A program made the translations under genes and the position numbers. From assembly GCA_964247055.1 (NCBI GenBank), contig OZ176056.1, positions 6,758,001 through 6,822,000 on the forward strand: a DNA stretch of 64,000 nucleotides, read 5' to 3'. The stretch comes from Paragordius varius (Eukaryota > Animalia > Nematomorpha). The notes below the pieces were generated by a model. It made no database searches and was not told the origin of the DNA. It saw only the letters and a program-made list of their open reading frames with translations. This document shows, in pieces, positions 1-64,000 of this stretch (position 1 is the first letter of the stretch; the number at the start of each line of letters is the position of its first letter).

Positions 1-1284
1 TTTGATATGACAAGGTATAAATACGCAAATGATAAAAGCCATACAATGACTTTCATAAAAATTAATTTAATTGGATTTGCAATCCAAAATTTATTAATTA
101 AATCAGTGTTTGAACAAAAAATCAATATATTTTAAAATAGTAATTAATGCACATACGACAAAAATATTAATTGATAAACACGTTAGTTAAACTTTAATCT
201 TGTATTTACTGTAATAATTAAATTACTTAGGTTAATGTTCTCTCTGACAATGGGCCAATTTTTATTCCATGGTAGGCACATCATAGGCAAAAATATATAT
301 TAAAATATATGCAAAATTATCATCTGCACTGAAATATCTATAGGCTATAAAACCTTCAACTAAAATTATATAGTCAAAAGATAAAATGAAGTAAAAATGT
401 TGTTAATTTAAATTGTGTACATTAATCCAATTTATTCAAGATTCCTATAATAGGTAGAAATTCAAAATTCAATGTTAAACCAAAAATAAACTAAAATTGA
501 AATAAATTAAAACATTTGTACACATATTGCAGTTAGTGTTATTAATATTATAAGTAAAATCAGCTGTTTGTTTCAATTGAATTTAGTACTAATTTACTAT
601 AAAAAAGATTATTAAAAGAAAACTTTATCTTTTATATATTTTAATCATGAATGTACTTAGTCAAAAAAACCTATAAAATTATTTACCAGTTTAAAGCTCT
701 GGTTTAAGTATTAAAAAACATTTCCAAGCATTATACAATTTTTAAAATTTTTATAATTATAGGATTTATAACGTTTGAAATATTGTCAAAACAAAGCAGA
801 CAAATATATAAAAAATATGAAAGTTTTCTGTATCCTCGCCCGTCAAAATTAAAACTCAGGGTACTTGTTTTAAAAGTAAAAATGCCCACCAATGAATTCA
901 GCAAAATAAACAATATTTTTTTCAATTGAACTCTTTTATTATGAAATGCTTTGGTGCTTTCAAATTAAATCGATTCAATGATTTTTTTATTAGCTGAACA
1001 TTACCTTTTATCAATAATATTAAAAAGGAAACATCTTAAACATATGTACATCGAGAGATATACTGCTACTATTACGGCACAATATTTTCATTTTTTATTT
1101 ACATTGTAAAAAACTAACATTAAAAATGAAAATAATTCTCTTTGTGAAATTTGTTTTGTGGGAAAATAAATAATGATTATGATGCGTTTAACAGAAAATG
1201 TGGGGGTAAATGATTATATCAGCTGATTGTTTAAGTTGTTTTGTGATGTATCTTTTTTAGAAAACTTATAAGTTGCTTAATACA

Positions 1285-1535
1285 CCATTTACACTTCGAA
1301 ATCCTCCTGCCTGGAACAATTCAAATTCGCCCTAAAAATGTTTTTTTAGGATTAAAAATTACCTATTTCTATTTATAATTGAAATTTCGTCTAAAAGAAA
1401 TGATACTGAAAAAAAAATAAGCTATGCCATACGGATATATTTTATATTACTGATGAGTTATATTAGCCTGAAAATACATAATTTCTTTTTAGGATGAATA
1501 TGAATTGTTCAAGGGTGACTTTAAATTTTAAATGG
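1285..1535. mobile_element. MITE of the CCATTTACA-ended family (TA-flanked)
   Basis: The ends CCATTTACAC and TTAAATGG-TA are inverted, and the internal GAACAATTCAAATTC motifs are shared with the copies at 44162, 54418 and 63786. Confidence 0.6.
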
Positions 1536-4500
1536 TATATATAAATTAAATGTTTGATAAATATATTAGCCGTGCCATATAACGCGTCATTCTCTTGTCT
1601 TTCGATTAAGTACAGCGTTGTCCAAATATACAAAACTTAAAAAGTATCTATATAATATATGGCCATTATATATAATATTTAAAAAAATTGAAACAATTTT
1701 CATCTCGTTTATCGGTCTAAACACTGGCAAATAAAATGACTTTATAATGCTTTTATTCAGCAAATTTTTGATAAATTATTTTAAAAAAGCCTTTGCAAAC
1801 ATTAAACTATAGAGATAAACTGAATAAAAAACTCTATACTTTATATAAACTTAATGATTGATATTGGATTATAATCCAATTTAGATAAATCTTATTCAAT
1901 TTTATTAAAAATTTAAATTGTGGCTCGAAAAATCCCTAATAAAATATTAAAGGGAATATATATAAATGAAAATAAAAATGTTACTCCTTCTGTATGTTTC
2001 GTTCGTCCCATACATTAAAACTGCCATTTTACAAATACGATTATAATTTTACATTATTACATAATTTTATACATATGTTTATAAAGTGACCTGACTACTC
2101 TGAGCGCATTTATAAATCGAAAATCTCCTTTGTTGTATTTGGTTGGCTCACACGTTTTCCGGATAATTGCGTCAAAGCCATTAACACTTTTATAAATGTG
2201 TAGTGGGGGAAATGGTTGTTTAAAATAACTTCTTTTGGTAGAGGCAAACTTAAACTTTGGGTTTTGCGCATTCTCATATTGCATCTGAGATCGAGTTCAG
2301 AAACTTTCCTGAATTTACACGAGGCAGGGTTAATCATCAAAGAACAATTAAGAGAGTAAGGTCGGTAAATTTTTATAAGAAATGTTTGTGGTCATTAATG
2401 ATTTAATTGTGATTGGGCAGCAAGTTTCCTGGAAAAATGCTGACTAAGTACGAATTTTTCGTTTGGAAACGTCGGATAAAAGTCTAGCTGACATTTAATG
2501 TTAAAAGTTGCTTATCTATAATCTTTAATTTCATAAGACATATATGGGCCATTAAGAAAATTACATAATTGGTCAATATTTTTGGATCATCAGTTTGGCA
2601 AACTTGATTATAAGGGAGAAGTTGGGGGAGGCAAACACAGAGGCTTGTTAAAAATGGCACCCAATTATGTTAACGCTTAAAATGAATGATCTTTTCCATA
2701 TTGCAATGGGTTTCTCAATTTTTTTGGAAACTGAATTCAAAGACACAAATTTTGGGCACTTATATTTTTCCGAAAAGTCCCTTTTTTACACGTGAACGGG
2801 CATAGGACACCATATAATTTAAAAATAGTTTGTCATTTATAAATTTTTAATGCACCTACATGCTTTCCTAAAAACGGCTTCACAGCCATTTCCTTTAATA
2901 TTTATAATATAAAGATTTAAGCCTGAGTGACAAAAACACTATAAAAGTCCTAATATAAATATTTTAGATGTAATATGTCAAAACAAATTTTGCATTTATA
3001 GGACGAATCTTAATTGTTAGTAAAGTTTTTACAGATAAGATGAACATTGTCGAACTGTATATATTTTATTTAGTAAAAAAGGTCCCCATTAGAATAGCTA
3101 TATAGATGTTTAAACGATATTGAATGACAAATAGTTGACATTTTGAATATATATTTATATATATATTTATACATAGCATAACATCCTGTTTTAAAAATAT
3201 TTCAATAATTTAATTATTAAAAAATTTATTGATTTTTTTTTACTTTTTTATAATAATAATTTTACCCTTATATATTATCCACATATTTTATTAAATAAAC
3301 CATTTTTTGATCATCATGTTTTCTCGTATAAGTACGAAAAATGAAAAAAAAATATTAAAACCAAAAAAAGTGAAATATATATTTTTACGCATTGGAATAT
3401 GCTCTACATTATTGATTTTTGATTATTATTAGATTTCTAAGTATATATAAGAGCTTTTCTAAAATTTTGCACACGTTATTGTATTTATATTTAATTTTTG
3501 GATATGTCGTAAAATCTTCTTGAATAGGTCAACATGAAAACACTTGAAAAGCTATCTATTCACAACAAGAGAATTTTAAAAATGATAAAATAATAAAAAA
3601 CTACATTTTTGGCATGAATAAAAAAAAGCACCATCTTTACCTTGAAAATATCGATCGAAATTTTTTTTTGATTAGCAGTAAAACAACCATTTTTTATAGT
3701 ATGACCATAGATGTATATATTATAAAAAAGTTATATTTAGTTGACTTTTTTCTAATCTAATTAAAATTTTGATATTTAATTTAGCATTTATCAAACTATT
3801 TATAGAATTTTAAAAACTTAGATCCATAATTATAAAAAGTGTCCTTCTGTTTCACTGTAATTGAGTTTGATTTAAAAAATTTTAAATTATACCTTGTCTT
3901 AGACAGGCAAATCAAAGCATCAAAAAATATAATTTTTGGACTCATTTCAACTACAAACAAATCAGGGTTTTATAATATTATTTTTATTTTTTGCTCTTTA
4001 GTATTAATTTATAAAAGTTCAGTGAGCTTCCATTCAAAATTTGTCGAATAAATTAAGTATGATCTATACTTTACTCAAACATGCAAGGATTTGAAAAATT
4101 ACCATTATAAAATGGTTTTTTTTAAACTATCTACTAAATTTATTTGTAACAATGCAATATCTATGGTCCATACATAATTTAAAGTAAATCGATGGAGAAA
4201 ATAACTACTATGCTTAAAAAGAGATAATATTTGCTCAATGTGTATATATCTATATCAATGTATATATGAATATCAATATATTATGATAGCAATTTATAGT
4301 GCAAAAAATTTTTTACGCCTAATGTATCTCTATAGCGTGTGACAGTTTGCCATATATATTAAAAGCTTTTCTGGAATTTATTTTACCAATAACTACTGCC
4401 TTTTTATTGGAGAATATATATATGTATATATATATATATATTATATTTTTTACATTATGTTGCTTAACAAAATTTGTAGATATTAATAATTTTTAGTTAG

Positions 4501-4946
4501 TTTTATACAATTTGCCACACTATTTAATTTTATGTTTCATTCAAAGATTTTTTCCCAAGTTAATAAACACTCCGTTGTCGCGATTTGGATTATCCAAGTA
4601 TTGTCAAATTTTGTTTACCCAGCCAAATTATTAATTAGTAAAATTCAAAGAAACCATTTAGGCTTTCCCTCTTTAATGTGAAACAATGTTATTAATTGAA
4701 TTAAATACATCCAGGACAAATTCTAAAACTTGCTTTCCCACCGTTTCAAATATTAGAGAAAAATGATAAATAAATAATCTGTATTCTCTCTCGGAAGTTC
4801 TATAGTAATAAATTTATGACATCAAAATGCAGAATCATTTTTCCGAAAAAAAAACAATTTACTAAATGATATTGATAACAATATTATATTAACGTCATTG
4901 AAAAATATTGGAAAAAAAACGTAACAGCAAAGGTAATATTGCAAAA

Positions 4947-6786
4947 ATGAAAACAGAATTTAACAAAGGAGCTATATGTACAAATTTAGTGCTATCACAC
5001 GTTAATATAAATAATAACACAAGGCAGCAGAATCAAAGGCATGTACAAAATATCAATAAACCGTTTTTATCGCCGCTTACAAGGAAAAAATTATCACATT
5101 CACCTAATATTGCATATTTTACATCTAATTTATTAAATCGAAATAACAGGGGTACACAACATCCCAAACATATTGATTCAAAGATTGGAAAAGTTAGATT
5201 TCATGATATAATAAAACATATCCAACGCAAAAAAATTATTTATCATTCAACACAAGGCTGGCCTCGATTAGTGAAACGAAATGTACCTCGTAATACATTT
5301 GTTGCCATATACGATGATGAGTATACTTATGGAAAAACAATTCCAATTAATCTCTCAACCACGACGCCAAAAAGCACCCCATCTAAATATTCAAGCCCGC
5401 CATCTCAGCTAAACAAACCCAATTCCGAAACATCTAAAACATTAAATCCAAAATTTACTGGCAAGTATATTAAAAGGAAAAAAATTATTGTAGGTAAAAC
5501 AACCACTTTACCAAACCTTCATACCATTAGTACTAATAGGCCCATACTTAGACGGATTAAAGTTAAAAAAATTAAACATATTCCATTTGCCACAACCATT
5601 AACGAAGAGTTTTTAACTACCGAAAATTTATTGTATGAAAATGGCACCGAGGAATCAGATGACAAAAATTTGCCAAATGAAAATAATCAAAACCAGGAAT
5701 CTGAAGAAGATAATAAATTAGAATCCTATACCGAAACTAATAAAGGTTCCAATCCAGAACAAGAAGAATTAGAGGAGGAGGAACAGACGGAACAACCGGT
5801 TATTAGACGAATCAAAAAAATTCGGGTTATTCGAAAAAAGAAACCAGAAAACTCTAAAGCAACAGAAGATATAGAAACTGAAAATCAGGGAGAAGAATTC
5901 TCTAAACCAACAGTCAAAGTAGTAAAATATAAACCCAAAAAACCTATTCGCCGGTCAACTATTATCGCAATTAAGGGTGAACGGTTAGCCACTTTAGTTA
6001 CACCTGAATACGCACAAAAAGTTTTTCCATCCTTAGGTTCCGAGCAAAACAAAAGTGGAGAAAATAAGCCTATTATAACGGCAACTACCAAATACATAAA
6101 TAAAGAAGGAAAAATGGTTATTCGCAAGAAAATTATTCGAAAAATAAAATTAACGCCTACCACGCCATTCGTTAGTGAATACGGCGTGAAAACTAGTAAC
6201 CCCAACATTGAATATGTCCCTGAAGGTGTTTTAGACGATGTAAACGAAAATCGACAACAATCTATGCCAGAGCAAGAAGAACCATATGGAGAAAATAATT
6301 TTGAGCCTAAGCCATTAAATGAGGCATCTACCTTGCGTCCCGAAACCGCTATGTACCGTAACATGATGCAAAACAACCAACCGAATCTGGGAATCATGGC
6401 GGCTATCCCCTCAAACGGTGCTATAGAAGAGATATTAATTACCAAACCACCCAAAGGGGCACGTAATAAGCTACCATCTTACAAAAACTATCAACAGTAT
6501 GCCTTGCAGCAACTGCCTACGAAAACAGATTTAGAGGCCCAACAATCGCAATCGTTTCAAATGACAAATCAAAGACCATCCGCCAGATCCGGAAAAATTC
6601 GTATGATCACTCCAGAAGATATTGAAGCACCTGTAGGATACGAGGAAATTCAGAAAAAAATAACAATAGCACCACCGGCATCAGCCAAGATTGGACAAAC
6701 GGCGAAGTCTCAAAAAGCGCCAGCTCATCATATGAGTGGCCAAGAATTCGCTCAAAAGCTTTTGAAGGCCAGTAAAAAAATACCAT
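4947..6786 (+). CDS. Giant first coding exon of the synaptotagmin gene; low-complexity, Lys/Arg/Pro/Glu-rich segment of about 613 aa
   Basis: The frame is open from 4902 to 6821 in highly AT-rich DNA. The first in-frame ATG is at 4947. The GTAAGT donor at 6787 is in the phase needed to join the TM exon. No signal peptide is visible. Confidence 0.75.
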
Positions 6787-8912
6787 GTAAGTCTTTTCTC
6801 CTTATTGTTGAATTTTATATATAAAGCATACTCATCCTTTTTATGCGATAAAATTATTTGGCTATCAATAATAATAAGAAAACGTTTTAATAGGCAATAT
6901 ATTTCAAGCTCATTTCCTGGCACTTTAACAATAGATTTTGACCACTACAATAAACCTTTTCGAAAATTATGGGTTCAATTATTAAAAACAAAATTTTTAT
7001 ATCGCAATTATTCTCATTTTTATCTGATAATATTTAAAATCTACCCTTGAATGTATGTTAACATAAAAAATCAATAAGTATCTCTGTTAAAGTACAACAC
7101 CAATTATGTACTTATATATGTTATGTAATGATAATAGTACCCCCTTGGGCATTGGTTGGTATAGTTGCTTTGTGCATTCTATTTGCTCTGTGTTGCTTAT
7201 ACTATTCATGTCGCAAACTTTTCCGCAAACGCAAAAAGGAAGGCAAAAAAGGACTCAAGGGTATAGTAGATCTAAAACAAGTGCAAGTCTTAGGAACTGG
7301 GCTTAAGGAAAAAGTAACTATGATATCTTACTCAATTTTTTTTTAAAACTAATATATCCGTTGTAATGATAAATAAAGGCGACTCAACCAGAACTACAAG
7401 ACTTAAAACCAAAACAAGTCATTCCAAGCGAGGAGGAAGAAGTGAAGTCAGATAAATCCCCAAAATATTTGGGAAAACTTAAATACAAACTTGATTACGA
7501 TTTCCAACAAAATCAGGTTACCATTCCTTCCATTAAAATTTTGTGTGTTGAATTTTTGTTAAAACGGTATTAATTAGTCCGAATATTTCTATATATGTTT
7601 CATTAAAAATCATTTAGCTCGCAGTAACGGTTAAAGAAGCCGTAGATTTACCAGGAATGGATATTTCAGGAACTTCCGATCCATATGTCAAGGTTTACCT
7701 CATGCCTGACAAGAAGAAAAAATTTGAGACCAAAGTTCACCGGAAAACACTCAATCCCATATTCAACGAGACGTTTGTTTTTAAGGTTAAATTTGATTTG
7801 ATATATATTTACGTTTTTAATCAAGGTGTCCTTACAAAAATAAAAAAGATGTTGCGTGCGCTTATAGGTTCCTTATTCCGAATTGGCGGGAAAAACTCTC
7901 ATATTTGCTGTTTATGATTTCGATCGCTTTTCCAAACACGATCAAATCGGGGAAGTTCGTTTACCACTCAAGCAAATAGATTTGGGCCAAATAGTCGAAG
8001 AAGAAAAGGAAATTACATCTGCACAGGTGGAGGAAGGGAAGGTTAATACCTAGTTTTGAAACAACCCTTTTATTTGATAAATAGTTATACATTTTCAAAA
8101 TTTTTCATATCTTCTTCCATATACAAAAGAATCAATTGGGTGACATATGCTTTTCACTCCGATATGTCCCTACCGCTGGAAAACTAACGATTGTGATTTT
8201 GGAGGCTAAAAATCTCAAAAAAATGGACGTTGGTGGATTATCAGGTATATAAGCCAAATCTTTATATATAATTCCATTAATAATAGAAATATCGCATATA
8301 TAATGTAATTTATAATGGGCAGATCCATATGTAAAGATTGCCTTAATGCAAAATGGTAAAAGACTCAAAAAGAAAAAGACAAGCATCAAAAAATGTACCC
8401 TCAATCCATACTACAATGAATCATTCACTTTTGAAGTTCCTTTCGAACAAATACAAGTATCATAATGAATTTTTTTTGTGCATTAAATGGTTAAATACAA
8501 TATGCACATTTATGTTGGTAATTATACATTTTTGACTGATTGTCAATACAGTAGCCCATGGTTAAAAACAACAACTGGTTATTGTTATGTTTTATTTATT
8601 ATATAACAAAACTTGTTTTATATCATATGATACTGTATTTCCAATTGGTCAACAATAATGTAAATTGGCTGTCAGATAAAGTGGATACTGTAAATTTAAT
8701 TTTTTTTTACTATTCTTATGTGAAATGGGTAGAAAGTCTCCCTAGTCATAACTGTGATAGATTATGACCGAATCGGTTCTTCAGAAGCTATTGGGCGAGT
8801 CGTTTTAGGCTGTAACGCTAAAGGGGCGGAATTGCGTCATTGGAGCGATATGTTGGCCCAACCGCGAAGACCCATTGCACTTTGGCATACTCTTCAAGAT
8901 ATTGATGAATAA
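4947..8912 (+). CDS. Syt1: Synaptotagmin-1-type Ca2+ sensor (TM, C2A, C2B) with a very long N-terminal exon; about 974 aa if translated from ATG 4947
   Basis: Hand-spliced exons: 4947-6786, 7138-7313, 7379-7516, 7618-7785, 7868-8041, 8130-8244, 8323-8456, 8733-8912. All introns are GT-AG and phases are consistent (351, 65, 101, 82, 88, 78, 276 nt). The exon 1/2 junction rebuilds [14 protein letters not shown], matching Syt1 KIPLPPWAL. C2A: [21 protein letters not shown]2B: [32 protein letters not shown]. The identity of the core is secure; the start codon is not. Confidence 0.93.
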
Positions 8913-10760
8913 GGAAATCAAAGGAAAATACTGGAAAATATATAAAGTTTTAAGTAAAAAAGAGCTGTTTTATAACGTTTAAAATTAATATGTCACGTTA
9001 ATTATTCTATTATAATTTTTATTTTAAAAAGACCGATAAATGTATCAGTTTACCATTAAATATAATTTAAATTTTTTCGACATAATTTATGTATCTCTTA
9101 TATATATATATATTGTTGTCAATCAATGTATTTATAAAATATAATGCTTCAAAATAATAAATACTATATATGCTTGTCCATATTGCTGTTTTTGAAATAT
9201 ATTTGTAGAACTAATTTGTTAAATAATCTAATTAATAAGAAACAGAGAAAAAAGGCAAATTAAGTGTTGTTAAAAAGTATTGTTTAAGTAGCGATATTTT
9301 TTATGGTTATAATATACCATGGTATGAGAATTTACGGGGCAGCGCAACTCTTTTTGTATAGCAAACATTTTATTAAACAAAATAAATGACGGTTAAGGAA
9401 CCGAAAAAATGGAAAATACCAAAATACACCAGAGAGCTAATTATATTTTGGCTTATTTTTTGGACATGCAGCAAAACGCTTAATATCATATGTTAAAATT
9501 ATGTTTTGCACAAAAATGCACTACAAAGTTTCCACAATTTTGGATTCACAACTCATTTTTGCAGTTTTATTTGGTGCTTCACTCCAGTACCCAACGGTAA
9601 ATTTGTAAAACGTAAATTGAAAAGTTATAACAATGGTTATTTAAAAAAATTAAAGTCATTGTTTTATACAATTTTATATTTTAATATATTCACTGGTAAA
9701 TATTATACCAAAAATAGACACGGCTATAATTTGTTTAAAAAAAAGCACAAATTAACTGAAAATTACTGAATAATGGATAATTTAAAATCTCAAAAACAAT
9801 TGGAAGTAATTTACCTATTTAATTATGTTGCTTAAATATATATGTTTAAATATTTTTACAAATGCACGATTTAAATCTTAAGGCTAAAAGCCAATCCGCT
9901 GTTTAATAAACTGCATTGATCATCCATTTAATAGAGTGAGTTTAACACCCCCAATTTTTAGGAATCACAAAAGTCTAATAACTTAAACTTTGTTAAATAT
10001 TTTGTAAAAAATTGCTTTAAACATTTAATAACGTCAATAATAAAAATAAAACATTTTAACAATTTGCAAATTTTTTGGTTATCACATAATTAATTCTATT
10101 TCCAAGATCATAAGTTTGATTGGGTAAAAGGTGGATAGATACGAGAAAAACATTTTGCAATACAAAAGTTGATATGGGGTCATGATTTGGGTTGATATCG
10201 TAAAATGCTTGAACGGCCAAATAATTGCTTCTTTGAACATATTCAATCTAATAATGGCATGAATAATTATGATTTAAAAAATTAAATAATTATCAAAATT
10301 AGCTATGTGTTTCGGGTATTTTAACGTTTAAGATTAGTGAAAAAATTTGGAAATACAGTGTGGTTTAAATGATAAAATTAGAAGAATAATAATAGCCCCC
10401 ATACAGGCTTTTTGAAGCATTTAATCAGAATAACCTAAGAACAGTAATATCAAAAACTTGATTTAACATATGTTTATGGTCATTCGGTTATACAGAAAAG
10501 ATTTTAAACTTTTTCCCTTTATTTAGATGTATTTAATTGTTTTTAGTTCCATAGCACTTTGATAACGCAGCAAAGGCGTCACCAGATTGGGTACCATTAT
10601 AATATATTTTATAATAGCCGAGTTTTACAGAATAAGTATTCAAAAAAATACCTGTAGAACCTGTTCGGCAAACGGTATAAACAATATTTCTATGTTTTTA
10701 TAATGTAGGTTGTAAATCTTGATATAATTTCCAATGTTGCAATTGATATGTGCAGGGCGG

Positions 10761-13700
10761 TTAATTGCTACTTTGTAAAACTAATAATGCAAACACAAAT
10801 GAAATTAAAATTGACATACTTGTTATATGTTTATCAAAACATTGATATTTAAAAATATGTTGTATAGTTAATTTTACCAGTTTTGGTGGGTTATCAAATC
10901 CCCTTACACTTTCTGCGCCATAAACTAACATTGAGATACGCTTTAGCTGATATTCAGTTTCAATATCCATCAATCGAATAATATTTTCGTTAAAAAATAT
11001 TTTTGTTGTCATTTCAATAAAAATTTGGTCCTGGTATCCTAAGGCAGTCATGCGTCTAAAACTTGCATTCCTTTAATTTCATTATATATATAATAAATAA
11101 CGATGCTCTTTCATGGGTTTATTATTAGTAAATTTAAAAAAACAAATAATTATTATCAAATGGATCTATTGCTCCTGGGAATACGCCTTTATGTGGAATA
11201 TAAAAGATTGTAAAAATTGGAATCTATGATCTGCTCCCAGAATAAATGTGTAAGTACGGAATGGGAAAGAAGTAAGTTAGCGAAAAAATGGGACACTAGT
11301 TGACGCATTGCTGAAAATATAAACCACCCTGAAATAATTGCTTTGATGACCTAATTTTGGGGATGATCTTAACATCTTCAAATACGGGGCATACATTTTA
11401 ATACTTTAAAGGTGGGAAAAAAATAAAATGGTTTTTTATATGAATGAGTACTTTGTTAATTATGATTAATCAAAACATTTTTTCCTTATAATTTTAAGTT
11501 CAACTTTAACCGTGAAAATAATTTTCATTTATGGAATTAAAAATAGTCACGATGCTATAATATCGTTATTGTTTTGCTATCTTATAAATTTATATTATGT
11601 ATATTATAATTTATTGTTGTTGTTATAAGCTAGTCATGTAGTGACTCTTGGCTTTCTCATAAATTAGTGTTCTCCATTTTTGACGATCCTGTGCTTCTCT
11701 CAACAATTAAAGAAAAGTTCGGTTTGTTATTGATTTAAGCATGTCGATCCACCGCTTTTGGGGTCGGCCCCTTCTGCGGGTGCCATCTATCAACCCAAAA
11801 AGTAAGCTTTTTTCTAGCGAATCGGATCGCAGGATATGACCCAGATATTTTAGCTGTTTAAAGATTATTAAATCGTGAAGTAAAAATTTGGGTTTGATGA
11901 GGTTGAGGATATAAGAATTGGAGATGTGGGCTTTCCAGGAGATTCTCAATATTTTTCGAAAGCACTACAGTTGAAAAGAGTTTATGCGGGCTTTGTCAAT
12001 GGATTTGCATATCCATGATTTGGACCAATAAATTGCCACGGGGTATATCATCGCCTTCAGGATGGCAAGTTTGGTTGGAAGTCTTATGACCGACGAGTTC
12101 TAATTTTGGACAGTTTACCCATAGTAGCACGTCTCAAGCTAGCCGTGCTCGTATGCCGGGATCCGAGCTACCGTCGGATGTAATTATGGAGCCTAAATAT
12201 TTACAGTGATCGGTTAGTTCGATGGGGGAGTTATTGATTGTAAATGGTAGTTGTGGAGCGTTTAGGATCATTATTTTAGATTTAGCTGGGTTCAGCTTAA
12301 GACCCATCAAACTTGCTTCGATGGTGTTTAAAAGATAGGTCATGTCCGTGTGGGATTCTGACAAGAGAATGTGTCGTCGGCGGACCGGAGATTGCAAATA
12401 GTAAGACCACCCATCCGTGCCCCAATATGTTGGGGAAAGTTACAATTGCGTATTAAAGTTTCTGTGTATAAGTTAAATAGGAGGGGAGAAAGGACACATC
12501 CTTGTCTCACACCTCTGAGAATAGGAAACCAGTCGATGGGACCGAATTGGGTTTTAATCGCGGCTGTTTGTCTAGAATACAGCGATTGAAGTAAGAGTAC
12601 TATGTGCGGGGAAACTCCGGAGGATCGTAATATGCTCCATAGGCAGTCGTGGTTGATTGTATCAAATGCCATACTGAAGTCTAAAAAGCAGCAGTATAGA
12701 CTTTTCCCAAATTCATTGTATCTTCGAATTATTATATTAAGATTAACTATGTGATTAGTAGTGTTTCTCTTTGCTCTAAAGCCAGCCTGCACCTCAGATA
12801 TTTCATAGTCCAGCGAGGATGAGATTCTTTTGAGTATAATCTTGAGAAGAAGTTTGGATAGTTTATTAGTGATAGCGATCATTCTATAGTTCTGACAAAG
12901 ATGGGGATTTCCCTTTTTAAAAAAGGGTAGGAGAAAAGATTTAGTCCAATCATCCGGCCAAATACAGGTTGAAAAACTTTTTGTAAAAGCCCTGTTTAAT
13001 TATTTATGATTGAATTACGGGTTAAATTATTGGTATACATATCGCTATTTTAAAAATATTTTTTACAGTTAACTAAGCTAAAGAATATCTATATAGCAAT
13101 ACACTATTGTTAGATTAAAAATATATATTTATAGAAGATATATGCCCGAGGTGGCCAACCTTTTTTTACAATCGCTACCTTTTAAGGAGAAAATTTCACG
13201 CTGGCATTAATATTAAGTATTAAAAGATTTATTTTTCACTTACAAATGATGAATACACACCGTGTGCAAAAAAGAGGGTTAATTTTTTTTAAAATTTTTT
13301 TTCATGAGATGGCTTATGACGAGCGAATTCATTTGCCGCAAAATTTATTATTCGTTGACAACCTTTGAAATATTAAGAGAAAATCGAAATCGGGCAAAAA
13401 GTGAGAATTAAGGATAATTAAGTATATTGAGATATTATGATTTATTCATTTTAGGCTATATTTCTATATATAAATAGCCTAAAATCTATAGTTGGGATTC
13501 TACAAAATTCCAGCTAAAAAGATGGCGTATTCTTTTTTAACACCTAGAAGATAAAAATGTTTGTTAAAAAACTATATTAAAATATTTTTTTTAAATACTT
13601 ACTAGCTAAAAACTATTAAAAAAAATTTTAACATCCATTTCAGTAAAAAAACTTATATATCAAAATAACAAAATATATTGTTTTTTACATTATTTTCCCA

Positions 13701-14415
13701 TCTGGTTAGTGTATAAAAAATGTATACTGTTTTATTTTGGAATCTTACAGGAGTGAGAGCTATAAAGTATATAATTTATACAAAATTGGAATTGAAAGTA
13801 GTGGAATATCAACCAACAATCCATTCAAATCCCTATATCAAGTTTGTTTAACATAAATTAATATTTTTACTGGGAATGTACGTTTTGTTTGATATTCCAC
13901 TACTTTAAATCCTATTTTGCAAAAATTATATAATTAATAATTCCAACTCAAATAATCCAAAATAAAACATTATAATTTTTTATACACTCATAAACCAGAT
14001 GACAAAAAAATGTATAAATAAAAAACAATATTGGTTTTATTTTGATATATAGGTTTTTTTACTGAATAAAATATAAATGTTAATATTTAATAGTGAGTTT
14101 AGGTAGTAAAAAAATTATATTATTAAACAAATCAATAACTGTAAAGGGTCTTTAACGCCATCTTTTTAGCTAAAATTTTATAGAAACCCTAACTATAAGA
14201 TTTTAGGCTATTTATATATAAAAAATATATACTAAAATGATAAAATATCTCAAATTTTATCATTACTTTTATCCTTAATTTACACTTTTTGCCTGATTTC
14301 GATTAACTCTCAATATTCCAAAACTAGGTGTCAACAAATAAAAATTTTTGCGGCAAATGAATACGATAAGCTATCTCATGCAAAAAAATTTTTTTTAATA
14401 ATTTTTTCACACACA

Positions 14416-14450
<35 letters not shown>

Positions 14451-17400
14451 TATATATTTACGAATTGGGGTGACCAGCACAGGCCATTTTAAAATAATAT
14501 GACAAAAAATAATTATTAGTAATTATTTTATATTTAATCTTAATTTTATCGAAATACATAAATAATGCTTGATTTAGAGGACCTCCCGTTGCCACAATAA
14601 AAAAATACAAAAACATTTACATTATTCAACAATGGATAATTAACTGTACATCTTGCAACGGATTTTAGATGATTGAAGTAAAAAATGGAATTGTAGCTCA
14701 CTTGACAAAGATCTTTATAATTTACACATTTTATGGATTACGGCATACCAGGTATAATAGACATATGCTTCAATATAGTAATTTAATCAAATCGAAAAGA
14801 ATCCTGCGCAGCAGTTTCGAGTTTAATTAAAAGGAATTGGCATTCACATAATGAAATAGTTAATAATGTTGTAAGATATTAAGTCGTGCTCCATTTTTAG
14901 AAATAAGACAATTTTTACTATAAATCTCTCTATTTTGCAGAAAAAAATGAATTATTCATATCCACGAAAATCGCTTCTTTGCTTTATAATGCGGTATCTC
15001 AGAAAAATTGCACATTGCATATTAATTTAAAAAACAGTGATTTAAACATTTTCTAATTACGTTTGTAATCTTGCTTTTATTTGTAAAACTTTAAGAAGAT
15101 TCTGATTAAGATCATGACTTCTCCGCATAAAGTAGATAGGGATAAGCTTTTTAACATTCTTTTTCTCTTCATATAAAAAAGACACTTCAGAAGCTTTAAT
15201 AAAACATCTTTCCAAGTTTCTCCGTCTGAAAAGATGTGGTTTTACTTAAAGATTTCTGATATTTTGTAAGTTACAATTATGGATTTTTAAAATGTGCTGT
15301 ATTAACAATGCAGTGTTTCTGAGCATTTAGTTACACTTTTAGCTTGATTTGTGATTTGCGATCTGAATTATTCTTGATACTTCACGTGAAACGTGGTAAA
15401 ATATCTTTGAATATTTGCTTTTATAGCCACGGTGGATTTGCATATTCAAAAGTGCATTTATTTATAATTCATTTAAAAAATAATTTTCTTCACAATAATA
15501 TGATAGGTTTTTTTGGCTTTAATTTTAATCATACTAAAATATAAGTTTAAAGGATACCTGCTTTTGTTATTGCTAAAAATTATACTTTCTCGAGAAATCC
15601 CAAATTATTTAAAGTTCGCATAAATAACATGTATTTAAATAAATATATTAAAAAAAAATTAACCTAATCTATATATTTATAAAAATGGAAAGTGGTGGCT
15701 TTGTGTTCTGTTTCCGGAAAACCGGTAAACCCATTCAATTCCAAATATAGAAAAAATATAATCATTAATGAATGCTCCGACAATAGCTTCACCCTTTTGA
15801 TAAATTAGGCCCCCAGTTCGGGCCTACCCCGTGTAAAAAAACGGGTATTTTTTGAATACAAGGTTACAAAAATTGTGCCTTTGAGACAATATCCATCGAA
15901 AAACATGTTAAACCGTTTGATTTCAAATAAGATTTTTTTTTACTAATTTTTCATTGCGCCGAACATACTCGGCTCGCTTTTTTTATTAGGCCCTCTTTTT
16001 ACCCGCTCCCCCCGTAAAATGCCATTTTTTCAAAAAAACAAAGTCCACAAAAATAATTTTTTGAATTTATTTTTCGCCCAAAGTATGTGACCGTAAAAAT
16101 TAATAAGGATTCCAGGTTTTCCCTAAAAGTCTAAAATTTTGGTCGAGCGTTTCTTTTATATTGGCCGGGTAAGAGGCTACCCGCTAAAAACTGATCCGTC
16201 ATATCGAAATAGCGTGCCTTTGAGGCTAAATTTCAGAAAATCTATCAGGCCATATGAGTTCAATCCGTGCTTAAAATATTACCAGTAACAGGAAAAAATT
16301 TAGATCGTATGGTTTTGTAAAATTAGCCGTTAATTAGGCCCTTCAAGTCCTAAAAAATGCGCCACCACAGGATGATTTTTTAATTTTGAGGCAATTTTCC
16401 AAAAATTAATGACAGCATATGGAATCAATCCTGATTCCAGTTATTCTCCGTAAAAAGATAAGAATTTTAATCAGCGCTTTTTTCTATCAGCCTCTTGGTA
16501 GGGAGCTACCCGCCTAAAACTGCGCCACCATATGAAAATTGCGTTGTTTAGGAGTTAATTTTCAGAAAACTTTTCAGACCACATAAGTTTAAGGGGCCGA
16601 TTTACTCGCAAAAAGGCAAAATTTAAGTCGAGTGGATTTTTAAAATTAGCCGTTAATTAGGCCCTTTACGCCCTAAAAAAATTCAGATCGTGCGGTTTTT
16701 TAAAATAGTCGTTAATTAGGCCATTCATGCCCTAAAAAATGCGCCACAATAGAATGATTTTTTAATTTTGAGGCAATTTTTCCAAAAACTAATGAGAGCA
16801 TATGGAATCATTCATGATTTCAGGTATTCTCCGTAAATTAACACAAATTTTATTCAAGCTCTTTTTTGTATCGCCTAAAACTGCGCCACCATATCGAAAT
16901 CGCGTTGTTTAGGAGTTAATTTTCAGACAACTTATCAGGCCACATAAGTTTAATATGGGCCTGAAATATAACCCGTAAAAAGGAAAAAAAAAGTCGAGCG
17001 GATTTTTTAAATTAGCGGTTAAATAGGCCCTTTACGCCCTGAAAATGCGGTATCATTAAACTATTATTTAGTTTTGAAGCCATTCTTCCATAAACTATTA
17101 AGAACATATGGAATGAATGATGATTCCAGGCATTCCCCTATAAGGGCAAAAATTTTTATCGAACGTCTTTTTTATATTGGCCTCTGGGCAGAGGGCTACC
17201 CGCCTACAACTCCACACCATATCCATACAGCCTGACTTTGGAGTCAAATTTTAGATTATCAGGTCATATGAGTTCAGTGGCTTGAAATATTACCCGTAAA
17301 AAGTAAAAAATTTAAGTAGACTGGTTTTATTAAATTCCCCCTTAATTAGGCCCTTGCCCTGAAAAATGCGCCTCCATAGAATGACATATTGGTTTTGAGG

Positions 17401-20400
17401 CAATTTTTCGAAGATTTCACCAGAGCATATGGAATCAGTCATGATTCCAGGTATTACACGAAGTAAGGCAAAAATTTAATCGAGTGCTTTTTTATTTCAC
17501 CTCTGGTTAGGGGGCTACTTGCATAAAACTGCGATACCATATCGATGCAGCATGCCTTTGAAGCCAAATTTCAGAAAACCCATGTGTCTAATAGGATGGA
17601 ATCCATGATAATTCCAGATATTCCCCAAATAAAGACAAAAATTTTGCCCAACTTTTTTACCCCCCGGGTAAGGAGCACCCGCCAGAAACAGCGCCACTAT
17701 ATAGAAATTGTTGTTTTGGAACTATTTAACAGAAGAAGCCATATGAGGTTATTATAAGCTTGAAATATTACCTGTAATAAGATAAAATTTAATGTCGGGC
17801 TTTTTTAATCAGCCGTTATTTTGGGGCCTTTAAAATACGCCATCACATAAAGCTTATTTAGTGTTGAGTTATTTTTTCAAAAACCCCATCAGACGATGGT
17901 ATCAAAGATGATTCCAAATATTTGCCCTATAAAGGCAAAGAATTTAACTCAGCGCTTTTCCATATAGGTCTATGGGTAGGGGTCTACCGGTTTAAAACTG
18001 AGACGCCATACAAAAATGGCGTGGTTTTGGAGCTGATTAAAAAACCTAAGCAAGTACGAATTCAGTTGCTCGTTTCTGGCGAATTTGCATATCATTCTTT
18101 CCTTCAAAAATGGACCAAAAATGAGTTACTTTTTATATCCCTTGATCCCAGTTGTGAACACAATTCAAAATAGAACTTTTAACCATAATATCGTAAAACA
18201 AAAATTTTAAATTAAATCCAATGATAGTTGAATATACTTCATAAGGGACAGTTTAAATATGGTCAGTTTCGAGTAAAGAATATTTGAGCCTATGCAAAAA
18301 CCCGTAAAAGAATAATTTAAGACATTTTTTTATTTTAGTATGTTTTTCATTATTTTATCTCCATTACCTCTATTTATTGCAAATTATTAAGAATAATTAT
18401 CAGCGACGTCACAGCGAAGCGTTACAGGGCCAGCTAAACAAATTTAAATATGTTAACAAATAAATCTTATCACAATATAGAAATACAGTAAAAATTAATT
18501 TTATACGGACAAAACGTAAAAATTAAAGACAAATATTTTTTCCTAAATGACAACCATACTTTTTAAACCATAAATTTTATTATAATAAGATATAAAATGT
18601 AAAATATATAATTGATTGTGTTACCAAAAATTTCTCTTTCATAGTTTGCAAATATGAACAATAATGTAAATCAAAAAAATCACAATGTCTTTTTGTAAAA
18701 AATATTTCTCTTTACATTTTTACGTTTAGTCCGTATAATTCCAATTTTTACTGTAAATTATGAAAAATTAATTATAATTTTGGGAAAAAAAATTCTATAC
18801 AAAAACATTTTTTTCACTTTACATGCGGTCACGTTTTGAGATCTCGCGGTCACAAAATCGACCGCGTCGACCGTTTGGCCACCCCTGATATATGCCATAA
18901 TCACATTTTTCTGTATAAATTATTAGATGTTTAAAACTAAGTATAGTTTTAGACCCATATGATCCAATTAGAAAGTTAATGAGACAATGTAAAACACTAA
19001 ATTGCACGTAGTTTAGCAATTACATAAAAGGTATGGCTGAAAAATAATAAACAGGACTGCCTTTATAAAACACCTAAGTTATATTACCCATCATTACCTT
19101 CATTTATAAAATCCTTACTCTTGGCAAGATCCCACTATTTATGCGTCTACATAACACACAAGAGTGTTTAATTAAAATTATTAAAATTTTATAGTACCAT
19201 ATAAATATAAAATTGTTCGGCCAATTTCTTAGATGTGAATCGAAAAAGTTGTTAGTATACTTAAAATAAAAAATACTATATTAACTACCGGAATCCAAGT
19301 GATAGAATAAAAATTTAACATCTTTTTTATAGATTAGAGCAAAAATTTATACCAATACTTCGCGGCTGGTCTTTTTTTAATTATTTTGATTCCAATTATG
19401 AATAATTTGCCCCTAACATAATCGTTAAAGCATGATAAATATCCAATTATTATATTTTAAACATTAAGGCCTTTTTGCGTACCTTGAAAAGCGTGTTGGC
19501 TTTATAGGGTATACAATTCAAAATGTAACTTACTCTATTTTAATCCCATTCGGAAGATTGACATTAAGTATTTTGGGGTGTGAAAGATTTTGGGGCAAAC
19601 TAACACAAATACTTTCGTATTGAACAAAGGTTAAATCTCTGCTAGGTGGTGGATTAATCACAGACGATGTTTTACTCTTGGATACTGAGCAATTCGTCGC
19701 CATAGGTAAAGGCTTTGAAAAATTTCTAATATACGTCCCCATTATGTTTTGTATAAATTGTTGTTTTGAAGCAACTGTCGAAATTCTTCTTATAAAGGTT
19801 GGTTCTAGCAAAAGGTATTTAATCAATAAATGCATATAAATATCAATGATATAATTTTAAACCTGTACAAGCTATAAGAATGCTTGATATTAATATATTT
19901 GTAGGATAGATGAAGTTTTCTGATGGTTTTTGTAATATAAGTTCTACATTCTCCATATAATGTTTGATGCGTTCAGCATTATTTCCAGAGAGAAATTTTA
20001 TTTCTTGTATGAGCAAATTGCGTAGAATTGGATCATAATTGATTTCAATCTATTAAAATGATATATTAATTTGGGAAATTTAAAAAATAATAATTATAAA
20101 ACAGGGCTTGGAACTGGTTCAAACAAAGTGGAACCGGAACCGCGTTGGTTCTTTAGAATTTAAAATAGAACCTGGCGGTTCCTGAAATTCGGAACCAAAC
20201 CGGGGTGGTTCCTGAACAAATGGAACCGGAACCGCGTTGGTTACTTAAAAATTTAACGGTTCCGGAACCGGTTCTTTACAATTAGAACCATTCTATTTTT
20301 AGTTCCTGAAATTGATTAAATGATTTACAGAATTATTATTGTAATAATACAACCAATATTAAACAATTTATTAAAAATTGCCAAATGTATAGTGAAAGAA

Positions 20401-23400
20401 AAATAGTGTAGCATAATGAAACAAATTATAAAAATATAAAAGGAAAATGTAATAGTACAAAGGTATAAAATGAGAGTTAAATTAAGTATACCACAAAATT
20501 TTTTTTATATAACTTTAAATAATTATTGCACTAAGCCTTTCGCTGGTCAAACTGCGTCTCAAGTCTTAAAATAGAAGGGTGAAAAAACTCCTTTCAACGG
20601 ACATCTATATTTACAAACATATGTATATTAAATAAACTTGAGTTATGACTATTAGTTTTGTTAGAACAGTTGAATCGTCCAAAATTCAGGTATCGCTACT
20701 ATAATATTAGGCGCTTAGATTTAGGTTTAAAGTTTGAAATGTGTAATATAAAATGGTACAATGAAATTCAAATAATAAAATAAAATTTTTATAATGAAAA
20801 TCATATGGGAACCAGTAATTTAGGGGGTGAACCGGAACCGGGGTGGTTCCTAAAAATTTATAGATAGAACCTAGGTGGTTCCTGAAATTTTGGAATCGAT
20901 ACCGCGGTGGTTCCCGGAGTGGAACCGAAACCATGTTAGTTCCATCCCAATAGAACCGGTTCTTGTTAAAACCAGGAACTGGGTTCCGATTCCATGCAAT
21001 TCCGGTTCCAAGACCTGTTATAAATCAGTAATATAAAAGGTAAGTTGTGAGGTAATATGGCGTATAACCCTAAAAAACGATAAATTTATAATGTTTACCA
21101 AAACATATCCGAAAGCTCCAGTAAAACCTTTCTAATACCTAATATTTATGCAGCTATTTAAACACTAAATTTAGTAAAATATTCGACTTTATAATATTTA
21201 TTAATATTTTTTATTTCAATAAATTCGGTCATATTAATTGTAAATATATAATGTATATTTCTAATAAATTAGACAAAATCCGCATTTTTACCGGAGTTAT
21301 TTTTTATTAAAATTCACTTCTATTTTTCACGAAATAACTAGGGCTTCGAATCGGAATCGAAATCCTGTTAGTGGTTTTAGCCGAACTGGTTGCGTAGGCT
21401 TGGTAACAATACAAATTTTAAGAACCACCTTGGTTTTATTATCTTAGAAACCAATAATCGATTATCTATAAAGGAAATAAGCCACACTAGGCCGCATGAG
21501 GCCCTCAAATTTTTTTGCCAGGCCACTGCAAGGTTATTAAAATTTTATTAGGTAAGGTTGCATTAGCGGTACATGTTTTGCGGGTCACAACACATTATTG
21601 TGTATGAACTTAATGCCATGACTAAATGATTCTAATGATTATGTTTTGATTTACAGTCGTTGATATTTTGGTTTATACTATTATAATAAAAATTAAGAAT
21701 TATTTAATGATAACTCAGGGGAGCCGCAGTTTCGATCCCAAAATTTTAAGAACCGCCCGTACCATTTTTAAATTTGTAGGAATCCGCAAACCACACCGGT
21801 TCCTTTTTTAGAACCGGTCGAAGCCATGAAAATATCTATTCAAGTCATTTTTCGATCACTAATAAAATAAATTTAAAATATAAACTATAATTATATTAAG
21901 ATAATATTTAATAATCCTTAATATTGCTTTTTATTTAATTCGAAATTATAATAATTTTTAACTTTTGCGGCATAAGATTTTTGAAGTAAAGACTTTTTGT
22001 GATAAAAAAAATCTTATTTTTGCCCGTTTAAATTTTAAGTGAGCATTAAATTGTCTTTTGTCTGTTTTTAAAAACTCAGCTCTTGTAAAAATCGATAATG
22101 ATCTTTTAAAATCCGAAAAAATGAAAGTTAGGCGCCATATAAGAGCAAAAGGCATCCAATATACGAAAACAGATAGTGTCAGTATTTTTGGCAGCCACAT
22201 AGCAAAACTAAGGGGTGTTTATTATGTGATGATTGAAATTTCATTAGGTCAGTAACCGATATTCATATATAATTCATTGATACCTTAAACTGTAGGTATA
22301 AAAGAAACAAATAAATAAATAAATTGGTGAAACTGGAGTTAACAGGGATATATTTAAAAAGTCAAATCAGGACTTAAAATTTATGTTAAAAGGTGAGTAA
22401 TACATATTGCAGTTTGGGATCGAATATAACCTATTATTATAACTTTGCAAAATATTTTTTACGATTTCTGTACGATGCATATATAAATTTCTAATCATAA
22501 TTAAAGTCTAATAAGTAATTTATGTTAAAAAATGAATTTTTATTTTATCTGCTTTTTATTATGTGGATTCTTTCGAAGTATTCTTATAAATCATTGCGCT
22601 TTGTTTTTATCTATACAATTTTATTATACCGTTTCCATAACATCCAAATCAAGCAGTAGATTGGATTTTTCTTTCTTACCATTTTTTGATGTTTGCGCAG
22701 AAAATATTAATATATTTGGATATAGGGTGTGATTAGTATTATCATTGAGCGATTCACAATAGATAGAAATTTCAATGTAGTGAGTTTTGATAGTTGGTTT
22801 ATTATTGTGTATGTTAATGGATGGGACTTGGATACTTAAATACATGGTTATACCAGTGGAATTACATAACGATTTATTGTGTTTCCATTGATTCTTTAAA
22901 AGGTATTGGATTTCCAGGCTAGAAAACTTTGAGTTAATGGTTACATATATAATTAATCTTGTTAATTTTCCTAATTTATATATTTATAAAAATTTATCTT
23001 TATAAAATAATAATTTTCCAAGTTTAGCATTGTAGTTTTACCAATTAATATTTTTGGTATCGAAAACTGACAATTTAAGGAAGAAAATATAAGGTATATA
23101 ACTCGAAAATACGATATTAAGCCTCGGTGATCCTTTGGGTTTTTATATCCCAGGCGAATTGGCATTTTATCTTAAACAGTATTTAAAATATTGATGTAAA
23201 TTTCATAAAATACTTTTTTTTAGCTTTTAGGAGCTTTATACAAGATTTATTTTAAGCTTTCAGAGTACATTTTACCAGTTAAAACTTGATATTTATCGAT
23301 TATAATATCAGCTGTTTGTTTCGGTATTGTTTTGGGGCTGACTAATTTTCCTAGAAATTAATAACGTAAAAAAATATAAGCTTTTTATCTAATGTATGAG

Positions 23401-26400
23401 AAAAATATTTCATAATTAAATTATTTGCTAAAAAAACTTTCAAAACAGTAGGTTATCAGAATGGAGCTCTGCGATCTAAAACTACGCCAATATGTCATCG
23501 CGGACAAAAAAGTAAAATTTGGGGTATCTGAATACCCCAGGCAATATTAAATTTGATTTTTTTAAAAAACAACTAAAAGAAACATTCCCAATTTATACTT
23601 TCATCCTCAAAAAAATTATATAAATAACCCGAAATATATCAATAAAATATAGTTTTGAAAAAAAAGTTACATATCAAACTACTTAGGCGCCATTTTATTT
23701 CGCAATATTTTTGCATATCGTATTTATTTAATTGTAAAGCTAAAATTAAAGCTAATTTTTCATTTAAATCACAATCAACATTGATAGAAACAGAAAAAGT
23801 GGTTTATTTTGTATTATTTTTAAATTTAGCTAATGCACACATGTAATGTTGATTAAATTACCTTGAGGCTTTACCTAAAAATAAGTAATATCAATATTTT
23901 TAAAAGAATTTTTATATATATTTCGGTTCACTAATGTTAAAATGCAAATTTTTGCCATCGTTTCAATTCATTCCATATTTTTTGAATTATTTTATTTGAA
24001 ACATGCCTACGGTATCCAACTACCCCAGTTTGAATCTAAGGACTGAAATGAATGTGTTGTATTCATGTGTTAGGCAGTGAGTTTTATAAAATTATTATTT
24101 TTGAATCAAAATAGCTAAAATTGTGTAAATTAATATTTAAAAAATGTTCAGCAGGAGTGTTACAATATTCTTTGAATACAAATAATTTTGAATTGTATTA
24201 GCCTTCTAATAATATTTTTTATCCCAACGTGCCTGTTATTACCTAGGATGGATTGATATATATGAGCATAAATTAGCAAAATAATAAATTATTAATACTA
24301 AATTTTTGTTAAAAATTAAGATGTAATAATAATTAACCCATAAATATCTATTTACTCAGGTAGGATTATTATTTATTGAAAAAGTTATCAGTAAATTTAA
24401 CTAATCCATTAGAATTTTAGACAGTTTGCTGACTGCGGTAAACAAAATTGTACTAATTTTGTAAGAGTCAGATTTATTAAGCCCTTTTTTTCTAATTGTC
24501 AAAACAAATGCTTTTAATATATTTCAGTCATTTGGTAGGTTTTAGACATCCTAATCCATATATAAAAATTTAAAAACAAAAATTCATGCAAAACAGCTGA
24601 ATGCTTAAAATAAATATGTATTTGTTTATTTTCTATACAACTTGACTCAAAATTTCGGGTTTTGAAAGCTTCGCGATTTAATACAGATAAAAAAAATTTA
24701 AAAATAATAAAAAACGACATTTTTGAGCTTCTAAATAAATATTTGCTTGGTTAATAATACTAAATTAACGTATATTTTAATATTTTTACTCTATTCTTTA
24801 TGGTGGTACTATAAGATATGCTTGGAAATTCACTGTAAATTCTTTGCAAACCTAATTTGACTTTACCAATGGGATAAATGGGATCACCACCACAATTTTC
24901 ATCTAAAATAGGAAAAAATAATTACTGTATTATTAATTAAATTTGCAACTTCATCGTATTTTTTAAAAGCATACTTGATCGATTTAGATTTACGAATTCT
25001 CTATGAATTTTTATTTCAATTGTTCTAGTTGGATAAGTAGAGTTAATTGGAATATCCATTTCCTGCATTGTTAATGAGGCACCCGGGATATCTATAAACC
25101 TTAATATAAGGATAATGTATGATGGGATCAAAGATTTAAATTATGGTATCGTAATGACAGGAACCACGTTTTTTAGAAGCCGAAGTGTTAAAATAGCATT
25201 ATTAATGGCATATCTTATAAACTGATTTTTACTAACAAAATGAATCTAATCCTAAGTTGGTGATTTCTAGGTTATAAAAATTTTGATATTTTAAAGGGCA
25301 TCCAAATTTAATTCATATTGTCGGAAAGAATTTTATTTGGTATAAGTCAATTAATTTTATTACTGTTAAATTTAGATAAATGACGTTTAAATAAAAAATT
25401 GACTTGTTCATGTTGAAATTTTAAATACCTAAACTACCATTTGTACGTTGTTCTTTAATATTTATTTACTTCTTTTTATCTGTACCCTATCATTTTTAAC
25501 ATATTATCTTTTTTTATAAACAATCATTATCAACTTTTTATCATCCAAGAACATTTGTCATTATTAAATTATTAAAAAATATTTTATTTTTTCTTAATAT
25601 ATATAAGAATTAAAAATTATATAAATTTGTGGGTTATTAATTGTTTTTTTTGCTAAAGCCTTTAGAAACGTTATCATATTGTTAATGTGGGGGAACAACA
25701 AAAGTGTTTTTAATATAAAAATGTTAACTTAAGATAAAACATTCTAATTAAAATAGGAAATACAAAAATATTTATAGGAAAACTAAAAAACAAAGGACCA
25801 ACTTAAGTTTAGGGACCACTTAAATTGTTAGAGGCCAACTTAAAGTGTTTAAGGACTTGAAGTCTTTAAGGCTTAACTTGAAGTGTTAAACAGCAATTTT
25901 ATATTATAGACTGCAGAATAGTTTTTCAAAATCATCTGAAAATATCTATATTTAAAGTTTTTATGATTCATTTAGCTTTAGTTATTATATTTTATTAAAT
26001 AATTTATGAAATGTAGGAATTAACTTAGTAACCGGTTTTTGACCAATAAAAATTTTAGGGAATCTATCCCGTTCTACAAGCTCAGAAATTTTCCTAATCC
26101 TCCTTCCCAAATTTTAGGAACCAGAACTAAAATATAGATAGACTAAAAGGGTTCCAGATTGCACCTTGCACAAACAGCCCTTGCTATGGTTCCATAGCTA
26201 TGCTTTATTCTTTATTAGCATTGTTTTGTGTGCATGTCATTTCAAAATATTTTGCAATCGAAATTTTACATATGGTATAAAATGTTAATAATAAATTATA
26301 TATACTTGAGCCTGTCAAATACATCTAACAGCTCATTCACATTCATGTAAATGGATATTTGACATAATTCTAAAAATTTATATATTTTCATATACAGCTA

Positions 26401-29400
26401 AATACTTGTTGATTCACAGGTTTTCAAACCTATAATCATTTCATGATTGGTATAATTGGCCTGGATATTTGATAGGGGTAAGGTACTTGCCCCAAATATA
26501 AATAAGTTCTTGTGAAATTTGTCATTGATGATGGTTCCATCGTATTTTTGTTTTAAATAGGTAAACTATTGTATATATAGCATTTTTTTCATTAAAAAAT
26601 TAAAAATACTCAAAAATAAGGGATTGGTAAAATATCTGAATATAATTATAAAGACTAGTGGCTCTAATTTTGCCAAAATTATAAGATATTTTTAAAAAAA
26701 GAACAGTTAAATGGCATATAGGGTCAGTTGAATAAAAACCTAGTAAATGCTAAAACTATATTATTTACTTAGTTTTGATTAAATAAAATAATTTTTCCAT
26801 TTACTACCTAGTATTTAGTATAACAAGTATTTGCTAGAGATGTCGATTATTTAGTATGTACTGGATTTATTAAGGTTGCTATCTAATATAAAAAATCTAA
26901 TTAACCAGGGCCTATTTATATTTTTATCTAAACAGTAACACTGATATAATGCGGACAAAAAGTAAAAATATAACATATTTTTTTAGACAACCATACTAAT
27001 TGATTTGTTTTTATAGTTTTACGTTTTTTTCGTTAATTTAAATTTTTACTTTATGTTTTAAAAACTTTAGAAATGAAAATATAAGCCAACAATATCTAGT
27101 AATTTATTTAAAAAAACTATGCCATTGAATCATTATCTATTGATTTACCAATTATTTGGAACATAATTCTAATATAGGTGAGATATTATTCCCTAAAATA
27201 GTGATGTTCTTGCGTTTTATTGGATATTCCGGATTCTAAGTTAATATATTTCACGATTTCGGTGTTCGTTTCACGGCTGCTTGCAAAATAATATCTAAGG
27301 TTGACAAAATTGCTGCAAAATTACACCTATGGCTAAATTTCAAAAAACAAGTGAGGATATATTTCGAGCCAAAGCCGCCTGGCCGTGGATTTTTTACATT
27401 TGAGATAGCAAAACAAGCCCAGTAGGGGGATTCTTACATTAATAGAAGTGAAACAATGTCCATATAAATGTCGAAATGACATGTCATGGTTTGGAGGAAG
27501 AAACATCCGTTTGTGTGGAATGGCCGGTTTCTTCCAAGATGCGGTGTTATTGAGTATTTGATTAGCTTGGAGATAAGAAATTCAATCGCTCTGGTTCTTA
27601 AAACCTTTTAAAAAAACCTACTGCGAACGGAAATATTCAATAAGCTTCACCGAAGCTCCAAACATGTTATTATGGAAAGGGGGTTGTTCGAGCAACTCTC
27701 ACTTAGATTTCCAATATTGGGAGCCAAAATTAGAATATAAAAAAATCTCAAATTAATTATTGCGTGTTGTATAATTTACAACTTACTTAAATATTTCAAC
27801 GATAACATATAAATTAACGAATTCTCTAGGAGTTTGATGACGAAGAAATATTACAATTTTCGGGCATATTGAGAGAGAAAAAAATAAAAAGGGATTAAAA
27901 TGTTATTTATTCATCTGATTTATAATAGCAATAAATTATATACAAATTTTACTTATTTATTTATATAAATTATTATCTAAGGTTTCTTCTCTTTTTTAAG
28001 ATCCGTCAGCCTGATTTGAAAATATTGTCTATTTTTTAAAGAATAATTTGATTTACAATTATTATCTTGGTCGGCAAGGAGTATAGATTCACAGTTAATA
28101 TCAATTTTATCTTCCAGAGAATTGTTTCAATTTGCTGTTGAAACTGCGCTTAGATTTTTTTAACGAAAACAGGAATATTACCTTTTTGCCAATATTGATA
28201 ATATATTTATTCCAATTGATTTTGATAGAAAGTAATAACAATCATGTATCCTTTATTTTATCGAAAATTTATTTTTTTTTAAATGTGTATATATATATTT
28301 GGTAAAAAATGGGAAAAACAAGAGCTTTATGGTAATCCTTATACTTTTTTAATGAATATGATATTGTTAATACCATAGAGCTCTTGTTTTTTCAATTCTT
28401 TACCAAATAAATTTTTTATAAAATAAAGGATACATGACTGTATTTCCACCTTTGTCAGGTTTTTGCTATATATGCATCTTCATATTGTTCGATATCTTGC
28501 GTATTTGGTCGAGGGTGGGGGCTCGATTTCTTTTTTTTAATGTTGGATGATATTTAATAAATCATATCCCCTTTTATCTTTTGTAAGGTAAATTTGTTGC
28601 ATACTTAAATTTAATAGATTTTACTTAAGAATATCATGATTAAGATGATCCATTTTAATTGACTTATTTATAAAATATTTTTAATATAAGGATTAAAGTT
28701 TCCATTTTTTTGCAGAAACATTTATAAATCTCTATGCAAATATACTTTGATACAATAATTTATATTTGTATAAAAAAATAACTTAAAATAAGTGAACTAG
28801 ATCAAAATAATAAAATTTTTACATTTTTAGTATATTAAATTGGAATTGGTTTATGCCCACAGTACGTTGAAGTTACGATCATTTTCTTATTAATTACAGT
28901 ATGAGTAAGTATACTTAGAAAGTAATTAATTATTGCCAAATAGAATATACAAAAAAGGGCAGTATTATTGGCCTAAAGTTTTTTCACTTTTTAATATTAT
29001 CCAATAATAATTCTCTTAGCTGCATATGCTATATCAATAATTAATAACTTTCTAGCAATATATATTTATTCATTGTAATCAAACGTTTTTAGACTCTTAT
29101 ATTTGACGTCTGTTTTAAAAATGACGAGCTCGAAATGTCTGATTAGATATTATAATTTTTTTAACCTATTTGACAAAGGTTACCAAGAATATATAATAAA
29201 GGTTTTGTTTTTTTAAAATATCAAATTTACTATTTCTTTTAAATAAAAAAAACCCTTAGATGTTAATATTTTTCCATTGCATATTCATTGAATAAGTTTT
29301 TACTAGGTAGAAAATGTGTTTTTATCAACTGACCCTTGCGCTCAATTAACACATATTAGTCATTATAGCACTAGTATTTACTAAAATTATTATTTTTTAA

Positions 29401-29866
29401 TCATTTGATTTAATATACTCTCTGATTAATATTAGGTAATAGATACTTATTTTTATTCAACTCAATTATTCAACTATACAATCACGACAATAAAAGAGCA
29501 TCAGCAGACTATTATTTCTAATGTAAATTTAATAAATTTTATCAAAAAGCATATTAATAAATATTGGTTAAGCATTAAGCATGCAAGGGATTTATTCGGT
29601 ATAAAATTTTATGTTCTAAACCCGTTTGCATACTCGTTTCTATAATCCAAATTTCATCTTTATCTAAAAATATAACAATGGGACATCAACGAATGACATT
29701 TCATTATTATAAAATAACGTAGTAATAAATACCTTAAAAAATGTCCCAAGTTATTTATTGCCATTAGACATTTTTAAAGATTCTTTGTTCGCTTAAAATT
29801 AATAGTTAACTATTCAATTGCATATATTTTAACCGTGAATCATATTGATTTTGAAGCAATGAAATA

Positions 29867-29907
<41 letters not shown>

Positions 29908-32808
29908 CATCTATGGATGTATTGGTTTCAAGTTTAAAAGGATCACTGGAAGCTGTGAATAAAAATTTCATCTGGGGTCCCGGTACGACTGTGATTTTTA
30001 ACTATATAAAATACACTTATATGCATTATATCAAAATAAAATAAAAGTGTTTTCCAAAAAAATGTAATGATCTATGATATCATTTAAAAGTCAATGTTTA
30101 TACAGACCATATATATATATATATATTATTTATATAAAGTTAGTAAAATTTTCTGTCCTTAGTCATACTGATTATAGATATCAAAAAAGAATCAAAATTG
30201 GTAGATACTAGACCAGGGGTGCCCATCACACGGACTCTAAGACTTTGTGTGCGGCCCGCTGAATATCAATAGTTGGCTAGATGCTCACAAAATCTTGGTA
30301 AAATGATATTTTTTAAAATTTCTAAATAATTCTATCTAATTGGTGACGAAATAGAAAAAAATTGTTATATCGTGGTTATATTTTGCAACTGTCTTATGTT
30401 GAGACATAATAAATGATTTAATGCTCATATCAAATGCGGCCAGCGAAGCCGTTTGTGGAAGACAATAAAAGGGAAAAACACAACTAAAATCAACATTCTA
30501 AATATATAATATCTTAAATCCTTCTTTTATCATAGTAAAACTAAATAAACTAGTTAATTACATCACTGATTGCCCGTATAAACGCAATTTCAAAGATTTG
30601 TGTAATCATTAGAACGAAAGAATTGATATCAGTGACGGATGATATGGATTCATCCGTGTAATTATTATTTGTATCATACAAAAAGGTCACGTTGGAAATT
30701 ATAAACCGGACACTCAATTGACTAGTCTCAATGTGGTCATTACTTATATTAGTGTTATTATTATTCATAGTAGTCTCTTTGTCAATTCTATATAATATCA
30801 ACGGATTTTGCCATCTAAATGAAAATATAAAATTTTTTTAAATATGATTACAATAATACTATCTGAATTTAGTTATGATTGAAATTGAACAAATTAATAT
30901 AACACCATGCATAATATACTTAATCAGAATTCTAATTGTTTTTTTTGGTTTTGGGTCTTACTAGGATAAATTCATATTCACTTAGCAATTTCTTCGCAAG
31001 GAACATTAAAAAAATTGCGCAGATTATGCTAAATAAATTTTTGATGAAAGCCAAATGCCTCATTGTAAAAATATCTGAATATATAATAGATATGTTTAAA
31101 AAGCATAATAATATGTAAAATATTTAAGATATAGGCTCCAAAACTTCAAATATTTGTAACCCTCTTAAATCAAGGGTGTGCCGAGATTGCAAAACTAAAA
31201 TTATATATGCTAGATTATCACGTCAAATAGACTAAATGTTTAATTTAAATTTAATTTTTTGCAAAATTATATTAAAGCGTATTTTATGGTGTTTTATAAT
31301 CAATGGTTAAAAACACTTAAGGATATAAATGAATACTTTTTTACAACTGAATATTTCTATCATTTATCGATTTTTAAAGATAGGTTCGAGTTTAAATAGT
31401 TTGATATTAACAGTTTTTTCAAAATATTACTTAGATATATGTTCGATTCAAAGTTCCCCAGGTGACAGAGATATTTGCACGTAAAAAAGTGTTTTTATAA
31501 TATCCAGTTTTTAAACGTTTTTCTTATGCTTCGAAATTCTATAAAATACGCATCAACACAACTCTGTTAAAAATTCAATGCCGAGAATGCATATTGTTAA
31601 AATTTTTGGAGTTGTATATTAACAATTTGACTAGAGCAATCTCAGAGTTTTTGTGTTTAATTAAACTAGCCGAATTTAGAGGAGTCAAAAAATTTAAGAA
31701 TTTCGCCGCTTTTATTTTCAGAATAAAATTATAAATACATTTTGCTTTTAAAACATATAATAGTTTTTGGAATGGGGCATTTAACTTACACCAAAAATGT
31801 TTATGTAATTTGATGTGCGCCAATTTTGATTTTTCAATTATATATTATTAAATTGAAATATTTACTTTAATCACCCTTAAGGATGAAAACTAAAAGCACC
31901 ACGAAATCTGGATGATATCAAAATCATCAGGATAATTATGATACCCCCAATTTTATACACTGTCAAATTATAATCATGATTGTGACGTTTTTTAAATTAG
32001 CCAGTCAATGACATGTGAATTATTATCATTTCAAATAATTTAACACATATTAAAATCAATAATAAAATGTAGGAAATTTAAATTATATTAGGATATTACA
32101 CCATTTATAATTAATTTAACTGGTCAAATTATATTTTTTTTATTTATGCGTGATATGCTGAAACAAACAAATAATTGGTCCATATAGGTTGGACTATTTT
32201 ATCAGTATAAAACCCATTCATAATTCTACCACACCCATAAAAAAGTTAGGGTTTACGTGTTGGCGTATACTGAATATTTTTGTGGTCCCAGAAGCTCCTC
32301 CAAAGTATATGTTTGAGTTGTCATAAAATATTTCATTCGAAGGCACATTACTTGAGCTATAAAGTTTATATACAAAGATTAATATCAAAAATGCTTATGT
32401 TATGCCCCTTTCAAAAAGTAGTTATGCAAAAATTAAACTAACTGGTAAAAATATTCTTAATATTCAGAACATAACAAGGAAAGAAATATTTGACAAATTA
32501 ATATATTAGTGATACTAAACGTAATTTAGTATTATTTTCATCTTATGACAGATTAAAAATAGTTTTAAACGAATTCTATTCAAAAGCACTAAAACTGCTT
32601 AAATGCAAAGAACTGGAAAAACACGAATATTAAATTTATTCAAGGAATCTGTATTTTTACAAGAATAGTTTGTACCTCTTTCGGTTGATGTTGTTTGATT
32701 ATCAAAAATAATTTCTTCTTCTATTAAACAACCGACGTTGCCCAATGCAGCCATTAAACACAATGCAATTAATAAAGCCATTTTTATTTCAATTGACGGT
32801 GGCCACAT
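10761..32808 (-). CDS. Gene A: uncharacterised secreted or surface glycoprotein, about 612-621 aa, with signal peptide and C-terminal hydrophobic tail (GPI signal or tail TM)
   Basis: Minus-strand exons: 32808(or 32781)-32676, 32356-32257, 30814-30562, 30001-29909, 26565-26406, 26369-26306, 25099-24975, 24902-24770, 22918-22680, 19804-19534, 11055-10761. All are GT-AG and phases chain into one open 1866-nt frame. N-terminus MALLIALCLMAALGNVGC; C-terminus SMSILISFVFALLVLQSSN*. Exons were validated by collinear similarity to gene B. Boundaries of exons 6-8 are less certain. Confidence 0.75.
11610..12990 (-). mobile_element. 5'-truncated RTE-type non-LTR retrotransposon (RT fragments) in the last intron of gene A
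   Basis: KKGNPHLCQNYRMI, QAGFRAKRNT, DFSMAFDTINH, GVRQGCVLSPLLFNLY, degenerate SADD, YLGS and GTRRRGRPQKRW, with frameshifts. An (ACA)n-like tail lies near 11620. Confidence 0.9.
13256..14416. mobile_element. Foldback-type MITE of about 1.16 kb (almost entirely an inverted repeat), TA-flanked, Tc1/mariner-like
   Basis: 13256-13830 is the reverse complement of 13860-14416, for example TTCATTTGCCGCAAAA/TTTTGCGGCAAATGAA and AGTAGTGGAATATCAA/TTGATATTCCACTACT. The right end abuts a (TA)n run. Confidence 0.85.
15668..18437 (+). mobile_element. Non-autonomous Helitron-like element containing a long tandem array
   Basis: 5' end A|TCTATATATTTATAAAAATGG. 3' end has a GCGAAGC-centred hairpin (18408-18425) followed by CAGCTAA (CTRR at 18434-18437). 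The following base is A rather than the canonical T. Confidence 0.65.
15800..18040. repeat. Degenerate tandem array of about 14 monomers of 153-186 bp, mostly organised as A/B dimers of about 320 bp
   Basis: Anchor motifs recur near 15807, 15988, 16174, 16337, 16503, 16660, 16873, 17026, 17193, 17348, 17513, 17672, 17825 and 17980. Type A GGCTACCCGCCTAAAACTGCGCCACCATAT alternates with type B TTAGGCCCTTTACGCCCTAAAAAATGCGCCAC. There is an extra duplication of about 58 bp near 16660-16720. Confidence 0.85.
18486..18753. mobile_element. TA-flanked MITE (CAGTAAAAATT ends), nested in the hAT element
   Basis: TA|CAGTAAAAATT...AATTTTTACTG|TA with an inverted TATACGGACAAAACGT motif. Related copies lie at 63338-63608 and about 26940-27060. 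Confidence 0.8.
20102..21017. mobile_element. hAT-type MITE with many GAACCGG/CCGGTTC subterminal repeats
   Basis: TIRs CAGGGCTTGGAAC and CAGGTCTTGGAAC (reverse complement). 8-bp TSD TTATAAAA/TTATAAAT (7 of 8 match). Confidence 0.85.
21339..21828. mobile_element. Degenerate hAT-type MITE
   Basis: Ends TAGGGCTTCGA and CATGGCTTCGA (reverse complement). Flanks GAAATAAC/AAAATATC (6 of 8 match). Internal GAACCG motifs. Confidence 0.5.
23521..23900. repeat. Dispersed repeat of about 400 bp; second copy at about 33866-34265
   Basis: Shared blocks such as GGGGTATCT.AATA..CCCCAGGC, TAAAATTAAAGCTAATTTTT and AACATTGATAGAAA occur in the same order and orientation. Confidence 0.75.
27200..27760 (+). mobile_element. 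Decayed hAT transposase fragment
   Basis: VDKIAAKLHLW resembles DKIxAFxxKLxLW, and TYCERKYS resembles the TYLCExxFS dimerisation motif. Confidence 0.55.
28000..28600 (-). mobile_element. Decayed LINE RT fragment interrupted by a MITE
   Basis: APTLDQIRKISNNMK and YWQKGNIPVFVKK lie on either side of the MITE at 28239-28440. Confidence 0.5.
28239..28440. mobile_element. MITE derived from the Tc1/IS630-like element at 33579-36385
   Basis: CAATCATGTATCC...GGATACATGACTG|TA, with an internal sequence matching the TIR of the long element. Confidence 0.85.
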
Positions 32809-33578
32809 TATTACAAAATAAAAAATATATTATGTTTTATAAAATTGTATTTTGTTAAATTAAAATGTGAATAACCTTATAAAAATGTACTGAAAAACTA
32901 ATATATTAATACTAACTTCCAATTAAACAAAGAACGTTAAGGTTCAAGTGTTAAATGTTTGTTTTCAACAGGTAGATAATCTCAATAACCTAGGTTTTTG
33001 CCACTTACAACCTCAACAAAATTATGGCTTAATGGTTTTGAAAATAAAAGGTATCTAATTATAAAATTTTTGAACGGATAAATCAATTTTTGAATAGCGG
33101 TGTTTAAATACAACAAAAATAACGATAAAAATTTTATAGCGACATAATGGGTAATGTAGTATCAAAAACCTGGCGTCTAAATTGGGTCCCCTTTTGTTCA
33201 AATTTGTTGTTATAAACTATTTTTGGTTTATTATAAGGTTTAACAAATCTAAGATCCTGACTTTAAATATTGAATGTACTTTTTTTATAAATTTTGTTAA
33301 ATTCTCGCTTCCCTAGTTTATTAAATCCTATGACATTTTAATTTTCACCGACTGAAATTCTATAATAACACCATTGTTAGATTTAATATAATCTTATACC
33401 AATTTATAATTGGAATTAAAGTTAAGAGGCAAAATTTACGTATACCACTCTCCAAAGGAGTGTCTCATATTTCTATTTTATTTATTGTGTAAAATCATAA
33501 AATCAATAAAAAAACCCAAAGCTCTTGCCCGTAAAAATATAAGTAAAAAGAATCTAATTTTATATTAAATACGTATTA

Positions 33579-34534
33579 CAGTCATGTATACTTTATATTA
33601 TCAAAAATTTACTTTTTTTCGTTAAATGGGTATAAATATTTGGTATAGAATAGAAAAACAAGAGCTCTATGGTATTGACCATATCATATTCATTAAAAGA
33701 GTAAAAGAAGTGTGGAGGAAGGGCGTCGGAAATCTTTGGTAAAAAAATGAAAATCTTAAAATATTGTTAAAGAAGAATGGTTATATTTTTGTTATTTTTT
33801 TTAGCAAAATTTTATACATTATTTTTTTTTAATAAAATTTTTATTTAACACCTAGATTCAAATTGGGGTATCTAAATATACCCCAGGCTAACTTTGAGTT
33901 AGGATCTTTAAAATATTTAAAGAAACGGTCCCAATTTAAATTTATGCTTATATCCTAATAAAAATTATATAAATATGCCAAAATATCTAAATAAAATTTT
34001 GTTTTGAAAAAAAAGTTCCATGTCAAACTACTTTGACGACATTTTTATTTTTACAAAATATTAGCAAAATGTCCTCTTCATTTAGTTTTAAGGGTAAAAT
34101 TAAAGCTAATTTTTTATTTAAGTCTCATCTAACATTGATAGAAATAGAAAAAGCGATTTATTTTGTATTATTTTTCAATTTTACCATAGCATAAATGTCA
34201 CGTTGACTAAATTTTTACCCTTCGGTTTTAGCTTGAAATAAGTAAAACCAAGTATTTTTGAGTATATCCAAGTGTTAAACAAAACAAATTAACCACTTAA
34301 ATATAGAATTTGTATAGGCAAAAAAAAATTTATTATAATTTATTTAATAGGATAACACAATAAATAAAACAAACATATAACGGACAAAATATAAGGATTT
34401 AATCAATTGTATATATATATATATATAAGGAAAACATAGGAAATGAATATGGATTATATAGCGTTTATAAAAAAATATTATCGAACTGAATGCGTTTCAT
34501 CCTAACATGCTCTATTTTGGGAAATTTAAAAACA

Positions 34535-34568
<34 letters not shown>

Positions 34569-36385
34569 AGTTTACCACTATTTTAACCTATTGAATGTTT
34601 TTTCTATAATAATTATTTAAAAAAAGCAAGATATATCTGGAAATTATTTTTACATCGTACTGTGCCATCAAAGAAAAACGAAATCGTCTCTGATGCTTAC
34701 AATAAATGATGGTTAAAATTGTTTTCATTCTCCAACCTTATTTTTTTTTAAAGCAACATCAATTAAATTTCTTTTTGAAAAATCATAATAATTTTGAAGA
34801 GAATTTGTTTTTCTTTCGTCGCACAATCTTTTGATTCTGGGCAATATTGTTCCTAGAATGTAGTGCATCATGGTTTTTACCCATAATAAAATTTTAATTC
34901 GTGAAAAAAACATTCAATAGGATTAAGTTGCGGCGAATAAGGTGGTAATTGCTTGTTTCTTAAATTACCCAAAATATAACATTTATGAATGGGTGCGTTG
35001 TCGCAAATCACAAACGCATCTTGTGGTAACATGGCTAAAGACTCCTCCAAAAATGGCTTAAAAGTCTCGCCATTGAACGCTCCCTGTTTGATGCTATAAT
35101 TCAACACTCTGTATACCAATCATACACAAGAAAGAGACGTTTTTACCTATAATAAACAAAGATATCCCTTTATTAGCCCTTTACGATAGATGCCTGTCCT
35201 TGCCCGACCGAATATATTTTTTGCTATCAATAAAAACCCCAACTCATCTAAATAATAGATTTTGTCTAAGGGTATACCGTTCACAAGACAGGCATACTCA
35301 AATCGTTTCTGAATAACCAGCGAGGAATTGCGCTGTTGAGGTTCCATAATCACCTTTTGCGCGTGTAGTTTATTATTTTAAATATTTTATATAAGTTTTT
35401 TTTGGATATTTTGCATTCTGTAGGTTTATTCAGAAACTCCTCGACATTCACAATCACTATCGAAGATTGTTTTGACCTGTCTGGCTAGACCTTCATTGCA
35501 TTTCATTTTCCTACCCTTTTTCAATGGTTCTTTCTCTATTCCCAGAGTCATGCTTCGCCTCATAGCATTTATGGAACTTATAGACTTGTCTAAATCATCT
35601 AAAAAATGACGAGACGATAATTCATGATTTCTGAGATTCCCGAAATTTGTAAGCCTTAGACTTTTTTTTCATCTGACCAAATTTTAAAAATAGCAAAAAC
35701 GGTACTTTATTTTCCTCTACCGTTTAATGAAGTTGTCATATTTTCATTCCCGATTTCATTAACATAAAGTTAAATGAAAAAAACCATTGTTGCCAGGCAC
35801 AATATTTTGTGTGGGTCTTATATCTTCGTCAACATAATCTGAATCTAACATTATAAACGAATAACACCATCAAGGACACCAGGACAAGTCTCTACTATCA
35901 ATTCATTCCCGTCGATCTCATTAACACCTAAAGTCTAAATGAAAAACCATTGTTGCCAGGCACAATATTTTGTGTGGGTCTTATATCTTCATCAACATAA
36001 TCTGAATCTAACATTATAAAGGAAAAAATACCCGCAATACCAGGGTTACATCCTAACGAAATTGGATCAAAGTGATTATTTAATATAGCATCTATCGTAA
36101 ATCTCCCTTTTAAAATCGTTCCCATATCAAAACAAAAAAATTACTATTGAGATAAAAATTACGATTTTCCCAACCCTTTTATACAATAATTTTAAGTGAA
36201 GGGTTAGTTGTTAGTGTATTTTCATTTTTTACCAAATATTTCCGAAACCCTTCCCCCACACTTCTTTTACTCTTTAATATGATATGGTTAATACCATAGA
36301 GCCCTTTTTTTCTATTCTTTACCAAATATTTATACCCATTTAACAAAAAAAGTAAATTTTTGATAACATAAAGTATACATGACTG
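33579..36385 (-). mobile_element. Tc1/mariner-IS630 superfamily transposon with TIRs of about 200 bp and a decayed DDE transposase
   Basis: TA|CAGTCATGTATAC...GTATACATGACTG|TA. Minus-strand peptides YYLDELGF, VICDNAPIH and LPPYSPQLNPIECFFHELK (34877-35353) are split by frameshifts. Confidence 0.9.
35770..36020. repeat. Direct duplication (about 90 bp near-identical, about 165 bp period) inside the Tc1-like element
   Basis: AAAAACCATTGTTGCCAGGCACAATATTTTGTGTGGGTCTTATATCTTC occurs twice. Confidence 0.85.
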
Positions 36386-36989
36386 TATATCCTTAATTAA
36401 ATATTTTGTTATAATTTTCTCGATTCGTCTGAAACTAGGAAAGAGTACCTTGCCTTAAAAAATACACTATTCTATGAATCAGGGAATATTTACCACGAAC
36501 CATTTTAAAACATTAAAATTTTTCTACATTTTAATGAAATTGTTTTACGTCCCGAAATTTGGCAAGGTGTGTGGTCTTAATATATATATTGCACTAGAGA
36601 AAGGTAAAAAACTACAAATACTTAAATTTAGACATTATTTATTTCCTAATAATATTAATTTTGGAAATTTTTATATACAATTGGATATGGAAAATATTTT
36701 TTTAAAGGATGGATAAAATATAATGATTCAGCATTATTAAAACTTCCCACTTTTTTAAATCTTATGCCAGTGTGAGATAAGATTATGGGCTGAATTAAAA
36801 TTATGCATTATTAGATTTTAAGAAACATATAAAACATGTATAATTTTGTAATGCATCTTAAACTCACCGTTTCATTTTGAATATTCGCTATTACGACTCG
36901 TAAATTGTCTATTCTTTATGATTAAAAAAGTAAATATTTTACTTATTGATATTTATTTAAATATCAGCTGTTTGTTTCAATCGGGTTGT

Positions 36990-39900
36990 GATATATTCAA
37001 ATTTGGACTTCGGAAGTTATTATTATAGCAAAGATCGTTGTCGATTTATTGCTTTTCGAAGGTATATTTTGTTTATTCGATTGTAAGCGAGTGCTGTTAG
37101 CTGTTGTAAAGAAAGATTGGTTTTGATTAGGTTTTCGATCCAGCGCATCTTGCAGCGTCCACGTTTCGTGGATCCTTCGACCTTGCATGTTATTAGTTGG
37201 AATTTCAAGTCATTAGCTCTGATAATGTGACCAAAGTATGATTATTTCATTTTGAGGCACATGCCGATCAGGTGTATCTCGGGATTTATTTTGTCAAAGA
37301 TTACGGTGTTCTTTATTTTGTCTTTCCAGGTTTGTAGTATCTTCCGCCAGCACCACATTTCAAAGGCGTTAATGTAAATTTCGTCATCCTTTTTTATTGT
37401 CCAACTTTCTGACGCGTATGGCATGAGTTAACTAATGGGACTTTTTGAGTTTGATGTCGTGTGAGGACCATAGTTTATTATATTCTATCATTTTTGATTT
37501 AGCGATTCCTATTCTGTTCTGATGTCGGGGTGCTGTTGTTAATCGTATTGATAAGACTGCCTAAATAAGTGTATTGGGAGGTGTTACATGCAAATTTGAA
37601 ATATATACTTTGGTTGTATATCATAATTTTCTGTGAGATTTGATGTTACATGCAAATTTGCAATATATACTTTGGTTGTATATCATAATTTTCTGTGAGA
37701 TTTGATGTTACATTCAAATTTGAAATATAAACTTTGGTTGTATATTATAATTTTCTGTGAGATTTGAATTGTATTATATTTGTATTTTTTTGGTACTATG
37801 TAAATTATCCTTTGCTACTAAAAATTTTATCGTTATAATGCAAAATATGTACACCTAAAATTAGTATATATATAAAGCACAAAAAAATCGAATAAATAAA
37901 TTTTCACGTTTCTTATATTTTTTTCTCTTCAAATTAATAGGATACTACTTCGATTTTTGGTTGTTAAAGGATAAATTGTTGTAATGATTCTGAGCGTTTA
38001 TATTCATAATTTTAGTTTTTTTGTAGTTGATCATCAGACCGAATTTTCGACATTCAGTTGAAAATTCTGTTAAGAGTTTTTTTAGGTTGTCCACTGAATT
38101 TGACAACAGCATAGTGAGGTGATGATAATGCCGGCGATGCTTATGCCATTAGCTTTATCTCTATTTCCTAATACACTTTCTATGCAAACGTTAAAAAGAG
38201 TCGGTGAGAGGACGCATTCTTGTCGTAAACCATTGTTCATTCGTATTCAATTTTGCGCCGTGTGGGGTTTTTATTTAATGATGAATTGGAGTAAAGGGAT
38301 TTGATGATGTTTATAATATAATTCAATACTCCAATCTGAGATAGTGCCATCCACAGCATGTCGTGCTTCACGCTGTCAAAGGCCTTTGAAAAATCAATGA
38401 AGCAGATATGGGTTTCTTTCTGAAATTCAATTTGTTTTTTAAATATCCAGCGTATATTGCTAATCATGTCTCTCTGCATCCGAAATTGGTTCTAAATCCC
38501 GCTTGGGTGTTAGAAAGTTCGGCTTCATTTATGCCTTGGATATGCCTGTGAATTATTTTGAGAAAACTTTTGAGGCTAGGTTGATAAGCGTTATAGTTCT
38601 ATAGTTGTTAAATGATTTAGGATCGCCTTTTTTGAAGATGGGGATGAGTATTAATTTGCACCAATCTTGGGGGAATGAGGCATGAGCAAATATCTTTTGG
38701 AATAAATCAGTTAGGATATGAATTGGGATAAAACGAATGAGTTCTGTTGGGATATCGTTTTACCCCTCCGATTTATTGTTTGGGTAATGGTTGGGCGCCC
38801 ATTCAACTTCTTCTTTGATGATCTGCGGGTCATGTTGATAGATATTACTATTTTTATCGGCGTTTGATAGGCTGGTGCCGTATAGCTTTAATACATATTG
38901 TTCCCATTGTTCCACCAGGGTTTTTTTGTCTGTAATGATATCTCCATCTTCCTTTCTCATTGGGCCTTTGTAGCTTTTAGCCTACGTGTTGCAATATGAT
39001 CTACTTTAGCAAAGTAGTTGTTGTTATATTTATCAGCCTTTTCTAATTTTGAGCACAGCTGATTGTAGGGATCATTTTTGTCATCCCGAGCGCTTTTTTG
39101 GAACTCTGCGTTAAGTGATTTGTCCTCTGCCGTATAATTATTGCGTTTTGATTGGCGCCGTTTGTCCGATAAATCTAAATTTTTTTTGTGATAGCTTAAT
39201 TTTGTTATGATGATATTTTTGAATAGGCATGCATTCTCTGGTTGAAGTTCCCGTGATATTTTGTATTGTTTCCCAAAGATTTTCAGTGTCATCGTCAATT
39301 TCGGGTGTTTTGAATCTGTTTTCGAGTAACAAAGGAACCTCGGGGTCATAGCAAAAAATCTAATTTGGGATTATGCAGAGATTTTAGTTTGCGTGAGAGT
39401 ACTGGTTTAATTTTAAGTTTAGCAACAAGGGGATTATGATCAGAATAACAGTCGGAACCAGGGTAGGTTTTTACGTTCATAAATGAAGATTTATATTTTT
39501 GCATACCGAGAATAAAGTGGATTTGGTTTCTGTGCCTCTTGCAAGGTGAGGTCCATGTGTATAGCCTTCTCTTAGGTTGTTGGAAAAAGGAGTTTGAGAT
39601 GAAGAATTTATGTTCGCTGCAAAATTCTATGAGGCGGTCGCCTCTATTGTTTTTGTTTCCCAGTCTTTTCCCACCAGTGATTTGGTGTGTATTATCAATA
39701 CCTACTGTCGCGTTAAGGTCGCCCAATACAAATATCATGTCTCTTTTGGGAACTTTCTTAATAGCTGAGCTGAGGGCCTCTTAAAATTGTTCGGAATCTT
39801 CTTCGTTGTTAGAGTTAGAAGGAGCATAGATTTAGAATATTGTTTTTGATTGTGGAGACGAGTTATATCGAAGTGATGTTATGCGATCGCTGTGTGTATG

Positions 39901-40345
39901 GTAATTTTCAGAGTTGGCAAGTGATTTGGTCATTATTAGGGCCACTCCGTTTTATTTAAGGGATCATGACCTGAGTATATTAGGATGTGATTTTCATATT
40001 CTATGTAACCGTTAAATGGGATGTGGGGTTCTGCTAATACACTCTTGCCGAGTTTCCCCATTTCTTTTATAATAACTCTGATTTTGTTGGTGGTCCCGCT
40101 TGAATTCCATGTACCAATACATAAAGACAAATCGCTGTTAAAACAGGCATTGTCTAAATTTGATTGGTTTAGATGATGTGGAAAATGAGGGAGGATGTGT
40201 TAGCGATAGATTAGTTTGTGATGAAGGATATGAGGAAAAAATGAGTTCCATTATGGATGATGATGATATTTTATAGGTAATTATTTGGTATGTTCACTCC
40301 CGAGGTGCGTATACCTTTTAATTTTATAGGAAATCTTGCTTACAT
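36990..40345 (-). mobile_element. Near full-length decayed RTE-type LINE (APE endonuclease plus RT)
   Basis: IGTWNSSG, VLGDLNATVG, YTWTSP, NQIHFIL, YPGSDCYSDHNPLVAKL, DFSKAFDSVKH and PYASESWTIKK, with many frameshifts and an internal non-LINE insertion near 37560-37980. Confidence 0.9.
37583..37766. repeat. Three tandem copies of a 62-bp unit
   Basis: GTTACATGCAAATTTGAAATATATACTTTGGTTGTATATCATAATTTTCTGTGAGATTT starts at 37583, 37645 and 37707. Confidence 0.95.
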
Positions 40346-43300
40346 TCGGTGATAAATGGACTTTATGTTATTATCTTCATCAATTCATTGTCAGTTTTAT
40401 CATTCGTAAGATCATTAGAATTACAAGCACACATGCATTCTACAGAACATACAACAAAATTTTCAACGACAGTTTTTTATGCCCAATTATATTATTCCCT
40501 AAAAACCATTCTTAAACATCAATGGACATATCATACTGTTTCTATTGATTCTTATATCTCACTACACCACCACTAAGCCAAATTCCTACATGGAAAGCAG
40601 TAATTCTAAAATAAGCTCTCGTAATTTACCAATAAATATGGCGGCATGGAATATACGTGGCAGTTTAGATAACAAATTGGATATAATAGTTCGCGAGATG
40701 AGTTTGTACCATGAGTTAGGGCTGTCGGAGATTCATATGCAACATAACTTACACAAAATATACGACAATTATTCGTTTTATAACTCAGGCGGTGAACTCA
40801 AACGAAATGAATGCGGTTTTTTAATATCGAATTATCTAGCCAAACATACCGATATATATAGACCTATCTCCGATCGAATTATATCCCTACGAATTAACAC
40901 GAGACCCCAGGCTATAACAATATATCAAATCTATGCCCCACGAGTGTCTCATCCGAAGATGAATGCGAAAAGTTCTATAACAGGTTATAAATGGCTCTCT
41001 GTGAAACATCCAAAAAAGACATTACTTTCATCATCGGCGATTTTAACGCTATCATAGCTAACGATAAAACAGACAAGGTCACTGATGGAAAAGGCCTTGG
41101 TAAAGTCAAAAACCCCCGTGGTGAAAGGCTAATTGATTTTTGCCCAACACAATCTCTTTATAGCGAACTCGTTTTTACAGCCTAACAGACGGCTCTACAC
41201 CTGGACCTCACAGTGTCGTAAACACAGGAATCAAATAGATTATATATTGGGAATGCAAAAATACAAAAGCTCATTTTAAAACATCCGGTGATACTCGAGT
41301 GCAGACTGCAACTCAGATCATAACCTATTAATGGCCAAAATCAAAATAAAGCTACAACACAACCGCTAACAAACTTTTCCAAAACTAAATTGAACTACAA
41401 ACTTTTACCTGCCGATTTCACTCCAATCCTTGACAATAAATTTGAATCCTTAAATTACGAAACATTGAACACAGATGACCTTTGGTCAACTATCCACAAA
41501 ATTACACCGAAACAGCCAAAGAAAATATACCCCCTGGCACAACTAATAACTAAAAATTTACCATATCACAGCATCGACTTAATTGAACAGAGAAGAGTAG
41601 CAAAATCCAAGGGCACTCCCCCTGAGTACAAAAATATTAATAATGAACTACAAAAAAGCATAAGATCCGACAAAGAATCTCATTATAATACAATCTACGT
41701 TAACCTAGAGCAAGCTGCTAAACTTAATCACAACTACTTCTCTTACATTAAAGACATTCAACGGCGCAAAAAACAAATGTAGAAGGTCCTAGGTCTCATT
41801 CAAACGGAAAACTTCTAACTGATAAGAAAGAAGTAATTAAACTTTGGGAAGAATGCATCCAAAATTTATTCACAAAACAATCAACTATAATCGCCACGAA
41901 CCTTGAACAAACTTATGACCCACCAATACTAAAAGAAGAAATTGAATGGGCCCTGAGGCACTCATCAACCGGCAAAGCAGAGGGATATAATGACATCCCT
42001 ACAGAGCTACAAAGGCACATTCCCATAAAATTAATTCTTTTATTATTCCAAAAATACTTCAGTGATGCAACATTCCCGGCGGACTGGAACAAATCACTAT
42101 CCCAATATTTAAAAAGGGCGATCCTACCGCACAATAGCATTAATCTATCAAACCTTAAAAATGTTCTTAAAAATAATTCAAAACAGTCAACAAACATATG
42201 TCAACCCGGAAATCTCAATGACGCAAGCAGGCTTTAGAGAAAAAAGATGATGCCGAGACATGATCTCAAACATTAGATGGATAATGGAAAAAAACTGTGA
42301 TTTCCCAAATGAGCTACACCTATGCTTAGTGGATTTCTCTAAAGCCTTCGATACCGTTCAACATGATATTCTCTCGAAGGCCCTTAAACAATTAGGAGTT
42401 TCCGATCACTTAAAACTAATTAAATCCATATACTCCAACTCCTACCTATCACTTAACACCCCGTGGCCCGACCTCTAAGAATCCAATGAACATACAAGGC
42501 TGCATTTTATCCCCCATGTTGTTCAACATATATTTGGAATGTATCATGAAGGATCTTAATCTGCCAGGAATAAAAGTAGGGGGTCACACTCTGACGACTC
42601 TCCACTACGCAGACGACACGATTATCTTAGCAAATTCACAAACAAACCTCGAAAACAGTCTCCGAACTTTTATAAATGTGTGCAAAAAATACAATCTTAC
42701 ATTAAACCTCAACAAAACTAAAATTTTACATATCAACTCCCCTCATTCCTATGACTCGCTTCGGATAAATGGCGAAACAATTCGAGTAGTCAACGAATAC
42801 ACATACCTTGGAAGCATTATGAATAACTCAAGCTCCAGTTCCCAAGAAATAAGAAGACGCATAGCTACCGCCAAATGCGTTCTAGCCTCACACTACAAGA
42901 TATGGAAATCTCATGACATAAACCTAGGGTAAAAATTCAACTAATAAACACATTTCCTATCATGTTATACGGATGTGAAAGCTGGACTATCAAAAGTGAA
43001 GACGAAAAAGAATCAACGCTTTTGAAATGTTTTGCTGGAGAAAAATATTTGGTATAACATGGGAGGACAAAATAAAAAACATCGACATCGTAAATAAAAT
43101 TAACGCACAAACAACGCTTCGGGATAAAATAATAAAACAAAAATTCGGTTACTTTGGACACATTATTCGGGGACATTCTTTGGAAAAGGATATTATGTTA
43201 GGAAAAGTAAATGGCAAGAGAGGAAGAGTCGAAGACGTATTCGCTGAATAGACGAAATCTTATCACTTTCCAAATTGTCACTGCAAAAACTATTTCAAAA

Positions 43301-43385
43301 AGCCCACGACAGAACCGAGTGGACGAAGTTTTCCTACAAAATCGCTAATCGTCGATAACCGACTACAAGCTTAATAACAACAAAG
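40346..43385 (+). mobile_element. Near full-length decayed RTE-type LINE (APE endonuclease plus RT)
   Basis: AAWNIRG, IYQIYAP, IIGDFNA, DFSKAFDTVQH, QGCILSPMLFNIY, LHYADD, YTYLGS and YFGHIIRG. A TAATAACAACAA tail lies at about 43373-43385. Confidence 0.92.
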
Positions 43386-43419
43386 ATATTGTTAAAAAGG
43401 ATAATTTATGGAAAATCAA

Positions 43420-43861
43420 TTTTTATTTTAAATGAATATGATTTTGTTGAGAATGATGATGTAAAAAATGGTTAATAAATGCTTGAATGCGTTGGTTAAA
43501 AGCTTCTATTAAAACTGTAGATAAAAAAACATCTTCAAAAATAATTGGTGCTCCTTTTGGAGGGTAGGCATACCAAGCCTTTCCCACCGCCTTATTTACC
43601 ATATGTTTTCACGAACGAGTAAAAGATACTGTAAAAATTTTATGCTTTTTATTTTATACATATTGTATAATTAATTACATTTTATATAAAACAACTTTCA
43701 ATAGTTTTACAGTTTAAAGTTCTTGTGAACAAAACTATCCGAAAATGTAATCGTCCAAGAAAATAAATAAAGTGTTAAACAGCAATTTAATTTGCTTTTA
43801 ATTAATATACTTTTTTAATAGATTTATATAGAGTCATTTCTGGTACATGGAGAAGATTATG

Positions 43862-43896
<35 letters not shown>

Positions 43897-44127
43897 TGCT
43901 TATGCCCTATATTTATGTATGATCGCTTTATAAGCGTTTGTATTAAATTTCAAGTCAATCACATTAGAATTTAGGTCATTTTGTTGGAAATTAAAAACAC
44001 TTTAGCTATATAAATCAGTAGTTTTCGGTTGAAATAAAATCTTCTAATTAGTGTCTATAAAAAATCTAACCCTTCATGGTTTTGTAGATAATCAGGTAAA
44101 AACTTAACGACTACAAAATAACTTTAA

Positions 44128-44163
<36 letters not shown>

Positions 44164-44595
44164 ATTTACAGTTCAAATTCACTCTTGAACAATTCAAATT
44201 AACCCTTGATTTAAATTCACCCTAAAATAAATAAAGCGTTTTTATGATCAAAAATTACTTTTAAAAAAATAATTTATGGTATCAATATATATTTCATAGT
44301 AATAGTTACATTAGCTCGTATTTTTAGGATGAATTTGAATTATTCGAGGGTGAATGTTAATTGTTTAAGGGTAAATTTAAACTGTAAATGGTATATTAGG
44401 CGTTACAATATAGGAAATATTACATAATATGATTTTATTGTAAAAATATGTGTTAGATAATGATTAAAAATATTTAAACATATAAATTTCTTTATAACAT
44501 AACAAAATTTATTTTTCGTAAAAATGTATTAAATTAAGAAAAGATAGGTAATGTTGCTTTAATCCAACATACTAAATTGATTGAATCTGATAATT
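43420..44595 (-). pseudogene. Possible decayed remnant of the gene-A-like C-terminal third of gene B
   Basis: Short collinear peptides occur in shifting frames: MKTN (A: MATN), FLPDYL (A: SLPQNL), NSNVIDL (A: NENIIRL), YPPKG (A: NPPKL), FKHLLTIFYIIIL (A: FDKHITSMSILI). Stops and frameshifts lie between them. Each match is weak on its own. Confidence 0.4.
44162..44391. mobile_element. MITE of the CCATTTACA-ended family
   Basis: (TA)n|CCATTTACAGTT...AACTGTAAATGG|TA with internal inverted AATTCACCC motifs. Confidence 0.85.
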
Positions 44596-46924
44596 TCAAG
44601 CGTAGTTTCCGCTATATTCGTCTTCATTTGGAGCACAAGGAGTATTATTGACTAGATTGGAAGCGAGCGATTGTAAGAACATTTTTTTTTCATTATAGAA
44701 TTTTCTTAACAAAAAACTGGGCTCTGTAAATAAAAAAATTATAATAAATATTTTAAAAATATAAAAAATGTTCAAGGTCCTACGAGCTAAATATACGGTT
44801 AAAACTACCCTATTACATTTTATCTCATCCATACAATAATATTAAACAATTACATTAATATCTTTAAAGTAAAAGTGAGATCATTTTCTAACTAAAAGAT
44901 ATTAACCATTCAGCTAATGTATAAGGGCAAATTTAATGGAATATATTTTTTCGCGGGCCGCAGAAGAATTGGCTCTCTGGGCGCATGTTGACAGTGCTAT
45001 AAAAGACTAAAATATTAATCATTTAATTTCTTATGGAACATGGGATCGTTCAAATAGAATATTAAAGCTAGGACAAATGTACCTTGACAAGGTGTTAATT
45101 TTATTTTTGTCAATAACGTGTCGGGATAGTTGATGGCCAAACCTTCGATCGCATTTGTAGTGTTGTCTTCATGGTAATTACCAAAAGTATACCATAAATT
45201 ATTGAAAAAACTAACATATTGCATGTTATGAACGATACGTTTCTCTTGATGATATAGATTACGATTTTCTATAATTTCTAATCTGCTAATCCTGGAGTTG
45301 TAACTTAATACAAACTATAAAAGTTTCACAAAAATGTAAAAAAAATATAGGATTATAACACGGAGTGTAGCAATAATGCTCTATTTATGATTTATATATT
45401 ATTTGATAGCTAAAAGTTCCATGATATTGAATATCAATAAATGCATGACAATCTAAAAGTAAATTATTTTTTTTTCTCCTGTTGGCGAAAATCAAAAAAT
45501 CGCATTCTTGTCACACATTAGGTTGAATAAAATAAAGTACAACGAAAAATGCGTTAAAAAAATATATTAATTGATAATATTTAACATATGGTTATTTTCA
45601 AACGCATTTTACATCGATAAAGATTTTACAAATTTTCTGAGAATCCTTAAATGACTTACAATAAATAATGCTATCCAATAAATTTTATGCGGTAAAAACA
45701 TTTTTTATTTTAACTATCATATCGTGTTTCAAAAATGATTTTGGGTATATATAAAAAATTATTTTGTAATTTAGACCAAAGAGGAAGCAGCGTTTAATTT
45801 TAAGCCAACATCCAATATATAATTTAAAATACCATTCCTATACAGTTTGATGGAAAAAACAAGATCTATCGAATCAGTACCTATATTTTTTTATATTTTA
45901 AAAAAATGTTTTTGTTTAATATTTATATATATTAAATATTAATGATAAGTTAAACAAGCCCGAAAACATAAATAATTTTAAGGGTGAGTTGAATTGTTCA
46001 AGGGTGAATATGTATAAGGGTAAATTTGAATTATAAATGGTATTTGAAGGTTTTGTAATAACTCGAGGCTATTAATTACTTTAGTGAATTTATACGAAAA
46101 TTTCTTATTAGAAACTTAAATAATTATTTAACCACGATATATTGAGTTAATTATATTATGGTTAATATATAATTTAAAAAATAATGATTTTTAATGTATA
46201 ATAATTTTTTTTATTTAATGGTAATAGTATCTATGATTTTAACATCATTCTGATGTTTATTAACCTGAAGTTTCTATTTAAGAAAAGATATGATGTTTCA
46301 CGTATATTTTTATTGGTTTAATTTAAAATTTAAGTATTTAAGTATTTAAGTTTCGTTGAATTTCGATTGGTAATTTTTGCCATATAATTTATAACTTGCT
46401 TAACACTTTATTACCTTTTTACATTTTTGTCACAAAAATGCTTATATTTTACAGTTATTTGACTTCTAGAGAAAATTAAACATAAAAACTTGATCGAAAA
46501 GAAGAGCTGATATCAAAATCAAAATATTTTAAGTTTTTGCTGGTAAATCGTTGCCTGAAAGATTTTAAAAGTTAACTTAACAATTTCCACCATAATATAC
46601 ATTTGCCTGTTGCATTCGATTTAAAAAATTATAATAAAATGGCGGCAAAATATTTGTATTAACGATAAGGCTAAAGAAAACAATTTTTAATTTAGATATA
46701 CAGTCATGTATCGTTTATTTTATCATAAATTTATTTTTTCCCTAAATGGGTTTAAATACTGGTAAAGAATGAAAAAAACAAGAGCTCTATGGTAATTCTT
46801 TTACTTTTTGATGAATATAGAACTCTTCTTTTTCCATTCTTTAACAAATATTTATACCCATTTAACGAAAGAAAATAAATTTATGAAAAATAAAGGATAC
46901 ATGACTGACCTTTAATACTTATTA

Positions 46925-46966
<42 letters not shown>

Positions 46967-49042
46967 TATAAATTAAGGGTAAAGCTTCAAAAGGTCATGC
47001 AGTGTTAATACAGATCTATTCTGAAAACGATAAAATTTGAAATGTATAAATTAATACCGATTCTAGATGATTCAAGTTTAAGCGTACTGTTGTATGGTCA
47101 TAAAAGTCATCGTAAGCATTCTGACGATAGTTGTTGAAAAGTAGCATGATTTCTTTTGAGCCTTTACTACCTTGATTTGAAGCGTTGAGTGTGGTGACAT
47201 TTAAGTCATTATATATGAGCGAAACTTTAACATATTGTTTCATTATTGGTTTGTATTGATCATCCACATATATGGCATAAAATATGGGCAATAAAATATA
47301 TTTTGGATCCACTCCAGAAAGATTCGCATGTCTGCCCGTTTTATAACTGAAACTTTCAACATACGTCATATTAAACTTATTATTGTTTTCCATGATTATT
47401 TGAACTAGGGTTTGAATATGAGCACTAGAATACTATAAAATATATAATGAATCAATAAATTGCTGTTTTTCACTCGGTGCAATATTATATGTTTAGTTTT
47501 TGGAATTAATTTTGTCGAAAATAATTAATTTAACACTTTTTTCAAGAAATTATATTTTGTAATTACATATGATAAGAATTTTTTACAATTGGATGATTAC
47601 TATTACACATGACATTATATATTTGGGCAATTTTAGTAAATATGTTGGATTGAAAATTTTTAGACCCATAATAGTTTGTTAAATAGTTATGTAAATCAAT
47701 AAGTACCATTATACCTGATTATAAATTATTGAATTTTGAGAGTGTTGGAAATCACTATCAATTTTATTCATGATATTGTGAAGCTTTTTGGTTAAAATGC
47801 GCATTGCTATTTTGTTTGATTCTATATACATAACATTAATAAAAATAAATAATATACAAGTAAAGAAATAAATCAAACATTAGCTAAACTAAATTTTGTA
47901 TTCGTGAGTGGAGAAGATATATTTTCAATGTAGCAGTTGGTGGGAATCGACCTTAGCAAAACCAACCATAATAAATTTTAGAAACTGCCTTGATACCAGA
48001 AAAAAAGGTTATCTATTTCTTATTATCGCATTTTAGAAAATTATTTAGTGACATACAATTCGTGCAACATATCTCACCAATAAAATTACAATGTGTAAAA
48101 TTTAACCCATTTTAACTAGATCAATACAATATTTTTTTAACATAAACTTTCATATGTATGATAGTCATCCCTTTTCATCTCGATTTCAAGAATTTTGTTG
48201 TCCGGTGATATTGTATCTTCTTTTATATTTATGGTGGTAGGTGCGTTTCCTGAATAAAACGAGCTATATAATTAGTGAAATATAACTTGGCACGGGATAG
48301 GGACGTATAAATTTGACATTTATCTAAGTATCGCATGATTTGACATAATTCTATCGGCACAAATATTACAATGTAAAGGTTAATAAAACATCATAAGATT
48401 ATTTTTAGATTTTTGTGATTAAAAAATAAATATTATTTAAAATTAACTCAATACATTAAAAATATTACACTCATGTATCCTTTATTTTATTTAAATTTAT
48501 TTTTTTGGTTAAATGGGTTGGTAAAGAATGGAAAAATACGAGCTATATTGTATTTCTTATACTTTTTGATGAATATGATATTGTAAATACCATACTCTTG
48601 TTTTTTCCATTCTTTACCAAATATTTTTACACTTATGGTAGAAAAACAAATTTTAAATAAAATAAAGGATACATGACTGTAACTATGCCTTATAGAAATA
48701 TGTATAATTAAACCAAAAACACATAAGTTATTTTTAAGGTGATTTTAAAAAATCAAAGGGGGAAATGAATTGTTTAAGGGTACTTTTAATTGGTTAAATG
48801 AGGTGTGAATGGTATATCAATAATTTTATTTCATTATTTTATAATTTTAAATTTTATTTTATACATTTTGCTTTTTTTTAATGATTATAATGTGTTTAAA
48901 TACTTGTATATTGTATTTAACCATTATGAAGCCATAAAAATTATATGGAAAATAATATTACGATTTTTCTTCTGGTCTTTTATTTCCATACCAGTTATAA
49001 AATTTTTTTTGCTGTTTATTCGTATATTTAAATATTTAATTA

Positions 49043-49090
<48 letters not shown>

Positions 49091-52000
49091 TGTCGAATTG
49101 CAGTAATGTAGGCCTAAAATTATATTGTGTTTGGAGTACCGAGGTTTGACGTGGGACGCAGGATTTACGTTCACGGAAATAACGAAACGATTGCGAAAAT
49201 ATGTTGAATTGACAATAGTACCCGAAAATTTTTGCTCCACATAATTAAACTAACATATATAAAACAAATCTATTATACAGTTTAAAATTTTTTAGCTGTA
49301 CATATTTCTTAAATTTATTTACAATAATGTACTGATATATGAAATCGCCATTTGTAAAATATTAAATAAACAATAAAATTATTTATATATTGTTGTTTTT
49401 GGGTAGAAAAACATTATTACCTCGGATATTTATATTATTGTTTTAGATCTAAACTTTACCAAAAATCAATTCTTAAACTTAATTAAATTAGTTTCTATAT
49501 TTTTTGTTAATTCATGTTTACTTTCTTACTTTTAAAATAAATGGTCACATTAAGTTGATGAAAAAATTATTTTGCATTAACCAATTTTTGTCCATATTTA
49601 TAATATAAGCCCGTCCAACATTTACCTTGAAAAATTTTAAAAAAACAAAACTAAAGAAATTTATAAATATTCTTTTTAAATAATTTTAGAAAAATTATAT
49701 CCTATCTTTAATATGATCATAAATAGAATAGTTTAGAGTAATATAATTTAAAGGTCCAGATGTTTTGGTAATTTTTTTAAATAAGTTTTTTTCCACATTT
49801 TGGCAGCGAAATAATTAGCAAAGTTGGTGATATGAATGGTGGTTATATGTTCGTATATTTTAGTACAATCCAATGATTAAAATTTATTTAAATATTTATC
49901 TAAGATGCTTACACTTGTTTTGAGTTATAGTGCGGCCAAAAAGCCATTTAAGTTGGGTACCCCTGATCTAGAGTTTTAAAAATAAATTTGGAATTGTTCT
50001 GACTGGATTTTTTTTAAATGTTTTTATTTGGACTAATGCCTTCTTACGATGCATATTTTAAGCATGAAAGATTACAAAAAATACAAAAATATTGCCTATG
50101 AGTTATACCGCTATATAATTGGGTCATGGTGTGTCTTAACCCAAAAATGTTGATGCAGGCGGCAAAAAGTTTTTGATGAATACCGATTATTATATATACC
50201 ATTTCCCAGTCTAAATAAACGTTTTCCCAGTCAAACAAAACATTTTCCCAATCAATCGAAACGTTTTCCCAGTCAATCGAAACGTTTTCCCAGTCAATCG
50301 AAACATTTTCCCAGTCAATAAAAACATTTTCCCAATCAATAAAAACGGTTTTATTTTTGATGAGAAATACCACAAGCATATAAAAACAACTTTTAACAAT
50401 TATTAGCGTAATATATGGAGATAATTTTTACTTGACAATTATTGAATGACAATTTTTCCAAGTATATTCCAGTGCACAATCATTAATGACTTATTCTTCA
50501 AATGTTATATTTTTAGAATTTAAGTTAAGATAATATTTTTTATTTTACCGATGGTTCGCATTTATATATGCGGAACGCTTCAAATAGTTTTTAAATACGT
50601 CCGGTTTGTCGATAAAAATACTGTCGTAAAAAATATCTAAACGAAAATATTTTTTGATAAAAATGTTTTTGATTTAAAAATATTATAATAAAAAGGATAT
50701 TTGTTTAAAACAAGGGTGTAACTAAATGCCTTCGCGGGCGCATTTTTAACTCAAAAAGCACACGGTTCCCCATTCAAAATATATACATTCACATAATTTT
50801 TCAATTAATAAGACAGTAAAATACAAACATAATATAACAATTTTTTAATTCATTACCAATTTAATAGATTCATTTATAATAATTTCGTAAGAAATATAAA
50901 TATTAAGATTTTGTAAGCTAATTTTTGCATATGGTTTTACAAATTTTTTGCGGCCCGCACAAAGATACTCGGAAGGCCGCCTTAGGCCCCCACCCAAATG
51001 TTAAATATTATAAAATTAGCGTAAAATTTATGTTTAAGATCCAATATTAAGTGTTAAATGACCTTTGTGATAAAAAAGGTATATTTTTAAAAATTTTATT
51101 AATTCCTCCGTTATAGATTTTTTAAGTTAGCCGCATATATTAATGCGAACCATCGATAAAATAAAAAAAATTATTTTAGCTTAAATTCCAAAATATAAAT
51201 TTAACGAATAAGTCATTAATGATTGTGCACTGGAATATACTAGGAAAAATTGTCATTCAATCATTGTGTTTTTAAATAAAATTATATCCTAATATTACGC
51301 TAATAAGGGTTAAAAGTTGTTTTTATATTCTTGTTTTAATATTTATCATCAAAAATAAAACCGTTTTTATTGACTGGGAAAACGTTTTTATTGATTGGGA
51401 AAATGTTTTTATTGACTGGGAAAATTTTGAATGACTGGGAAAATGTTTCGATTGACTGAGAAAACGTTTCGATTGACTGGGAAAACGTTTCGTTGATTGG
51501 GAAAATGTTTCGATTGAGTGGGAAAACGTTTATTTAGACTGAGAAAAGGTATATTTCAAATGTATTTATTTATATAATAAATAAATACAGTATGCATTAA
51601 ATGTTTGCTTAATTCACAATATAGTATGGCAATTTTTAACACAATAGTATATGGAGAAAAGAAAGGAATTAATTGTTTATTCAATATTTTGTTGTTTTTT
51701 TTATACACTCCTGGGTTGAAAATTGCCCTATTACAGTGTAAAACAAGCAACCAATAAAATGCATACTGTTATTATACATATTTGAGTGAGGCCATATTTA
51801 GTGTGTTGCTTCTTGCCATTACTAAAAACTTGAATTTGCTGCCCGGTTTCACAGATATTTTCAGCTATATTATAGGAAGATAGATATTAATGTAAAATTA
51901 TAAAATGGTAATTTTTATATTATGATGGCAAATTTAGAAACAGACAGATTGGAGTCAAAGCTATTTTGGAATTAAAATTGTAACATCAAGTCTATGGCAT

Positions 52001-55000
52001 TAAATCATATTTTTTAAATATTGGATGCTGTACCATCTGGGAAATGAATAAATTCAATTGATTCTCCCAATATTTTTAAAGTTACCAGTGTTTAATAAGT
52101 CTTTACCGGTTTATTAATCTAAGCAGCTAATTTTGAAGGATTATCATTTATTTATATATATATACTCATGGATTCTACACATTTGCCCATCTTTCAAATA
52201 ATACCGGACAAACTGTTTTTTGCGGCAAATCTTTCGTCAACCCATATTCCAATATCTTTACTGAAGTGCTACTCAGAGTGTATGTGCCCCATTGATGTTA
52301 AGCGGTAATAAACAGATGGCACAAGGTCTGGAGAATACGATGTTTTCTCTTTGATTTAAGTGAGATGAAGGCGTCATTTACAGGTTTTGGGATGTCATCT
52401 GACAAAATCCTTTACGTCTTGAGGATCATTACGATCTTTGATTTAGGCATATCTGAAATTAGCGGTACTCAAACCGCGGCCCACTGGTAGCATGCGTCTC
52501 TAAAAGTACTTTTAAATAGACGTAAATTATATTTGATGTATTTGAGCACATATACCTGCAAATGTGTCAAACCGCTACAATTATTGGCAGTGCACGGCCC
52601 TTGAAAAAAAAAATATTTTTTGCGGCCCTTTATATTTTTTGTGAGTACTACTGGCTTAAATTGTTTTATTAGAGATAGCGTTTTGTATTAGCGGTTTAAG
52701 GTTTCCAGAGTTTTAAATACACAATGCCTCTCGCTCCACCGACATTGAACATAGTGTTTTGCCGAAGCGATTTGGCTTTGTGGAACCGGCTCGTCAAAGT
52801 AAAAGCTACGATTTATTCCGCTTAGGATTCGTAAAATAAAGCCAATGAATTTCTTTCGTTACTTAAAGCAGGATTTCACAAATCATTTTAAAAATTAGAT
52901 TTGACGTTAATTCGAATTGTTTACGACCAATTTACTCAGTTTACTTTCTAATTTTTTTGAAGTCTTCTGCTTGTTTTTATAAACATGTAATTTTTATGCT
53001 CATCGCCGTTAAAAAGTGAAGTAATCAGCCCATATTCTTGCACTTTCTCGTCTTCGAAGCTGTCCTCCCACTCTCTTTATTATTAAAATGAACAAATTTT
53101 GAATCCTGTTTGACATAGTTTAATCGATAGAGCAAGTTTGGCATTTGTTTCACCCAGCAAACGATGTCTTTCTTCAAAGTAATGCGTACAGCAAATGATT
53201 TATTTCAGGCATGAAATTCGATATAATTATAAATTGAAAACGTTGACACTAGTTTTTGGCGGACTCAACTAAGGATTTCATTAATCGGCTGCATACTTTT
53301 ACTGACGTTTTTTAAGTTAAACCGGTAAAGACTTATGACTATATCTGGTAATGATGCATAATATAAGATAGTCGATATCTGGAAGTTTTGATTGCAATAT
53401 CAAATGGAACTATCCCTATTCTATCAAAGTGTTTAGGGAACGTATTCACCAAAGGTGAAACTAAATTGCCTTCTAATTAACCGTCAATTTTTGTATCAAT
53501 ATTAACATAGTATAAAGTTTAAAGGGCTGAATCAGTTTGGCTGATATTCTGAGAGTGTGCAAAACTCTTTTACAAAAACTGCTGTTAAGGGCTGGTTAAA
53601 TCTGTTTTTTATTTGAAATACATTCGAAGATCTTCTTATACACACGTGATCTCAAACGTCATATTTTTATATTCATAAATTATGTCAACAATTTTTGGAC
53701 AGCATAAAAATGCAAAAAGACATCTTTTGTACGAAAAAAAATAAATTAAGTGAACCATTCCCACAAAAGTATACGGTATAAAGTACATGAGTTCACACTA
53801 CTTTAAACGTAGGCCAAAGGCTATTATCTCACGTTTTCTAAAATTAAAATTAATATTAATAATATTATAATTATTAATCTAAAATTTCAAATTTACCGAT
53901 TTGAGATAATTAAATAATTAAACTGTAACAAATCAAATATAAATAAATAAATATAAAAATAGTTATGGCAAACGAGTAAATTCACCAATCAAGTCAGTCA
54001 AAAATATCAAGCGATTTTTCATAACCAAAATTTAAAAAATTTATATTAAACAAAAATAAATAAAAAATGATCGTTTGTTTATTAAAGGGTTCGACTTTAC
54101 ACGTAGTTTTATAATCAATTTATAATTTAAATACGTCGCTTTGGGCTCGGATAAATTTGATCGGTATTAATGGTTGAAGCAGGTGCATAAATGTGGTAAC
54201 ATCGGTTAAATTATTGATAAAATCGTCGGAATATATTTTATGGGACTCATACAAAAATGTAATATTTTGAATGGGAAATTCTACGCTCAAAACTTGATTC
54301 TTTAATTGAACATTATTATTTATATTATTTTTGGAGGTATTACCGTTGCCATTAGTATAATTTGGGTCAATAAATATTATTGGAGAGTTCCATCTAACAA
54401 ACAAACAATAAATCATACCCTTTACAGCTCAAATTCACCCTTAAACAATTAAATATTCCTTCTGACATTTATTTTCACCCTTAAGCAATTCAAATTTACC
54501 CTAAAATAAATTATATGATTTCGAATATTAAAAACTACATATTTTTTTTATATTTTTAAAGAGGATATTTTTGATTAATTAACATAATACTAAAAAATCA
54601 TACACTATGCCATAAGAAGTAATTCATATTAATGATAAGTTATATTAGCCCGTGAAAACAACTTATTTTTAGGGTGAATTTGGTTTAAGGGTAAATATGA
54701 ATTGTTGGAGGGTGAATTAAATTCAAAGTGAATTTGAAGTGTAAATATTATATAAGGTTAAATACTTTTTTGAAAAATTAAATATTAAGAAAATCCAAAA
54801 ATTATAATTGCATAAAATACGTATTCCGATGAATGCTGTATTTCTCGGATCCCAGCAAATCTTGTATCGTATATTTAGGATTTGTGGAAAAATAGTTCAT
54901 AAGGCACATGACTTCGGCTATGTTACATATATACAGTTGCATTTAGTGATTTGATAAAATTGGTATCATCCAAATGTTATAATAGAGTATACATTTTATT

Positions 55001-56254
55001 GGTTGCTTATTTTACACTATAGTTGGGCTGATTGCCATGTGTATGGAATTATCACAACAAATTGTTAAATAAACAATATCTTTCTTACTTACATTACTTT
55101 GTTTATTTTATCTATATTCTGTTGTTTTTTCGATGCACTATGGTGTGAAATAAGCATCCATCAAAATGCATACTGTATTGTTTTTATGTATCAATTTAAA
55201 ACTCCATTTCTTTTCATATTTTGTAGACGATTTTAGGGTAGTTCTATTACGTAATCTTTTAATCACTACTGTTTTGTAAGATGTTTGGTTGCAATTTAAT
55301 TATAAAAATATTGTTCTCCATTTTTTATATTTTTTACTATTTTCTAACTTCTTGAGTCTATCGGCATAGCTAAAACACGATTGAAACAAACTGATTTTTA
55401 ATTTAATATAAATAAAAATGTAATAAAAGAATTTAAAATTATTATTTAATTTTTCAATCTTTATATACATTCTTTTCGCATTTTTGTTTTACCGATTAAG
55501 AAACCCAAAGAAGAAAAATGGCGGCGAACAAGTATGAGATGATAATATTCATAATTATGCATATTTGTAAAAAATATAAAGCTCGCTCCTAAAAGATCAA
55601 AAAAGCATATTTTAAAATTAACCCCACTACTTAACATACTTTTGAGTTTAAAAAAATATAAACTACCCCAAAAGGTCATGAAGTGTTATTGATTTTTATT
55701 AATTTTTGGTTGACAAAGGCTTAAGGCATATTTATATTACATTTAAATATTTTTTAAAAATCATATGTTTTTTCCAGACATATTTATTAGAAACTTGGTA
55801 AATAGGTTTGAGAAATTTCATAATTTTTCAACTTTTAAAGTTATTAAATTTGATATACTATTTTATTAACACGACTTTAACAAACTAATAAAAATAACTT
55901 GTAAACGCATAAAACGACCCATTTATTGGATCCAAAATATACATTTTATCCCTTTTTCTTGTTAATTAAATAAAAACGTTTTTTATCATATTCAAATCGC
56001 TGGTGTATATTACAAAAATAAATTAATTTAATTTTGTGGTCTGTAATAAGGTTAAATTATTTAGCTAAATTATTAAATTTGTTATTTCTATTTGCAAAAT
56101 TTAAAATAATGTTACAAATCTCATTTTAAAATATTTATTAACCTCTCTCAATAATAGTAAATTCCTGATCCCATTCATCTCGGTTTACAAATGGTGTACT
56201 TCCAACCATATTAAGTAAGAAAATTAGAATTGTATGAAGGCAAAAATTTGCCAT
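44596..56254 (-). CDS. Gene B: tandem paralogue of gene A, about 463 aa, signal peptide, no C-terminal anchor (truncated or partly pseudogenised)
   Basis: Minus-strand exons: 56254-56143, 54917-54821, 54393-54135, 51864-51778, 49249-49090, 47404-47088, 45314-45083, 44723-44596. All are GT-AG and in frame. Matches to A include AEVMCL/AQVMCL, TWNSP/TWQNP, FIRAQSD/FIRAISD, LKISVKPG/LKITVVPG, QKFSGTIVN/QKYDGTIIN and EPSF/EPTF. Exon 5 is 160 nt in both genes. Confidence 0.72.
46701..46907. mobile_element. MITE derived from the Tc1/IS630-like element
   Basis: TA|CAGTCATGTATC...GATACATGACTG. Confidence 0.85.
48468..48679. mobile_element. MITE derived from the Tc1/IS630-like element
   Basis: TA|CACTCATGTATCC...GGATACATGACTG|TA. 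Confidence 0.85.
50199..51549. mobile_element. Foldback-like element with TIRs of about 400 bp built partly from 21-bp tandem repeats
   Basis: TA|CCATTTCCCAGTCTAAATAAACG...CGTTTATTTAGACTGAGAAAAGG|TA. The unit AAACGTTTTCCCAGTCAATCG is tandem at about 50200-50345 and inverted at about 51360-51545. Confidence 0.88.
52120..53250 (-). mobile_element. Decayed CR1/L2-like LINE 3' RT fragment with a nested hAT-type MITE (about 52460-52653)
   Basis: VKDIGIWVDE resembles EKDLGVxxD, and FIGFILR is followed by a W-S motif. The MITE has ends TAGCGGTACTCA and CAGTAGTACTCA (reverse complement) and GCGGCCC motifs. Confidence 0.5.
54418..54748. mobile_element. MITE of the CCATTTACA-ended family
   Basis: TA|CCCTTTACAGCTCAAATTCACCC at the left, with an inverted GGGTGAATTT...GTGTAAAT arm at the right. 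Confidence 0.7.
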
Positions 56255-57049
56255 GTTATAATCCAATCTATATACCTATTTTACGTTTATAAAAAAAAAT
56301 TTTAAAAAAATCTTGGTATATAAATAGAATCGAGTGAATAAAGGTTATGAACTGTTTAGCAAGTTTATGTTACAATATAATTGTTGAGATGGCTATTTAA
56401 TGATCTATAAATAGTCTGATACAAACTAAATATGTTAATTTAGCTCTTTTATATCAATTATGGTATAAATTATATTTAGATTTTAAGTTATATAGAAAAA
56501 AAGCCAATAAAATTTAAATATTAATTAATTACATAAAATTTGTATACCAAACCAAATCAAATAATATGATATAGTTTTTTTGGTTAAATATGTAGTTCGT
56601 CTTAGGTTGAGATTATTTTAAATAGAATGAGCTAACATTTCATCATTAATATTTAATAAGAGTTTCAAGGTAGGCTTTAATTGTTGCAAATCCTCTCTAA
56701 AATAGGCTTTAAAGGTAAAAATCTTGAGATTGGATGATTTCATATAAGCTAAATTGTGACATTCAAAAAGATTTTCGAATAAATGCAAACTTATCTTCTC
56801 AAATTTTGGCAATTATATCAAAGCATTTTGTGATAAATTTGAAGCATGAGCGGAACAGTAAAAAATAATTAAAAATATTATAAAAACTCCTGCTTTATAA
56901 AATTTGGAGATGCTTAATATTTCTTTAACTTTAAATTAGGATTCCCATTCAAAAATTTGCAACCTTTTCACCCTAAGTCTAGGAAATTTAAATTATATCT
57001 TGTTTTGCATTCTTAATATAGTTTATGATAAAACTTTAATTAAAGAAGT

Positions 57050-58740
57050 ATTGAGCTTTTAGGCGGAAAAACGCAGGTTAGTAAAAGTCAAAGAAAATGT
57101 GTATAAATATAAAATTCTAAACAGCAATTATCAAAACACCATAAGGATAGATTAATCAATTGTGTGAGAGGCTAGAAACCGAAGCTAAAAACAATAAAAA
57201 AAATTTGCCAAGCAAAAAAAGACCAAAAAAATAGTATGCTTAAGGATCCATGGGGAACGCTGACAATTCGGGTCACGGATAAGGCCGAACTCTTAAAAAA
57301 TTGGTACAACAATATCCAATCCAAAAAACCCTCTATCCTAAAAAAGGAAATTCTGAAATATGTAATAATTACAGGACAATATTTCTATCAAATCAAATAT
57401 CGAATGTCTTATTGAAAATCATTTAAAAACGCCTTGAAGCTATTTAACCAGAAATGTCGTCCTAGGTTGGTTTAAAAAAGGAGATAATGTAAAGATATGA
57501 TACCCAATATGGGATGGATGATGGAGAAACACATGAATTTATTAACTTATGTGCTTTGTATACTTCTCTATTGCATTTGACTCCACATAATGATCTAATT
57601 TCATTTTTAAAACAGCTCGGAATTTCAACGCATCTAGTCAACCTAATTTCCCAATATGCTCAAGTTAGATTGCTACGGTCAGTGGGTAGCTAGAGGGGGG
57701 GGCTGATGCACCGTTCACCATAGTTCAGGGGCGTCGGATTTTAAAAAAATTTAATTTTATTTCAAAAAAATAATTTAAAAGTTATTTTAAATAATATATA
57801 AAAAAATGACTCATTGAGTGGCCATGACCACGGTTTGAATTTGATTATTTTTTTCAAGGGAGGTGCAGGTAGAGAGGGGCACACGGATTCATGCACCGGG
57901 CGCCAGAAATGTAAGCTACGTCTCTGGCCACGGTTACGAAAGGTCATGTGTAACTGCCTCGGGCATGGTGAATGTGAGGTTATCTCAAAGCTGCTTTTAA
58001 TCCCTTAATCTGTATAATGCAAATTTTGAAGGCATAATGAGAAACTTGCCTGATACATTCGCCATAGACGTCGTAGTTATGTTCTTGTTTTATTCATTGT
58101 GCTGACGATAGGTTTATCTTCCAAGACAACCCAAAGTCATTATCACTATACTGCAATGTGAGTTTGATAAATGTCGTTTACACATAAATTTCTCAAAAAC
58201 AAAAATATTGCAAATTAATACGGAAATTGCCAACGCTTCGGTAACTATCAATAAGCACTCTTTATCGAAATGTAAAAAATTACACATCTTAGGACTTAAA
58301 TAATGGAGGAATTGGCTTACAAGATCAAACTAATCGCTATGGCCAAAACAGCCACGACTAATACAATACAATTTGGACCCATGTCAAAAAAACAAAAATT
58401 CGGCTTGTTAATGTAATTATTTTTCCTACCTTTTTGGTGTAAAGAATGGATCCTAAAATATCCGACGACGGATAATAAAATTTGTATTAGGCAAAAAATT
58501 CTTTAATAAAATGTTTGGACATAACATACGGTAAAACTTTAAATAAAATCAATCATCCTGATATGTCTTTGCTTGGCATGTCCATCCGCATACTACCTTA
58601 CTTTAACCACATTATGAGATCTAACTTAAAAAATTCCTATATGTTACTAAATGTCAGTGGTACACGTAAGGTAGATGGACAATATTCTATAGGAAGCCAA
58701 TACAACCTTGACAGAACTCAATATTAAAACTAATAATCGC
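57050..58740 (+). mobile_element. Decayed RTE-type LINE interrupted by a hAT MITE
   Basis: PKKGNSEICNNYRTI, LLKII*KRL, and WMMEK followed by AFDS, with many stops. Confidence 0.75.
57680..57926. mobile_element. hAT-type MITE
   Basis: TIRs CAGTGGGTAGCT and CAGAGACGTAGCT (reverse complement). 8-bp TSD GCTACGGT/GCCACGGT (7 of 8 match). Confidence 0.8.
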
Positions 58741-59166
58741 AATCTATGGAGAAGTTTTAATTACATTATTGCAAAAATTTCGACCTCTATTGTAGCAACA
58801 CATCCATCCAAATATAATACACGTTAGATATTTTACAAATTTACCATTTAAACCTTAAACCTGAACAATTAAATTCACCCCTGAACAATTCAAATTCACC
58901 CCTGAACAATTTAAATTTACCCCTGAAGAATTTTTCAATGTAAATAAATAATTTATATATAAAATATTAAGGCTTCAATAAGTGCGGGTTTTATGAAAAA
59001 AATATTTGTCTCTGTGTTTTTCATGTTTGTATGTAGCTATCTCTATTTTAGTATATTTTTTGGAATGGAGTGTTTAGCACTCACAAAACTTTTTATATAA
59101 ACATAATGGAGGCCCATTTTGTGAATGATTTGGAGCAATTACCATAAAAATCAAATGTGTTTAGAT

Positions 59167-60626
59167 CAGGGCTTCTTAAACTTTTGTAATTCCCGCCCTC
59201 ATTTATGATTGCGAGTTTCTTAACGACCCCAACAAATATAAAAGAAAATAAATTAATTTTTTTTACAGATATAATTAATAGGTAACAATAATATGCATAT
59301 GAAAATATATAAATTTAGAATTCGTTTAGAAACACATAAAAATCTAAAATTGAAATTTGCACAAAATGTTATAGAAATGTTTTTATTATAGTTTCAAAAA
59401 CAAAAGTGGATTCTGACCGTCTTAATTCTCTCGGATATATCCAAGTAGTTTCAAGTTTAAAAATTTAATAAGAATGTGCCTGTTTTTATTGCATAACAAA
59501 TCAAATCAAATGTTGGTTAATGTTTGAAACTGCCGGACGTAACTTTCAAGATTTTTTATCGTTGAACGATATTGGGATTAAAAGTGTGTTAAAAATAATT
59601 TCACATAAATATGTGGTGTTGCATAGCAGAAGTACATTAAACGCCATATCGGCGATTGTGAATTAGGTTCTAGTTCTGATCCAGAATTCAGTCAAGGGCT
59701 TTTTTGGAATTGTTTAAGTTTGATTCACACGAAAGCTCAGCAAATTCCTGTTGAGCTTTAAATGGCAGATGAATAAACTCACTTAAGCCAATTCAAACGG
59801 CTTTTAAATCCAAACTATTTTTTGTAAATCAATATTTATTGTATATGTTCGGAACTGTATTTCTAGCGCTTATAAGTGCTCTACAATATTATTGCAATAA
59901 AAGTTTTACAGTGAATTTTCTCAATTGCTAAATTTTCGCCACTGAAATTTCGAACAAATTTTTTTCGACCTTACTTTTCCAAATGCAGTTCTTTTAAATA
60001 AAACTTTCAATTTTATCGTTAGAAGTAAATATCGGATGTTTTTCCTTGAAGAGACAAGTTAAGATCGTTTAACTTGCAATATCTAACAATTAACACAGCT
60101 TGGATAGCCACAAGTCATTTTAATACATTCACCGATATAAAAATAAATTTATTTAACTGGCTGCTGGTAGATCCAACATTATACGAGTATAAATGGAAAA
60201 AAAATTAACTAATTGGGAATAACATGCACTTCGTTCACAATATATTATTGAAAATAACACGAAATGCTATATAGTTTCTTCGAAATAAGACTTAGAAATT
60301 TTGTTGATAATATTTATGATTATTTGGGTTTTAAGAGATTGACAAAAATAAATCTACATTTTTTATAAATTTTTATAACATCTTCTGATACATAGTAAAT
60401 TTATACAAGATATTATAATGATCGAAATAAAAATGCTGGTATAAACAGCCTTTAACCAGAAGATTTTATGATATATTTATTTACCATGATTGTTATTTTT
60501 CTTTATAACAATAATTTTACAAGTTAAAAAACATTTTTTGTTAAATTGTATTTTTATCACTCGCGACCCCATAATTTTGCTACGAGACCCCAAATGGGGT
60601 CGCGACCCATAGTTTAAGAAACCCTG
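59167..60626 (-). mobile_element. Internally deleted hAT (Buster/Charlie-like) transposon
   Basis: 16-bp TIR CAGGG(C/T)TTCTTAAACT. TSD GTTTAGAT/GTTTATAT. GCGACCC subterminal repeats. Minus-strand LRPAVSNIN and KQAHSY* resemble the Buster transposase C-terminus. Confidence 0.88.
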
Positions 60627-62419
60627 GTTTATATGACTAAAGTCCGAAATCAAAAGCATTATGAAAATCCAGAATTTTAAACAAAGTTTAAATTTTTTTT
60701 AAATCACCCGGTATAAAAATTTATAGTTATAACTATGTATTGCACTCTTGGAAATATAATTTTAATGATAATAATTTAACATCTCATAAAAATTATATGG
60801 TTTTAAACGGTTTATTTATTTTGTATTAATCCAAGCCTAATATTAAATATGTTTATATATGTTTTGCTTTCTAAATATATTTTATGATACAAATTTAATA
60901 AAAGGAGGTATTTAGCTTTTAAAATTTCGGATATGATGTGACCTATTTTGCAAATTTTCAATATGATTGCCACAAAAGTAAATATAACTTCCTTAGATCA
61001 CTGGTTAGACCTAAAACCAAAACAACTATCACGATTCCAATACACTTTTCTTGAAGATATATTATTCAGTATATTTTTATAGCCCTCAATTTTGTGCACT
61101 GTGTAAATAGTAAGCTTTTTGGACGATTGTAATGTCTATACAAAAAGGATTATTGAAATTTAAATATATTTATTTGTTTTCAATATATCAAGATGTATAT
61201 ATATACAATCTAGTTTTTATCCATCTATGGTAAAATTCCTATAAAAATCAAATAAAATGGAAAGATTATTCTCAGGTTTTGGGAAGATATTCAAAATGCA
61301 AAAACAAAGCAGATATTTTAATCGCCATGATAAACAAATCTAAAGAATTTATAAAAAAATGTATGCCGCTCACCTACTTTTAAAAAACCTTAAATTTTTT
61401 ATTTAAATTTTTTATCACGCAATCTCAGCATTTTTGGGTATATTTTAAGTAAAGTAACCCATTTTTGAAGAGCCAAAAAATAGGACTTTTGGAGCCCACA
61501 TCTATATATATATTTTTACAATATAAAGTGTTATTATACAGTTTCCATTATTCCTTAAAATAGTTTGAAGCTTGGCTTCAACAAACGCTAAAACTTGATT
61601 TTTGAAAAAGTATGCATTTTAATATTTTTTGGTTGGTATCAAAATTCATAAATCAAAATTTTTTATCGCGCTATCTCGGAATTTTTGCGGATACTTTGAA
61701 AAATAGCCTATTATAGAGGAGCAAGAAAATAGGAGCTGTAGGAGTCCACAATCTGAAAATTAATTTTTTTAGATATTGTTTTTATGCAGAATATATTTTA
61801 GTGATATTTTTTGAAACAAACCATTTAACTTTCACCAAATTTTTTTTTAAAATAAATGCCCCATTTTTGGCCATTTTAATGTGTAAAACCACATAAGTAT
61901 AATTAAATCACTTGTAAGGCCCATACTAAGCACCATGATAATCCTGACTATATATATATATATATCATCATCACAATATCCCCCGATTTTGGAGTTAGTG
62001 ATAAATTATCATTTGCTGCCATAGTATAATATGGCTTATACTTTCAATTTTGAATATATTGGGTTTAACAAATATTCTTATATAAAAAAATTTTAGCATA
62101 GGAACTCTTTTTATCATATTTATACTACTCTTGATCTAAATGAGAAATTTACAGGGAAGGGTAATTAAATAAAAATATTAGTCCTTGTATACATATTAAT
62201 TATCATGTGTAACGACAATCGCTTTAACAATCATTTATATATTTTAATGTTTTCTACATTTTAGAAGTTACTAGAAATATTATCTAAATTATATCTATCT
62301 AAAACTAACGACACCTCAAATATTGGGTAAACACATAAATAATAAATTAAAACATCAATATAAATTGTGTTTGAAACAGCATATAAAATTTTAAACAGTA
62401 AACAAATTCAGTAAAATTA

Positions 62420-62890
62420 TCCGTTTATACCGAGAAAATTTGGCGGTTTATGAGTATCTAAACTCGATTTTACTTTAACAAAACAGTTACAGTCGAAATT
62501 ACAGTGCCTACTAGGCTACAATCATATCATTAACAAATAATAAATCCATTTTATTATCAATCAAGCTCTCACCTTTGCTCCTTATATACCGAGAAAATTT
62601 GGCGGTTTATAAGTATCGGTATATAGTCGAGTTTAGTTAAACGTTTAAATTACAGTGTATACCCTGTTAAAATCATCTCTTAAGAGTTAGCAAATCGATG
62701 ATTTCATTATCAATCACCCTCTCACTTTGGCTCCTTATATACTGAGAAAATTTGGCGGTTTATGAGTACCGGTATAAAGTCGAGCTTTATTAACTGATCA
62801 GATAATGATATTAAAATTACAGTGCATACCCTGCTAATCTTAAATACCTAATAAAAGATAAAGCTAGCACCTCCCTTACATAATTAATCA
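62420..62890. repeat. Three diverged tandem units of about 155 bp
   Basis: TATAC(C/T)GAGAAAATTTGGCGGTTTAT(G/A)AGTA occurs near 62427, 62587 and 62738, each followed by AAATTACAGTG. Confidence 0.85.
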
Positions 62891-63337
62891 AGTATTTTAC
62901 TACCATTTCCTTATCAAATTATGGCTACTAAGAGTATTGGTATAGGGTCTAAGCATATAGCACTGAGTTCGTCTTATTTTTATGGATTTATGAAAATTGT
63001 TTCGAAGTATTTTTCACCACCACACATATTAACTCTCGGTGTTTCATCTAACTATGCCCATATCAATATATCATCATTTTGTGATGACGAGATTTATGAG
63101 AAGAAAATATTTAGCAAAGAGGTTTATTATATAGTTTAATTGATAAAAATTATTTATTTCTATAGAAATAATTATTGCAAAAATAATATTTATTGATAAA
63201 TTTATTAGTATGCTTTGTGATGAAACCGAGATTAAATTTAAGCCGTGAGTCCCAAAAAAACTATTATAAAATCAACTGTGCTAGTAAATCAAATATATAA
63301 TATTAAATGAAATAAAAGCTAAACTTTAAACAAAGTA

Positions 63338-63608
63338 CAGTAAAAATTGAAATTATACGGACAAAACGTTAAAATTTAAAGACAAATATTTTTTTCTAAA
63401 TGACCATACTTTTTTATTTATTTGAATAAAACTTAACGTTTGAAATTGCAGAGTATGATGAGATTTATATTGGTACTACAATCAATTATATAATTTATAA
63501 ATTAATATTTTTAGGAAAAATTAAGGTATAAAAAGTATGGTTGTCTTTTGATAAAAATATTTATCTTTATATTTTTTGGATTTGTCCATATAATATCTAT
63601 TTTTACTC
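63338..63608. mobile_element. TA-flanked MITE (CAGTAAAAATT family)
   Basis: Same ends and internal motif as 18486-18753. Confidence 0.75.
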
Positions 63609-63785
63609 TATTTTAGTTTTTTTATATAATAAAATGATTTTTAATATCACAACAAGCCTGCTATTTATTTAAACGGGAGTTTCCGAATTCGGTATGTGTA
63701 ATATAATACTAGGTTAATATTCGGCCAGCTATATAAAATATGGGGCAATTTACACAGTTAATTTTTTTTGTTAATTTGAGATATA

Positions 63786-64000
63786 CCATTTACATCTAAT
63801 TCCCCCTTGAACAATTCAATTTCACCCTAAAAATAAACTATACGTTTTCGGGCTAATATAACTCATTATTAATATGGCATAGTTTATTATTTTTTCAGTA
63901 TTAATTTTATAAACGAAATTTCATTTTTTAAAAATATACAAAAATATGGGTAATTTTTATTCTTAAAAAACACATAATTTATTTTAGGGGGAATTTGAAT
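63786..64000. mobile_element. MITE of the CCATTTACA-ended family, running off the window
   Basis: TA|CCATTTACATCTAATTCCCCCTTGAACAATTCAA. Confidence 0.7.

Follow-up and report, generated by a model that had tools for sequence, protein, structure and literature searches.

The sole Syt1 gene of the hairworm Paragordius varius appears to open with a genuine coding exon of 1.84 kb that would endow the protein with a lineage-specific, enlarged luminal N-domain. Syt1 is among the most conserved and best-studied synaptic proteins, and to our knowledge its luminal domain is short in all studied species and usually regarded as dispensable. No account of a long luminal Syt1 turned up in a literature search, nor did any work on the synaptotagmins of hairworms. 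We favour the enlarged N-domain, with modest confidence, from an analysis of a window of 64 kb (contig OZ176056.1 of assembly GCA_964247055.1), to which all positions below refer. The relevant features are as follows.

4899..4901, plus strand: in-frame stop bounding the open frame on its 5′ side; the stop-free frame starts at 4902
4947..6786, plus strand: first coding exon, 613 codons and the first base of a split Leu codon (from the ORF and its composition)
5469..6152, plus strand: four long hydrophobic/basic blocks (residues 175-181, 200-213, 285-299 and 391-402) and an acidic tract (residues 271-282)
6738..6776, plus strand: predicted juxtamembrane helix of 13 residues, 598-610 (pLDDT about 82); no other part of the exon product matches the first exon of Syt1 in another animal by position
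6787..7137, plus strand: intron 1, 351 nt, GTAAGT...TAATAG, phase 1
7138..7313, plus strand: exon 2, completing the Leu codon, followed by PPW, the 19-residue anchor, a Cys cluster and a Lys/Arg cluster
7379..7516, plus strand: exon 3, acidic linker of 46 codons with the LDYDFQ motif at its end
7618..7785, plus strand: exon 4, first half of C2A with Ca2+ loop 1 (C2, E 3.7e-20)
7868..8041, plus strand: exon 5, second half of C2A with loop 3, DFDRFSKHD (best PDB match Syt1, E 1e-22)
8130..8244, plus strand: exon 6, start of C2B, 38 codons and 1 base (read from the sequence)
8323..8456, plus strand: exon 7, middle of C2B with the KRLKKKK polybasic strand (C2, E 1.7e-11)
8733..8912, plus strand: exon 8, end of C2B (a 13-residue stretch) and TAA stop (best PDB match Syt1, E 1.7e-25)

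An open frame of exceptional length

On the plus strand, 640 codons run without a stop from 4902 to 6821 (the ORF as listed spans 4908..6824), which makes this the longest stop-free frame among all six frames of the window; the runners-up are a reverse-transcriptase relic of 219 codons and the antisense shadow of the long frame itself (197 codons). Within 4947-6785, none of the 613 codons is a stop, a result with a probability of ~1e-19 given the base composition, and the remaining two sense frames contain 39 and 61 stops. In 200 shuffles, the mean length of the longest frame was 76 codons (maximum 144), and in 500 first-order Markov simulations it was 82 codons (maximum 161), so that the 640 codons observed compare with at most 161 across the 700 randomised copies. 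The codon-position asymmetry is of the coding type, with G at 0.23/0.10/0.14 and T at 0.15/0.22/0.30 in positions 1/2/3. Collectively, these data support the 1.84-kb ORF as real coding sequence, and the preliminary description of a stop-free exon with a 613-residue extension is borne out.

Codons 1-400 of the exon have a GC content of 0.30-0.35 and codons 400-613 a higher one of 0.40-0.45; codons 1-200 and 400-613 also differ in their G1-G2 codon-position signal. The genome is very AT-rich, with a GC content of ~28%.

Translation would most likely start at the first ATG, 4947, which stands in the context AAAATG, 15 codons 3′ of the upstream stop. After codon 1, the exon contains no Met codon until codon 390. 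Because codons 1-390 lack a Met and the frame is nevertheless open throughout, an internal start, one of the explanations offered in the preliminary description, cannot by itself account for the frame.

Splicing to the membrane-anchor exon

The donor of exon 1 (CAT/GTAAGT at 6786/6787) is the strongest in the gene, the others being GTAACT, GTTAAA and GTTAAT, and the acceptor of exon 2 reads taatag/TA CCC CCT TGG at 7137/7138. The phase-1 join of 6786 to 7138 restores KIPLPPWAL, followed by the membrane anchor; the splice-site sequences thus agree with the in-phase junction proposed at the outset. Seven compact exons lie downstream of exon 1. Retention of intron 1 would stop the frame 12 codons in, at TAA 6822-6824. 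The intron also contains an ATG at 7128, ten bases before the acceptor and in frame with the anchor exon.

Identity of the gene

Matches to the Pfam C2 family were found in four exons, and in the PDB ranking for the C2A and C2B exons Syt1 comes first, before Syt5, Syt7 and Syt3. The single anchor, with prolines before it and Cys and Lys/Arg clusters after it, is present in exon 2 and the junction sequence. Among the Ca2+ ligands, C2A keeps MD..SD and DFDRFSKHD, the latter (loop 3) being identical to Syt1 in the alignment, and C2B keeps MD..SD, which spans the 8244/8323 junction, and DYD. The loop 3 of C2B, DYDRIGSSE, has Glu in the fifth acidic position, compared with Asp in rat Syt1; hence the earlier statement that the Ca2+-binding acidic residues of both C2 domains are intact holds apart from one conservative change. 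The genome contains one copy of the membrane-anchor exon, and the C2A that ranks next (63% identity) is part of a gene with Syt7-like exons. Judged by sequence, these features support the assignment of the locus as a bona fide Syt1 (Syt1/2 class) and the sole Syt1 gene of this genome. The exception is the luminal N-domain: in the Syt1/2 class it comprises tens of residues, and here it would comprise ~614 if the whole exon is translated.

The comparison with Syt1/2 of other animals points in the same direction. Shared are the IPLPPW before the anchor and the Cys and Lys clusters after it, the acidic linker, the Ca2+ loops of C2A and C2B, the KRLKKKK strand and the C-terminal WHTL. The position and phase of the intron before the anchor are shared as well: the Syt1 gene of an unrelated animal (L002) has the same phase-1 intron two residues before the Trp, preceded by a first coding exon of 82 codons. 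The loci compared (L002 and L003, which are not close relatives, and L005, at 43-46% GC) served to demonstrate the conserved intron and the normal 82-codon exon. By contrast, the putative N-domain of ~614 residues in P. varius compares with about 60 residues in mouse Syt II (PMC2175286) and with the 82-codon first exon of L002, and its added part is basic (net +35) and without relatives; the Glu at the fifth C2B ligand is a further difference.

The extension is basic, predicted to be disordered and without detectable relatives

The extension is rich in K, E, N, I, T and P and carries a net charge of +35. Every polybasic block and the acidic tract named in the preliminary description were found: IKRKKII at 175-181, RRIKVKKIK at 202-210, a 14-residue block at 286-299, a 12-residue block at 391-402 and the 12-residue acidic tract at 271-282, the polybasic blocks all falling within the first 402 codons. 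Near-identical 15-mers at 5226, 5475 and 6123 each code for an RKKII motif, and a DNA repeat search of the exon found nothing beyond these short 15-mers. At the protein level, internal repeats are borderline: among 325 pairs, the top score was 48, and the 99th percentile of the null was 44. The extension has five or six degenerate blocks of the form 'N/T-x-P ... R-[RK]-I-K-K-I', along with acidic spacers. The four sequons reported previously are all present (NNT 23, NLS 135, NGT 232 and NKS 368), but their number lies below the 7.3 +/- 2.5 expected by composition, and there is therefore no enrichment.

In the structure model, the extension is almost wholly disordered (mean pLDDT 38.6). Two elements stand out: the juxtamembrane helix and, at residues 376-399, a single beta-hairpin (pLDDT about 84). 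The N-terminus contains no convincing hydrophobic core or signal peptide (the best 12-residue Kyte-Doolittle mean is 1.35). Sequence of the normal Syt1 luminal type is limited to the last ~15-75 residues of the exon 1 product. The resemblance of this juxtamembrane part to Syt1, part of the original case, is weak exon by exon: its sole match to the first exon of another animal is QEFAQKL/KEFAEKI (E=0.23), and PDB searches at E<=10 with the last 62 residues and the anchor exon as separate queries gave no match.

Searches with the extension were uniformly negative. Pfam assigned the 613-residue exon to no family; a word-index protein search found no match for the whole exon at E<=1e-3 or for residues 530-613 alone at E<=10; a full HMMER scan of 1.84 billion representatives with the exon gave no match; ESM Atlas returned scores of 0.81 or less and a low 'recognition' value; and the JGI metagenome contigs contained no relative. 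In the 110.6-Mb assembly of the organism itself, the extension is single copy, with no paralog. It is thus an orphan in the collections searched.

Two other identities of the exon were rejected. A captured transposon or viral ORF is disfavoured by the single copy, the lack of a Pfam family and the lack of a match among the 1.84 billion representatives. A neuropeptide or prohormone precursor, suggested by the polybasic sites, would have repeated conserved peptides between dibasic sites, often with a Gly for amidation; it is disfavoured by the lack of a signal peptide, by basic residues that lie inside the hydrophobic/basic blocks and not around repeated peptides, and by the borderline internal repeats.

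Low-complexity insertions and extensions occur in proteins of very AT-rich genomes, such as those of Plasmodium and Dictyostelium. The hairworm extension is similar in being K/N/I/E-rich, disordered, lineage-specific and joined to a conserved protein, and differs in that a single 1.8-kb block extends the luminal part of a vesicle protein and has recurring hydrophobic/basic blocks in place of homopolymer runs.

A probable route to the vesicle lumen

Under the reading that we favour, a single transcription unit would take in exon 1 and the rest of the gene, and the 6786/7138 junction would link exon 1 to the membrane-anchor exon. Summed over the exons, the protein would have about 974 residues: the normal Syt1 cytoplasmic part (linker, C2A and C2B) behind a signal-anchor, and an N-domain that has grown to ~614 residues where ~60-100 are usual. 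The addition would be lineage-specific, low-complexity, unfolded and polycationic. The anchor would pull the N-domain into the ER lumen, as other synaptotagmins do; the N-domain would then reside inside the vesicle and become exposed at the cell surface upon fusion.

The preliminary description held that a domain so large and basic would have difficulty crossing the membrane in the absence of a signal peptide, an objection with less force than was given to it. Syt1 elsewhere in animals is of the signal-anchor type, and in Syt II (PMC2175286) N-domain translocation depends critically on prolines that precede the hydrophobic region and on a lysine cluster that follows it. Both determinants are kept here (IPLPPW and a 13-residue stretch). 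Furthermore, as recounted in PMC2373506, Kida, Mihara and Sakaguchi (2005) found that the signal-anchor of mouse Syt II allows N-domains of >200 residues to cross the ER membrane if they are unfolded. Given the predicted disorder of the P. varius N-domain and the conservation of both determinants on either side of the anchor, its entry into the ER lumen is plausible. The constructs described in that account share with it a long hydrophilic N-domain, the lack of a signal peptide and translocation in the unfolded state; however, they are artificial, little above 200 residues and not polycationic, whereas the domain here is natural, ~3 times longer and Lys/Arg-clustered.

Several points count against a long luminal form. 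At ~614 residues, the N-domain would exceed by about threefold the length of any shown by experiment to translocate behind a signal-anchor; by the positive-inside rule, its net charge of +35 disfavours a luminal location; its N-terminus has no signal peptide; and no homologue of the extension was found in any collection searched.

A more specific proposal, that the long form is the main Syt1 and that its polycationic N-domain of ~600 residues either binds or buffers anionic cargo (ATP, glutamate) in the lumen or is cut by proteases, we regard as distinctly unlikely. In the protease variant, cuts in the secretory pathway at the Lys/Arg clusters would free fragments or expose a new surface domain after fusion.

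Alternative explanations

The strongest alternative, which we nonetheless judge unlikely, is that the locus makes two products. One would be the working neuronal Syt1, driven by a promoter within the 3′ end of the ORF or immediately 5′ of it and started at an internal Met (codon 539, 553 or 596, for an N-domain of 18-75 residues), or else started at ATG 7128 in intron 1. The other would come from an upstream orphan gene, formerly separate and now fused in frame, the long ORF being expressed only as a minor long isoform or, with intron 1 retained up to TAA 6822, as a soluble basic protein of 625 residues. A start at Met 539 (CAAATG) or Met 553 would leave the luminal domain at its canonical size, which counts against the long form, and the first coding exon of L002 has just 82 codons. 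The shift in GC (0.30-0.35 to about codon 400, 0.40-0.45 beyond) and in the G1-G2 signal would fit two fused units, perhaps still separately expressed, as would the confinement of the polybasic blocks to the first 402 codons; the intron stop 12 codons in and the in-frame ATG 7128 are equally in line with such an arrangement. However, the frame is continuous, with no stop separating the putative units, the donor of exon 1 is the strongest of the gene, no independent sign of an internal promoter was found, and ATG 7128 is preceded by out-of-frame ATGs at 7106 and about 7119. Moreover, the long ORF must still be translated somehow.

It is quite improbable that the start codon, together with a cleavable signal peptide for a type I-like entry into the lumen, comes from a further, unseen exon upstream. 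Candidate acceptors do exist within 45 nt on either side of ATG 4947, at AG 4926-4927 and 4988-4989 ('aaatttag'), the sequence aaatttag/TG resembling the exon 4 acceptor atcatttag/CT, and a large, basic extension without a hydrophobic N-terminus would be well served by such an exon. Yet ATG 4947 stands in a good context (AAAATG) directly past the upstream stop, the 4.9 kb upstream contain no frame of >73 codons and nothing coding-like, and Syt1 of other animals is a signal-anchor protein whose determinants are conserved here (PMC2175286).

Finally, it is highly improbable that the frame is untranslated, as a chance outcome of an A-rich, T-poor composition or a recently dead remnant: the lack of homologues and of a Pfam family, the low complexity and the low ESM Atlas 'recognition' value would be compatible with this, but randomised copies reach at most 161 codons versus 640, the other sense frames are interrupted by 39 and 61 stops, and the end of the frame coincides exactly with a consensus donor whose phase fits the next exon. 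Overall, the earlier interpretation of the locus is partly supported.

Implications

In either case, whether the long or only the short form is made, automated annotation of the Syt1 gene is likely to be wrong here. Were the short form the sole product, an orphan gene would overlap Syt1 at its 5′ end or be fused to it there in frame. Production of the long form would instead mean that a core synaptic gene can acquire a graft of orphan sequence and that a signal-anchor can carry a domain of >600 residues and net charge +35 across the ER membrane in vivo, ~3 times the length achieved in vitro and contrary to the positive-inside tendency. The synaptic vesicle would then tolerate a bulky luminal load. 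Mammalian synaptic vesicles carry about 15 copies of Syt1; assuming ~15 copies, this load can be roughly estimated at 1 MDa per vesicle, with several hundred positive charges. The long luminal form, if true, would thus represent a natural test of the limits of luminal load for a Ca2+ sensor and for a signal-anchor.

Results

The plus strand of the window is free of stop codons over 4902-6821 (640 codons), a run unrivalled in length on both strands and in all frames of the 64 kb, where a reverse-transcriptase relic (219 codons) and the antisense shadow of the ORF itself (197 codons) come second and third. The first ATG of this frame, at 4947 (GCAAAAATGA), lies 15 codons past the upstream stop, and from there to the splice donor none of the 613 codons is a stop, compared with 39 and 61 stops in the remaining two sense frames. 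The probability of such a run given the local base composition is ~1e-19, and no open frame exceeded 144 codons in 200 shuffles or 161 codons in 500 first-order Markov simulations, confirming the 1.84-kb stop-free exon of the preliminary description. GC content is ~0.36 within the ORF versus 0.23-0.30 in the surroundings, and base use at codon positions 1/2/3 (G, 0.23/0.10/0.14; T, 0.15/0.22/0.30) follows a coding-type pattern. Given this codon-position base use and an absence of stops beyond chance, the ORF codes for protein, or ceased to do so only very recently; a chance origin is essentially excluded. Neither GC nor the G1-G2 signal is uniform within the exon: AT content is highest in the first ~200 codons, and codons 400-613 are similar to the Syt1 exons downstream. 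The antisense ORF within the exon, which lacks a Pfam match, is in all likelihood a mere shadow of the coding frame, and no family match was found for the ORFs adjoining the RVT_1 matches elsewhere in the window.

Other open reading frames in the window
5885-6454, minus strand, antisense ORF within the long exon (189 residues)
12340-12999, minus strand, broken retroelement ORF (RVT_1 match at 12340-12882, E 1.4e-20)
38957-39780, minus strand, broken retroelement ORF
40503-42932, plus strand, broken retroelement ORF (RVT_1 match at 42486-42932, E 1.8e-17)

The frame terminates at the donor CCA T/GTAAGT (6786/6787), the nearest to consensus among the donors examined in this gene, and is continued in phase 1 by the acceptor taatag/TA CCC CCT TGG (7137/7138). 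The join yields, as originally proposed, K-I-P-L-P-P-W-A-L; behind this motif come the hydrophobic anchor, then a Cys cluster, then a 13-residue positive segment. Six further small exons come after the anchor exon, with introns of 65-276 nt among them, GT..AG in every case; the summed exons encode ~974 residues, 613 of which are supplied by the first exon.

Small exons following the anchor exon
7379-7516, plus strand, exon
7618-7785, plus strand, exon
7868-8041, plus strand, exon
8130-8244, plus strand, exon
8323-8456, plus strand, exon
8733-8912, plus strand, exon

Pfam C2 matches fall in 4 of these 6 exons, and the best PDB matches of the C2A and C2B exons are Syt1 chains (E 1e-22 and 1.7e-25, respectively), with Syt5, Syt7, and Syt3 behind. 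The earlier claim of intact Ca2+-binding acidic residues holds for C2A loop 3, where the ligands are identical to those of Syt1, but needs qualifying for C2B loop 3, where Glu occupies the fifth acidic position. The C2A loop sequence DLPGMD-SGTS is common to several other contigs. The anchor exon is unique in the assembly, and the next-best C2A, 63% identical to that of the window, lies at 5.17 Mb on C7, the contig holding the window. A second synaptotagmin gene, with exons that read as Syt7-like, is located there on the minus strand (G000:C7:5163000-5172999). The window gene is the only Syt1-type gene of the genome. We found no literature report of a long luminal Syt1 or of a hairworm synaptotagmin.

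The first coding exon of Syt1 on L002, a metagenome contig from another animal, comprises 82 codons, as opposed to 613 in the window. It ends ...KEFAEKIGDKMH G/gt, and the next exon begins ag/TT CCA TAC TGG, so that the two genes share the same intron, in phase 1 and splitting the codon that lies two residues ahead of the conserved Trp; this independently supports the junction between exon 1 and the anchor exon. The luminal exon of L002 (766-1012) contains an Asp run, then seven Tyr, then more acidic residues, which looks like a candidate tyrosine-sulfation cluster. The two first exons align locally at one place only, QEFAQKL/KEFAEKI, close to where the exon ends (pairwise E 0.23), a region with a predicted helix (residues 598-610, pLDDT ~82), and PDB searches with the last 62 residues of the window's first exon and with the anchor exon returned no match at E<=10. 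Hence, the suggested resemblance to the Syt1 juxtamembrane segment stands as a weak, positional match and is not statistically established.

For the extension, no relative was detected in Pfam, in a word-index protein search (whole or residues 530-613 alone), in a full HMMER scan covering 1.84 billion representatives, or among JGI metagenome contigs, and scores in the ESM Atlas were no higher than 0.81. It is present once in the 110.6-Mb assembly and therefore is neither a repeat nor a transposon ORF. K, E, N, I, T, and P are its most frequent residues, with one Cys, one Trp, and a net charge of +35. The single-sequence AlphaFold2 model predicts disorder over nearly all of the extension (mean pLDDT 38.6), and only a hairpin (376-399) and the juxtamembrane helix are modeled confidently. 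No 19-residue window attains membrane-span hydropathy (maximum, 1.21), and no signal-peptide-like core was found at the N-terminus. The four N-x-S/T sequons previously listed are present, below the 7.3 +/- 2.5 expected from composition. Hydrophobic/basic blocks occur five or six times, mostly following an N/T-x-P motif, and three RKKII motifs are encoded by near-identical 15-mers (87-100% identity; 5226-5240, 5475-5489, and 6123-6137), the first two sharing a 23-nt match 249 nt apart. These repeats hint at an old internal duplication, which is suggested rather than established because self-alignment scores are borderline against shuffles.

Discussion

Judging from the sequence, the Syt1 N-domain has probably undergone a genuine enlargement specific to this lineage, with a single giant first exon encoding it. 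A less plausible reading is that an internal start supplies a short Syt1 of canonical type, either alongside the long form or as the principal product, and that the long ORF is an orphan gene fused to it. Met539 (CAAATG), Met553, and Met596, combined with an internal promoter, could yield a form of canonical size, and an in-frame ATG in intron 1 could initiate M-I-I-V-P-P-W-A-L..., a Syt1 nearly devoid of a luminal part, although out-of-frame ATGs at 7106 and ~7119 come before it.

Intronic start candidate
7128-7137, plus strand, in-frame ATG in intron 1, ten bases before the acceptor, in the frame of the anchor exon

However, the second Met of the frame is codon 390, and a late start would leave ~390-590 upstream codons with no reason to stay open, so that an internal start alone, as contemplated in the preliminary description, does not explain the frame. 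A variant of the enlargement reading, a hidden upstream exon encoding a signal peptide, could be spliced at AG 4926-4927 or 4988-4989 but is improbable, given that nothing coding-like was found in the 4.9 kb upstream.

For an enlarged N-domain, luminal topology would be the weakest step: the positive charge is unfavorable for translocation, and the length is threefold that tested for Syt II N-domains. The argument that such a domain could hardly cross the membrane without a signal peptide is nevertheless weakened by work on mouse Syt II, where translocation of the N-domain requires prolines before the hydrophobic region and a positive cluster after it (PMC2175286), both of which are kept in the window Syt1. 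Furthermore, according to Kida et al. (2005) as summarized in PMC2373506, N-domains of >200 residues cross the ER membrane via the Syt II signal-anchor if unfolded. Because unfolded long N-domains translocate and the determinants are kept, a disordered extension is compatible, in kind, with the known Syt II mechanism.
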